Below, piece by piece: positions 1-64,000 of a DNA stretch of 64,000 nucleotides. The position numbers and the translations under genes are program-made. How positions within the stretch are numbered: position 1 is the stretch's first letter; every line of letters begins with the position of its first letter. Under the pieces are notes generated by a model. The model saw only the letters and a program-made list of their open reading frames with translations, had not been told where the DNA came from and did no database searches. The stretch spans positions 34,906,001 through 34,970,000 of the forward strand of contig NW_027361687.1 in the NCBI RefSeq assembly GCF_039654945.1, written 5' to 3'. This DNA is from Dendrobates tinctorius (taxonomy: Eukaryota).

Positions 1-644
1 TGCTGAGCTACGTATCTAATCCTATCCTGGATGATACTGACTGCTGAGCTGTGTATCTAATCCTATCCTGTGTGAAACTGTCTGCTGAGTGGTGTATCTA
101 ATCCTATCCTTTGTGATACTGACTGCTGAGCCGTGTATCTAATCCTATCCTGTGTGATACTGACTGCTGAGCTGTGTATCTAATCCTATTTTAATCCTAT
201 CCTGTATGATACTGACTGCTGAGCTGCGTATCTAATCCTATCCTGTGTGATATTGACTGCTGAGCTGCGTATCTAATCCTATCCTGTGTGATACTGACTG
301 CTGAGCTGCATATCTAATCCTATCCTGTATGATACTGACTGCTGAGCCTTGTATCTAATCCTATCCTGTATGATACTGACTGCTGAGCAGTGTATCTAAT
401 CCTATCCTGTATGATACTGACTGCTGAGACGTGTATCTAATCCTATCCTGTGTGATACTGACTGCTGAGCCGTGTATCTAATCCTATCCTGTGTGATACT
501 GACTGCTGAGCCGTGTATCTAATCCTATCCTGTGTGATACTGACTGCTGAGCTGCGTATCTAATCCTATCCTGTATGATACTGACTGCTGAGCCTTGTAT
601 CTAATCCTATCCTGTATGATACTGACTGCTGAGCCATGTATCTA
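1..644. repeat. 41-bp minisatellite, left part (runs off window start)
   Basis: Unit TGATACTGACTGCTGAGCTGCGTATCTAATCCTATCCTGTA repeated head-to-tail; period of 41 read directly. Confidence 0.97.
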
Positions 645-1896
645 GAATCATAGAATCATAGAATCGTAGAGTTGGAAGGGACCTCCTGGGCCATCTGGTC
701 CAACCCCCTGCTCAAAGCAGGATTCGCTAAATAATCCCAGTCAGATGTCTGTCCAGCTTCTGTTTGAAGACTTCCATTGAAGGAGAACTCACCACTTCTC
801 GTGGCAGCCTGTTCCACTCATTGATCACTCTAACTGTCAAAAAGTTTTTTCTAATATCTAATCTGTGTCTCCTCCCATTCAGTTTCATCCCATTGCTTCT
901 AGTCTTTCCTTGTGCAAATGAGAATAAAGTTGATCCTTCTACAATGTGACAGCCCTTTAGATATTTGTAGACAGCTATTAAGTCTCCTCTCAGTCTTCTC
1001 TTTTCCAAACTAAACATTCCCAAATCCTGCAACCTTTCCTCATAAGACAGGGTTTGCAGACCGGTCACCATTCTGGTCGCTCTTTTCTGAACTTGCTCCA
1101 GTTTGTTGATGTCTTTTTTAAAATGTGGTGCCCAAAACTGGACACAATATTCCAGATGAGGTCTGACCAAAGAGGAGTAGAGGGAAATAATGACTTCACG
1201 TGATCTAGACTGTATGCTTCTGTTAATACATCCTAGAATTGCATTTGCCTTTTTTGCTGCTGCATCACACTGTTGACTCATATTCAGTCTGTGATCTATT
1301 AGTATACCCAAGTCTTTTTCACATGTGCTGTCACTTAGCCCTATTCCTCCCACTCTATATATGCTTTTTTCATTTTTATTGCCCAGATGTAGTACTTTGC
1401 ATTTCTCCCTGTTAAAAACCATTCTGTTAGTTGCTGCCCACTTCTCCAGTTTATTTAAATCTTTTTGAATCCTCTCTCTCTCTTCTCTAGTATTAGCTAT
1501 CCCTCCTAGCTTTGTGTCATCAGCAAATTTAATCAGTTTACCCTCAATTCCTTCATCTAAATCGTTGATAAAGATGTTGAACAATACAGGGCCCAGGACA
1601 GAGCCCTGTGGTACCCCACTTGAGACATTCTTCCAACTGGATGTGCAGCCATTTACGACCACTCTTTGGGTCCGATCACTAAGCCAGTTATGAATCCACC
1701 TAACAGTTGCCTTGTCCATTCCATACTTAGTCATTTTTTCAATAAGGATGGTGTGAGATACTTTGTCAAATGCTTTGCTGAAGTCAAGATATACTATATC
1801 TACAGCATTTCCTTGATCCACCCAATCAGTGATTCCGTCATAGAAGTAAATTAAGTTAGTCTGACATGACTTATTAGTTACAAACCCATGCTGACT
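643..1896 (-). mobile_element. 5'-truncated CR1 LINE (RT domain plus 3' UTR) inserted in the minisatellite
   Basis: Open frame from the truncation point (SQHGFVTNKSCQTNL...) through [17 protein letters not shown] and FADD to the stop at 727. CR1-type octamer tail seen on + as (TAGAATCA)n at 643-666. No TSD visible. Confidence 0.95.
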
Positions 1897-4800
1897 CTAT
1901 CCTGTGTGATACTGACTGCTGAGCTACGTATGTAATCCTATCCTGGATGATACTGACTGCTGAGCTGCGTATCTAATCCTATCCTGTGTGATACTGACTG
2001 CTGAGCTGCATATCTAATCCTATCCTGTATGATACTGACTGCTGAGCCTTGTATCTAATCCTATCCTGTATGATACGGACTGCTGAGCCTTGTATCTAAT
2101 CCTATCCTGTGTGATACTGACTGCTGAGCTGTGTATCTAATCCTATCCTATATGATACTGACTGCTGAGCTGCGTATCTAATCCTATCCTGTATGATACT
2201 GACTGCTGAGCCTTGTATCTAATCCTATCCTGTATGATACTGACTGCTGAGCCTTGTACCTAATCCTATCCTGTGTGATACTGTCTGAGCCATGTATCTA
2301 ATCCTATCCTGTGATACTGACTGCTGAGCTGTGTATCTAATCCTATCCTGTATGATACTGACTGCTGAGCTGCGTATCTAATCCTATCCTGTATGATACT
2401 GACTGCTGAGCTGCGTATCTAATCCTATCCTGTGTGATACTGACTGCTGAGCTGCGTATCTAATCCTATCCTGTATGATACTGACTGCTGAGCCTTGTAT
2501 CTAATCCTATCCTGTATGATACTGACTGCTGAGCTGCGTATCTAATCCTATCCTGTGTGATACTGACTGCTGAGCTGCGTATCTAATCCTATCCTGTATG
2601 ATACTGACTGCTGAGCTGCGTATCTAATCCTATCCTGTATGATACTGACTGCTGAGCTGCGTATCTAATCCTATCCTGTGTGATACTGTCTGAGCCATGT
2701 ATCTAATCCTATCCTGTGATACTGACTGCTGAGCTGTGTATCTAATCCTATCCTGTATGATACTGACTGCTGAGCTGCGTATCTAATCCTATCCTGTATG
2801 ATACTGACTGCTGAGCTGCGTATCTAATCCTATCCTGTATGATACTGACTGCTGAGCTGCGTATCTAATCCTATCCTGTATGATACTGACTGCTGAGCTG
2901 CGTATCTAATCCTATCCTGTGTGATACTGTCTGAGCCATGTATCTAATCCTATCCTGTGATACTGACTGCTGAGCTGTGTATCTAATCCTATCCTGTGAT
3001 ACTGACTGCTGAGCTGTGTATCTAATCCTATCCTGTATGATACTGACTGCTGAGCTGCGTATCTAATCCTATCCTGTGTGATACTGACTGCTGAGCTGCG
3101 TATCTAATCCTATCCTGTATGATACTGACTGCTGAGCCTTGTATCTAATCCTATCCTGTATGATACTGACTGCTGAGCTGCGTATCTAATCCTATCCTGT
3201 GTGATACTGACTGCTGAGCTGCGTATCTAATCCTATCCTGTATGATACTGACTGCTGAGCTGCGTATCTAATCCTATCCTGTATGATACTGACTGCTGAG
3301 CTGCGTATCTAATCCTATCCTGTGTGATACTGTCTGAGCCATGTATCTAATCCTATCCTGTGATACTGACTGCTGAGCTGTGTATCTAATCCTATCCTGT
3401 ATGATACTGACTGCTGAGCTGCGTATCTAATCCTATCCTGTATGATACTGACTGCTGAGCTGCGTATCTAATCCTATCCTGTATGATACTGACTGCTGAG
3501 CCGTGTATCTAATCCTATCCTGTGATACTGACTGCTGAGCCGTGTATCTAATCCTATCCTGTATGATACTGACTGCTGAGCTGCGTATCTAATCCTATCC
3601 TGTGTGATACTGACTGCTGAGCTGCGTATCTAATCCTATCCTGTATGATACTGACTGCTGAGCTGCGTATCTAATCCTATCCTGTATGATACTGACTGCT
3701 GAACCTTGTATCTAATCCTATCCTGTGTGATATTGTCTGCTGAGCCGTGTATCTAATCCTATCCTGTGTGATACTGACTGCTGAGCTGTGTATCTAATCC
3801 TATCCTGTGATACTGACTGCTGAGCCGTATATCTAATCCTATCCTGTGATACTGTCTGCTGAGCTGTGTATCTAATCCTATCCTGTGTGATACTGACTGC
3901 TGAGCCGTGTATCTAATCCTATCCTCTGTGATACTGACTGCTGAGCTGTGTATCTAATCCTATCCTGTGTGATACTGACTGCTGAGCTGTGCATCTAATC
4001 CTATCCTGTGTGATACTGACTGCTGAGCCGTGTATCTAATCCTATCCTGTGTGATACTGACTGCTGAGCTGTGCATCTAATCCTATCCTGTATGATACGG
4101 ACTGCTGAGCCTTGTATCTAATCCTATCCTGTGTGATACTGTCTGAGTGGTGTATCTAATCCTATCCTGTGTGATACTGACTGCTGAGCTGTGCATCTAA
4201 TCCTATCCTGTGTGATACTGACTGCTGAGCCGTGTATCTAATCCTATCCTGTGTGATACTGACTGCTGAGCTGTGTATCTAATCCTATCCTGTGTGATAC
4301 TGACTGCTGAGCCGTATATCTAATCCTATCCTGTGATACTGTCTGCTGAGCTGTGTATCTAATCCTATCCTGTGTGATACTGACTGCTGAGCCGTGTATC
4401 TAATCCTATCCTGTGTGATACTGACTGCTGAGCCTTGTACCTAATCCTATCCTGTGTGATACTGTCTGAGCCATGTGTCTAATCCTATCCTGTGATACTG
4501 ACTGCTGAGCTGTGTATCTAATCCTATCCTGTATGATACTGACTGCTGAGCTGCGTATCTAATCCTATCCTGTATGATACTGACTGCTGAGCTGCGTATC
4601 TAATCCTATCCTGTGTGATACTGACTGCTGAGCTGCGTATCTAATCCTATCCTGTATGATACTGACTGCTGAGCCTTGTATCTAATCCTATCCTGTATGA
4701 TACTGACTGCTGAGCCGTGTATGTAATCCTATCCTGTGATACTGACTGCTGAGCCGTGTATCTAATCCTATCCTGTATGATACTGACTGCTGAGCTGCGT

Positions 4801-5064
4801 ATCTAATCCTATCCTGTGTGATACTGACTACTGAGCCGTGTATCTAATCCTATCCCGTGTGATACTGACTGCTGAGCTGCGTATCTAATCCTATCCTGTG
4901 TGATACTGTCTGCTGAGCCGTGTATCTAATCCTATTGTGTGATACTGACTGCTGAGCTGTGTATCTAATCCTATCCTGTGTGATACTGTCTGCTGAGCCG
5001 TGTATCTAATCCTATCCTGTGTGATACTGACTGCTGAGCTGTGTATCTAATCCTTTCCTGTGTG
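1897..5064. repeat. 41-bp minisatellite, right part
   Basis: Same unit as 1-644, with 37-39 bp deletion variants; roughly 90 copies across both parts. Confidence 0.97.
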
Positions 5065-5884
5065 GGATCTCCATTACTGGGGCCATCTGATGAAGAGGGG
5101 TCCTGATGTTTGTGGCTAGTAGAGGCCGCCCAAATTGACGTTAGGAAATGCTTACAACCATGAGCTTTGCCACAAGGGTTGTCGCAGATCATGCGGTTTT
5201 CAGTGCTACGTGATAAAGGAGATCTCCACAGATAGGGGCCCAAGCCTCACGTTCAGACATCTCCCCATTCTACAGTATAAGATATGTATCTGCATCCAAT
5301 CAGATGCTAGCTTTTAGGATGTAGGTGGATTTACAGGAGTACTGGCTGCTGATTGGCTGCATTTATTACACTGGCCCCTCCCCTGAGGACTGTTGGGTTC
5401 ACATGGGCTGTGGCAAAAGCCAGGACAGGAAGGAAAAGTCGCCTTCTCAGGATGCGTCATTGTGCAGCTACACTTATAGGGAACTCGTCAGCAGGAAGGC
5501 GGCCAGTAATATCGGCTGCCCAAAAAACAAACAAGAATTACTTCTCTTGAATATAAAAGGTTTAACATCTGGAGAAATTCCTCCCCTTCACAATCCGTCC
5601 CATTAGATGATCTGCACTTGTCCCACTGGCTTCTCCTCTGTTGGAAACATTTGATATTCTTCTGAACTGACGTGGTTAAGAGCCACCAGCTATTTTTTCT
5701 TAAAGGGATGGTCCATTACTAGGACAATCCCTTCTTGAACTAAATGTTCGGCCCCGATAAATTATCCCATACCCCCCCTCCAGCACTCGTGGTCCCGGAG
5801 CTCTCGTGCGATGTTGTGACATGTGACCCTGGTGCCCAATCAGCGCTACGTCACTGTGTCCGCCTACATACGGATTGAACATGA

Positions 5885-6007
5885 AACAGCATGGCACCGG
5901 TATCGTCTCCCCCCCCCCCACACACACACACACACTTTACTCGCCTGACCTCGCCTCCTGCGACTTCTTCTCAAGAGTGAAGAAAAACCTAGAAGTAGAG
6001 CGTTTCT
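5885..6007 (+). mobile_element. Tc1/mariner transposase remnant
   Basis: 5938-6006 translates YSPDLASCDFFSRVKKNLEVERF, matching the mariner YSPDLAPxD motif. It is preceded by a poly-C/(CA)n run where the HPP codons would lie. Confidence 0.6.
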
Positions 6008-6424
6008 CGAATATTTTTTATTTTAATAAGTAATTCTATGTTTTTTTTTTATACCACCTAGATATAGAACCATGAAAACTGCCATGGAAAGCCACATACA
6101 GTATATGCCAGTATGTAATCTCCCACCATAACGGCAGCAGCGTCCGCTCTGTAGGGTCCTGCACGGCAATCCTGAGAGCTAACAGGAAGTCAGCAGAACT
6201 CGGATTGCAGCTCTGGGAAGTAACGCTAAGGAAACAATGGTGAGAAGAGATGTGGCATCAGTACCACCACACGCATCTCACTTCTGTTTCCTCAGCCTCC
6301 TCACAGGGGAAGGAGTAGACTGGAGATACTGTAACAAACCCTCAGCTGGGAGTATACATTAAGCTCTGGCTATGTGCCCATTCACTGGCAGCAAGCAGAG
6401 AGAGGCCCACAGTGAGTGATAGAA

Positions 6425-6440
6425 TAATAAAGCTTTATTA
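6425..6440. terminator. EIF3F: EIF3F polyadenylation signal within a 16-bp palindrome
   Basis: TAATAAAGCTTTATTA; the minus-strand AATAAA at 6434-6439 lies about 180 nt past the EIF3F stop. Confidence 0.7.
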
Positions 6441-6621
6441 ACAGTGAGGACTGACACCTGCGAGCAGCAACGGGGCTCCCCCTATAATTGTGGGGTCATT
6501 TAGGGAGTCGCTGTGTCTGATCAGGATGAGCCGCACTGACCCCGCCGGCAGAAATCACAAAACAAAGTGAAAAAGTCCAGACATGTGGATAATCCAGCCT
6601 CTAGGGGACAGAGAGGGCGTC

Positions 6622-6699
6622 TCACAGGTTCAAGAGCTTCTCATTGAGAGCTATCTGCGACTGGGTAAGGTTGGCGAGATACGTGACCATCAGCAGATC
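6622..6699 (-). CDS. EIF3F: eIF3 subunit F, exon 8 (last)
   Basis: ttcag|[25 protein letters not shown]; matches the eIF3f C-terminus. Confidence 0.96.
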
Positions 6700-6802
6700 C
6701 TGAAGGAGAGAGAAGAGGAAAGGTAAAGTAATGAACACCCACAATGACGGGGTGGAGACTAGCCTCTTAGATACCGCGCTCATAACTGATAGTACTACTC
6801 AC

Positions 6803-6916
6803 GTTGATGTTGCTGTTCAGCATGGCCTCAAAGTCTTCGGGGGTTATTTTCGGCACCTGGTTCACCAGGTCCATCAGGAAGCGGCCCACATTGTTATCTG
6901 CAGAGACTTTACCTGA
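6803..6916 (-). CDS. EIF3F: eIF3 subunit F, exon 7
   Basis: [38 protein letters not shown]; 114 nt, AG/GT flanked. Confidence 0.96.
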
Positions 6917-6989
6917 CTGAAGAGAAAAAGATGATGAATATAAAGAGCGAGGGGGCAGCGAGCATTACCACCCGCCGCAGGCCACTCAC

Positions 6990-7126
6990 CAGAACGTCCT
7001 CCGAGTACTGCAGCACGGTGCTCAGCGAGTCTTGCAGGCGCGTGGCAGCGGAGCCCACCTGCTGGAGGTCACTCGTCAGACCGATGGAGCGGTTAGGGTT
7101 AAAGCAGGTCTTTGTTATAAGGTCAA
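6990..7126 (-). CDS. EIF3F: eIF3 subunit F, exon 6
   Basis: [45 protein letters not shown]; 137 nt. Confidence 0.96.
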
Positions 7127-7246
7127 CTGCAAAGGGAAGAAAAGGCGGTCACACCAGGCCGAAGAACCGTGAACGGCCACAGGATGGCATCGCAGCCCTA
7201 TACACAAAGGATCGGACAAACACCCCCATCATCTGCAGCCACTCAC

Positions 7247-7338
7247 CTCCTATCCTCTCCGTGTCATAGTATATGAACTGCACGGTGAGCGGCGTGAACA
7301 TGACACCCATTGTTTTACCAGGGACACCCATCGGAGTG
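7247..7338 (-). CDS. EIF3F: eIF3 subunit F, exon 5
   Basis: [30 protein letters not shown]; 92 nt. Confidence 0.96.
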
Positions 7339-7370
7339 CTGCAAAAGAAATTGAACACATGGGAGTAGTG

Positions 7371-9357
7371 GTCAGTCGTATAATAATCTGCAGGATATAT
7401 CACTATGTATCTGTCAGGAGGTGGAGGAGCGATGCTCTGCAGAGAGGTCAGTGGTGTAATAATCTGCAGGATATATCACTATGCATCTGTCAGGAGGTGG
7501 AGGAGCGATGTTCTACAGAGAGGTCAGTGGTGTAATAATCTGCAGGATATATCACTATGTATCTGTCAGGAGGTGGAGGAGCGATGTCCTGCAGAGGGGT
7601 CAGTGGTGTAATAATCTGCAGGATATATCACTATGTATATGTCAGGAGGTGGAGGAGCGATGTTCTGCAGAGAGGTCAGTGGTGTAATAATCTGCAGGAT
7701 ATATCACTATGTATCTGTCAGGAGGTGGAGGAGCGATGTCCTGCAGAGGGGTCAGTGGTGTAATAATCTGCAGGATATATCACTATGTATCTGTCAGGAG
7801 GTGGAGGAGCGATGCTCTGCAGAGAGGTCAGTGGTGTAATAATCTGCAGGATATATCACTATGTATCTGTCAGGAGGTGGAGGAGTGATGCTCTGCAGAG
7901 AGGTCAGTGGTGTAATAATCTGCAGGATATATCACTATGTATCTGTCAGGAGGTGGAGGAGCGATGTCCTGCAGAGGGGTCAGTGGTGTAATAATCTGCA
8001 GGATATATCACTATGTATATGTCAGGAGGTGGAGTGATGTTCTGCAGAGAGGGCAGTGGTGTAATAATCTGCAGAATATATCACTATGTATCTGTCAGGA
8101 GGTGGAGGAGCAATGTTCTGCACAGAGGTCAGTGGTGTAATCTGCTGGATATATCACTATGTATCTGTCAGGAGGTGGAGGAGCGATGTTCTGCAGAGAG
8201 GTCAGTGGTGTAATCTGCTGGATATATCACTATGTATCTGTCAGGAGGTGGAGGAGCGATGTTCTGCAGAGAGGTCAGTGGTGTAATAATCTACATGATA
8301 TATCACTATGTATCTGTCAGGAGGTGGAGGAGCGATGTTCTGCAGAGAGATCAGTGGTGTAATAATCTGCAGGATATATCACTATGTATCTGTCAGGAGG
8401 TGGAGGAGCGATGTTCTGCAGAGAGGTCAGTGGTGTAATCTGCAGGATATATCACTATATCTGTCAGGAGGTGGAGGAGTGATGTCCTGCAGAGGGGTCA
8501 GTGGTGTAATAATCTGCAGGATATATCACTATGTATATGTCAGGAGGTGGAGTGATGTTCTGCAGAGAGGGCAGTGGTGTAATAATCTGCAGGATATATC
8601 ACTATGTATCTGTCAGGAGGTGGAGGAGCGATGGTCTGCAGAGAGGTCAGTGGTGTAATAATCTGCAGGATATATCACTATGTATCTGTCAGGAGGTGGA
8701 GGAGTGATGTTCTGCAGAGAGGTCAGTGGTGTAATAATCTGCAGGATATATCACTATGTATCTGTCAGGAGGTGGAGGAGCGATGCTCTGCAGAGAGGTC
8801 AGTGGTGTAATAATCTGCAGGATATATCACTATGTATCTGTCAGGAGGTGGAGGAGCGATGTTCTGCAGAGAGGTCAGTGGTGTAATAATCTGCAGGATA
8901 TATCACTATATCTGTCAGGAGGTGGAGGAGCGATGCTCTGCAGAGAGGTCAGTGGTGTAATAATCTGCAGGATATATCACTATGTATGTCAGGAGGTGGA
9001 GGAGCGATGTTCTGCAGAGTGGTCAGTGGTGTAATAATCTGCAGGATATATCACTGTATCTGTCAGGAGGTGGAGGAGCGATGTTCTGTAGAGAGGTCAG
9101 TGGTGTAATAATCTGCAGGATATATCACTGTATCTGTCAGGAGGTGGAGGAGCGATGTTCTGTAGAGAGGTCAGTGGTGTAATAATCTGCAGGATATATC
9201 ACTATGTATCTGTCAGGAGGTGGAGGATCGATGGTCTGCAGAGAGGTCAGTGGTGTAATAATCTGCAGGATATATCACTATGTATCTGTCAGGAGGTGGA
9301 GGAGCGATGTTCTGCAGAGAGGTCAGTGGTGTAATAATCTGCAGGATATATCAGTAT
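7371..9357. repeat. 76-bp minisatellite filling EIF3F intron 4
   Basis: Unit GTCAGTGGTGTAATAATCTGCAGGATATATCACTATGTATCTGTCAGGAGGTGGAGGAGCGATGTTCTGCAGAGAG, about 26 copies. Confidence 0.97.
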
Positions 9358-9369
9358 GTATGCAGGTAC

Positions 9370-9507
9370 CTGATGTAGGCCTTGATGTTCATGCGCCCCC
9401 CCTGAAGGCCGGTGTCCACGGTCATGTGGATGGGGTTGGTTGCCTCGCGGCTATAATATTCGTGGATCAGGACGGAGTGTTCGGTGATGTCATTCCCGGT
9501 GGCATAC
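9370..9507 (-). CDS. EIF3F: eIF3 subunit F, exon 4
   Basis: [45 protein letters not shown]; 138 nt, MPN domain. Confidence 0.96.
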
Positions 9508-9583
9508 CTGCAGTACACAATATGGTCAGTGGGGGACGGAAGCAGGGCTGAGTTATTGTCCCCGATAGCCAGGTGCCACTCAC

Positions 9584-9663
9584 CAGCCCAGGATCTGCTC
9601 CGTGGATGAAACCTTCTTGTGAAGCTCGTACATGTTCTTAGCGAACTCCATGTCCACTGCCAC
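9584..9663 (-). CDS. EIF3F: eIF3 subunit F, exon 3
   Basis: [26 protein letters not shown]; 80 nt. Confidence 0.96.
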
Positions 9664-9969
9664 CTGGAAGACAACAGGCGTCAGTACCCGAAACCAGAAG
9701 GCCCCCCACCCTGGGCACCTCTCCTCCACCAATCACCCCCAGATGGCAGCTACCTTCTTCCCACCATCACCCCTGGACAGCGGTCACTTAACCCCCCGAC
9801 ACTGGACACCTTACTCCACGCTCTGACAGCAGGGACATTCCTCCCACTCCCCCTGCGGGCCCACCCCTCAAACGGCAGACACTTTCCTTCCACCCCCCAC
9901 CGAGACGGTGGGTGCCTTATACCCACCAGAATACAGGCACCTTCTCCTCCCCTGATGGTGGGCATGTCT

Positions 9970-25278
<15,309 letters not shown>

Positions 25279-25390
25279 TTACAATGTGCGGCCACACGAG
25301 GGCGCTGCCCTGATGCACCATAGTCTCCTCTATCAGTCGGGCCGCTATACACCCGGTACCACACGTGTGACACACAGCGCCGCCTCTTAC

Positions 25391-25526
25391 CCAGAAGGGT
25401 CCCGATCACCCGGGCCGCCCCCTCGTTCCTGCGCTCGTAGCTGTCCACAATGGAGGCCAGGACCACGGGATGAACCTTCACCACCGGCCCGTGCAGAGAG
25501 CCCGGCGCCACAGCCGGAGCCGCCAT
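25391..25526 (-). CDS. EIF3F: eIF3 subunit F, exon 1
   Basis: gcggtgATGG start; [45 protein letters not shown]|gtaag. The eight exons total 846 nt (281 aa plus stop) in frame. Confidence 0.94.
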
Positions 25527-25704
25527 CACCGCGGTAGAAAGGAAGGGCGGACACCACTGCTCACCTGCACCGCTCATTGGCCGCTGAACATGCCGCGCTC
25601 TGATTGGCTGAGGTAATCATTACGCGTTAGCTGTATCCATACCGCCCTTCATGGTAACAGTTACCAGGAGACGCCGGTGTACACAGACTGCAGACAGGAG
25701 CATC
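25527..25704. promoter_or_regulatory. Bidirectional EIF3F/CFAP126 promoter with CCAAT boxes and RFX X-box-like sites
   Basis: CpG-rich. ATTGG at 25576 and 25603. CTTCATGGTAAC (25647-25658) and GTTACCAGGAGAC (25660-25672) resemble RFX sites. Confidence 0.75.
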
Positions 25705-25731
25705 ATGGCCGCCGCCTACAGCGCCAACCAG
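25705..25731 (+). CDS. CFAP126: Protein Flattop, exon 1
   Basis: MAAAYSANQ|gt; the recalled mammalian N-terminus is MATNYSANQ. Confidence 0.9.
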
Positions 25732-25989
25732 GTACCGACCCCGACTCAGAGCAGTATATAGAATCATGTGGCCCCATAGCAGAAGTTCATGTCGCACAGC
25801 TTTTAAGCCCTGCAAAGTAATTTTCCTCCTATTAAAAACCGTATATTTCTCTCTCATTGCCCCCATAAAGTATGGTGCCATGGAAAGTGTCCCCCGGAAA
25901 CACAGTATGAAACCCCCACTATGATTCCTTCACACATACACAGTATGATGCCACAAATCCCTCCATACAGTATGACTGCACATAGTTCT

Positions 25990-27580
25990 CTATACAGTAT
26001 AATGTGCCCCACAGTGCTCCATATGGTATAATGGCCCCATATAGTGCTCCATACAGTATAATGGCCCCACGTAGTGCTCCATACAGTATAATGGCCCCAC
26101 ATAGTGTTCCATTCAGTGTAATGGCCCCACATAGCGCTCCATACAGTGTAATGGCCCCACATAGTGTTCCATACAGTATAATGGCCCCACATAGTGCTCC
26201 ATACAGTATAATTACCCCACATAGTGCTCCATACAGTATAATGGCCCCACATAGTGCTCCATACAGTATAATGGCCCCACATAGCGCTCCATACAGTATA
26301 ATGGCCCCACATAGTGCTCCATACTGTATAATGGCCCCACATAGTGTTCCATACAGGATAATGGCCTCTCCTAGTGCTCCATACAGTATAATGGCCCCAC
26401 ATAGCGCTCCATACTGTATAATGGCCTCACATAGTTCTCTATACAGTATAATGGCCCCACATAGTGCTCCATACAGTATAATGGTCCCACATAGTCCTCC
26501 ATACAGGATAATTGCCTCACATAGTGCTGCATGCAGTATAATGTCTTCACATAGTGCTCCATGCAGTATAATGTCTTCACATAGTGCTCCATACAGTATA
26601 ATTGCCCCACATAGTGCTCCATACGGTATAATTGCCCCACATAGTGCTCCATACGGTATAATGGCCTCACATAGTGCTCCATACGGTATAATGGCCTCAC
26701 ATAGTGCTCCATACGGTATAATGGCCTCACATAGTGCTCCATACGGTATTATGGCCTCACATAGTGCTCCATACGGTATCATGGCCTCACATAGTGCTCC
26801 ATACAGTATCATGGCCTCACATAGTGCTCCATACGGTATCATGGCCTCACATAGTGCTCCATACGGTATAATGGCCTCACATAGTGCTCCATACAGTATA
26901 ATGGCCTCACATAGTGCTCCATACAGTATAATGGCCTCACATAGTGCTCCATACAGTATAATGGCCTCACATAGTGCTCCATACGGTATAATGGCCTCAC
27001 ATAGTGCTCCATACGGTATAATTGCCCCACATATTGCTCCATACGGTATAATTGCCCCACATATTGCTCCATACGGTATAATTGCCCCACATAGTGCTCC
27101 ATACGTTATAATTGCCCGCATAGTGCTCCATATGGTATAATTGCCCCACATAGTGCTCCATACAGTATAATGACCTCTCTATACAGTATAATGGGCCTCA
27201 CATAGTGCTCCATACGGTATAATCGCCCAACATAATGCTCCATACGGTATAATGCCCCACATAGTGCTCCATACAGTATAATGGCCCCACACATTGCTCC
27301 AAACAGTGTAAAGAACCCCATATAGTGCTCCATACAGTATAAAGGGCCCCATATAGTTATCCATAAATTGTTATACGTCCCCATGTAGTCCTCCATACAG
27401 TTATGGGCCCATAATAGTCCTCCATCTAGCATTTTGGGCCCCATTTAAACCTCAATATAGCGTTATGAGCCACATATAGTCCCCCATACAGTATTATAGG
27501 CCCCATATAGACCTCCATACATTATAGGTCTCATATAGCCCTCCATACAGTATTATGGGCCTCATGTAGTCTTCCATATA
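25990..27580. repeat. 30-bp minisatellite in CFAP126 intron 1
   Basis: Unit ATAGTGCTCCATACAGTATAATGGCCCCAC; degenerates toward both ends. Confidence 0.95.
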
Positions 27581-27584
27581 CTTT

Positions 27585-28788
27585 TCATTCCCTACTTAAC
27601 CCAAGAGTACAGGCCCCAACAACGGATCTCCATGCTGACGATCTGGCTAATTATTTCAAAGAAAAAACTGACCATATCCGACAGGAAATTATCTCCCAAT
27701 CACCTCATACCATGCACTGTCCTTCCTCCCCCACTGCATCTAGCTCACTCTCTGATTTTGAACCAGTCACAGAAGAAGAAGTAATCAGCCTCCTTGCATC
27801 TTCTCGCCCTACCACTTGCACCAGTGACCCATTTCCGTCACATCTCCTCCAGTCCCTTTCCCCTGCTGTCACCACTCACCTAACTAAAATATTTAACCTC
27901 TCTCTCTTCTGGTATCTTTCCGTCCTCATTTAAGCATGCCATCATACAGCCATTACTTAAAAAACCATCCCTCGTCCAAAACTGGGCCGCGAAATATAGA
28001 CCTGTCTCTAATCTTCCCTTCATCTCTAAACTCCTGGAATGCTTGGTCCACACCAGTCTTATCCGCTATCTCTCAGATAACTCTCTCCTGGACCCTCTAC
28101 AATCCGGATTCCGCTCTCTACTGAAACTGCCCTCACTAAAGTCTCTAATGATCTACTAACAGCTAAATCAAATGGTCATTACTCCATACTAATTCTCTTG
28201 GATCTCTCTGCAGCATTCGACACTGTGGATCATCAGCTCCTCCTCACTATTCTCCGCTCCATCGGCCTCAAGGACACCGTTCTCTCCTGGTTCTCCTCCT
28301 ATCTCTCTGACAGCTCCTTTACTGTATCTTTTGCCGGTTCCTCCTCCTCTCACCTTCCCCTTACTGTTGGGGTCCCCCAAGGATCGGTTCTAGGCCCCCT
28401 CCTCTTCTCCTTGTACACTGCCCCTATTGGTCAAGCAATCAGTAGATTTGGTTTCCAGTACCATCTCTATGCTGATGACACCCAATTATACGCTTCTTCT
28501 CCTGACATCACGCCAGCCTTTCTAGAAAACACTGGCGATTGTCTAAACGCTGTGTCTAACATCATGTCCTCACTATATCTGAAACTGAACCTGTCAAAGA
28601 CTGAACTCCTGGTGTTTCCTCCCTCTACTAACCTACCTATGCCCGACATTGCCATTTCCGTGTGTGGTTCCACTACTACTCCCCAGCAACATGCCCGCTG
28701 TCTTGGGGTCATACTTGACTCCGAGCTTTCATTTGCCCCCCCCACATACGATCACTGACTCGCTCTTGTCATCTGCACCTCAAAAACA
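27585..28788 (+). mobile_element. L2 LINE RT fragment, frameshifted
   Basis: [48 protein letters not shown] and LKLNLSKTE found across shifted frames. Confidence 0.9.
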
Positions 28789-30036
28789 TTTTTTTTTTTT
28801 TTTAAATTCGTTTATTGAACTTCAGGACATAAAACATGTACAACATGCAATTGGCCCATGTTAATAAACATTTTCCACAGAGCATACATGTTTCCATCCA
28901 TTATTAGCCAAATAATTATACACTATTTTTTTTTCTTAAAAGAACACAGTAGTATTATACATAACCTTCCCAGTATGCGCAAAGGACAGTTGGTTATATA
29001 TCATAAAACATATATATTGAACAAATCTCATAAGCCTTTAACATATTATTCGGATGAGGAAATCTAATCAGAAATTCCTAAACTAAACTACGACTACCAC
29101 TACATCAACCTATATCTACTATTTCGCAGCCTAGTATCCTACAGCATATCTCGTATGTGATGTCTCAACCTTGCAGGGTAAGGAGAGAGGAGTTCCACAT
29201 CCCCAAAATCTTTTCAAATTTCCCCGGACATCCCGTTTTGGTATAACGTGCGCTCGTATGGAACAATCGAATTCACCCAGTCAATCCATATTCTAAGGGA
29301 GGGGGACAAAGTTCCCATTCACCGTAATGCCAGAACCTTCCATGCCATAAATAATGTCTCACGCAGGAAGACACTATCATATCGATCCCAGATCTCCTCA
29401 TCCCATACCCCAAACAAGCAGACCAGTGGCTCTAGAGGGACCGGGGCTTGTACTAGGGATGACAGTGATGATGTCACCTCTCTCCAGTAATGCAGGACAG
29501 TGGGACAGTTCTCCTGACAGAACTTATGGCAGATTCTGCTCCCGCTGACAGCATGTATGTGTATAAAGAGGAGATGAGGGCCCTGCGATTTGAGGATTCC
29601 TATCAGAGGTAGAGATGAAATAGTACGGCCTACACCCTTACATCTCACATGCGATTGAAGAGCTGATCTCAGTTGTAAATAGCGGAAGAATTGGTATCTT
29701 GGGATATCATGTGTGACCTGTAATTGCTCAAAAGACTTCAAGGTCCCCTGATCATATAAGTCCCCCATCGAAGAGACCTAGTTTTCCCCCATATAAAAGA
29801 CGTGATCTGGGAGTTGAGATTCACAAAGAAAGATCTGGGCACCATCACAGCACTGTGCTGAAGGGAGTAGCTAAGCTTGGGAAGCAATATCATTTTAATC
29901 AAGTTAATGCGTCCGGCTACAGACAACAGAAGTTTGCTCCAGGATGCAAATTTAACTTTAACTAGTTCCAGCAGTGGGTGGACATTAAGTTGTAAATCAA
30001 ACGCACTATCACGGGATATATAGATACCCAGAAATT
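28789..30036 (-). mobile_element. L1-clade LINE 3' fragment with poly(A) tail, abutting the L2
   Basis: T15 at 28789-28803 and minus-strand AATAAA at 28811-28816. Degenerate ORF2 C-terminus LGIYI...LSVAGRINLIKMILLPKL...SFIW, FFRYLQLR. Confidence 0.85.
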
Positions 30037-30059
30037 GAAAATTTTAATCTTGGAGTCTT

Positions 30060-30395
30060 GTCTTTCTGCTCTAAGCCAGAGAAACCAAGGAAAGACCTGC
30101 CCACAGGCTGCCCTGATGCACAAACATGGTACTCATCATAGGGAGACAGACTGTTTGTGCTTCAGGGCAGCCTGTGGGCAGGTCTTTCCTTGGTTTCTCT
30201 GGCTTAGAACAGAAAGACTGCCTACAGTCCCGCCCGGGAGCACGAGCATCTCATTAACTGAAAACTTCTAACACTGATTACACAAGAAGCACAAGACTGA
30301 TTTCTTCACACCAGGTATTATTTTAATCAGCGTAACAGAGCCAACATAATGCATGTAGTTTACTTGGCAGGATTTTTCTAACAGGTTCACTTTAA
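30060..30395. mobile_element. Partial T2/Kolobok-type MITE with an internal 67-bp inverted repeat
   Basis: Arms 30060-30126 and 30152-30218 with 2 mismatches. Terminus ...ACAGGTTCACT-TTAA at about 30395; the other terminus is not seen. Confidence 0.6.
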
Positions 30396-30511
30396 GGGGG
30401 ATCTGACACACAGACACCCGTTATATGAAGAGCACAATAGCCCTTCACAGGAGGAGGCACCTTCACTAGTTTACAGACTGGTCACCAGTATCTCTTCCTT
30501 TCTTTTCCCAG

Positions 30512-30574
30512 TATGATGGCGCCTTCTCTTCCACACGCTTGCAGAACTGGAGTGTCCCCCGCCCCCGCCAGGAG
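30512..30574 (+). CDS. CFAP126: Protein Flattop, exon 2
   Basis: YDGAFSSTRLQNWSVPRPRQE; 63 nt, AG/GT flanked. Confidence 0.92.
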
Positions 30575-30654
30575 GTAATGTCCATATCCTGCCCCTTCTG
30601 GGGGCCCGTGTTTGGTCAGTGTATGCATACTCTCATCATCCTCATCTGTTCCAG

Positions 30655-30735
30655 GCAGCGGCTGCCCAAGACGGCTTCACGCAATTCATCTCCAATGACA
30701 GAGGTCACCTGTTGTCGGGGGTCCCAAGGTCAAAG
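30655..30735 (+). CDS. CFAP126: Protein Flattop, exon 3
   Basis: AAAAQDGFTQFISNDRGHLLSGVPRSK; 81 nt; conserved NDRGHLL motif. Confidence 0.93.
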
Positions 30736-30855
30736 GTGAGTTTTGGGCACCCATCATACTATTACATAGATCTTCTTACAGGGGAGCTCCAATAGCAGAT
30801 GTGGCTGGAGAAGGTGCGCATACTGTACTCATCTCCCCCATCTCTTATCTTTCAG

Positions 30856-31032
30856 ATCAGTCCATGGGGAACCTTCATCGGCACCTGGGATATGCCCACC
30901 AAGATCCCCCCTGCTAAAGTGAGTCTCACCTCCCGCTCCGCGGATGCCTCTAGACGTCTCACCGATTGGATCAGGAGATCGGACACCCTGGTTACCGCCT
31001 GTAACAGACTGAGACCGGATGTCACTGGGAAG
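30856..31032 (+). CDS. CFAP126: Protein Flattop, exon 4
   Basis: ISPWGTFIGTWDMPTKIPPAKVSLTSRS...VTGK; 177 nt. Confidence 0.94.
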
Positions 31033-31369
31033 GTGTGTCCACCAAGACAGAACTGCTGGGACTTGGTAGTCTCACATCAACTGGAGAGTCCAATAGTCTT
31101 TCTACAGTCATGCCTAAAAGTCAAGAGGGTTCTTGCACGAGACTCGTATCTCAATACCCAGCACTGCCGCTGGCACTCGGGACCGGAGTGTGCGGCGGCA
31201 TGTATTTCTATGCAGCTGAGCGCCCAAGTCCCAAGTGCCAGTTCTGGGTATTGAGATACGAGTCTCGTGCTTAGATGGAGCAGATGCCGTCTCAGGTCTG
31301 TAATTGTGACACTGTCCCTTCAAGACATCCACCTGATCACTATAGAAATTCTCTTTCCTGGACTAACAG

Positions 31370-31450
31370 GTTCCTCTCACGAAAGAAAAAGATGATCTGC
31401 AGCAGCCATGCCAGTCTCATTCAGAAGAGCACCCCCAGAAAGAGGTGTAG
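31370..31450 (+). CDS. CFAP126: Protein Flattop, probable exon 5 (last)
   Basis: Pyrimidine tract plus aacag acceptor; VPLTKEKDDLQQPCQSHSEEHPQKEV*. The frame continues to TAA at 31546; ATTAAA at 31553. This region is poorly conserved, so confidence is lower. Confidence 0.65.
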   Translation, partial: VPLTKEKDDLQQPCQSHSEEHPQKEV

Positions 31451-32016
31451 CAGCCCTGTGTCAGCCACAATGAAGGCCGAGGCAGTCGTTATGAGGAACC
31501 AGGAGGCCAGGGGACGATGGAGGACGGGACCAAACTGCCACTGTAAATCCTCATTAAACCTGAGAACCACCTGTCATGTCTCCTTACCATTTACATGTAA
31601 AGTGAGAAGAGAGACCGCCCCAATCATACCATACCCCAAGAAACCACGATCAATTAGTAAAGTCTCATCACAGTGTGCAGGCTGCAAACAGCAGCCTGTA
31701 TCTCAGCTTCCCCAGGTATTAATCAAATGGAGGCGTCCTCGTTATGTGACACATCACTCACTGTTTTACCACATATTACCACCAGAGGGCCTTGCTCTGT
31801 GTGTGAATTGCCACCTAGTGGTCACAGTCATGAGCTCCCCCATCACTGCGTTAATAATGGTCAGAACCACAGTTTCCCTGTCCAGCACGAAGGGGGCCGC
31901 GCCACCCTCTCAACATTCTTCTGAGACATGATCATTCCTGCAGACAATGCCCCATGTGTCTGCGGCGGTCAGAGATCACAGGCAGGGGGACGACAGACAC
32001 TTCTTACACAATATAT

Positions 32017-32022
32017 TTTATT
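32017..32022 (-). terminator. SDHC: SDHC polyadenylation signal
   Basis: Minus-strand AATAAA about 600 nt after the stop. Confidence 0.65.
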
Positions 32023-32620
32023 GATTCAAAAGAAAGTTTTCATTCTCTCCTCCTTCAGGCATAGAAATGGGGGTGATGCGACTCCCCCAAAGCAAAGAGC
32101 TGTATGAATTATTTCACCTAATAGTGTATTCCCTTCTATGTATGGGCCGAAGGGGAAGTTCCATTTCGGTCGCCTCTACCTGTGAAGCTGGAAGTCGACT
32201 GGCAGGTCTCTACCAAGCCAAATAATTCACTTTCCACAGTATAACTGTATTAAAAGGGGAATAGCCTGGTCTAATGATGAGTGGGACATAACCAATCCTT
32301 TTAAATACATAACCCCAGGATACTAAGATCCGTGTCGCTGTCCCTTGGTCTTACAATTGTCCTTTCCTTGCTCCCCACGCAAATTGTGGAATTTTAATTC
32401 CCTTCCCACAATAAACCAGGACAATGGGGTCCTTTATGTGTCTGTGTGATGGGCACAGACTCTGCTCATGCAGCATGGAGCAGAGACATTTCCCTTTAAT
32501 AGCCAGTGGAGGGTCACCTGTGTCTTTGGAGGGGTTTATGGCAGACTGGACGATGGACATGGTGGGCCATGGGATAAGACACCAGAAATCCCAATTAGAG
32601 GCGGTGAAAGACTCTTTGGA

Positions 32621-32725
32621 TCACAGGGAAGCAATGCCCGCTGCAGACAGGAGGGTGAGCGCCAGCACGATGTAGCCCGTCTGGTACACCTCAGGGATCT
32701 TAAAGCCTTTGCCGAGGTCCCAGGC
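32621..32725 (-). CDS. SDHC: Succinate dehydrogenase cytochrome b560 subunit, exon 6
   Basis: [34 protein letters not shown]. Confidence 0.96.
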
Positions 32726-32898
32726 CTGTGGAAAAAGGAGATTGTCACTGTCAGGACACTGATCACCTCTACTCCAGTTACATCCAAAGCTGCATCGTTT
32801 TTTTTTTCCCCACCCTCCGCTCTGGAGAGGGGAGATCAAGACGAGTAGATAAAGCTTTGGCTATGAGTAGAGCACAAAGCATCTATGCCAGTACTCAC

Positions 32899-33062
32899 CA
32901 GGTGGCGGATGCCGTTCCACGTGTGATACATGACGGGGAAAGCAATGGCAAACTTGGCAGAGTAGATGAGCGCTGGGCCGAGGCTTAGAGACTTGATGAG
33001 GTCCAGGTACGAGGCGTAATCTCCAGGGAGAACGAGGGCGGCCAGGCCGAACATTGACACAC
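32899..33062 (-). CDS. SDHC: SDHC exon 5
   Basis: [13 protein letters not shown]...[20 protein letters not shown]; includes the heme-ligand His; 164 nt. Confidence 0.96.
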
Positions 33063-33139
33063 CTGAGAAGGACAGGGCGATCATACAAGGCGGAATAATA
33101 CAGAACAAATATGGCCGCCACCCAGACTCTGGCACTCAC

Positions 33140-33201
33140 CAGCACTCAGGGCAATACCCGTTCCTCTGTGCGTGATAGACATCATCATGGGCAAAGACCA
33201 T
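33140..33201 (-). CDS. SDHC: SDHC exon 4
   Basis: [20 protein letters not shown]; 62 nt. Confidence 0.96.
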
Positions 33202-33929
33202 CTGTGAAGAGAAGAGAACCAGCAATCAGTACCGAGGAGAATCACATCCTGAGCTGCACTCATAGTTTTGCCGATTTCCAGTTAGCTTCCATCTCACTGC
33301 TGACCCCTGTAGTACGGTGTATATTACAGGGGATTTAGTCACATACCAAGCTGCACTCATTTACTGCATTTCTGTCAGCCCTCAGGATCAGGGAGCACTG
33401 TACACACCACATCTTCCGCTGTGCAATGCATCATGGGAGCTCCCATGTCCCGAGGAATTGCTCTTCATGCAGTTGTCTAACAGTGGACAGAACATACATT
33501 ATATACATGGCTGGGATTTGGGTAGGATTTTAGTAAATGCCAATTTTAGGGTCATGAGGGGGAAAAACAACTAAATCTGGATCCAAAATTAGCCAAAGTT
33601 GTAGATATAAAGGGAGAGCGATGCCGGCGAGGGTGGGTGGGGGGCAGCAGCGATGGCACATTCTCCAGTGGGGATGGTGTCAGGAATGCTGTGAGGGGGA
33701 GCCGCTGCCGTCCTCACCCCTTGTCTTACATAGCAGGGTCATTCATGGGGCCGGTATGTGAGCGGGCGGAGGAACAATGCAGCCGCCGGCTCGGCACTTG
33801 CTGAAGGGACAACTTTCCCTGGCACAGGGCACGGTGATGCCCACCTAGTGCCGCCGAGGAATGTCTGCTGCTGGGTCCTGGCAGAGAGGGCTGTGCAGGT
33901 GGTCATAGGGGATATTTCTAGTGTCTTAC

Positions 33930-34031
33930 TTATAGATAGAGATGTGGGGCGACATGGGGCGGCTCAGCCGGGCGTTCTTGTCCCAGAAGCGATCCATCTC
34001 CTGCTTGGCTGACGTTCCCATGGGAACATTG
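33930..34031 (-). CDS. SDHC: SDHC exon 3
   Basis: NVPMGTSAKQEMDRFWDKNARLSRPMSPHISIY; 102 nt. Confidence 0.96.
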   Translation of the reverse strand, partial: QCSHGNVSQAGDGSLLGQERPAEPPHVAPHLYL

Positions 34032-34138
34032 CTGAAAAGAACGAGGAGGACATTAGCAGCGACACTGAACACCCCTTTAAACCAGCATCTTGGTGTTGTG
34101 CGACAGGACTGCAATCATCCACAAAGGGGGACACTTAC

Positions 34139-34195
34139 TTTCGGAGGCATAGGCCTGGGCGGAGCGGGGAGCTCAGGCATCGCCACGCACTCTGT
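34139..34195 (-). CDS. SDHC: SDHC exon 2 (transit peptide)
   Basis: QSAWRCLSSPLRPGLCLR; 57 nt, phases compatible with neighbouring exons. Confidence 0.9.
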
Positions 34196-34299
34196 CTGAT
34201 GGAGGAAGCAGAAGTCCAGGTCACACAGGAAACAAAGCAGCTTAAAGGGCAACTCCACCACATGATTTCACATGTAGGGGCATGAAAAAGGTGCCAGAA

Positions 34300-35965
34300 T
34301 CCCAGGGGGGGGGGCTCTCCATATATGGGATAGATGCCATCCGCACCCTGGGGGGGCTCTCCATATATGGGATAGATGCCATCCGCACCCAGGGGGGGCC
34401 CCTCCACATATGTGATAGATGCCATCCGCACCCTGGGGGGGCCTCTCCACATATGGGATAGATGCCATCCGCACCCGGGGTGGTGTCTCCTCCATATATG
34501 GGATAGATGCCATCCGCNNNNNNNNNNNNNNNNNNNNNNNNNNNNNNNNNNNNNNNNNNNNNNNNNNNNNNNNNNNNNNNNNNNNNNNNNNNNNNNNNNN
34601 NNNNNNNNNNNNNNNNNNNNNNNNNNNNNNNNNNNNNNNNNNNNNNNNNNNNNNNNNNNNNNNNNNNCGGGGGGGGGGGGTCTCCTCCATATATAGGAGG
34701 TGCCATTTGCACCCAGGGGGGCCCACCATATACGTGTAAGATGCCATCCGCACCCGGGGGGGGGGGGGGCGCCTCCATATATGTGATAGATGCCATCCAC
34801 ACCCTGGGCGGGCCCTCCATATGCGTGATAGATGCCATCCGCACCCTGGGGGGGGGCCCCTCCATATTTGTGATAGACACCATACGCACCCTGGGGGGGC
34901 CCCTCCATATATGCGATAGATGCCATCCGCACCCCGGGGGGGGGGGGGGGGCCCTCCATATATGTGATAGACGCCATCCGCACCCTGGGGGGGGGGGGGG
35001 GCCCTCCATATATGTGATAGACGCCATCCGCACCCTGGGGGGGGGGGGGGGCCCTCCATATATGTGATAGACGCCATCCGCACCCTGGGGGGGGCCCTCC
35101 ATATATGTGATAGACGCCATCCGCACCCTGGGGGGGGGCCCTCCATATATGTGATAGACGCCATCCGCACCCTGGGGGGGGGCCCTCCATATATGTGATA
35201 GACGCCATCCGCACCCTGGGGGGCCCCCCATATATGTGATAGACGCCATCCGCACCCTGGGGGGGGGGCCCTCCATATATGTGATAGATGCCATCCAAAC
35301 CCTGGGGGGGGGCCCTCCATATATGTGATAGATGCCATCCACACCCTGGGGGGGGGGCCCCTCCATATATGTGATAGATGCCATCCACACCCTGGGGGGG
35401 GGGCCCCTCCATATATGTGATAGATGCCATCCACACCCTGGGGGGGGGGCCCCTCCATATATGTGATAGACGCCATCCACACCCTGGGGGGGGGCCCTCC
35501 ATATATGTGATAGACGCCATCCACACCCTGGGGGGGGGCCCTCCATATATGTGATAGATGCCATCCACACCCTGGGGGGGGGGGGGCCCCTCCATATATG
35601 TGATAGATGCCATCCACACCCTGGGGGGGGGGGCCCCTCCATATATGTGATAGATGCCATCCACACCCTGGGGGGGGGGGCCCCTCCATATATGTGATAG
35701 ACGCCATCCGCACCCTGGGGGGCCCCTCCATATATGTGATAGATGCCATCCACACCCTGGGGGGGGGCCCTCCATATATGTGATAGACACCATCCGCACC
35801 CTGGGGGGCTCCTCCATATATGTGATAGATGCCATCCGCACCCCGGGGTGGGGTCTCCTCCATATATAGGAGAGATGCCATCTGCACCCCGGGGATCTCC
35901 TCCATATATGTGAGCAGTATCATCAGCACCCTGGGGGTCTCCTCCATATATGTGAGCCCCCATGT
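34300..35965. repeat. About 44-50 bp minisatellite with a variable poly-G tract in SDHC intron 1
   Basis: Unit CCCTCCATATATGTGATAGA(T/C)GCCATCC(G/A)CACCCTG(n). Confidence 0.95.
34518..34667. other. Assembly gap (150 N)
   Basis: Run of N inside the minisatellite; the true array length is unknown. Confidence 0.99.
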
Positions 35966-36244
35966 GGAAGAGTAATGGATGAGAACGCCCTTAAGTGGCT
36001 TGCATCCCCTCCCATGTATGGCTAATAATTAGGGGACACTAGACCCCCCCGATACCACACAGTGGCCTCCAACCCCGAGCACGTCAACTTTAACCTTTGC
36101 CCCTCGAAGCCCAGTGCCCCCCTGATGACCCCCTTCCTCACCACAGCTGTTTCTTCACCTCCGCATACTGCACCCACCCCCCACAGTATCGACCACCGGT
36201 CCACAGAGCGGTTCCAGCCTCCCGATATCCCCAACTAAAGTCAC

Positions 36245-36264
36245 CTCAACAACAGCGCCGCCAT
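36245..36264 (-). CDS. SDHC: SDHC exon 1
   Basis: aagATGGCGGCGCTGTTGTTGAG|gtgact, MAALLL. The six exons total 510 nt (169 aa). Confidence 0.93.
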
Positions 36265-36425
36265 CTTCACACAGTGACGTCACGTCCCCGGACACGCGCG
36301 CATTAGTGTCGCTTGCCGCGCTGTCATTGGCCGAATCCTGAGGAAGGCGTGGTTACAGACTGGAGGGCGAATCTACTCGAGGAGGGAGTCATGTGACTCT
36401 AAGTCTGTAACCATGGCAACCACCA
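36255..36425 (-). promoter_or_regulatory. SDHC proximal promoter
   Basis: YY1-like CCGCCATCTT over the ATG; CRE GTGACGTCAC at 36274-36283; ATTGG at about 36326; GAGTCATGTGACTC at 36386-36399; X-box GTAACCATGGCAAC at 36407-36420. Confidence 0.7.
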
Positions 36426-36439
36426 CCGGGATGTATAGC

Positions 36440-38430
36440 GCAGGATTAGATACACCAGGACAGTATCACACTCGATGGATTAGATACAGCAGGACAGTAT
36501 CACACCCGATGGATTAGATACACCAGGACAGTATCACACCCGATGGATTAGATACAGCAGGACAGTATCACACTCGATGGTTTAGAAACAGCAGGACAGT
36601 ATCTCACCCGATGGATTAGATACACCAGGACAGTATCACACCCGATGGATTAGATACAGCAGGACAGTATCGCACCCGATTGATTAGATACACCAGGACA
36701 GTATCACACTCGATGGATTAGATACAGCAGGACAGTATCGCACCTGATGGATTAGATACACCAGGACAGTATCACACCCGATGGATTAGATACAGCAGGA
36801 CAGTATCATACCCGATGGATCAGATACTGCAGAACAATATCACACCCGATGGATTAGATACAGCAGGAAAGTATCACACCCGATGGATTAGATACACCAG
36901 GACAGTATCACACCTGATGGATTAGATACAGCAGAACAGTATCACACCTGATGGACTAGATACAGCAGGACAGTATCACACCTGATGGATTAGATACAGC
37001 AGGACAGTATCACACCTGATGGATTAGATACACCAGGACAGTATCACACCTGATGGATTAGAAGCAGAAGGACAGTATCGCACCCGATGGATTAGATACA
37101 GCAGGACAGTATCGCACCCAATGGATTAGATACAGCAGGACAGTATTGCACCTGATGGATTAGATACACCAGGACAGTATCGCACCTGATGGATTAGATA
37201 CAGCAGGACAGTATCGCACCTGATGGATTAGATACACCAGGACAGTATGACACTTGATGGATTAGATACACCAGTACAGTATCACACCCGATGGGTTAGA
37301 TACAACAGGACAGTATCACACCCGATGGATTAGATACAGCAGGACAGTATCGCACCCGATTGATTAGATACAGCAGGACAGTATCGCACCTGATGGATTA
37401 GATTCAGCAGGACAGTATCACACCTGATGGATTAGGTACAGCAGGACAGTATCACACCTGATGGACTAGATACACCAGGACAGTATCACACCTGATGGAC
37501 TAGATACACCAGGACAGTATCACACCTGATGGACTAGATACACCAGGACAGTATCACACCTGATGGATTAGATACACCAGGACAGTATCACACCTGATGG
37601 ATCAGATACACCAGGACAGTATCACACCTGATGGATCAGATACAGCAGGACAGTATCACACCTGATGGATTAGATACAGCAGGACAGTATCGCACCTGAT
37701 GGATTAGATACACCAGGACAGTATCACATCTGATGGATGGATTAGATACAGCAGTACAGTATCACATCTGATGGATTATATGCACCAGGACAGTATCACA
37801 TTTGATGTATTAGATACACTAGGAAAGTATCACACCTGATGGATTAGATACACCAGAACAGTATCACATCTGATGGATTAGATACACTAGGTCAGTATCA
37901 CACCGATGGATTAGATACACCATGACAGTATCACACCTGATGGATTAGATACACCAGGACAGTATCACATCTGATGGATTATATGCACCAGGTTAGTATC
38001 ATATCTGATGGATTAGATACACCAGGAAAGTATCACACCCGATGGATTAGATACACCAGAACAGTATCACATCTGATGGATTAGATACACTAGGTCAGTA
38101 TCACACCGATGGATTAGATACACCAAGACAGTATCACACCTGATGGATTAGATACACCATGACAGTATCACACCTGATGGATTAGATACACCACGATAGT
38201 GTCACACCTGATTGATTTGATACACCAGAACAGTATCACATCTGATGGATGGATTAGATACAGCAGTACAGTATCACATCTGATGGATTATATGCGCCAG
38301 GACAGTATCACAGGTGATGGATTAGATACACTAGGACAGTATCACACCTGATGGGTTAGGTACACCATGATGGGTTGGATAGACTAGGGCTGTATGACAT
38401 GATGGATTAGATACACATGGTAGGATGAGA
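36440..38430. repeat. 34-bp minisatellite between the SDHC and MPZ promoters
   Basis: Unit GGATTAGATACA(C/G)CAGGACAGTATCACACCTGAT, more than 50 copies. Confidence 0.95.
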
Positions 38431-38499
38431 TACAGTCTTGTTATCCCTGGTGGTCTCTTTGCCCCTCGCTGCCCCCTGGTGCCCGGTCTCAGTCTCCAT

Positions 38500-38671
38500 G
38501 CTTGGCTCCTCTCCCCCCTCCTGTGATTGGTCGTCTGCGGGGGAGAAGATTTCCCTTCCTCCCCTTTGGGGTTTTTAAGGCAGGGTCCCGCTGTCCCTCC
38601 TGGACTCCACAGCCACCGGGATCTGAGGGTTTCTGGGCTTCTCCTATGACTCTCCCACTACTGGACGACCA
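38500..38671 (+). promoter_or_regulatory. MPZ proximal promoter and 5' UTR
   Basis: GATTGG at about 38525 and TATA-like TTTTTAAG at about 38572, upstream of exon 1. Confidence 0.55.
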
Positions 38672-38729
38672 ATGGAATCGCTGACCTCCTCCCGCTGCTT
38701 GCTGGGCCTTGTAGTGCTCTTCGCTCTGA
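38672..38729 (+). CDS. MPZ: Myelin protein zero, exon 1 (signal peptide)
   Basis: MESLTSSRCLLGLVVLFAL|gtaagt; phase 1 matches exon 2. Confidence 0.85.
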
Positions 38730-39388
38730 GTAAGTCCTCGCTTCTTGTCACATAACTAAAAGTGGGCCGGTGACACGTATCTGTAGTCGAACTGTCATGC
38801 TTGGCATAGATGTAATGGTCTGCGGTCACAGCTGTGTATTTATGGCGGGGCTTTTGTATCCGGGAGGTGTATATAAAGCTGGTGGTGTCTGGAAACCGTC
38901 AGCAGGTAGGCTAGCTGTTTCTGACAGATCCTAATATGCTCTTGTATGTAATGTGACAGTCATTCATGACCCTGCCACACTGGGCAGTTTGTGAGGTCCC
39001 TCGTGCTCCGGGGCTCCAGAGAATGGGAGCGGTGCAGCTCCCAGAACTAAGACCATCCAGGACAGAGCAGCTTGCTGACAGTCTCCTTTTGGTCCAGTAA
39101 TGCCTGTGTGAGCCGTCACTTTCAGAATTGGAAACTTACAAAGAATATTTACAAATAGAATTCTGTTCTTTGTTGTTTTTTTTGTTGATTGTTTACAAAA
39201 TCTGAAAATTTCTATCAAATTTGTGCTTTTTTTTGGAAACTAAATTGCGATAAAAATATTTTATGTCGGACTGGAAGTTTATGAAAATTTAGGAGAAAAT
39301 CTTGGCCCTGTGTTTGCTTTCCCTCAAGGGTGCTGCCCCTGCGCTCCCCGGGGGTCTCTGCTACTCTGACACTTTCTCTGCCCCGCAG

Positions 39389-39555
39389 CGCTGCCCCCGG
39401 CCCTGGCCATAGAGGTGTACACGGCCCGCGAGATCCACGGCACGGTCGGCTCCCAGGTCCACCTGTCCTGCACCTTCTGGTCCAGTGAATGGATCTCAGA
39501 CGACATCTCCGTCACCTGGCACTACCAGCCTGACAACAGCAGGAGCACCTACTCG
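39389..39555 (+). CDS. MPZ: MPZ exon 2 (Ig-V, first half)
   Basis: LPPALAIEVYTAREIHGTVGSQVHLSCTFWSSEWISDDISVTWHYQP; 167 nt. Confidence 0.96.
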
Positions 39556-39640
39556 GTAAGACTGGCTGATACCAGGGAACAGCAGCCTGCGTTCTGGCCC
39601 TTTAAGTCCAGTATGGAGACCTGGTCTTTGTCTCCGGCAG

Positions 39641-39854
39641 ATATTTCACTACTCCAAAGGACAGGCGCACATAGACGACACGGGCATCTTTAAGGATCGC
39701 ATTGAGTGGGTGGGCTACCCCCGGAGCAAGGACGGCTCCATCGTGCTCCACAACCTGGAATATGGCGACAACGGGACCTTCACCTGCGACGTGAAGAACC
39801 CACCGGACGTGGTGGGGAAGTCGTCCTATGTGCACCTGCTGGTCTACGACAAAG
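39641..39854 (+). CDS. MPZ: MPZ exon 3 (Ig-V, second half)
   Basis: IFHYSKGQ...DGSIVLHNLEYGDNGTFTCDVKNPPDVVGKSS; 214 nt. Confidence 0.97.
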
Positions 39855-39930
39855 GTGAGGAGCCGGCCCTGCCCCCGAGGTACGGGCACAGGTGGGCACA
39901 CATGGCACTAACACTACCATCCTCCCCCAG

Positions 39931-40066
39931 GACCCGTCCGCGCTGGCATGGTGCTTGGCATCATTATTGGAGCCGCTCTGGGGCTGGTGATCATTGTGGC
40001 GCTCCTGGCATACCTCATACGTTACTGCTGGCTGCGGAGGCAGATCCGGGTGCAGCGCCAGCTCAG
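39931..40066 (+). CDS. MPZ: MPZ exon 4 (transmembrane)
   Basis: PVRAGMVLGIIIGAALGLVIIVALLAYLIRYCWLRRQ; 136 nt. Confidence 0.96.
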
Positions 40067-40146
40067 GTAGGTGCAGGCGGGCACCAGGGCCAGGTGTCAC
40101 CTCTCTTCATCTCCCCTCACTGACGACTGCCATGTTTTCTTTACAG

Positions 40147-40204
40147 TGCCCTGGAAAGAGGAAAACTTCACAAGTTAACCAGAGGCTCAAAAGGCAGCAG
40201 ACAG
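40147..40204 (+). CDS. MPZ: MPZ exon 5
   Basis: ALERGKLHKLTRGSKGSRQ; 58 nt. Confidence 0.93.
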
Positions 40205-40249
40205 GTGAGTGGGAGGCCAGCGGTGCCCCAGTGACTGGCGAGATGCCCC

Positions 40250-41195
40250 GTATACTCCAGTCACATCCAAAGCTGCAAGTACTGTATGCTAGACACAGCC
40301 ATATACATGTCATATCTCCTACTCTAGTCACACCCAGAGCTGCAGCACATCCATATACACGTCATATGTTATACTCCAGTTACATCCAGAGCTGCAAGTA
40401 CTGTATGCTACATGCATCCATATACATGTCATATCTTCTACTCCAGTCACAACCAGAGCTGCGTTATAGCTTATACTCCAGTCACACACAGAGCTGCACA
40501 GCCTGTATCTAATACTTCACTCACATCCAGAGCTGCATTATATCTAACACTCCATTTACAGCCAGAGCTGCGTTATATTTAATACTCCAGTCAAATCAAG
40601 AGCTGCACTATATCAAATACTCCAGTCACACCCAGAACTGCCTTATATCTAATTATCTAATACTCCAGTCACATCTAGAGCTGTATAATATCTAATACTC
40701 CAATCTCAGCCAGAGCTGCATTGTCTTAGGCTATGTGCACACGTTGCGGATTCTGCTGCTTTTCCACAGCGTTTTTGGCCCTGCGGAAACGCAGCAGTTC
40801 CGCAGACATGGTACAGTACCATGTTAGCCTATGGCATTTCAAATCTGCTGTGCTCACGCCGCATTTTTTTCCGCGCGGTTTTGCTGCAGTTTATAAACCG
40901 CAGCATGTCAATTGTTTGTGCGGACTCCACAGCGGTTTCACACCTTTAACATAGTAGAGGTGTGAAACCGCAGGGGAAAACCACTTTACCTGCGGTTTTA
41001 CCTGCGGATCCGCGCGGAAAAACCCGCAGGTGAATCCGCAGCGTGTGCACATAGCCTTTTACTCCAGTGATACGCAGAGCTGCAGCCTTTCTTATACTCC
41101 AGTCACACAGAGAGCTGTGTTCTATCTTAATACTCCAGTCACACCCAGAGTTTCATAATATCTAATCCTCCAGTTACACCTAGAGCTGCATTTTG
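40250..41195. repeat. Degenerate tandem repeat of the TACTCCAGTCACATCCAGAGCTGCA motif
   Basis: Motif recurs at about 36-70 bp spacing and is interrupted by a MITE; an inverted single copy lies near 49200-49232. Confidence 0.75.
40729..41056. mobile_element. PIF/Harbinger-type MITE
   Basis: TIRs GGCTATGTGCACACG...CGTGTGCACATAGCC; flanks TTA and TTT; internal CCGCA/TGCGG motifs. Confidence 0.8.
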
Positions 41196-41296
41196 TCTTA
41201 TACCCTAGTTTGCAGTGTATTACAGACAGTAAACCAGCAGGTGGCAGTAGAGAGCTGTGAGTTCCTGCACACTGATGCCTAAATTATTATTATTTA

Positions 41297-44200
41297 CTAG
41301 CTGAAGAACCCATAACTACGGTTAGTTATAACAAATTATAATGATTATATCTATATATAAAGCTGTGTAGAGCCCCACCCACTCCACATAGCCACATTCA
41401 CTATAATATCCCACATCATCCCGTCAGCCAGAGCCACCGGACTACTACCCCTAGTATCCTACATCATCCCGTCAGCCAGAGCCACCGGACAACTACCACT
41501 TATATCCCACATCATTCCGTCAGCCTGAGCCACCAGACTACTACTCCTAATATCCCACATAATCCCATCAGCCAGAGCCACCGGATTACTACCCCTAATA
41601 TCCCACATCATCCCGTCAGCCAGAGCTACCGGACTACTACCACTAATATCCCACATCATCCCATCAGCCAGAGCCACCGGACTACTACTCCTAATATCCC
41701 ACATAATCCCATCAGCCAGAGCCACCGGATTACTACTCCTAATATCCCACATCATCCCGTCAGCCAGAGCCACCGGACTACTACCACTTATATCCCACAT
41801 CATTCCGTCAGCCTGAGCCACCAGACTACTACTCCTAATATCCCACATAATCCCATCAGCCAGAGCCACCGGATTACTACCCCTAATATCCTACATCATC
41901 CCGTCAGCCAGAGCTACCGGACTACTACCACTAATATCCCACATCATCCCATCAGCCAGAGCCACCGGACTACTACTCCTAATATCCCACATAATCCCAT
42001 CAGCCAGAGCCACCGGATTACTACTCCTAATATCCCACATCATCCCGTCAGCCAGAGCCACCGGACTACTACCACTAATATCCCACATCATCCCATCAGC
42101 CAGAGCCACCGGACTACTACTCCTAATATCCCACATAATCCCATCAGCCAGAGCCACCGGATTACTACTCCTAATATCCCACATCATCCCGTCAGCCAGA
42201 GCCACCGGACTACTACCACTAATATCCCACATCATCCCATCAGCCAGAGCCACCGGACTACTACTCCTAATATCCCACATAATCCCATCAGCCAGAGCCA
42301 CCGGATTACTACTCCTAATATCCCACATCATCCCATCAGCCAGAGCCACCGGATTACTACCCCTAATAGCCCACATCACCCCGTCAGCCAGAGCCACCGG
42401 ACAACTACCACTAATATCCCACATCATCCCGTCAGCCAGAGCCACCGGACTACTACCCCTAATATCCCACATCATCCCGGGAGCCAGAGCCACCGGACTA
42501 CTACCACTAATATCCCACATCATCCCATCAGCCAGAGCCACCGGACTACTACTCCTAATATCCCACATCATCCCATCAGCCAGAGCCACCGGACTACTAC
42601 CCCTAATATCCCACATCATCCCATCAGCCAGAGCCACCGGACTACTACTCCTAATATCCCACATCATCCCGTCAGCCAGAGCCACCGGACTAGTACCCCT
42701 AATATCCCACATCATCCCATCAGCCAGAGCCACCGGACTACTACCCCTAATATCCCACATCATCCCATCAGCCAGAGCAACCGGATTACTACTCCTAATA
42801 TCCCACATCATCCCATCAGCCAGAGCCACCGGACTACTACGCCTAATATCCCACATCATCCCATCAGCCAGAGCCACCGGACTACTACCTCTAATATCCC
42901 ACATCACCCCGTCAGCCAGAGCCACCGGACAACTACCACTAATATCCCACATCATCCCGTCAGCCAGAGCTACCGGACTACTACCACTAATATCCCACAT
43001 CATCCCATCACAGCCACCGGACTACTACTCCTAATATCCCACATAATCCCATCAGCCAGAGCCACCGGACTACTACCCCTAATATCCCACATCATCCCAT
43101 CAGCCAGAGCCACTGGACTACTACCCCTAATATCCCACATCATCCCGTCAGCCAGAGCCACCGGAATACTACCCCTAATATCCCACATCATCCTGTCAGC
43201 CAGAGCCACCGGACTACTACTCCTAATATCCCACATCATCCCAACAGCCAGAGCCACCGGACTACTACCCCTAATATCCCACATCATCCAGTCAGCCAGA
43301 GCCACCGGACTACTACTCCTAATATCCCACATCATTCCATCAGCCAGAGCCACCGGACTACTACTCCTAATATCCCACATCATCCCAACAGCCAGAGCCA
43401 CCGGACTACTACCCCTAATATCCCACATAATCCCGTCAGCCAGAACCACTGCACTACTACTCCTAATATCCCATCAGCCAGAGCCACCGGACTACTACCC
43501 CTAATATCCCACATCATCCCGTCAGCCAGAGCCACCGGACTACTACCCCTAATATCCCACATCATCCCGTCAGCCAGAGCTACCGGACTACTACCCCTAA
43601 TATCCCACATCATCCCGTCAGCCAGAGCTACCGGACTACTACCCCTAATATACCACATCATCCCGTCAGCCAGAGCCACCGGACTACTACCCCTAATATC
43701 CCACATCATCCCGTCAGCCAGAGCCACCGGACTACTACTCCTAATATCCCACATCATCCCGTCAGCCAGAGCCACCGGACAACTACCACTAATATCCCAC
43801 ATCATCCTGTCAGCCAGAGCCACCGGACTACTACCACTAATATCCCACATCATCCCATCAGCCAGAGCCACCGGACTACTTCCCCTAATATCCCACATCA
43901 TCCCATCAGCCAGAGCCACCGGATTACTACCCCTAATATCCCACATCATCCCGTCAGCCAGAGCCAACGGATTACTACTCCTAATATCCCACATCATCCC
44001 ATCAGCCAGAGCCACCGGACTACTACCTCTAATATACCACATCACCCCGTCAGCCAGAGCCACCGGATTACTACCCCTAATATCCCACATCATCCCGTCA
44101 GCCAGAGCCACCGGACAACTACCCCTAATATCCCACATCATCCCGTCAGCCAGAGCCACCGGACTACTACCCCTAATATCCCACATCATCCTGTCAGCCA

Positions 44201-46866
44201 GAGCCACCGGACTACTACCCCTAATATCCCACATCATCCCAACAGCCAGAGCCACCGGACTACTACCCCTAATATCCCACATCATCCCGTCAGCCAGAGC
44301 CACCGGACTACTACTCCTAATATCCCACATCATTCCATCAGCCAGAGCCACTGGACTACTACTCCTAATATCCCACATCATCCCAACAGCCAGAGCCACC
44401 GGACTACTACCCCTAATATCCCACATCATCCCAACAGCCAGAGCCACTGGACTACTACCCCTAATATCCCACATCATCCTGTCAGCCAGAGCCACCGGAC
44501 TACTACTCCTAATATCCCACATCATCCCAACAGCCAGAGCCACCGGACTACTACCCCTAATATCCCACATCATCCCGTCAGCCAGAGCCACCGGACTACT
44601 ACTCCTAATATCCCACATCATTCCATCAGCCAGAGCCACCGGACTACTACTCCTAATATCCCACATCATCCCAACAGCCAGAGCCACCGGACTACTACCC
44701 CTAATATCCCACATAATCCCGTCAGCCAGAACCACTGCACTACTACTCCTAATATCCCATCAGCCAGAGCCTCCGGACTACTACCCCTAATATCCCACAT
44801 CATCCCGTCAGCCAGAGCCACCGGACTACTACCCCTAATATCCCACATCATCCCGTCAGCCAGAGCTACCGGACTACTACCCCTAATATCCCACATCATC
44901 CCGTCAGCCAGAGCTACCGGACTGCTACCCCTAATATCCCACATCATCCCGTCAGCCAGAGCCACCGGACTACTACCCCTAATATCCCACATCATCCCGT
45001 CAGCCAGAGCCACCGGACTACTACTCCTAATATCCCACATCATCCCGTCAGCCAGAGCCACCGGACTACTTCCCCTAATATCCCACATCATCCCATCAGC
45101 CAGAGCCACCGGATTACTACTCCTAATATCCCACATCATCCCGTCAGCCAGAGCCACCGGACTACTACCCCTAATATCCCACATCATCCCATCAGCCAGA
45201 GCCACCGGACTACTACCTCTAATATACCACATCACCCCGTCAGCCAGAGCCACCGGACAACTACCCCTAATATCCCACATCATCCCATCAGCCAGAGCCA
45301 CCGGATTACTACCCCTAATATCCCACATCATCCCATCAGCCAGAGCCACCGGATTACTACCTCTAATATACCACATCATCCCGTCAGCCAGAGCCACCGG
45401 ACTACTACCCCTAATATCCCACATCATCCCGTCAGCCAGAGCCACCGGACTACTACCCCTAATATCCCACATCATCCCGTCAGCCAGAGCTACCGGACTA
45501 CTACCCCTAATATCCCACATTATCCCGTCAGCCAGAGCTACCGGACTACTACCCCTAATATCCCACATCATCCCGTCAGCCAACGGATTACTACTCCTAA
45601 TATCCCACATCATCCCATCAGCCAGAGCCACCGGACTACTACCTCTAATATACCACATCACCCCGTCAGCCAGAGCCACCGGACTACTACCCCTAATATC
45701 CCACATCATCCCGTCAGCCAGAGCCAACGGATTACTACTCCTAATATCCCACATCATCCCATCAGCCAGAGCCACCGGACTACTACCTCTAATATACCAC
45801 ATCACCCCGTCAGCCAGAGCCACCGGACTACTACCTCTAATATCCCACATCACCCCGTCAGCCAGAGCCACCGGACAACTACCACTAATATCCCACATCA
45901 TCCTGTCAGCCAGAGCCACCGGACTACTACCACTAATATCCCACATCATCCCGTCAGCCAGAGCCACCGGACAACTACCCCTAATATCCCACATCATCCC
46001 ATCAGCCAGAGCCACCGGATTACTACCTCTAATATCCCACATCATCCCGTCAGCCAGAGCCACCGGACAACTACCCCTAATATCCCACATCATCCCGTCA
46101 GAGCCAGTAAAAGTAGAATAGTGAAATTGCACAGAAACATGGTTCACTAAGATCCCAGGTTTTCTACTGATCAGGCTGATATTCTCACTTATCTGCCACC
46201 ATAAATATCACAGTCATGCTTTTCGCCAATGGACAGGCAGAAACCTTATACATTAGTACAGTAGAGAAACCTGCACACACATTTTCATGCACCGTCAACT
46301 TGTCATTTGTCCGGCTGAGTTGCTCATGGATGTACAGCATCTGTATGCAGTATAGTATCATATTTAATGGGTTGTTATGGGAAAAGCATTACGTGTTATA
46401 TGGGTATATTCAGGTGAATTATGGGGAAAGTAGCACTTTAAAAAAAGTCACAGCATCAGAGCACAGTAACACATCAATAATGCATAAAAGTGTCTGTGAG
46501 AAAATATTAAATCCACATGACATTTAATATGTGCACTTTCCTACATTCATGTTTGTCACTTAATGATACCACATGGGAGGGGGGATTCATTTATGTCATG
46601 TACTCACTGCTCCTTTCTGGGGGACAGACGATGGCTGGATCTTATGTTCCTGGGGATGCTAGATTTCTCCCACCATGTCAGTGTCTACTGAGGTGTTGTC
46701 AAGTGGGAAAACTTGCGCATAGCAACCAATCACAGCTCAGCTACTTTTAACCAGCTCTGGTGAAATGAGAGATGCTTAGTCATTGGCTGCAAGGAAAACT
46801 GTTGGTCATAGCAACCAATCACAGCTTAGCTACACACACACACACATTGATTTTTATATGTAGAGA
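41297..46866 (-). mobile_element. Non-autonomous Helitron carrying a long minisatellite, inserted in an L2 3' tail
   Basis: On minus, A|TC at 46866 and CTAG|T at 41297, with no TSD. Removing it restores ATTATTATTATTTA-TATAGCACCATT, an L2-like tail. Confidence 0.72.
41405..46105. repeat. 48-bp minisatellite
   Basis: Unit CTAATATCCCACATCATCCCGTCAGCCAGAGCCACCGGACTACTACCC, close to 100 copies. Confidence 0.97.
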
Positions 46867-47344
46867 TATAGCACCATTGGTTCCATGGTGCTGTACATGA
46901 GAAGAGGTTACATAAAAATTACAGTTATCACTTACAGTAAACAAACTAACAATGACAGACTGATACAGAGGAGAGAGGACCCTGCCCTTTCGGGCTTACA
47001 TGCTACAGGATGGTGGGGAAGGAGACAGTAGGTTGGTGGGTTGCAGCAGTTCCGGTGTTGGTTGAGGTGATATCACCGGTAGTGGTGAGGAGGTAGTGGG
47101 GATCATTGCAGGCTGTAGGCTTTCTTGAAGAGGTGGGTTTTCAGGTTCCGTCTGAAGGAGCCGAGTGTGGTTGATAGCCTGACGTGTTGGGGCAAAGAAT
47201 TCCAGAGAATAGGGGCTATTCGGGAGAAGTCTTGGAGGCGGTTGGGTGAGGAGCGAATAAGTGTGGAGGAGAGAAGGAGGTCTTGGGAGGACCGGAGATT
47301 ACGTGAGGGAGATTAGTTCAGAGATATATGGGGGAGACAGGTAA

Positions 47345-47647
47345 GGGTATGTGCACATGCTGCGGAATGATCTGCGGATTTAGCACAATCTGCAGGTAAA
47401 TCAGCAGGTCAAAAGACCTGCGGTTTATCTGCGGATTAGCCTGCGGTTTTACACCTCCGCAGTGGAGGAGATGGTAAACCGCAGCGGAATCCGCAGAAAG
47501 AATTGACATGTCATTTCTTTCTGCGGATTTGAAACCGCAGCAAAACTGCACGGAAAATTCCGTACAGTGTGCACTGCGGATTTCATTTTCCATAGGCTAA
47601 AAGGGTACTGTACATCGCAGCAGAATCCGCAGCATGTGCACACAGCC
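47345..47647. mobile_element. PIF/Harbinger-type MITE, related to 40729-41056
   Basis: GGGTATGTGCACATGCTGCGGA...TCCGCAGCATGTGCACACAGCC, flanked by TAA and TTA. Confidence 0.8.
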
Positions 47648-47786
47648 TTATAGATGGCCTTGTAGGTCAGTATTAGTAATTTGAATTGGATATGCTGAGG
47701 GAATGGGAGCCAGTGAAGAGATTTGCAGAGGGGAGAAGCGGAGGAGTAGCGAGGAGAGAGATGAATTAGTCGGGCAGCAAAGTTAA

Positions 47787-48944
47787 AGGGGTTGTCCGGG
47801 CTTTTCACATAATCTCAGTGCATATCTGGGCTGCAGAATGCTGACAATAAGTAATTTACCTTCTGTGGCCAGTTTGCAGTAGTGATGGGTAGTTTGTGAG
47901 TGAGTAGTTCATCTAGTTCACCATCCTGACAGAGATTAGTTCATTGAACTAAACAGCAAGTGGGAGGAGACAGAGAGTGATCCCTCCTCCAGCTCCAGCA
48001 CGCGCCCTGCTCTGTCTCACACTTGCTCTTTATAGCTCCTGATGCTGGAAAAGAAGGTAGTAAAACACTATACCACACATCAAATACAAATATAATAGTA
48101 ATAATATTAATAAAACTGAAATTGCACAGTAGACAGACACAGCTCATATGTGTATGAGAGAGTGAGTGTTTCTGTGTGTGGTTCATGCCCCTCACCTGTC
48201 TTTATGATAAGATCAGCCTCCTGTAGCCTAGAAGATCAGTCTTGCTAATGTTATATAATGATCAGATGTACTGTATTAACTATTTCTGATCATTTTAACA
48301 AAACTATAACTCATCCTAGGAGCCACAGCTTCTGTGTAACGAACTAGAACTGATCAATCTCTTCTCAGCAGAATCCAGAGAAATACTGAACTAAATGAAC
48401 TAATCTTTTCAGTGAACTAGTTCATGGTGAACTAATCACCAAAATGAACTAGATTTCCCATCACTAGTTTGCAGGGTTTGCTAGATATCAGCTCTTGCTT
48501 GTAAGAAAAACGTCCAGGGGGTGGGTGTTCTGGCATTGAAATGAGAACTGGTCGTTTCCTCCTACTCTACTAAAAACATGCCCTCTATAGCAACAACCCC
48601 ACCCTCCATAGCAACAGGCCCTCCCCGACCACATGAAGAAGCCCTCATCACACAGTAACAAATCCTCCCCCTCTAGCAGCCTCAGTGCAGAGAGCAGAAC
48701 CACCCAGCTGCTTCTCCCCCAGACACACGCTGAACAGTTATCTATGGAAAGTGAAACTAGTGAGGAGGAAACAACCAGTTCTCATTTCAATGCCAGAACA
48801 CACCCCCCCTGGATGTTTTTCTTACAAGCAAGAGATGATATCTTGGAAACCGTGCAAACTGGCCACAGAAGGTAAATTACTTATTGTCAGCATTCTGCAG
48901 CCCAAATATGCACTGAGATTAAGTGAAAAGCCCGGACAACCCCT
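47787..48944. mobile_element. T2/Kolobok-type MITE with long inverted arms
   Basis: TTAA|AGGGGTTGTCCGGGCTTTT...AAAAGCCCGGACAACCCCT|TTAA; arms extend about 170 bp once the nested hAT element is removed. Confidence 0.88.
47880..48466. mobile_element. hAT-type MITE nested in the T2 MITE
   Basis: TIR TAGTGATGGG...CCCATCACTA with an exact 8-bp TSD GTTTGCAG (47872-47879 and 48467-48474). Confidence 0.9.
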
Positions 48945-49270
48945 TTAAGTCAGACAGAAGAGAGGTGCGAAGGTGTTAGAAGGTAGGCCACAGAGGAGGA
49001 TGTTGCAGTAGTCGAGGCGGGAGATGATGAGGGCATGCACAAGCATTTTCGTAGATTGAGGGTTGAGGAAAGGACGGATTCTGGAAATATTTTTGAGCTG
49101 GAGGCAGCAGGAGGTGGAAAGAGCTTGGATGTGCGGTTTGAAGGACAGAGTCAAGGGTTACTCTGAGGCAGCGGACTTCCGGTATGGGGGAAAGCGTATG
49201 TGAGTGCAGCTTTGGATGTGACTGGAGTACAAGGAACTATTTAACCCTCTTTTTTTCATTGCTTTTACAG

Positions 49271-49360
49271 ACGCCGCTCCTCTCCATGCTCGACCAAACC
49301 AGGAGCTTCAAATCCAGCGACAAGAAACCTAAAGGGCTGGGCGACTCCCGCAAGAAATAG
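49271..49360 (+). CDS. MPZ: MPZ exon 6 (last), to the canonical TAG
   Basis: TPLLSMLDQTRSFKSSDKKPKGLGDSRKK*. The six exons total 723 nt (240 aa). Confidence 0.93.
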   Translation, partial: TPLLSMLDQTRSFKSSDKKPKGLGDSRKK

Positions 49361-49564
49361 CAATTAGCAGGCAGGGAAGGTACACATAAGGCAGATACGG
49401 AGTCCCCTCGCAGCTCCAAGGTGATCTATACCATCGAAATGGAGCTGCGGGGGGATGAGGACGGGGACCAGCCCCGCCGAGTCGCGGTAAAGTCTCCCAG
49501 TAAGAACAGCCTCAAAAACGCCCTCAAGAATTTAATTAAAAGTGACTCAGAGAAACACCCTTAA
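49361..49564 (+). CDS. MPZ: L-MPZ stop-codon readthrough extension (67 codons)
   Basis: TAG CAA TTA, then QLAGREGTHKADTESPRSSKVIYTIEMELRGDEDGDQPRRVAVKSPSKNSLKNALKNLIKSDSEKHP*. Shares IEMELR, AVKSPS and SLKNALKN with recalled mammalian L-MPZ. Confidence 0.88.
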   Translation, partial: QLAGREGTHKADTESPRSSKVIYTIEMELRGDEDGDQPRRVAVKSPSKNSLKNALKNLIKSDSEKHP

Positions 49565-50404
49565 TCTAGCGGAGGCCGGCGGAGACCCGAACGAGAAGGC
49601 GTATCCCGGGGTCATACCCAAAAATCCTTCCCCGGGTCCTCGCCGGCCTCCTGCCACGGCTAATGCCTTATAATAACCTGTATGTGTGATCCGTATCGTA
49701 CCTTTCCCTGCGGGAAACTAGCAAGAACTTTCTGAGAAACCAAGAATCAAAGTAGGACTCCTCCGAACCAGCGGGGCCACCGTCTATCACCTAAGGGGTG
49801 GCTGCAATGCGATGCAATGCAATCTCTACCCTACCAGGTCACCCTGAAGGATGGGCCAGCCATAAAAATTGTGGTAACTACCCAGATCTGGGATTTTTGG
49901 CTCCTAATGGGAGGTGCCTGAGATCTCGGCCAACCAGGTAACACTTTATGATGATGCCTGATCTGACCGCAATCTCCAGCCACCTGCTGTAGCCTTGTGG
50001 CTCATGTACAAGTATCGCCCTCTCTGCCTCTCTCCAGGGCAATATTTCTACAGCTTTAGCCCCTTCGTGGCCAATCAGGGGTTGTTAAAGCTTTAATGGC
50101 TTCTGTTAACCTCTTAAGTGCTGCACAGGCCAACTGCAGCATCCACAGGGGTCAATAGAAGGTGTTATTAACCGGTACCGTAAATCCCAGAAAAAAGGCC
50201 CTAATGTGTTTAAAGTGATCATAGGGTAATAACACCGCATGCACTAAATTACTTACTGTAAGTCTCCAAATGTAAGAGCAGCATCACTTCTCAACCCCCA
50301 GAAAGCGCCAGTACTTACCATACAGTATAAATTAGAGTAGAAAACCCAGCATGAGACCCTAACTCCAAGACTTTCTTTTAGGCCAGGACACCTAGATCTA
50401 ACTT

Positions 50405-50795
50405 TATATCCTGTAAGTCCTAGAATATAAGGCTTTCCCTGATACCGTAAATAACAGAATATATTGCTAGAATCACTAGAATCACTCTGGCAGTCTCTGA
50501 TTGGGTGGTCAAATACAGCCCCACCCTCTTACTGTAAATACTAGAATATAGGGGCAATATGGTTCATCACACTCCAGTGGATATCTGTTACCATAAGTAC
50601 TAGAATAAGGGACAACTATACTTTATTACGCCCGTGTAATACTTGTACCGTAAATATTAGAATATAGGGCCACTATGCTTTATTATACTCCATTGTAATA
50701 GTTATACCGTAAATATCAGACTATAAGCCCGGCATGTTTTTCTTTACACCCCAGTGTAATACCTCTACCATAATTATCAGACTATCTGCCCAGCG
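50405..50795. repeat. Degenerate ~60-bp tandem repeat in the MPZ 3' UTR
   Basis: C(C/T)GTAAATAxTAGAATATAGGGC-like motif at about 50411, 50532, 50591, 50648, 50707 and 50768. Confidence 0.55.
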
Positions 50796-51293
50796 TTGCT
50801 CATTAGCCCCTCTATCCCGATTCCTCCGGCCTTCTTGAGTTCCCTGCAGGTCTCCGCGTAGCGTCACTATCAGGATATTCTCGTCTCGTCTTCCATCGTT
50901 CATGGTGCTGTGCTGGAAACTGATCCAGAATGACGTTTCCTGTTTCCATATTTTGGTGAAATCATCGTTTCTATGTTCGGCCCCTCATGACTGAGAATTA
51001 ACCGGATTTACATTGTTATTTTTTACGACTTTTTTTCTGAATTTTCTGCATTGCTGATGTGTAATGATAGAAGCCTATTCACAGCGGACAGACCAGACTT
51101 GATGATGACCGAGGTCACTGGGGTCTCCGGCAGCAGCAAAGCATCCTGGGACTTCCAATATGGCTGCACTGCAAACACTGTGGTGTCGCCAACAATGCTC
51201 CCCAATCCAGACCATCCATAGCCATGTCCGATGTATGTGTATATGTTTGTAAATATGTGACCCCCTGTACAAACCATCGACATCAGGACCATT

Positions 51294-51299
51294 AATAAA
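51294..51299 (+). terminator. MPZ: MPZ polyadenylation signal
   Basis: AATAAA about 1.9 kb after the stop, just before the convergent PCP4L1 signal. Confidence 0.6.
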
Positions 51300-51454
51300 C
51301 TTACACTCCGAAAATCAGCTTGTCTCCTCGCTTCATTACTATCCTGCAGGTCATCGCTCCACTGATTTACCCTGCAGAGTGATACACCACTACAGGATAT
51401 TGCTCTTTTAGCTTAGTTTAAAAAAACGAACAGAACTTTTTACTTTTAAATAGT

Positions 51455-51460
51455 TTTATT
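51455..51460 (-). terminator. PCP4L1: PCP4L1 polyadenylation signal
   Basis: Minus-strand AATAAA about 750 nt after the stop. Confidence 0.6.
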
Positions 51461-52211
51461 AATTAAACATGCTAAAAGATTCCAAAAATGTGAGAGCCCA
51501 CAGTTGGGTCTGGAGGTGTGAGAGGGGGCCGAGAATGGGGACATTATTGGGTGAACTCTTGCTCAATGATGGGAAATATACTGCAGGTGTATTCTGAAGA
51601 ACGGCCACCAGATGGCAACCGAGTCCTGTCAATAAATCTAGTGATGGGCACCCAATAGTGACCGGACAGTCAGAGCCAGAGTGGCTGCTGTGCCTTCCTG
51701 CAGCACTGAGGGTCTCCGCAAATCAGGATAAGAACTGGGCGCCATACGGGAAGGACAACCCCCATTCCTAGGGCCTGAAAATGGCAACTACATTAATAAA
51801 TATGATGCATATTTTTGAGTGTTTATCTGATTATTGGTCTGGTCCAAGGTGATTTCAGATGACAAGTGCAGTTTAAGATATGGGGAACATGCCTAGATAT
51901 AAGGGGAGGACCCCAGAACACATGCCTCAATACAAGAACAGAGCTGCCAGAAAGTCCCCTTCTTCTTACATTGTGCAAAAGTCTCTTGTCTATTGGACCG
52001 ACTATACCGAGGAGTGTATGTACACGGCGGCCACCAGATGGTCCGTCCGAGGGTTGCAGTGGCCACCGTCGTAAGCATTCATAATAAATTAAGGGTGGGA
52101 AAAAGGTGGGTGGGTGTTGGGGGGCTGTAGATATGATGCCCCACTTTTTGTCTGGCATGTCCATTATAGAAGGAAGTGTAGAATCAAAACAAGAGGACGG
52201 CGGTGATGTAA

Positions 52212-52364
<153 letters not shown>

Positions 52365-52379
52365 TCAGATAAAAAAAAT

Positions 52380-55043
52380 AACACTGCCCCCTAGGAACAA
52401 AAACGCCTATAATACTGCCCTTATGTAGAAGAATATAACTGCTATAATACTGCCCCATGTACAAGAATAAAACTACTATAATACTACCCCTATGTACAAG
52501 AATATAACTACTATATTACTGCCCCTATGTACAAGAAAATAACTACTATAATACCGCTCCTATGAACAGGAATATAACCACCATAATACTGCTCCATGTA
52601 CAAGAATATAACTACTATAATACTGCCCCTATATACAAGAATATAACTATTATAATACTGCCCCTATGTACAAGAATATAACTACTATAATACTGCCCCT
52701 ATGTGCAAGAATATAACTACTATAATACTGCCCCTATGTACAAGAATATAACTACTATAATACTGCCCCCTATATACAAGAATATAACTACAATACTACT
52801 CCTAAGTACAAGAGTATAACTACTATAATACTGCCCCCTATATACAAGAATATAACTACTATAATACTACTCCTAAGTACAAGACTATAACTACTATAAT
52901 ACTTCCCCTGTGTACAAGAATATAACTACTATAATACTGCTCCTATGTACAAGAATATAGCTACTATAATACTGCCCCTATGTACAAGAATATAACTACT
53001 ATAACACTGCCCCCTATGTACAAGAATATAACTACTATACCACTTCCCCCTATGTACAAGAATATAACTACTATATTACTGCCCCCTATGTACAAGAATA
53101 TAACTACTATAATACTGCCCCTATGTACAAGAATATAACTGCTATAATACTACCCCTATGTACAAGAACATAACTACCATATTACTCCTCCTATGTACAA
53201 GAAAATAACTACTATAATACTGCCCCTATGTACAAGAAAATAACTACTATAACACTGCCCCATGTACAAGAATATAACTACTATAACACTGCCCCCTATG
53301 TACAAGAATATAACTACTATAACACTGCCCCCTATGTCCAAGAATATAACTACTATAACACTGCCCCATGTACAAGAATATAACTACTATAATACTGCTC
53401 CTATGTACAAGATTATAACTACTATAATACTGCTCCTATGTACAAGAATATAACTACTATAATACTGCCCCCTATGTACTAGAGTATAACTACTATAATA
53501 CTGCCCCCTATGTACAAGAATATAACTACTATAATACTGCTCCCTATGTACAAGAATATAACTACTATAATACTACCCCAATGTACAAGAATATAACTAC
53601 TATAATACTGCCCCCTATGTACAAGAATATAACTACTATAATACTGCTCCCTATGTACAAGAATATAACTACTATAATACTACCCCAATGTACAAGAATA
53701 TAACTACTATAATACTGCCCCCTATGTACAAGAATATAACTACTATAATACTGCCCCCTATGTACAAGAATATAACTACTATAATACTGCCCCCTATGTA
53801 CAAGAATATAACTACTATAACACTGCCCCCTATGTACAAGAATATAACTACTATAATACTGTCCCCTATGTACAAGAATATGACTACTATAATACTGCCC
53901 CTATGTACAAGAATATAACTACTATAACACTGCCCCCTATGTCCAAGAATATAACTACTATAACACTGCCCCATGTACAAGAATATAACTACTATAATAC
54001 TGTCCCCTATGTACAAGAATATGACTACTATAATACTGCCCCTATGTACAAGAATATAACTACTATAACACTGCCCCCTATGTCCAAGAATATAACTACT
54101 ATAACACTGCCCCATGTACAAGAATATAACTACTATAATACTGCTCCTATGTACAAGAATATAACTACTATAATACTGCCCCTATGTACAAGAATATAAC
54201 TACTATGCCCCCTATGTTCAAGAATATTGTCATGGTTAGGACATGGTTAATGTCCTGTTCTGACAGGGTTAACATTGCCGGCCTCTCTTTGGATCTGGGA
54301 GGGGTATTTATGCTAACTCCATACTGGCATTCTCTGTCAGTTATACTGCTATTCTGGTGTGTCTGACCCCTGGTGTGTGTGTACTCTGCATTGTTTGTTT
54401 GCTTCCCGTGTATGACCCGGCTTGTTCCTTCACTCTGTACTCCGTCTCTCGTTTTTGGTACCATTGTCTTTTCCGGTTCTGACCTCCTGGCTTGGCTATC
54501 GTTACTCCGTTACAGTTTACCCCTATTGTACCGTCTAATACCTGTTCTGGTTTTCTGATCTATTGCTACGTCCTGACTATTCTTTCTGTCTAAGCCCTTA
54601 GGTACTGTCCTGCTATCTCGTGCTTTGACCCGGCTTGATCTGGTGTCTGTCTCTGTCTATGCTCCTTGGTAACATTGTCCTGTAGTTACCCTTCTAGGAG
54701 TTTCCCTGCAGCTCCTAGCTCTGTGGAGCTTAGGCCACGCCCCCAGCAGTCACGTGATTCAGGTCCTGGAGCATGCATTGTCACCACTGCTGCTCGCTCC
54801 GCAGGATCTTTGTGCACCGTCTTTGTACTCAGGACACGCGCCCTGGCTCAGTGAGCAAGTGCAGTGCGGTGTTCCTGACAAATATAACTACTATAACACT
54901 GCCCCCTATGTACAAGAATATAACTACTATAATACTGTCCCCTATGTACAAGAATGACTACTATAATACTGCCCCCTATGTACGAGAATATAACTACTAT
55001 AATACTGCCCCCTATGTACAAGAATATAACTACTATAATACTG
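52380..55043. repeat. 35/36-bp minisatellite in the PCP4L1 intron (interrupted by a solo LTR)
   Basis: Unit ACTACTATAATACTGCCCCCTATGTACAAGAATATA. Confidence 0.97.
54228..54880. mobile_element. Solo LTR (653 bp)
   Basis: TGTCA...TGACA termini with an exact 5-bp TSD AATAT (54223-54227 and 54881-54885). Confidence 0.88.
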
Positions 55044-55081
55044 CCTCCTAGCTGTGAGGTTGTGTGTCAGTGGTTCTCCTG

Positions 55082-57865
55082 ATGTCTGGAGCAAGCCCAG
55101 GGAGTGGCCACCCTGGGCGGGGAAGCTCCCCTGGCAAGGCCCAGGCTTCCCGGCCTACACTGGGACTAGGCTCTCAGGCTTCTACTAATGGGAATGTTAA
55201 TCCCAAAGCCGCTGTGAGTCCAGTGAATGCAGCGAGTCAAAGCTGCAGCAGTTCTATGAAGAAAGAAACAGTTGTGAGTAAACTTTTGGGAGGAAAACCT
55301 TCTCCAGTTCCAGCAAAGAAGCCAGAAGGAAAAGTGTCAGTGAGTGATGGAAACCAGCAGAATGTGAAGTCTTGTAGCTCCCCAGTCAGTCAGCAGCTCC
55401 TGCCAGGTGCACAGGTGAGATCGGCCCCAGCTGTGCAGATCACCTCTGCTGCTTCCAGGCAGAGACGGACGTCTTTGGAAAGGCAGACAATGCAGGAGAA
55501 CCTACAGCAGCATGGCAGTATGGCGCGGTCAGGACGCACACGGTCACAGTCAGGTGGCAGCGATAAACCTGCTGCGGAGCCTGCATCCAGCCAAGGGGCC
55601 ACAAAACCATCTATGGTGGACCCGCACAAGACAGGATTCAAAACCCCTGTACCCGTGGTCAAGACTAAGCCTGTGGAGCCGGCGCGTGCACCCGAGCTGC
55701 AGCTAGCGGATGAGATACCGGGACTTGTCCGAAAACTGGGTGAGTTACAGCAGCAAAAAAAAGCGCTGCAAATGGAGGTAGACTTCATCTATAGTCTAAA
55801 GACCGCTAATCCTGCCAGTAATGAGGCGTATGACCTGAGACTGAACACACTGGGTGTACAGCTGGCGAGTGTTGTGCAGGACACTGAGTCTGTGCTGGAG
55901 AGCATGGGGCCCCTGGCAGAGACCTACAGGAACCGCGAGCGGTTCGCCTCCTATAAGCAGGACTGTGCTGTAGAGGCCAGGACCCCTGATGTTCAGGACG
56001 GGACCCCCCAGCAGCGGACACGGCCAGTGTTACAGGCTGCCCGCTTCTGCTTCCAGGAGGGGAAACAGCTGCAGCAGCAGGCAGCTCAGTGTGAACAGGA
56101 GCATACACTTCAGACTGCAGCAGAGGCACCACAGGTCCCAGAATGCCCCAAACAGGAGCAGGACAGTGTATGTGAGACTATTTGTGCTGATGAGGCAGCC
56201 GAGTGTGAACAGGAGCATACACTGCAGACTCCAGCAGAGGCACCACAGGTCCCAGAATGCCCCACACAGGAGCAGGACAGTGTATGTGAGACTGTTTGTG
56301 CTGATGAGGCCGAGGCTGAGGCTGAAGCACAGACTGTGGCTGGGGATGCTGTGCCCATGGGGTCGGGGGTTGGAGGGGTTTCATATTCTGTATTGGACGT
56401 CGCACTGTCTGATGATAATGATGCTGCTTATGATAATGTGCATGATATGTGTGATTATCCCCCTTTGCCATCTAGTCCACAAGGTGTGACATCCCCCCCT
56501 GCAGGCCCTCTCCCTGTCAGTCAGCCCAGTGTGACCCGGCAGGTGCCCCCCAGGAATGCCTGGAGCCGCGGCGCCCCATCCTTCACTTCCAGCGCCAGGT
56601 ACACCGGCCAGACATTCAAGCGCATTAATGTGGTGCGGTTTAAATACATAGGTGCCAAGGAGGATCTGCCACAACGCAGGTATGTGGTGAGAGAGCTGCT
56701 CTGCGGCCAGATGGGGTTTGTGGCAAATGAGATACTGGCAGTGTCTAATCTTCAGGACAGGCAGGGCTACGAGGTCAGCTTCAAGCTCATGTCTGACCTG
56801 GATAGATTCTGGGCCAATTACCCCAAGTTCAGAGATGCTGAGGGCTGGAATAAGTTTGTGTTGGTTCCTATCTCCAGGCCAGACACTGTCACAGTGAATA
56901 TCACCTTCTGGAATGAGGCCGTTCCTCCACAGGACATCGAGGTGTGGCTCCGGAGACACTGTGACCTCGTCTCTGGACTCACCAAGGTCAGAGATGAGGA
57001 TGGTATCTGGACAATGGGGTGGCGGGTCTTGGTAAAATTGCGGCAATGTAATAACATCACTGCCCACTTACCCAACTCCTTCTTCATTGGGAGGGAGAAG
57101 GGAAGGTGTTATTATCCCGGGCAACCCAGAAAGTGCTTCAAATGTGGTGGGAAAGGTCATCTGGCTAACGCCTGTACTGTGGTGAAGTGCAGTCTGTGTG
57201 GGGCAATCGGCCATGTCGCTGCAGACTGCCGGGACGTCAGGTGCAACCTCTGTGGTAAGATGGGCCACCCTCACAGGGACTGTCCAGATGCCTGGCACAA
57301 CATCTGCAGAGTCTTCCCTGATGAGTTAGTGATGGCAGGGGCAGAGGCTCAGGAGGATGAGGATGTGGTGGCAGGGACACATGAGGAGGAGTGTTTAATG
57401 TCAGGAGAGATGTTGACCAGCTCAGATGCCCACCAGGAGTCCACTCAGGCAGCACCAGAGAAGCAGGGTGCAGAGGGGAACATGGAGGTCGTCCATCAGG
57501 TCCAGCAGCCTCAGATAGCCCCCCCTTCAGCATCGCTGTCTGTATCTGATGACTGGAACATTAATAATAATAAAAGGAAGAAAAAGAACACATCCTCCCG
57601 TAAACCTGAGGCAGAATATGACACTGGTCAGAGTGCTAGTAAGAAGGTTCAGAATTCTGCAGGAGTGATGGTCGTGTCCAACAAGTATGGAGTTTTATCT
57701 GACTCCAATGGTGACGATTATGAGGAAGAGTTGAGGAAAGTTGATGCTGAGTGTGACAGGGACATAGAGGACCATCCCCCACCAAAGCGGAAGCCCTTAT
57801 CTGTAGACCCTCAGGTAGAGTCTGACATGGACACCAGTGGTGGACAGAACATCTCTGACTCATGA
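55082..57865 (+). CDS. Retrotransposon ORF1 (gag-like; coiled coil, RRM-like region, 3 CCHC knuckles; ZCCHC3-like)
   Basis: First ATG at 55082. CFKCGGKGHLANAC, CSLCGAIGHVAADC and CNLCGKMGHPHRDC; no internal stops. Confidence 0.9.
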   Translation: MSGASPGSGHPGRGSSPGKAQASRPTLGLGSQASTNGNVNPKAAVSPVNAASQSCSSSMKKETVVSKLLGGKPSPVPAKKPEGKVSVSDGNQQNVKSCSSPVSQQLLPGAQVRSAPAVQITSAASRQRRTSLERQTMQENLQQHGSMARSGRTRSQSGGSDKPAAEPASSQGATKPSMVDPHKTGFKTPVPVVKTKPVEPARAPELQLADEIPGLVRKLGELQQQKKALQMEVDFIYSLKTANPASNEAYDLRLNTLGVQLASVVQDTESVLESMGPLAETYRNRERFASYKQDCAVEARTPDVQDGTPQQRTRPVLQAARFCFQEGKQLQQQAAQCEQEHTLQTAAEAPQVPECPKQEQDSVCETICADEAAECEQEHTLQTPAEAPQVPECPTQEQDSVCETVCADEAEAEAEAQTVAGDAVPMGSGVGGVSYSVLDVALSDDNDAAYDNVHDMCDYPPLPSSPQGVTSPPAGPLPVSQPSVTRQVPPRNAWSRGAPSFTSSARYTGQTFKRINVVRFKYIGAKEDLPQRRYVVRELLCGQMGFVANEILAVSNLQDRQGYEVSFKLMSDLDRFWANYPKFRDAEGWNKFVLVPISRPDTVTVNITFWNEAVPPQDIEVWLRRHCDLVSGLTKVRDEDGIWTMGWRVLVKLRQCNNITAHLPNSFFIGREKGRCYYPGQPRKCFKCGGKGHLANACTVVKCSLCGAIGHVAADCRDVRCNLCGKMGHPHRDCPDAWHNICRVFPDELVMAGAEAQEDEDVVAGTHEEECLMSGEMLTSSDAHQESTQAAPEKQGAEGNMEVVHQVQQPQIAPPSASLSVSDDWNINNNKRKKKNTSSRKPEAEYDTGQSASKKVQNSAGVMVVSNKYGVLSDSNGDDYEEELRKVDAECDRDIEDHPPPKRKPLSVDPQVESDMDTSGGQNISDS

Positions 57866-60800
57866 TGATGGCTATTACTCTGCTCTTTCTATATTGTGTT
57901 GTGATGGCGGGGTTCTCATTGACAGTGACCTCGAGCAATGTGAATAGCATTAAGCTGAGGAGAACTAGACACACGGTGTATGAACATCTCAAATATCTGG
58001 ACACAGATGTCATCTTCCTGCAGGAGACACGACTGACATCTCTGGGGCTTATGAGAGAGGCTGAGAGGGAATGGCGGTCCGGTCCTTCTTTCTGGTCACT
58101 GGCTGTGGAGCCTTACGCCGGGGTCGCTGTCCTGTTTAACACCAATGATGTGACTGTGCATAGGATGACGGAGGTGGTCATGGGAAGATGTCTGGTCCTG
58201 GAAGTCACTGTCCATGGGAGGCGACTCCGGCTTATTAACATCTATGGGCCACAGACAGTGACGGACAGGATCCAGCTGTTTAATGACGTCAAGCCTTACC
58301 TCTTCACTTCTCTTCCAGTGGTGATGGCGGGGGACTTTAATGCCATAATGACATCAGGTGACAGCTCCTCGGGCAGGGCAGTGACCAGGGACGGTAAGGT
58401 CCTACATAACGTTATAATGCAGGCAGGACTGACCGACGTTTTCACACAGGGTGGGCGACAGCCAAAATTCACGTATTCATGTTCCAACAGGAGCAGTAGG
58501 ATAGATTTTGCTTTTGTCAGTCCTACTGAGGCTGTCGGCGCCCTGAGTGAGAAGGTCGTCCCTTACTCTGATCACCTCGCCTTGTCCTTCTCTTTGGGTT
58601 CCTCTAACCGTCCGGACATTGGTAGAGGGTTGTGGAAGCTTAATTCCAGTCTCCTGGATGATGCCTATGTTCAGAGCCGTGTTCACTCCCTTATCCAGCT
58701 TCATCTAGACAGGGTTGACTTCTATGACAACATGACCGACTGGTGGGAGGACGTCAAGGAGGATATCAGATCCCTCTTAAAGAGACTGTCAGTTAATAAA
58801 GGGAGGAATAAGTACAGCCAGTACCTAAAGCTGCGCAAAGAATTGGAGTCACTGTATTCGGCGGGCGGGGATGACAAAGTGAAGATCGACCGGCTGAAAT
58901 CTGAGATAAAGCAGTATCAGTATAGCAGGTATACCTCCCTGGTTCTTGAACGGGATTATGGGTCCTTAGGGGCCCCTGATCCCTTTGAGAATTGCAGGGA
59001 GAGGGTGGCCAAAAAAATGGTCACGGGTCTCATTGACTCCCAGGGTGTATTGCAGGATTCACGGGAGGGTATCCTGGAGGTGGTGAGATCTTACTATGCT
59101 GACTTGTTTCAGAGGAAAGTTTTGGATAAAGATAAGATGGCTCAATTCTTGGAGGCAACTCCAGCGCCTGATACTAATGATCTGGACTTTTCTCCTTTGA
59201 CAGCAGAATTAACGGTGGAAGAAGTTAAGGAGGCTATTGATAAGTTATATCTGAAGAAGGCACCAGGTCCAGATGGTATAACGGCAGAATTTTATAAGAA
59301 ATTTAGAGACCTCCTGGCTCCAATTCTCGTGGATGTGTATAGAAATTGTCTAGAAAATCACCTGATGCCTCCATCCATGAGAGTGTCCTCGTTAATTCTG
59401 CTGTCTAAAGGTAAAGAGCCGAGTGACATCAAGAACTGGAGGCCGATTGCCCTCTTGAATGTGGACAGGAAGATTCTAGCAAAGATCCTATTTTCTAGAT
59501 TAGTCTGTTTGTCCCCGGCACTGTTGGCAGGCTCTCAGTTTGGCACAGTAAAAGGGCGGAACATCTCTGGAGCAGTCATCTCGATACGAGAGATGTTTGA
59601 GAGATGTAAAGCTCTGCGGTGTGGGAGATATGTTGTTAGTCTGGACCAGGCTAAAGCCTTTGACAGGGTTGATCATGACTATCTGTGGGCCACTTTGTCA
59701 AAGTACGGTATTCCGGGACAATTTGTGGATTGGGTGAAGACGTTGTACAGAGAGGCGGTGAGCTTTCCTCTGATTAATGGTTGGCAGGGTGACACTTTTG
59801 GAGTTGGGGCGGGGGTGAGACAGGGTTGCGCAATGAGTCCGCTCCTGTATGTTTTTGCCCTAGACCCGTTTCTGAGGTCACTGCAGGAGTGCGATTTTCA
59901 GGGGGTGCCGGTCCCCCACTGCCCGCCTCTGAATGTTGTTGCCTATGCGGACGATGTGACGCTGGTGATCTCCAATCCTCGTGAGGTGCAGATGTTATCT
60001 GCGTCCATCAGAAGCTACTCAGAGGCCTCCGGGTCTCTGGTCAACCTTGAAAAGAGTCAAGCTCTGTGGACATTAGATACTGAGCCCAGCTTTGATCTGC
60101 CGCAGTTTTCCAAAGCCTCCACCCATATTAAGATCCTAGGGGTTAAATTTGGGAGGGATGATAATGCCACGCTAAATTGGGAGGAGAAATTGGAAACCGG
60201 AAATGCAAAGGTTCAACGATGGAAGAACTGGAGGCTGACCTACAGAGAAAGGGTCACAATGTTGAAGACTTACCTGGTCCCCGTTTTCTTGTATGTCTCT
60301 GTCATTTTCCCTTTACCAGAATCTTTCTCAGCGAGGCTCTTCAGCCTGTTCTTCCAGCTCTTGTGGGGGAATAGGATGAACCTGATAAAGAGGGGAATAA
60401 CATACCTACGGCGGAGAGAGGGTGGGCTGGATATGTTGAATCCAAGGGTTTTCTTTGACTCCTTGTTTCTAAAGGTGAATTTTGGGAACATGGACTCAAA
60501 CAGTAGCTCCCTGTGGGTAAATAGTATCAGGTACTGGATATTGCCTTTTGCAGAATCTTGGGTGCGAGGCGGCAGTCTCAAGAGGAGGAGATGGACAGGT
60601 GACCACCTCCCCCAGTATCTGGACTATGGTCTGAAGTGTGTTAGGAGGTGGGGACTGGAGAGGTCTTACATTGAGAGCAGTACGAGAAGAGACCTGTATG
60701 CTCGTGTATGTAGGACTTTCTTCTACTCTCCACTGGCCCTGAGAGATTGTGTCACCACCACCCTGCAGGAAAGCCTTAGGTTCCTAAACGGGAAACGGCT

Positions 60801-61266
60801 TCCTCCTAAACTGTTTGATGTCACTTGGCTTTCACTGCATAGTCGGCTCTTTGTCAGAGGGAACCTGAAACATCTGTGTGTCTCTGATCGGAATTGTCCC
60901 CTTGGTTGTCAGCAGGAGGAAACTATGGAGCACTTTATATGTGATTGCTGGGGAGGGAGGAAGATCTGGGAGGAAGTGTCAGATAATCTAAAAATCCCCA
61001 GACTGCGGACTCTAAAGTATCCTGACATAATCTATGGTGTCCCCTCCACTGTTAGTAACATCAACAGAGAGACAATGTACATTATAATCAGTGTCATCAA
61101 ATACTATCACTGGCACATGAGAACCCGGGTGTCACTGCACAATGAGCCGTTCGATCACACCGCTGCCGCCAATCAGGTTATGTCAGAACTCCGGTGGATA
61201 AAATCACTAGAAGTTGGAAGGAGTCCAAGAAACATAACGTTATGGAGAAACGTAAAATTCAGTTAG
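57862..61266 (+). CDS. Retrotransposon ORF2 (APE endonuclease, reverse transcriptase, C-terminal Zn motif)
   Basis: NVNS, FLQET, AGDFN, SRID, SDH; KAPGPDG, NWRPIALLN, DQAKAFD, GVRQG, YADD; CPLGC..E..EHF..C; 1134 aa uninterrupted. Confidence 0.95.
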   Translation: MMMAITLLFLYCVVMAGFSLTVTSSNVNSIKLRRTRHTVYEHLKYLDTDVIFLQETRLTSLGLMREAEREWRSGPSFWSLAVEPYAGVAVLFNTNDVTVHRMTEVVMGRCLVLEVTVHGRRLRLINIYGPQTVTDRIQLFNDVKPYLFTSLPVVMAGDFNAIMTSGDSSSGRAVTRDGKVLHNVIMQAGLTDVFTQGGRQPKFTYSCSNRSSRIDFAFVSPTEAVGALSEKVVPYSDHLALSFSLGSSNRPDIGRGLWKLNSSLLDDAYVQSRVHSLIQLHLDRVDFYDNMTDWWEDVKEDIRSLLKRLSVNKGRNKYSQYLKLRKELESLYSAGGDDKVKIDRLKSEIKQYQYSRYTSLVLERDYGSLGAPDPFENCRERVAKKMVTGLIDSQGVLQDSREGILEVVRSYYADLFQRKVLDKDKMAQFLEATPAPDTNDLDFSPLTAELTVEEVKEAIDKLYLKKAPGPDGITAEFYKKFRDLLAPILVDVYRNCLENHLMPPSMRVSSLILLSKGKEPSDIKNWRPIALLNVDRKILAKILFSRLVCLSPALLAGSQFGTVKGRNISGAVISIREMFERCKALRCGRYVVSLDQAKAFDRVDHDYLWATLSKYGIPGQFVDWVKTLYREAVSFPLINGWQGDTFGVGAGVRQGCAMSPLLYVFALDPFLRSLQECDFQGVPVPHCPPLNVVAYADDVTLVISNPREVQMLSASIRSYSEASGSLVNLEKSQALWTLDTEPSFDLPQFSKASTHIKILGVKFGRDDNATLNWEEKLETGNAKVQRWKNWRLTYRERVTMLKTYLVPVFLYVSVIFPLPESFSARLFSLFFQLLWGNRMNLIKRGITYLRRREGGLDMLNPRVFFDSLFLKVNFGNMDSNSSSLWVNSIRYWILPFAESWVRGGSLKRRRWTGDHLPQYLDYGLKCVRRWGLERSYIESSTRRDLYARVCRTFFYSPLALRDCVTTTLQESLRFLNGKRLPPKLFDVTWLSLHSRLFVRGNLKHLCVSDRNCPLGCQQEETMEHFICDCWGGRKIWEEVSDNLKIPRLRTLKYPDIIYGVPSTVSNINRETMYIIISVIKYYHWHMRTRVSLHNEPFDHTAAANQVMSELRWIKSLEVGRSPRNITLWRNVKFS

Positions 61267-61494
61267 AAAATATGATAATGTTTTTTTGTTTTTTTTTTTG
61301 TGTTTTTTTTTTTGTGTTTTTTTTCCCTCTAACTTTTTTTTTCCATCCTCAGGTGTGGACACTTTAATTTATTGATGAATATGATCTGATTATTAGTGCT
61401 GTGTATATATTACCTAAGTGGTTTGTGTTTTGTAATACTGGATGATTTTTGTTTTATTATAATTGTATTTATGTTTGGGTTTTATAATAAAAAT

Positions 61495-61852
61495 TGCCCC
61501 CTATGTACAAGAATATAACTACTATAATACTGTCCCCTATGTACAAGAATGACTACTATAATACTGCCCCCTATGTACGAGAATATAACTACTATAATAC
61601 TGCCCCCTATGTACAAGAATATAACTACTATAATACTGTCCCCTATGTACAAGAATATGACTACTATAATACTGCCCCCTATGTACAAGAATATAACTAC
61701 TATAATACTGCCCCTATGTACAAGAATATAACTACTATAATACTGCCCCCTATGTACAAGAATATAACTACTATAATACTGCCTCCTATGTGCAAGAATA
61801 TAACTACTATAATACTACCCCTATGTGCAAGAATATAACTACTATAATACTG
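61495..61852. repeat. 35/36-bp minisatellite between the two retrotransposon copies
   Basis: Same unit as 52380-55043, about 10 copies. Confidence 0.95.
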
Positions 61853-64000
61853 CCTCCTAGCTGTGAGGTTGTGTGTCTGTGGTTCTCCTCATGTCTGGAG
61901 CAAGCCCAGGGAGGGGCCACCCTGGGCGGGGAAGCTCCTCAAGCAAGGCCCTGGCTTCCAGGCCTACACTGGGAGGAAACTCCCAACCTTCTCATGTGGA
62001 TGGAAATCCTAGAGTTGCCTCTGGGGAAAATAAACCTCAGCATGGAGAAAGATCATGTGTTGAAGCTCAGTACAGGAAAGAAAGAGGAGAAAGCTTTGTT
62101 TGTCTGCAAGGATGTTGCAGTTAAACAGCCAGGTCAAGGCAAACAGTGTCCAGAGCCTGGAAGGAAATCCCAGAAGACATCTTCTGCTGAGAACCTGAGT
62201 GCTGGAGGGCAGGTGGCTGAACAGAAGGTGAGGCAGAGTCCATTACCAGCCTCAGGTGTGCAGCTCACTCCAGGCAGACAGAGATGGACATCTCTGGAGA
62301 AGCAAACACTCCAGGAGAACCTTCAGCTGAGACATGTGGTGACCAGCATGGCAAACTCTGGACGCACGAGATTGCAGGATGGTGGCAGCTGTAAAAGTGT
62401 TGCGGAGGCTGGAGCCACAAAACCAGCGATATTAAAACCAAGGTGTCACCCCCTAAAGCAAGACCCCAGAAGGAGCCGCCGCGTGCCCTGGAGCTACAGC
62501 TGGCAGAGGAGAGACCAGAACTGGTCAGGAGGATTGGTGAGGTACAGCAGCAGAGGAATCTTCTGCAAATAGAAATTGACTGCATTTACAAGGTGAAGGC
62601 TGCTAATCCTGGGGATCTCCCTGTATATGACCAGAGACTGAATGCACTGGGGGTAGAGCTGGCGACTGTGGTGCGGGACATGGACTGTGTGCTGGCGAAG
62701 ATGGGGCCCCTGGCAGAGACATATAGGAACCAGGAGCGGTTTAGGTCCTACACGCAGGACTCTGCTGGCTCCCGCACAGACATTGTCCCAGGTGGGACCT
62801 GGCAGCAGGTACGGCAGGTGCTGCAGCCCGCTAGCTTCTGTTTCAAGGAGGGTCAGATACTGCACCAGCAGCCGAAACTACCTGCGGCAGACCCCAAGCA
62901 GGAGCAGGAGGCTCAGATCCCAGCGGTACCACAAGTCCCAGCATACCCAGCACAACAGCAAGACAGTGGACATGAGACTGCATCTACTGTTGGTGTCCAG
63001 GAGAGCACTAATTCTGGGGATATTGATACTGTTCATGTGGGGTTGGGGGCTGAAGGGAGTACAGAGTCTGTGGTGGACATTGCGCATCCTTATGACTCTA
63101 TTGAGATTGATGATGATGATGATAATAATATGCAAAATGTCTGTGATTTCCCCCCTTTGGTTTCCAGCACACAAGGTGCAACAGGCCCCTCCGCTGCAGA
63201 CCCTCGCCCTGTCAGTCAGCCCACTGTGGCCGCACAGGTCCCTCCCAGTAATGTTTGGAGCCGCGGTGCTCCGTCCTTTACCTCCGGCGCCAGTTACACC
63301 GGGCAGGCATTCAAAAGGAGGAATGTGGTGCGGTTCAGGCACAGAGGTGCCAAGGAGGACCTGCCAGACAGGAGGCTGGTGGTCAGGGAGCTCCTGTGCC
63401 GCCAGATGGGGTTTGCGTCGGTTAATATCTTGGCGGTCATCAATCTGCCAGACAGACAGGGCTATGACATCAGTTTTAAGCTCATATCTGATCTGAACAG
63501 ATTCTGGGCCAATTTCCCCAAGTTCAGGGACGCTGATGGCTGGAATAAATTCAGCTTCATTCCAATATCTAAGCCAGATACCGCCATGGTTAATATCTTT
63601 TGGAATGAGGCTGTTCCCCTGCAGGACATTGTGGTGTGGTTCCGGAGGCATTGTGACCTTGTCTCCGACCTCACCAAAAACAGGGATGAGGAAGGTATAT
63701 GGACCGGTGGGTGGAAGGTGCTGGTGAAACTGCACCAGCACAACAATATCACGGCTCACTTACCCAACTCCTTCTTTATCGGGAGGGAGAAGGGGGTTTG
63801 CTTCAACCCTGGGCAGCCACGAAAGTGTTTTAAGTGTGGTAAAGTGGGTCACCTGGCAAACACCTGTACCGTGGTAAAGTGCAGCCTGTGCGGGGAAGTC
63901 GGCCACTTAGCGGCAGATTGCCAGAACATCAAGTGCAACCTCTGTGGGGAGATCGGCCACCCTCACAGGGACTGTCCAGATGCCTGGCACAATATATGCA
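61853..64000 (+). mobile_element. Second, diverged Tx1-like copy (5' end and frameshifted ORF1; runs off the window)
   Basis: Same 5' start CCTCCTAGCTGTGAGGTTGTGTGTC. ORF1 homology switches frame twice, with a stop at 62122-62124, then reads open from about 62480 through three CCHC knuckles. Confidence 0.9.

What the first reader, a model, noticed from the sequence alone, without database searches (positions are those of the whole stretch)
49358..49564. MPZ stop codon in a perfect TMV-type readthrough context with a conserved L-MPZ extension
Seen: TAG CAA TTA followed by 67 sense codons and then TAA. Known: UAG-CAR-YYA is the tobacco mosaic virus leaky-stop signal, and L-MPZ is an established readthrough isoform of P0. 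The extension retains IEMELR, AVKSPS and SLKNALKN. The ORF track misses it. Inference: an exact CAA-TTA match (I recall CGG-TTA in human) predicts efficient readthrough and a 308-aa isoform in this species.
Basis: partly seen in the sequence, partly recalled or inferred. Interest (0 to 1): 0.7.

Follow-up and report, generated by a model that had tools for sequence, protein, structure and literature searches.

The report
Frog myelin P0 stop-codon readthrough
This is the last exon of a poison frog's gene for the nerve-myelin protein P0: its stop codon sits in the same leaky sequence as tobacco mosaic virus's and is followed by a conserved 67-codon tail, so the frog likely makes the longer L-MPZ form already known from frogs to humans, which is real but ordinary.

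Summary
Real, correctly identified, and known. The TAG at 49358 ends a six-exon MPZ gene (240-aa P0, identical to a RefSeq frog P0). CAA TTA follows; 67 sense codons (counting those two) run to TAA, so readthrough would give 308 aa. Spliced contigs of three organisms keep stop, context and frame; 8 of 10 changes in the extension are synonymous. The extension is 64/67 and 61/67 identical in two other frog genera and 56-57% identical to mammalian L-MPZ tails. L-MPZ is published as conserved and present from frog to human. The CAA start is not special to this species: other frog models also begin Gln-Leu. Mammalian models imply TAG CGG YTA. An exact TMV match does not predict unusually high readthrough: that context gave about 1.9% in human cells, while mouse nerve L-MPZ is 5-10% of P0. 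Readthrough in this species was not measured. Two side observations: a 17-bp hairpin 45 nt from the stop, with no compensatory support, and loss of the YAML targeting motif in 13 of 13 neobatrachian P0 proteins checked. The scan's notes held no earlier MPZ finding.

The parts
38672..38729 (+). MPZ coding exon 1 (ATG, signal peptide)
   Evidence: gene model; 240/240 identical to P0160
39389..39555 (+). MPZ exon 2 (Ig V domain, first half)
   Evidence: Pfam V-set on the identical protein P0160
39641..39854 (+). MPZ exon 3 (Ig V domain, second half)
39931..40066 (+). MPZ exon 4 (transmembrane helix)
40147..40204 (+). MPZ exon 5 (cytoplasmic tail)
   Evidence: its letters are the loose end of contigs that enter exon 6
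49271..49357 (+). Exon 6, last 29 codons of P0; begins TPLLSML where most tetrapods have a YAML motif; ends DSRKK
   Evidence: Pfam Myelin-PO_C above cut-off
49358..49360 (+). TAG, canonical P0 stop and predicted readthrough codon; preceded by AAG AAA
   Evidence: unchanged in contigs of 4 of 4 runs laid
49361..49366 (+). CAA TTA, exact TMV type I (CAR YYA) 3' context
   Evidence: unchanged
49361..49561 (+). 67-codon L-MPZ extension (7.4 kDa; 13 basic, 11 acidic residues)
49402..49456 (+). Predicted 17-bp RNA hairpin (arms 49402-49418 and 49440-49456) inside the extension; role unknown
49508..49540 (+). SLKNALKNLIK: most amphipathic 11-mer of the extension, starting with an invariant S-x-K
   Evidence: hydrophobic moment 0.68; S50 L51 K52 invariant in 6 of 6 rows
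49562..49564 (+). TAA, second stop
   Evidence: unchanged
49565..51299 (+). Unspliced 3' UTR up to the first AATAAA (51294)
   Evidence: single contigs run 49267 to 51263/51274 in two runs of organism A

Best explanation
The stretch is the 3' end of the frog MPZ (myelin P0) coding sequence, where a TAG in the context AAA-TAG-CAA-TTA is followed in frame by a conserved 67-codon tail, and a few percent of ribosomes likely read through the TAG to make a 308-aa L-MPZ beside the 240-aa P0. Shown here: gene structure, splicing of exon 5 to exon 6, both stops in one unspliced last exon, homology of the tail to mammalian L-MPZ, and coding-type selection on the tail. Inferred from published systems: the two adenines before the stop and CAR YYA after it weaken termination, a near-cognate tRNA (most likely tRNA-Tyr) decodes UAG, no downstream structure is needed, and the tail adds a phosphorylatable, partly amphipathic segment on the cytoplasmic side of compact myelin. 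I expect a level of a few percent to about 15%, not clearly above mammals.
For: Model gives 240 + 1 + 67 aa, 240/240 identical to RefSeq-labelled P0 P0160. Contigs of organisms A, B and C enter at the exon 6 acceptor with exon 5 letters and show no change between 49331 and 49385 and no indel before the TAA. 8 of 10 distinct changes in the tail are synonymous. Tail 64/67 identical in an Anomaloglossus model and 61/67 in a Gastrophryne model, both of which run P0 into the tail and are flagged LOW QUALITY by NCBI; related peptides are also found under alligator, skink and cobra names. Single locus in G000. [quoted passage not shown]
Against: No ribosome footprint, peptide or reporter datum for this species. 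Only 10 substitutions from two close relatives support selection, and the runs are guessed to be RNA. UAG in the TMV context gave only about 1.9% in HEK293T, so the hexamer alone is a modest signal in vertebrate cells. The role of upstream adenines is disputed (PMC9841425, passages). The primary papers (Yamaguchi 2012; Yamaguchi and Baba 2018) were not held, so the frog protein evidence is taken second-hand.
Confidence: 0.9

Rival explanations
1. The tail is translated, but through splicing that skips the stop: the TAG itself, or a later AG, acts as a 3' splice acceptor for exon 5.
For: Exon 5 ends in phase 0, and AG acceptors at 49361, 49391, 49403, 49421 and 49445 would be in frame with the tail. 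Some mammalian gene models use acceptors inside this region (P0055, P0070).
Against: Every contig that reached the exon entered at the normal acceptor (6 runs over); no joint into the tail was listed. The TAG has only 6 pyrimidines in the 13 bases before it. Contigs drop rare forms, so this is not excluded.
Confidence: 0.04
2. The region is an untranslated 3' UTR element in this lineage, kept for RNA structure or as a recent relic; the open frame is incidental.
For: A strong hairpin lies in it; an open 67-codon frame alone has p 0.03-0.07; substitution density (10 in 201 nt) is not significantly lower than in the next 156 nt of UTR (13 and 2 indels; Fisher p 0.28).
Against: Changes fall on third positions (8 of 10 synonymous), three of them inside the hairpin arm, two breaking pairs; the peptide, not the hairpin, is what is shared with mammals.
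Confidence: 0.04
3. Readthrough happens but depends on the downstream hairpin and is much higher in these frogs than in mammals.
For: 17-bp stem, z -4.2 against 200 shuffles; best of 98 windows along exon 6 and the UTR; 0 of 3000 synonymous recodings fold as well; all 17 pairs remain possible for the Anomaloglossus and Gastrophryne peptides but at most 11-13 for mammalian ones.
Against: The stem starts at +45, while stimulatory structures listed for viruses start at +2 to +13. Organism C breaks 2 pairs, improves 1, and shows no compensatory double change. 4 of 98 windows have z below -3, so strong hairpins occur elsewhere in this mRNA. The region was picked after seeing the fold.
Confidence: 0.12

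Closest known systems
L-MPZ, the readthrough isoform of myelin protein zero (mammals, Xenopus)
   Same: Orthologous gene, TAG at the same place after Lys-Lys, tail with invariant LAGR, IEMELR, AVKSPS, SLKNALK, both stops in the last exon. RefSeq names the Xenopus laevis 245-aa proteins 'isoform MPZ', which suggests a curated second isoform.
   Different: Tail is 67 aa after the stop against 63 in the mammalian models; +5/+6 are AA instead of GG (window CAA TTA; mammals CGG YTA); P0 ends DSRKK, two residues shorter than DSRKDRK/DKK; YAML motif absent; a 17-bp hairpin is possible that mammalian peptides cannot fully encode.
TMV replicase type I readthrough signal (UAG CAR YYA)
   Same: Nine of nine bases UAG CAA UUA match; AA before the stop in both (TMV CAA, here AAA).
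   Different: Cellular vertebrate gene; codons beyond -1 and +9 differ; efficiency is host-dependent (10-35% listed for TMV; about 1.9% in HEK293T).
Structure-stimulated readthrough (MoMLV pseudoknot, alphavirus and coltivirus stem-loops)
   Same: A stable predicted stem lies 3' of the stop.
   Different: Starts at +45 instead of about +9 to +13; no covariation seen; type I context does not need one.

Membership tests
MPZ / myelin P0 | Signal peptide, one Ig V domain, one TM helix, Myelin-PO_C tail, six coding exons | tested here: met
   Six-exon model; identical protein P0160 hits Pfam V-set and Myelin-PO_C above cut-off
MPZ / myelin P0 | YAML trafficking motif in the cytoplasmic tail (described for mammals) | tested here: not met
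   Window reads PLLSML; motif also absent in 13 of 13 neobatrachian proteins checked, so it is a lineage change and not a reason to doubt orthology
L-MPZ readthrough isoform | In-frame TAG at the P0 end followed by an open tail homologous to the 63-aa mammalian domain | tested here: met
L-MPZ readthrough isoform | Stop, context and frame conserved, with coding-type substitution pattern | tested here: met
   small sample (10 changes, two relatives)
L-MPZ readthrough isoform | Tail and P0 on the same mRNA with no splice between them | tested here: met
   Single contigs span exon 5 to the 3' UTR without a joint at the stop; rare forms would be missed
L-MPZ readthrough isoform | Longer protein detected in peripheral nerve | not testable with these tools
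   Needs western blot, MS or ribosome profiling; reported for frog in the literature, second-hand
TMV type I readthrough signal | UAG CAR YYA | tested here: met
TMV type I readthrough signal | Readthrough depends on the hexamer and not on a structure | not testable with these tools
   Needs reporter mutagenesis
Structure-stimulated readthrough (types II/III) | Stable structure beginning about 8-12 nt after the stop, with covariation | tested here: not met
   Stem begins at +45; no compensatory change in two relatives

The most novel reading that the evidence does not exclude
Neobatrachian frogs have rewired the P0 tail: they lost the YAML targeting motif that mammalian P0 needs, and pair an exact TMV-type stop context with a frog-specific hairpin to make a much larger share of L-MPZ than mammals tolerate, making them a natural test of how the L-MPZ/P0 ratio is set and of how P0 reaches myelin without YAML.
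Probability: 0.12. Interest if true: 0.55.

Novelty: new member of a known kind. Interest (0 to 1): 0.22.

Why it matters
As it stands it is an orthologue of a published readthrough case and an annotation gap: the matching RefSeq protein is the 240-aa form. It gives a natural two-base variant (CAA against CGG) of a context that matters medically, since raising L-MPZ against P0 causes neuropathy in mice. The YAML loss is the less expected point: the motif directs P0 trafficking in mammalian assays, yet the neobatrachian proteins checked lack it.

Tried and rejected
Species-specific gain of the TMV context: rejected, Gln-Leu start in Anomaloglossus and Gastrophryne models; DNA of those species was not seen, so Leu could be other than YYA-compatible there. 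Stop lost in other frogs (P0001, P0156 run straight through): rejected as the likely reading, since the models lack a residue at the stop position, carry NCBI's LOW QUALITY flag, and Anomaloglossus also has a 240-aa RefSeq model. Assembly error at the TAG: rejected, same letters in all contigs laid. Paralogue or pseudogene copy: one match in G000. DNA of further vertebrates: metagenome scan found 0 relatives among 333 pattern matches. No RNA holder was listed as on record; the contigs are spliced, but give no level or strand. Pfam has no family for the tail. Profile search of 50% representatives added little (9 hits). The scan's earlier notes held no MPZ finding; the one returned concerned a shark receptor and was not used. 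No structure or complex prediction was run: a 67-aa, largely polar tail would not decide anything. Yamaguchi 2012, Yamaguchi and Baba 2018 and Cassan and Rousset 2001 were not held; supplements of the papers read were not opened and could show frog stop contexts.

Full report
Observation. window:49358-49564 on the + strand is TAG, 67 sense codons starting CAA TTA, then TAA. The three named peptide motifs are present. Alone, the open frame (p 0.03-0.07) and the motif (p about 0.0025 behind a given stop; 5 occurrences of TAG-CAR-YYA in the window) are modest evidence.

Gene. Coding exons at 38672-38729, 39389-39555, 39641-39854, 39931-40066, 40147-40204 and 49271 onward, all introns GT-AG, give a 240-aa protein ending at this TAG, and 308 aa with readthrough. 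The 240 aa are identical to P0160, a RefSeq myelin protein P0 labelled Dendrobates tinctorius, and 231-235 of 240 identical to four Ranitomeya and Anomaloglossus models. P0160 hits Pfam V-set and Myelin-PO_C above cut-off. G000 has one match for exon 6 plus tail.

Transcript. Contigs from 6 public runs (of 24 listed) were laid on parts of the region. In runs of organisms A, B and C the contig enters at the exon 6 acceptor carrying exon 5 letters, and in two runs of A one contig continues to about 51270, just before the first AATAAA at 51294. So both stops lie in one unspliced last exon. The runs are only guessed to be RNA, and contigs give no level.

Selection. In one search (4 runs, all differences shown) there is no change from 49331 to 49385 and no indel before the TAA; two indels appear just after it in organism C. 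The 10 distinct changes in the tail are 8 synonymous and 2 missense, p 0.0002 to 0.003 over transition biases of 1 to 20. Against this: only two close relatives, and the overall change density is not significantly below the adjacent UTR (p 0.28).

Wider conservation. NCBI models for Anomaloglossus (307 aa) and Gastrophryne run P0 straight into the tail and are flagged LOW QUALITY; the tails are 64/67 and 61/67 identical and start Gln-Leu. So CAR at +4 to +6 is shared by hyloid and microhylid frogs (family placement recalled) and is not peculiar to this species. Four mammalian tails align at 56-57% identity and start Arg-Leu.

Mechanism. Shown: anatomy, splicing, homology, substitution pattern. 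Inferred: leaky termination. UAG CAA UUA is the TMV type I signal (PMC13517186, passages), active in plants, yeast and mammals without a downstream structure (same paper, section 2.5). C at +4 and AA before the stop favour readthrough (PMC7026636, passages), though the upstream effect is disputed (PMC9841425, passages). tRNA-Tyr raises UAG-TMV readthrough from about 1.9% to 3.6% in HEK293T (PMC8136774, passages). Mouse nerve L-MPZ is 5-10% of P0 (PMC7070019, passages) and a review lists 14% for MPZ. The mammalian CGG context therefore already does as well as or better than the TMV hexamer in a reporter, and the exact match does not by itself predict more readthrough. The tail is 7.4 kDa, nearly charge-neutral beside a strongly basic P0 tail (19 basic, 4 acidic), and has an invariant S-L-K at the start of an amphipathic stretch; a PKC site in the tail is reported for mouse, and that it is this serine is my inference.

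Hairpin. Folding from the stop gives a 17-bp stem at 49402-49418 / 49440-49456, z -4.2. It is the best of 98 windows along exon 6 and the UTR (4 of 98 fall below z -3), and 0 of 3000 synonymous recodings fold as well under either codon weighting. All 17 pairs stay possible for the two other frog peptides, at most 11-13 for eight mammalian ones, against a mode of 10 for 2393 random heptapeptides. Against a role: it starts at +45, far beyond the +2 to +13 starts listed for viral stimulators; organism C breaks two pairs and improves one, with no compensatory double change, though it still folds (z -5.1); the region was chosen after seeing the fold. One search (MPZ, stop codon readthrough, stem-loop; 13 papers, listing seen) and passages of four of them (searches was from another list, 54) showed no MPZ hairpin, which is not a thorough negative.

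YAML loss. Exon 6 begins TPLLSML. Of 21 named proteins I picked by hand, 13 of 13 from neobatrachian genera lack YAML and 6 of 6 from other frog lineages, plus baboon and stork, keep it (clade labels recalled). Among the 116 hits, 77 have the MLD[H/Q] anchor: 68 with YAML, 9 without, all 9 frog-type. YAML directs P0 targeting in MDCK assays (bioRxiv 10.1101/352112, passages; PMC7465998, passages). One search (YAML, myelin protein zero; 5 papers, 3 listed) showed no title on frogs.

What is known. [quoted passage not shown] RefSeq names Xenopus laevis P0 'isoform MPZ'. I recall that Yamaguchi and Baba 2018 also likened the P0 context to the viral and yeast UAG consensus; the paper was not held, so this is recall only. 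PMC4615788, PMC5100048, PMC6298568 and PMC6941052 were seen as passages and added only background.

Verdict. A true L-MPZ orthologue, a new member of a known kind. Confidence 0.9 that readthrough yields a 308-aa isoform at a few percent to about 15%. Interest 0.22. The boldest reading not excluded, a frog-specific rewiring with higher readthrough and no YAML, has probability about 0.12.

Noticed in passing
window:49271-49291: YAML trafficking motif of P0 is replaced by PLLSML (Tyr lost, one residue shorter) here and in 13 of 13 neobatrachian proteins checked, kept in 6 of 6 other frogs.
   Followed up: partly
window:49402-49456: 17-bp predicted hairpin inside the readthrough tail, third codon positions paired with third positions; no compensatory support in two relatives.
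   Followed up: partly
window:49343-49357: P0 ends DSRKK, two residues shorter than DSRKDRK of most frogs; shared by the dendrobatoid models, and a similar short end DSRRK occurs in Eleutherodactylus and Pseudophryne.
   Followed up: partly
window:40205-49270: Intron 5 is 9066 nt while introns 2-4 are 76-85 nt; it holds a 48-nt tandem array of about 98 copies (41404-46101) that produces long spurious ORFs, and a high-copy repeat near 49000-49235.
   Followed up: no
window:50091-50170 and 49571-49650: Two further strong local hairpins in the 3' UTR (z -4.7 and -3.8).
   Followed up: no
window:10053-25182: About 15 kb of C-rich, strand-skewed satellite with a 31-36 nt unit.
   Followed up: no
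window:27511-28755: Frame-broken ORFs that look by eye like a non-LTR retroelement reverse transcriptase (YADD motif); label recalled, not searched.
   Followed up: no
P0070 cluster: Several mammalian gene models splice exon 5 into the tail region in another frame; no such joint was seen in the frog contigs.
   Followed up: no

What the first reader, a model, noticed from the sequence alone, without database searches (positions are those of the whole stretch)
54900..64000. Tx1-like retrotransposon family apparently targeted to a 36-bp minisatellite
Seen: two clearly diverged copies, one intact and one frameshifted, lie in the same orientation in the same array. Both begin at the identical register, ...ACTATAATACTG|CCTCCTAGCTGTGAGG (55044 and 61853). 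Their divergence argues against a recent tandem duplication. Known: Tx1-group elements are often target-specific (Tx1L/Tx2L in Xenopus, Keno in U2 snRNA genes, Mutsu in 5S rDNA, Dewa in tRNA spacers, Kibi/Koshi in microsatellites). Inference: this family uses a dispersed intronic minisatellite as its safe-haven target, a pairing I do not recognise as described.
Basis: partly seen in the sequence, partly recalled or inferred. Interest (0 to 1): 0.85.

Follow-up and report, generated by a model that had tools for sequence, protein, structure and literature searches.

The report
Frog LINE that targets one minisatellite
A young, apparently intact L1/Tx1-type jumping gene of a poison-frog genome inserts almost only at one fixed position of a 36-base tandem repeat, and the same jumping gene and repeat are found together in five other frog families, so this is a clear new example of a known kind of target-specific retrotransposon.

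Summary

- **The two copies.** Copy 1 (55045-61494) is a full-length non-LTR retrotransposon with open ORF1 and ORF2. Copy 2 (from 61854) has a frameshifted ORF1 and is only about 75-78% identical to copy 1. Both start at the same position of the 36-bp unit.
- **Own genome (6.36 Gb).** Of 765 exact 5' starts, 728 carry the satellite flank. Of 77 exact 3' ends, 75 do. All 5 exceptions that I fetched are point variants of the same junction.
- **The satellite is independent of the element.** It has about 97,600 exact units and forms arrays that hold no element.
- **Copies are independent insertions.** Elements are 98-100% alike, but their flanks are only 90-94% alike.
- **Target duplication.** Copy 1 is bracketed by a perfect 144-bp (4-unit) duplication.
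- **Other species.** Related elements sit in the same satellite in Anomaloglossus, Phyllobates, Leptodactylus, Hyla and Rhinoderma. A Xenopus tropicalis relative sits in a different, 100-bp repeat.

Best reading: sequence-specific target-primed retrotransposition into the satellite.

Tx1-clade membership is plausible (RRM-like plus CCHC ORF1, strict target specificity) but was not tested against labelled references. Tx1 families with satellite targets are already listed as a category in Kojima 2015.

Other first-reader notes of this scan report the same family, and similar ones, elsewhere in this genome.

Verdict: new member of a known kind, moderately interesting.

The parts
52407..54227 (+). 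Upstream part of the 36-bp minisatellite array (about 51 units). This is the target sequence.
   Evidence: TRF period 35-36, 91% matches. 59 unit matches in the window against 0 expected by chance.
54881..55044 (+). Satellite units directly upstream of copy 1. 54901-55044 is the upstream copy of the 144-bp target duplication.
   Evidence: Identical to 61495-61638 with 0 mismatches. The private variants CAAGAATGACTAC and TGTACGAGAATA occur only in these two places in the window.
55045..61494 (+). Copy 1: full-length non-LTR retrotransposon, about 6.45 kb. The 5' boundary is ambiguous between 55043 and 55052.
   Evidence: Open ORF1 and ORF2. 98-100% identical to at least 77 other copies in the genome.
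55082..57865 (+). ORF1, 927 aa: RBD_ZCCHC3 1st and 2nd domains plus three CCHC knuckles (Type I ORF1). The 5' UTR is only 37 nt.
   Evidence: Pfam PF23057 7.7e-21, PF23058 1.7e-26, PF00098 3.1e-08. Knuckles at residues 685, 703 and 721.
57862..61266 (+). ORF2, 1134 aa: apurinic-type endonuclease, reverse transcriptase (YADD at residue 695) and zf-RVT. Its start overlaps the ORF1 stop (ATGA).
   Evidence: Pfam PF03372 6.9e-14, PF00078 1.4e-35, PF13966 5e-06. Human L1 ORF2p 7.4e-87. Motifs.
61267..61494 (+). 3' UTR with a T-rich tract of variable length. It ends ...TTTTATAATAAAAAT (AATAAA at 61486-61491) with no poly(A) tail.
   Evidence: UTR length is 222-265 nt among copies, and the end and junction are the same in 30/30 loci.
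61495..61853 (+). Ten satellite units between the two elements. 61495-61638 is the downstream copy of the 144-bp target duplication.
61854..64000 (+). Copy 2: 5' part of a second element from an old separate sub-lineage. Its ORF1 is disrupted by frame changes, and it is cut by the window end.

Best explanation
This is a family of autonomous non-LTR retrotransposons of the L1 superfamily, most likely the Tx1 clade. It integrates by target-primed reverse transcription at one fixed site of a dispersed 36-bp minisatellite, between ...CTACTATAATAC and TGCCCC(C)TATG...

**Inferred mechanism (not shown).**
- The ORF2 endonuclease nicks the bottom strand at 5'-GGGGCA^GTATTAT-3'. The freed 3' end primes reverse transcription of an RNA that ends ...TATAATAAAAAT.
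- The RNA carries satellite-like ends. Its 5' TGCCTCCTA mimics the unit's TGCCCCCTA, and its 3' TATAATA mimics the unit's TATAATAC.
- These ends probably help to set both junctions by annealing. That would explain the constant register, the absence of 5'-truncated copies, and target duplications that are whole numbers of units (144 bp = 4 units at copy 1).
- Both junctions rebuild most of the target site, so later insertions pile up head-to-tail in the same array, as with copies 1 and 2 here.

**Shown.** The family-wide association and register, the independence of the insertions, the coding capacity, the 144-bp duplication at copy 1, and the conservation of the LINE-satellite pair across hyloid frogs.

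**Not shown.** The nick site, the role of end homology, and where the promoter lies.
For: 1. **Register genome-wide.** 728 of 765 exact 5' starts and 75 of 77 exact 3' ends carry the satellite flank. All 5 fetched exceptions are single-base variants of the same junction. 29/29 and 30/30 fetched loci agree.
2. **The satellite stands on its own.** It has 97,638 exact 36-mers and arrays without any element. Array outer flanks are unrelated to each other. The unit has no homology inside the element.
3. **Sharp break in similarity at the ends.** ORF2 3' parts are 99.5-100% identical and the first 300 bp are 98.6% identical, while adjoining flanks are 94% and 90%.
4. **Target duplication.** A perfect 144-bp duplication abuts both ends of copy 1 and carries variants found nowhere else in the window.
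5. **Several old lineages share the junctions.** Copy 1 against copy 2 is 77.7% identical, while copy 1 against other genera is 88.9%. A third 5' type and an ORF1-only 3.1-kb derivative use the same junctions.
6. **Same satellite in other species.** It appears in Anomaloglossus (5' side; that copy's 3' end is interrupted), in Phyllobates, Leptodactylus and Rhinoderma (both sides), and in Hyla (upstream, with a second element abutting the 3' end). The X. tropicalis relative lies in another tandem repeat with about 25 bp of target duplication and the same TAATAAAAAT end.
7. **Coding capacity.** Open APE and RT reading frames and a Type I ORF1.
Against: - No biochemical evidence for endonuclease specificity, and no empty or filled allele pair was examined.
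- A clean long target duplication is shown only for copy 1. Other candidates (773 and 284 bp) are 97.2% identical against a 94-96% background between neighbouring blocks once gaps are allowed. One apparent case turned out to be a higher-order repeat of the array.
- No 5'-truncated copies were seen (0/30 and 0/14). This is unusual for L1-like elements and would also fit spread at the DNA level.
- Some neighbouring copies are identical (L024/L025, L020/L021) and may be local unequal-crossover duplicates.
- Flanks are somewhat more alike close to the junctions than further out.
- The exact-pattern counts only see copies whose terminal 24 bases are unmutated.
- The poly(A) RNA reads gave low coverage on the element and no start site.
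Confidence: 0.85

Rival explanations
1. The satellite is not just a passive target. It is carried or generated by the element through read-through or upstream-initiated transcripts and through unit-multiple target duplications. On this reading the LINE and the satellite spread together, and the LINE helps to seed, amplify and homogenise its own target arrays.
For: - The commonest unit differs by only 1-2 bases among six hyloid species, while the LINE's ORF1 region is 74-89% identical.
- The element's two ends mimic the two halves of the target site, and the variant TGCCTCCTA is inherited with the element rather than copied from each flank.
- Insertion duplicated 4 units at copy 1.
- The 5' UTR is only 37 nt, so a promoter may lie in the satellite.
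- RNA reads span the 3' end-satellite junction (loose end at 55009).
Against: - Satellite units outnumber element ends by more than 100 to 1, and arrays without elements exist.
- Flanking units differ between copies at the normal satellite level.
- No part of the unit is found inside the element.
- No array was seen to start at an element end.
- Satellite conservation over 36 bases is statistically weak evidence.
Confidence: 0.1
2. The association arose once, and the copies spread at the DNA level. The routes would be unequal crossing-over within arrays, segmental duplication, or ectopic recombination and gene conversion between satellite arrays, without sequence-specific retrotransposition.
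For: - Head-to-tail clusters are common.
- Some neighbours are 99.9-100% identical (L024/L025, L020/L021).
- Arrays show higher-order repeats made by unequal exchange.
- No 5' truncations were seen.
Against: - Near-identical copies lie on at least 45 different contigs, with flanks that differ by 6-10% right up to the junction.
- Identical copies occur on different contigs (L012/L019).
- Lineages that split before the frog genera did still use the same site.
- The reading frames are intact.
- The neighbour of copy 1 is a 78%-identical lineage, not a duplicate.
Confidence: 0.04
3. The shared register of the two window copies is a chance coincidence in a repeat-rich region.
For: Two copies alone would share one of 36 registers by chance about 3% of the time.
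Against: 728/765 and 75/77 genome-wide, plus the same junction in five other species.
Confidence: 0.01

Closest known systems
Tx1L in Tx1D of Xenopus laevis (Garrett et al. 1989; Christensen et al. 2000, as cited in PMC4494074)
   Same: A frog APE-type LINE that inserts at one specific sequence inside another repeated element. It has an ORF1 with zinc knuckles and produces head-to-tail occupancy of a repeated target.
   Different: The target there is a site inside a piggyBac-type DNA transposon. Here it is a free-standing 36-bp minisatellite whose arrays have unrelated outer flanks. No hit named Tx1 appeared in three protein searches, and the X. laevis relatives found are only 40-43% identical.
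Kibi and Koshi (Tx1 clade, teleosts)
   Same: Tx1-clade LINEs specific for tandem repeats (PMC4494074, PMC3812793).
   Different: Their targets are (TC)n and (TTC)n microsatellites, where register carries almost no information. Here a 36-bp unit is cut at 1 of 36 positions.
Tx1 families marked 'Sat' (satellite target) in Fig. 3 of Kojima 2015, and Tx1-Mar of crocodilians (PMC4494074)
   Same: Target-specific Tx1 families whose targets are satellites or other repeats. They meet the same operational criterion, with the target seen in more than 20% of flanks.
   Different: The names, hosts and satellite sequences of the 'Sat' families could not be read because the figure and supplements are not held. 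The X. tropicalis relative in a 100-bp repeat may be one of them. The hyloid 36-bp pair was not found in any paper searched.
TRAS1/SART1 in telomeric (TTAGG)n and R1/R2 in 28S rDNA of insects
   Same: Strict insertion at one position of a tandemly repeated target. The RNA ends pair with the target to fix the junction, and the association lasts a long evolutionary time (own knowledge; R1Bm in PMC1919474).
   Different: These belong to different clades (R1, R2), and their targets have host functions. Here the target is a non-coding minisatellite with no known function.
Human L1 (ORF2p structures 8uw3, 8sxt)
   Same: The best solved relative of ORF2 (7.4e-87 over residues 19-900), with the same APE-RT architecture.
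   Different: L1 has a Type II ORF1 (Transposase_22), a poly(A) tail, loose TTTT/AA target choice and mostly 5'-truncated copies. None of these apply here.

Membership tests
L1-superfamily non-LTR retrotransposon | ORF2 with an N-terminal apurinic-type endonuclease and a reverse transcriptase | tested here: met
   PF03372 6.9e-14 and PF00078 1.4e-35. YADD at residue 695. Human L1 ORF2p is the best solved match at 7.4e-87, far above R2 at about 1e-20.
L1-superfamily non-LTR retrotransposon | No long terminal repeats, and insertion flanked by a target-site duplication | tested here: met
   The ends are unlike each other. A 144-bp perfect duplication abuts both ends of copy 1. The X. tropicalis relative has about 25 bp of duplication.
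Tx1 clade | RT domain clusters with Tx1L, Keno, Kibi and other labelled references rather than with vertebrate L1 | not testable with these tools
   No labelled Tx1 reference sequence could be obtained. No hit carried a Tx1 name. Indirect evidence only: fish elements with the same ORF1 type score higher (406-414 bits) than human L1 ORF2p (295 bits).
Tx1 clade | Type I ORF1 (RRM-like domain plus CCHC knuckles, no Transposase_22), described as consistent with the Tx1 clade in non-mammalian animals (PMC5203782) | tested here: met
   PF23057, PF23058 and PF00098 hits and no Transposase_22 hit. Three CCHC knuckles.
Target-specific non-LTR retrotransposon (criterion of PMC4494074: one kind of sequence in more than 20% of flanks) | The same target sequence flanks the family | tested here: met
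   95% of 5' ends and 97% of 3' ends by exact pattern. 59/59 fetched loci. The exceptions fetched are variants of the same junction.
Target-specific non-LTR retrotransposon | The encoded endonuclease cleaves the target sequence specifically | not testable with these tools
   This needs a nicking assay with the purified domain.
Tx1L of Xenopus laevis itself | Close sequence relationship and the Tx1D target | tested here: not met
   The best Xenopus relatives are 40-61% identical, and none is named Tx1. The target here is a minisatellite, and the X. tropicalis relative lies in a 100-bp repeat.

The most novel reading that the evidence does not exclude
The LINE and the 36-bp minisatellite form a co-evolving pair that has lasted since the radiation of hyloid frogs. 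The element not only uses the satellite as a safe landing site but also maintains it. It would do so through unit-multiple target duplications, tandem re-insertion at rebuilt target sites, and perhaps transcription from the satellite. That would explain why the unit is better conserved than the LINE's own coding sequence. Related frog lineages would have switched to other tandem repeats: a 100-bp repeat in Xenopus tropicalis, and possibly 62- and 86-bp repeats in this genome according to unchecked notes of this scan.
Probability: 0.2. Interest if true: 0.7.

Novelty: new member of a known kind. Interest (0 to 1): 0.5.

Why it matters
- **A clean model of target specificity.** Target-specific LINEs are models for how an apurinic-type endonuclease and RNA-target pairing can direct integration to one site, and they are starting points for site-directed insertion tools. 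This family offers a 36-bp unit with one site, hundreds of near-identical full-length copies with open frames, a natural ORF1-only derivative, and relatives with a different tandem-repeat target for comparison.
- **A long-lived association.** The same LINE-satellite pair in six hyloid species of different families shows that a non-genic minisatellite can serve as a safe haven for a long time.
- **An open question.** It raises the question of whether such elements shape the minisatellite-rich genomes of frogs.
- **Practical use.** The family and its satellite should be annotated together in frog genomes, where they are currently labelled 'uncharacterized protein'.

Tried and rejected
- **Naming the clade.** Three protein searches and the protein atlas returned no relative named Tx1. 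No labelled reference was available, so I built no RT tree.
- **Fetching more copies.** I tried to fetch 20 complete copies of 10 kb for an unbiased survey of target duplications. Only small fetches worked afterwards.
- **Long target duplications as a general feature.** A first gapless scan suggested 773-, 284- and about 1477-bp cases. With gapped alignment and controls they are weak, at 97.2% against a 94-96% background. In the L023/L036 case the match is a SINE-bearing higher-order repeat, and there is no second element at the predicted place. Only the 144-bp case of copy 1 stands.
- **A larger carrier transposon (as Tx1D is for Tx1L).** The outer flanks of different arrays share nothing. 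Non-satellite flank pieces are either neighbouring LINE copies or unrelated sequence.
- **Satellite derived from the element.** No match longer than 8 bases.
- **Transcription start.** In poly(A) RNA reads of a run listed as sharing the best holders' species label (coded as a different organism), the element has low coverage (0-11 reads) and no start site. The satellite itself is abundant on both strands. Other runs are contigs only and of uncertain kind.
- **Related contig of another species (L096).** It ends 55 bp after the ORF2 stop, so it has no flank.
- **Ascaphus locus (L107).** It holds only an ORF1 fragment and is uninformative.
- **Papers.** The supplements of PMC4494074 and the Tx1L endonuclease paper (PMC85248) are not held.
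Full report
**What is there.**
The right end of the window holds one array of a 35-36-bp minisatellite. Its commonest unit is TGCCCCCTATGTACAAGAATATAACTACTATAATAC, and it occupies 52407-54206, 54881-55050 and 61495-61859. Three things interrupt the array:
- a 653-bp solo-LTR-like insertion at 54228-54880;
- a full-length retrotransposon, copy 1, at 55045-61494;
- the 5' 2.1 kb of a second one, copy 2, from 61854 to the window end.

Copy 1 has two open frames. ORF1 runs from ATG 55082 to 57865 (927 aa) and carries the two RNA-binding domains that Pfam names after ZCCHC3, plus three CCHC knuckles. ORF2 runs 57862-61266 (1134 aa) and carries an apurinic-type endonuclease, a reverse transcriptase with YADD, and zf-RVT. 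Its start overlaps the ORF1 stop as ATGA. The 5' UTR is 37 nt. The 3' UTR ends ...TTTTATAATAAAAAT without a poly(A) tail.

**The observation.**
Both 5' junctions read ...CTATAATACTG|CCTCCTAGCTGTGAGG at the stated coordinates. The copies are about 75% identical with many indels. In the conserved ORF1 region they are 77.7% identical, while copy 1 is 88.9% identical to elements of Anomaloglossus and Phyllobates. The two lineages therefore separated before those frog genera did. The pair cannot be a recent tandem duplicate.

**Genome-wide test.**
The window lies in a 6.36-Gb assembly. Exact-pattern counts over the whole genome gave the following.

| Pattern | Exact hits | With satellite flank |
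|---|---|---|
| First 24 bases after TG (5' start) | 765 | 728 with ATAATACTG |
| Last 24 bases of copy 1's sub-family (3' end) | 77 | 75 with TGCCCC |

I fetched three 5' exceptions and both 3' exceptions. All five are single-base variants of the same satellite at the same register.

Among loci fetched with 1.5-kb flanks, 29 of 29 5' ends and 30 of 30 3' ends show the same junctions...ATAATAC|TGCCTCCTAGCTG and ...ATAATAAAAAT|TGCCCC(C)TATG. At least three 5' sequence types share the junction.

A 3.1-kb ORF1-only derivative has the same two ends and junctions. It explains a recurrent spacing of about 3.3 kb between 5' starts.

**Target, or part of the element?**
- The satellite has 97,638 exact 36-mers, over a hundred times the number of element ends.
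- Arrays without elements exist, and their outer flanks are unrelated to each other.
- The unit has no counterpart inside the element.
- Copies are 99.5-100% identical over the last 1.76 kb of ORF2 and 98.6% over the first 300 bp. The adjoining 144 bp of flank is only 94% (5' side) and 90% (3' side) identical between loci. Similarity breaks at the element ends, as expected for independent insertions and not for co-duplicated segments.
- Copy 1 is bracketed by a perfect 144-bp (four-unit) duplication, 54901-55044 = 61495-61638. It carries two variants that occur nowhere else in the window.

Other apparent long duplications did not survive controls. With gaps allowed, the 773- and 284-bp cases are 97.2% identical against 94-96% between neighbouring blocks. 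A third case is a SINE-bearing higher-order repeat of the array. So I claim the long target duplication for copy 1 only.

**Unusual traits.**
- No 5'-truncated copy was seen. None of 30 copies is truncated within the last 1.76 kb. All 14 3' ends on contigs C9-C28 have a 5' start 6.3-7.7 kb upstream (12 in the exact 24-mer list, 2 with slightly changed starts found by similarity).
- Elements often stand head-to-tail in one array. 8 of the 22 non-satellite flank pieces are neighbouring copies. In Hyla two elements abut with no unit between them.
- The element's first nine bases, TGCCTCCTA, mimic the unit's TGCCCCCTA. They are constant in all copies whatever the neighbouring units read, so they travel with the RNA. 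The last bases, TATAATAAAAAT, echo the unit's TATAATAC.

**Mechanism (inferred).**
The pattern fits target-primed reverse transcription at a bottom-strand nick between ...ATAATAC and TGCC.... The satellite-like RNA ends would help to fix both junctions by pairing. On this reading only full-length cDNA can be joined, which accounts for the lack of truncations. The second-strand join can land in any downstream unit, which accounts for duplications of whole units. Both junctions rebuild most of the site, which accounts for the tandem pile-ups.

None of these steps was tested. The promoter is unknown. Poly(A) RNA reads gave 0-11 reads on the element, no start site, and heavy coverage of the satellite on both strands.

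**Other species.**
The closest ORF1 relatives (86-90%) come from dendrobatoid frogs, so the host is probably a poison frog. I do not name it. Loci fetched from public assemblies show related elements as follows.

| Species | Satellite and junctions |
|---|---|
| Anomaloglossus baeobatrachus | Same 36-bp satellite on the 5' side; the 3' end of that copy is interrupted |
| Phyllobates terribilis | Same satellite on both sides |
| Leptodactylus fuscus | Same satellite on both sides |
| Hyla sarda | Same satellite upstream; a second element abuts the 3' end |
| Rhinoderma darwinii | Same satellite on both sides |
| Xenopus tropicalis (52% aa in ORF2) | A different, 100-bp tandem repeat, about 25 bp of target duplication, same ...TAATAAAAAT end |
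| Aquarana (bullfrog) | 5' end preceded by unrelated sequence |

The five species holding the 36-bp satellite belong to five families: Aromobatidae, Dendrobatidae, Leptodactylidae, Hylidae and Rhinodermatidae. Hyloidea membership was checked by taxonomy look-up for three of them.

The commonest unit differs by only one or two bases among these species, and its last 24 bases do not vary. The elements are 74-89% identical over the same comparisons. This frog LINE lineage therefore specialises in tandem repeats and has changed target at least once.

**Comparison with what is known.**
ORF2 belongs to the L1 superfamily (human L1 ORF2p 7.4e-87). ORF1 is Type I, which Ivancevic et al. describe as consistent with the Tx1 clade in non-mammalian animals (PMC5203782). 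Kojima (PMC4494074) states that many Tx1-clade families are target-specific: Tx1L in a piggyBac transposon, Keno in U2 genes, Kibi and Koshi in microsatellites. That paper's Fig. 3 legend lists 'Sat, satellites' among known Tx1 targets.

Its criterion for specificity, more than 20% of flanks, is far exceeded here. I could not obtain labelled reference sequences, so clade membership remains probable rather than shown. No paper in the held library describes this satellite or this pairing.

Other first-reader notes of this scan report the same family in the '35-bp minisatellite' elsewhere in this genome. They also report similar elements in 62-bp and 81/86-bp minisatellites. I did not check those.

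**Verdict.**
The kind of element is known. The particular target, the strictness of the register, the lack of truncated copies, and the persistence of the pair across hyloid frogs are new details worth recording.

Noticed in passing
window 54228-54880: A 653-bp insertion splits the satellite array. It has TG...CA ends and a 5-bp duplication AATAT (54223-54227 and 54881-54885), so it looks like a solo LTR.
   Followed up: partly
L104 (G000:C14:23362434-23365538): A derivative of the LINE about 3.1 kb long, with ORF1 only (no ORF2). It has the same 5' start, the same ...AATAAAAAT end and the same satellite junctions. Pairs of 5' starts about 3.3 kb apart on C9, C14, C20 and C21 suggest that it is common.
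   Followed up: partly
L102:8371-8771 and 15430-15715 (Xenopus tropicalis): A relative (52% aa identity in ORF2) is inserted in a 100-bp tandem repeat, with about 25 bp of target duplication. This is a different tandem-repeat target in the same LINE lineage.
   Followed up: partly
L100:15270-15300 (Hyla sarda): Two elements lie head-to-tail with no satellite unit between them: ...CTAATAAAAAT|TGCCTCCTAGCTGTGAGG.
   Followed up: no
window 54980-55053: The satellite itself is abundant in poly(A) RNA reads on both strands (depth about 270-580), against 0-11 on the element's 5' kilobase.
   Followed up: no
window 52213-52362 (minus strand) and 49272-49361 (plus strand): A minus-strand exon ends ...[33 protein letters not shown]. 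By my own recollection this is a PCP4/PCP4L1-like IQ motif. The satellite begins about 40 bp upstream of its splice acceptor. An MPZ-like last exon lies upstream on the plus strand. Another note of this scan reports the same satellite ending at an exon acceptor of a different gene.
   Followed up: partly
L023, L036, L105 (G000:C213:11870435-11880100): A block of about 1 kb of satellite containing a 237-bp SINE-like insertion is repeated within one array, with 99.3% identity over 300 bp beside the SINE and the same insertion site. This is a higher-order repeat made by unequal exchange, and it mimics a very long target duplication.
   Followed up: yes
window 56079-56310: An in-frame tandem duplication (114 bp x 2, 94% matches) lies inside ORF1 of copy 1.
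   Followed up: no
window 1-52400: Most of the window's first 46 kb is a chain of different minisatellite arrays, with units of 41, 76, about 33, 30, 44, 34, 35 and 48 bp.
   Followed up: no
L103 (Pelobates cultripes) and L106 (Aquarana catesbeiana): Pelobates has two relatives in tandem, each followed by a short 43-bp repeat. The bullfrog relative starts TAGCTGTGG... after unrelated, CCCGGGAC-rich sequence. Their targets were not worked out.
   Followed up: no

Follow-up and report, generated by a model that had tools for sequence, protein, structure and literature searches.

An intact LINE in a satellite array of Dendrobates tinctorius is flanked by an exact 144-bp direct repeat, a candidate for an unusually long target-site duplication

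The DNA analysed here, referred to below as the window, is a stretch of 64 kb, and all features described lie on its + strand. Within it, one ~2.2-kb array of a 35/36-bp satellite, recognised by TRF and by unit parsing, hosts an intact LINE of 6451 bp (55044..61494) that was delineated from its ORFs, Pfam domains and sequence. The left part of the array (52385..54227; TRF, unit parse and periodic runs) holds ~51 units and includes perfect tandem duplications at 53832-54143 (period 141) and 53485-53754 (period 107). It is followed by a solo-LTR-like insert of 653 bp (54228..54880), which displays TGTCA...TGACA termini, a 5-bp target-site duplication (TSD) AATAT (54223-54227 and 54881-54885) and very high word depth in four runs. 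Taking out these 653 bp brought back a normal 36-bp unit; the insert thus splits one satellite unit, and the arrays to its left and right are a single array. The end of the split unit, U(-1), was located by unit parsing at 54886..54899 and terminates in AACAC, a variant that fixes the left limit of any pre-existing periodicity. Beyond it lie a satellite block (54900..55043), the LINE, an identical block (61495..61638) and the remaining array of six units plus TG (61639..61852), which together with the block makes up a local 3-unit higher-order repeat (TRF period 107 at 95%). Near the insertion site, unit pairs at offset 3 displayed 0-2 differences and those at offset 4 displayed 2-4, the unit divergence of the array being otherwise 8% with no conversion signature. 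In four sequencing runs the word depth of the satellite was ~100-1000x that of the element, and the satellite is a genomic repeat, not a private leader of the element. The site of the LINE lies downstream of MPZ. Elsewhere in the window, a run of N occupies 34518-34667.

The LINE begins with a satellite-like head, CCTCCTA (55044-55050), and has a 5' UTR of only 38 nt. ORF1 is open from 55064, with its first in-frame ATG at 55082, and extends to 57865, where it overlaps ORF2 (57862-61266) in an ATGA; the 3' UTR (61267-61494) ends in AATAAAAAT, without a poly(A) run. Pfam analysis of ORF1 returned RBD_ZCCHC3_1st (E=7.7e-21), RBD_ZCCHC3_2nd (E=1.7e-26) and two zf-CCHC domains, and that of ORF2 returned Exo_endo_phos at residues 24-238 (profile 2-225 of 225, E=6.9e-14), RVT_1 at residues 523-763 (E=1.4e-35) and zf-RVT at residues 976-1036. 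With a predicted AP-type endonuclease and reverse transcriptase (RT) in ORF2, and predicted RNA-binding domains and CCHC motifs in ORF1, the element is, as judged from its sequence, an L1/Tx1-type non-LTR retrotransposon. In a word-based protein search with ORF2, the best match was a 5.5-kb Logan contig without flanks, at 71% identity, followed by unnamed Xenopus tropicalis reverse transcriptases (51-55% identity). An exact-sequence look-up of ORF2 gave no match, and a tblastn search of the window with ORF1 and ORF2 returned only a second LINE copy and two unrelated reverse-transcriptase fragments. Both ORFs are open across 6.2 kb, and since they retain full-length endonuclease and RT domains, the insertion is probably young. 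Comparison with the commonest family sequence in contigs gave 9 differences in 435 bp (~2%), and 11/20 of the family variants in the contigs fell at third codon positions (p=0.04), a bias suggesting that the 2% distance of the element reflects differences between active lineages and not post-insertion decay.

The second LINE is a diverged copy, of which the 5' part (61853..64000) lies in the window before the element leaves it, and its ORF1 carries frame changes. Its opening ~120 nt were ~93-95% identical to those of the first LINE, the identity falling to 74-78% over the DNA of ORF1 and to ~60% between the ORF1 proteins. The joint with the satellite, ...ATAATACTG|CCTCCTAGCTGTGAGG, is common to both LINEs. 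Public sequencing data were available from 23 runs, all as short contigs, and four of these were compared over 54400-56400, where the pieces measured 85-435 bp and broke in the satellite. Contigs bridging the joint (55038-55155) were present in 4/4 runs compared, which came from three studies. While the target units beside the first LINE read TGCCCCC or TGTCCCC, both LINEs read TGCCTCCTA, and since this sequence is shared by the two elements and differs from the adjoining units, the head is carried along by the element itself. Because copies with only ~75% identity in the DNA of ORF1 have joint and head in common, and because bridging contigs occur in four runs, the register of the 5' joint is a property of the family. 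The LINE family joins the satellite at one fixed phase, i.e. it is satellite-homing at its 5' end. The 3' end of the first LINE, which is the sole 3' end within the window, adjoins the satellite in phase (61494/61495).

The original prediction held that 54900-55043 is identical to 61495-61638, and direct comparison in the window bore this out: the two blocks are alike at 144/144 bp and the identity stops at both edges. Their inner neighbours are the first base (55044) and the last base (61494) of the element, so that the direct repeat abuts the intact LINE at both ends with zero intervening bases (55043/55044 and 61494/61495). The block was parsed into satellite units of 36+34+36+36 bp, followed by a TG that opens the next unit, in keeping with its predicted extent of about four units. 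Its 34-bp unit, GAATGACT, carries a 2-nt deletion and was found in the 64-kb window at 54950 and 61545 only; the third unit is a TACGAG variant, found in the same window at 54979 and 61574 only. A whole-window search thus agreed with the claim that these two variants are confined to the two blocks. The TGTCCCC unit has further occurrences at 53859, 54000 and 61636. Because the identity was only 85-96.5% wherever else in the array the block was aligned in register, the exact match over 144 bp is a copy by descent and not a chance similarity of units. Past the block, the similarity to the satellite runs on into the head of the element for 7 bases, of which 2 are mismatched. Since the TG at the joint is assignable to either side, the duplication measures 142-144 bp, a length which, at 144 bp, far exceeds the 10-17 bp of full-length human L1 (PMC2912911). 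The zero differences between the two copies fit a young insertion, and would fit a very recent native duplication of the satellite equally well.

Native duplications, i.e. those that contain no element, were found in the same array. Both perfect tandem duplications mentioned above, of 141 bp and of 107 bp (the latter in 2.5 copies), are of this kind, and native duplications here range in size from 82 to 144 bp. As a null, the array was rebuilt minus the LTR-like insert and the LINE, and each of 59 in-phase sites was given an insertion of the ordinary kind, duplicating 2 bp. In this rebuilt array an exact apparent TSD of at least 100 bp, measuring 109 or 143 bp, arose at 3/59 in-phase sites (5%), and the six other minisatellite arrays of the window gave 4 such midpoints in ~335 units. 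Of the seven arrays measured, the one targeted by the LINE was the densest in perfect duplications of 3-4 units (3 midpoints in ~50 units versus 4 in ~335), a difference due to just two events. The likelihood of a pre-existing four-unit duplication being struck at its centre is roughly 2-6%.

The position of the joint within the satellite was then considered by means of a joint window, defined as the stretch, beyond two full copies, that matches itself one period away; the joint of a duplication may fall anywhere inside it. The four native perfect duplications in the window had joint windows of 30, 56, 19 and 131 bp, a sample of n=4 from a satellite whose variants are clustered near the unit boundary. 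The 142-bp block, if doubled before the arrival of the LINE, would have had a joint window of 4 bp, AC^TG, which coincides with the LINE joint; the difference between AACAC and AATAC closes this window on its left side, and that between TGC and TGT on its right. In the empirical distribution of unit pairs, 5% of the pairs at offset 4 give so small a window, and, when weighted by window size, ~0.6-1% of the possible native four-unit duplications containing an in-phase site resemble the block. A uniform-mutation model of the boundary window was dropped in favour of this empirical distribution, since it overstated the effect where variants cluster at the unit boundary. In addition, the block comprises 4 units against a local higher-order period of 3, to which the native duplications keep. 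Thus in both joint window and phase the block is unlike the native duplications.

Our preferred reading of the 144-bp repeat is that it may be a genuine TSD of 142-144 bp, generated as the LINE inserted by target-primed reverse transcription, and from the features of the sequence we judge the chance of this to be about even. The bottom strand of the array would be nicked at the fixed family site between ...ATAC and TGCCCCC, and the end so exposed would prime cDNA synthesis from the 3' end of the RNA. The break in the top strand would then fall 142-144 bp (four units) downstream, and not within the nicked unit. Most likely, the 5' end would be joined in register when the end of the cDNA, a copy of the (TG)CCTCCTA head, paired with a unit start on the exposed top strand, and filling-in of the two single-stranded copies would leave the four units doubled. 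In this scheme we infer the order of the nicks, the annealing step and the usual 0-2-bp duplication of this LINE family. The sequences at the two proposed cut positions within the unit are asymmetric, and it is thus not obvious that the top strand would be recognised in the same sequence-specific manner. An annealing route is favoured because the head TGCCTCCTA is kept between copies whose ORF1 proteins are so diverged. An in-phase second nick and annealing within the array would both give a TSD and are inseparable here, the conserved satellite-like head favouring annealing. As the head could pair every 36 bp in the array, whole-unit duplication would be expected wherever the top strand breaks. 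A precedent is provided by R1 elements with target sequence at the 5' end of their RNA, which are proposed to form precise joints through cDNA annealing (PMC2718515). A link of the 144 bp to the length of a nucleosome or of an Okazaki fragment is speculation.

A TSD of this size is nevertheless rare a priori on a full-length copy, given that the length of the TSD is otherwise characteristic of each LINE (PMC4245944) and that the extremely long TSDs of human L1 in HeLa cells accompany 5'-truncated inserts, those of full-length inserts being 10-17 bp (PMC2912911). The prior for a TSD of at least 100 bp on a full-length copy is accordingly low, perhaps 0.5-5% for a periodic target. It has to be weighed against a block of four units that had already been doubled in tandem by slippage or unequal exchange, with the LINE hitting the exact midpoint and making an ordinary 0-2-bp duplication, which was also what the original prediction had named as its refutation. 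We hold this to be a serious possibility, with about one chance in three. The array does contain element-free duplications, 141 and 107 bp long and perfect, a length of 142 bp is typical of native sizes, long TSDs would be mimicked at 5% of the in-phase sites of the rebuilt array and at 4 of ~335 units in the six others, and the in-phase register would be automatic for a LINE that lands at a single unit phase. Against it, the joint is confined to 4 bp in place of the 19-131 bp seen natively, as in so few of the candidates, and the rival is disfavoured because native duplications would arise in proportion to window size or faster. The block also departs from the 3-unit phase around it, to which a homology-driven exchange would have kept, and this account needs a pair of recent events as well as a coincidence of position (~1 in 20) where a TSD requires one event. 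If the repeat is a TSD, the window owes its small size to chance, through the units that happen to adjoin the block, and the joint is simply where the nicks fell. The likelihood ratio in favour of a TSD is about 4-7 if native duplications are placed uniformly, and higher if they need homology; with all figures combined, the odds of a TSD against a pre-existing duplication come to roughly between even and two to one. Thus the long TSD that was originally suggested fits all of the sequence and is modestly favoured by the 4-bp AC^TG window and by a block out of 3-unit phase, while the element-free duplications of the same array keep a block doubled beforehand a real possibility, even though its 4-bp window and 4-unit length are unlike the native cases.

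Three other accounts of the repeat together carry about an eighth of the probability, or slightly more. Later homogenisation would have turned a short duplication made at insertion into a long one, through gene conversion between satellite flanks that are direct repeats, ~92% similar and 6.4 kb apart. In this alignment the ends of the element bound the homology, so that a tract cannot go further; nevertheless, the tract would have to match the full extent of this homology precisely. One more occurrence of the rare variants, either in the donor or as a leftover, would be expected, but none was found in the window, and the array keeps its 8% unit divergence with no sign of conversion. We thus consider homogenisation very unlikely. 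A shade less likely again is that the satellite belongs to the element, as a monomer array in its 5' UTR or as a read-through flank, so that the left block would derive from RNA. Satellite precedes both LINE copies at the same joint, and with so short a 5' UTR the promoter may sit upstream. However, a left block derived from a donor would not share two window-unique variants with the right block of the target, the array reaches 2.2 kb upstream and bears an LTR-like insertion of its own, the word depth of the satellite in four runs exceeds that of the element by the factor given above, and the 3' end of the element meets the satellite in phase. The version in which the satellite is the element's own 5' UTR array was rejected on these grounds, namely the shared unique variants, the extent of the array, the depth and the in-phase 3' joint. 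Least likely of all is an assembly artefact, in which the assembler placed the block twice. Satellite DNA is error-prone in assemblies, but here 6.4 kb of non-satellite sequence separates the copies, both joints are ordinary joints of the family, distinctive anchors (the LTR-like insert and the second LINE) lie within a few hundred bases of both flanks, and reads longer than ~7 kb, if the assembly was built from such reads, would cover the structure from end to end. As for the short contigs of the public runs, which are shallow at this locus, all 31-letter words of either conceivable empty allele occur in the filled allele too, and such contigs cannot discriminate between the two.

Should the duplication have arisen at insertion, it would be a clean case from nature in which the second strand was processed 142 bp away from the first nick and a precise, full-length and in-register joint was still formed. 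It would then fit 5' joining through the annealing of a short target-like head, not through a fixed cut distance, and would imply that such LINEs can add units to the arrays that they target. A broader proposal is that satellite-homing LINEs duplicate whole target units, the head pairing or the endonuclease cutting at every unit and staggered breaks being repaired in phase, with or without insertion, and that they thereby generate higher-order repeats and array growth; we regard this as unlikely. Satellites rich in variants are among the few targets that reveal whole-unit duplications, and a survey of this genome could show how frequently the second break goes astray. If, on the other hand, the block was already doubled, the locus would represent normal turnover of a satellite together with a homing LINE of a familiar type.

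Satellite-targeting has been assigned to Tx1 families (PMC4494074), and several features of the element described here are those of the repeat-targeting LINEs of the Tx1 clade and L1 superfamily, such as Tx1L in Tx1D, Keno, Mutsu, Kibi and Koshi. These likewise combine an Exo_endo_phos endonuclease with RT in ORF2 and RNA-binding domains with CCHC knuckles in ORF1, occupy one fixed position in a repeated target, and may lie nested or in tandem within a single array. In contrast, the target here is a 35/36-bp frog satellite and the flanking duplication consists of four whole units, the likeness being drawn from domains and homing. In the literature searched, no published description of multi-unit duplications was found for repeat-targeting Tx1-type families.

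The L-TSD class (>20 bp) reported by Gilbert et al. and Symer et al. for human L1 in cultured cells (summarised in PMC4245944 and PMC2912911) resembles the present case in having a repeat far above the family norm, which is ascribed to a distant break in the second strand. As summarised in those articles, the HeLa cases involve 5'-truncated inserts and rearrangements of the target, whereas the LINE here is full length and has a precise canonical joint, and its duplication is a whole number of target repeats long. Higher-order repeats and local tandem duplications of minisatellites, as exemplified by 53832-54143 and 53485-53754, share with the block the perfect doubling of 3-4 units (~107-144 bp). 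These native duplications have no element between their copies and keep to the local period, with joint windows that measure 19-131 bp, while the present block is split by a LINE, is out of phase and has a joint window of 4 bp. The proposal made here bears its likeness to R1 of the Drosophila melanogaster group, in which transcripts carry upstream 28S sequence and alternative positions of the top-strand break lead to different alterations of the target (PMC2718515). The target of R1, however, is single in each rDNA unit and offers one annealing register, whereas a head facing a 36-bp array finds a pairing site every 36 bp, so that whole-unit duplications or deletions would become possible.

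Perfect tandem duplications were found without any element in the 35/36-bp satellite array that is interrupted by the intact LINE (55044-61494). Four units are duplicated in one case (141 bp, two copies, 53832-54143) and three units in another (107 bp, about 2.5 copies, 53485-53754), and among the seven arrays of the window that were measured, this satellite displayed the highest density of such element-free perfect duplications. Elsewhere, at least nine minisatellite arrays unrelated to one another form a mosaic across positions 1-46101 of the window. Their unit sizes are 30, 31-36, 34, 35, 41, 44, 48 and 76 bp. One of them is C-rich, spans 15 kb (10053-25182) and has about 70% G+C with a strong C skew; another, 4.7 kb long (41404-46101), is built of 48-bp units and contains a 275-bp run with perfect 144-bp periodicity. 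At the left edge of the LINE-targeted satellite (52360-52416), GATAAAAAAAATAACAC precedes the array and is followed by a degenerate first unit, TGCCCCCTAGGAACAAAAACGCC..., and the array may have originated at the A-rich tail of another sequence.

One satellite unit is split by a 653-bp LTR-like insert (54228-54880) with termini TGTCA...TGACA and a 5-bp duplication, AATAT. In four public sequencing runs, word depth was 10-100 times as high for this insert as for the LINE, so that the insert probably represents a solo LTR from a family of very high abundance.

Within the LINE itself, ORF1 carries a tandem duplication of 114 bp (56079-56310; two copies, 94% matches), which keeps the reading frame (114 bp being 38 codons) and forms an internal protein repeat in the N-terminal half of the ORF1 product, which is variable. 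The 3' UTR contains a 44-bp T-rich, TTTTTTTGTTTT-like microsatellite (61281-61324), and the element terminates in AATAAAAAT without a poly(A) tail. Two short reverse-transcriptase fragments located between arrays, at 1390-1797 (minus strand) and 28174-28503 (plus strand), share just 27-28% identity with ORF2 of the intact LINE and are remnants of other LINE families.

Contigs bridging the joint between satellite and element at 55043/55044 (55038-55155) are present in the same four runs (X1, X19, X20 and X22). All of them begin at a common position, 55038, which suggests branching of the contigs where the preceding unit varies between AAT and AAC. In that case, many copies of the LINE family would follow different satellite variants.
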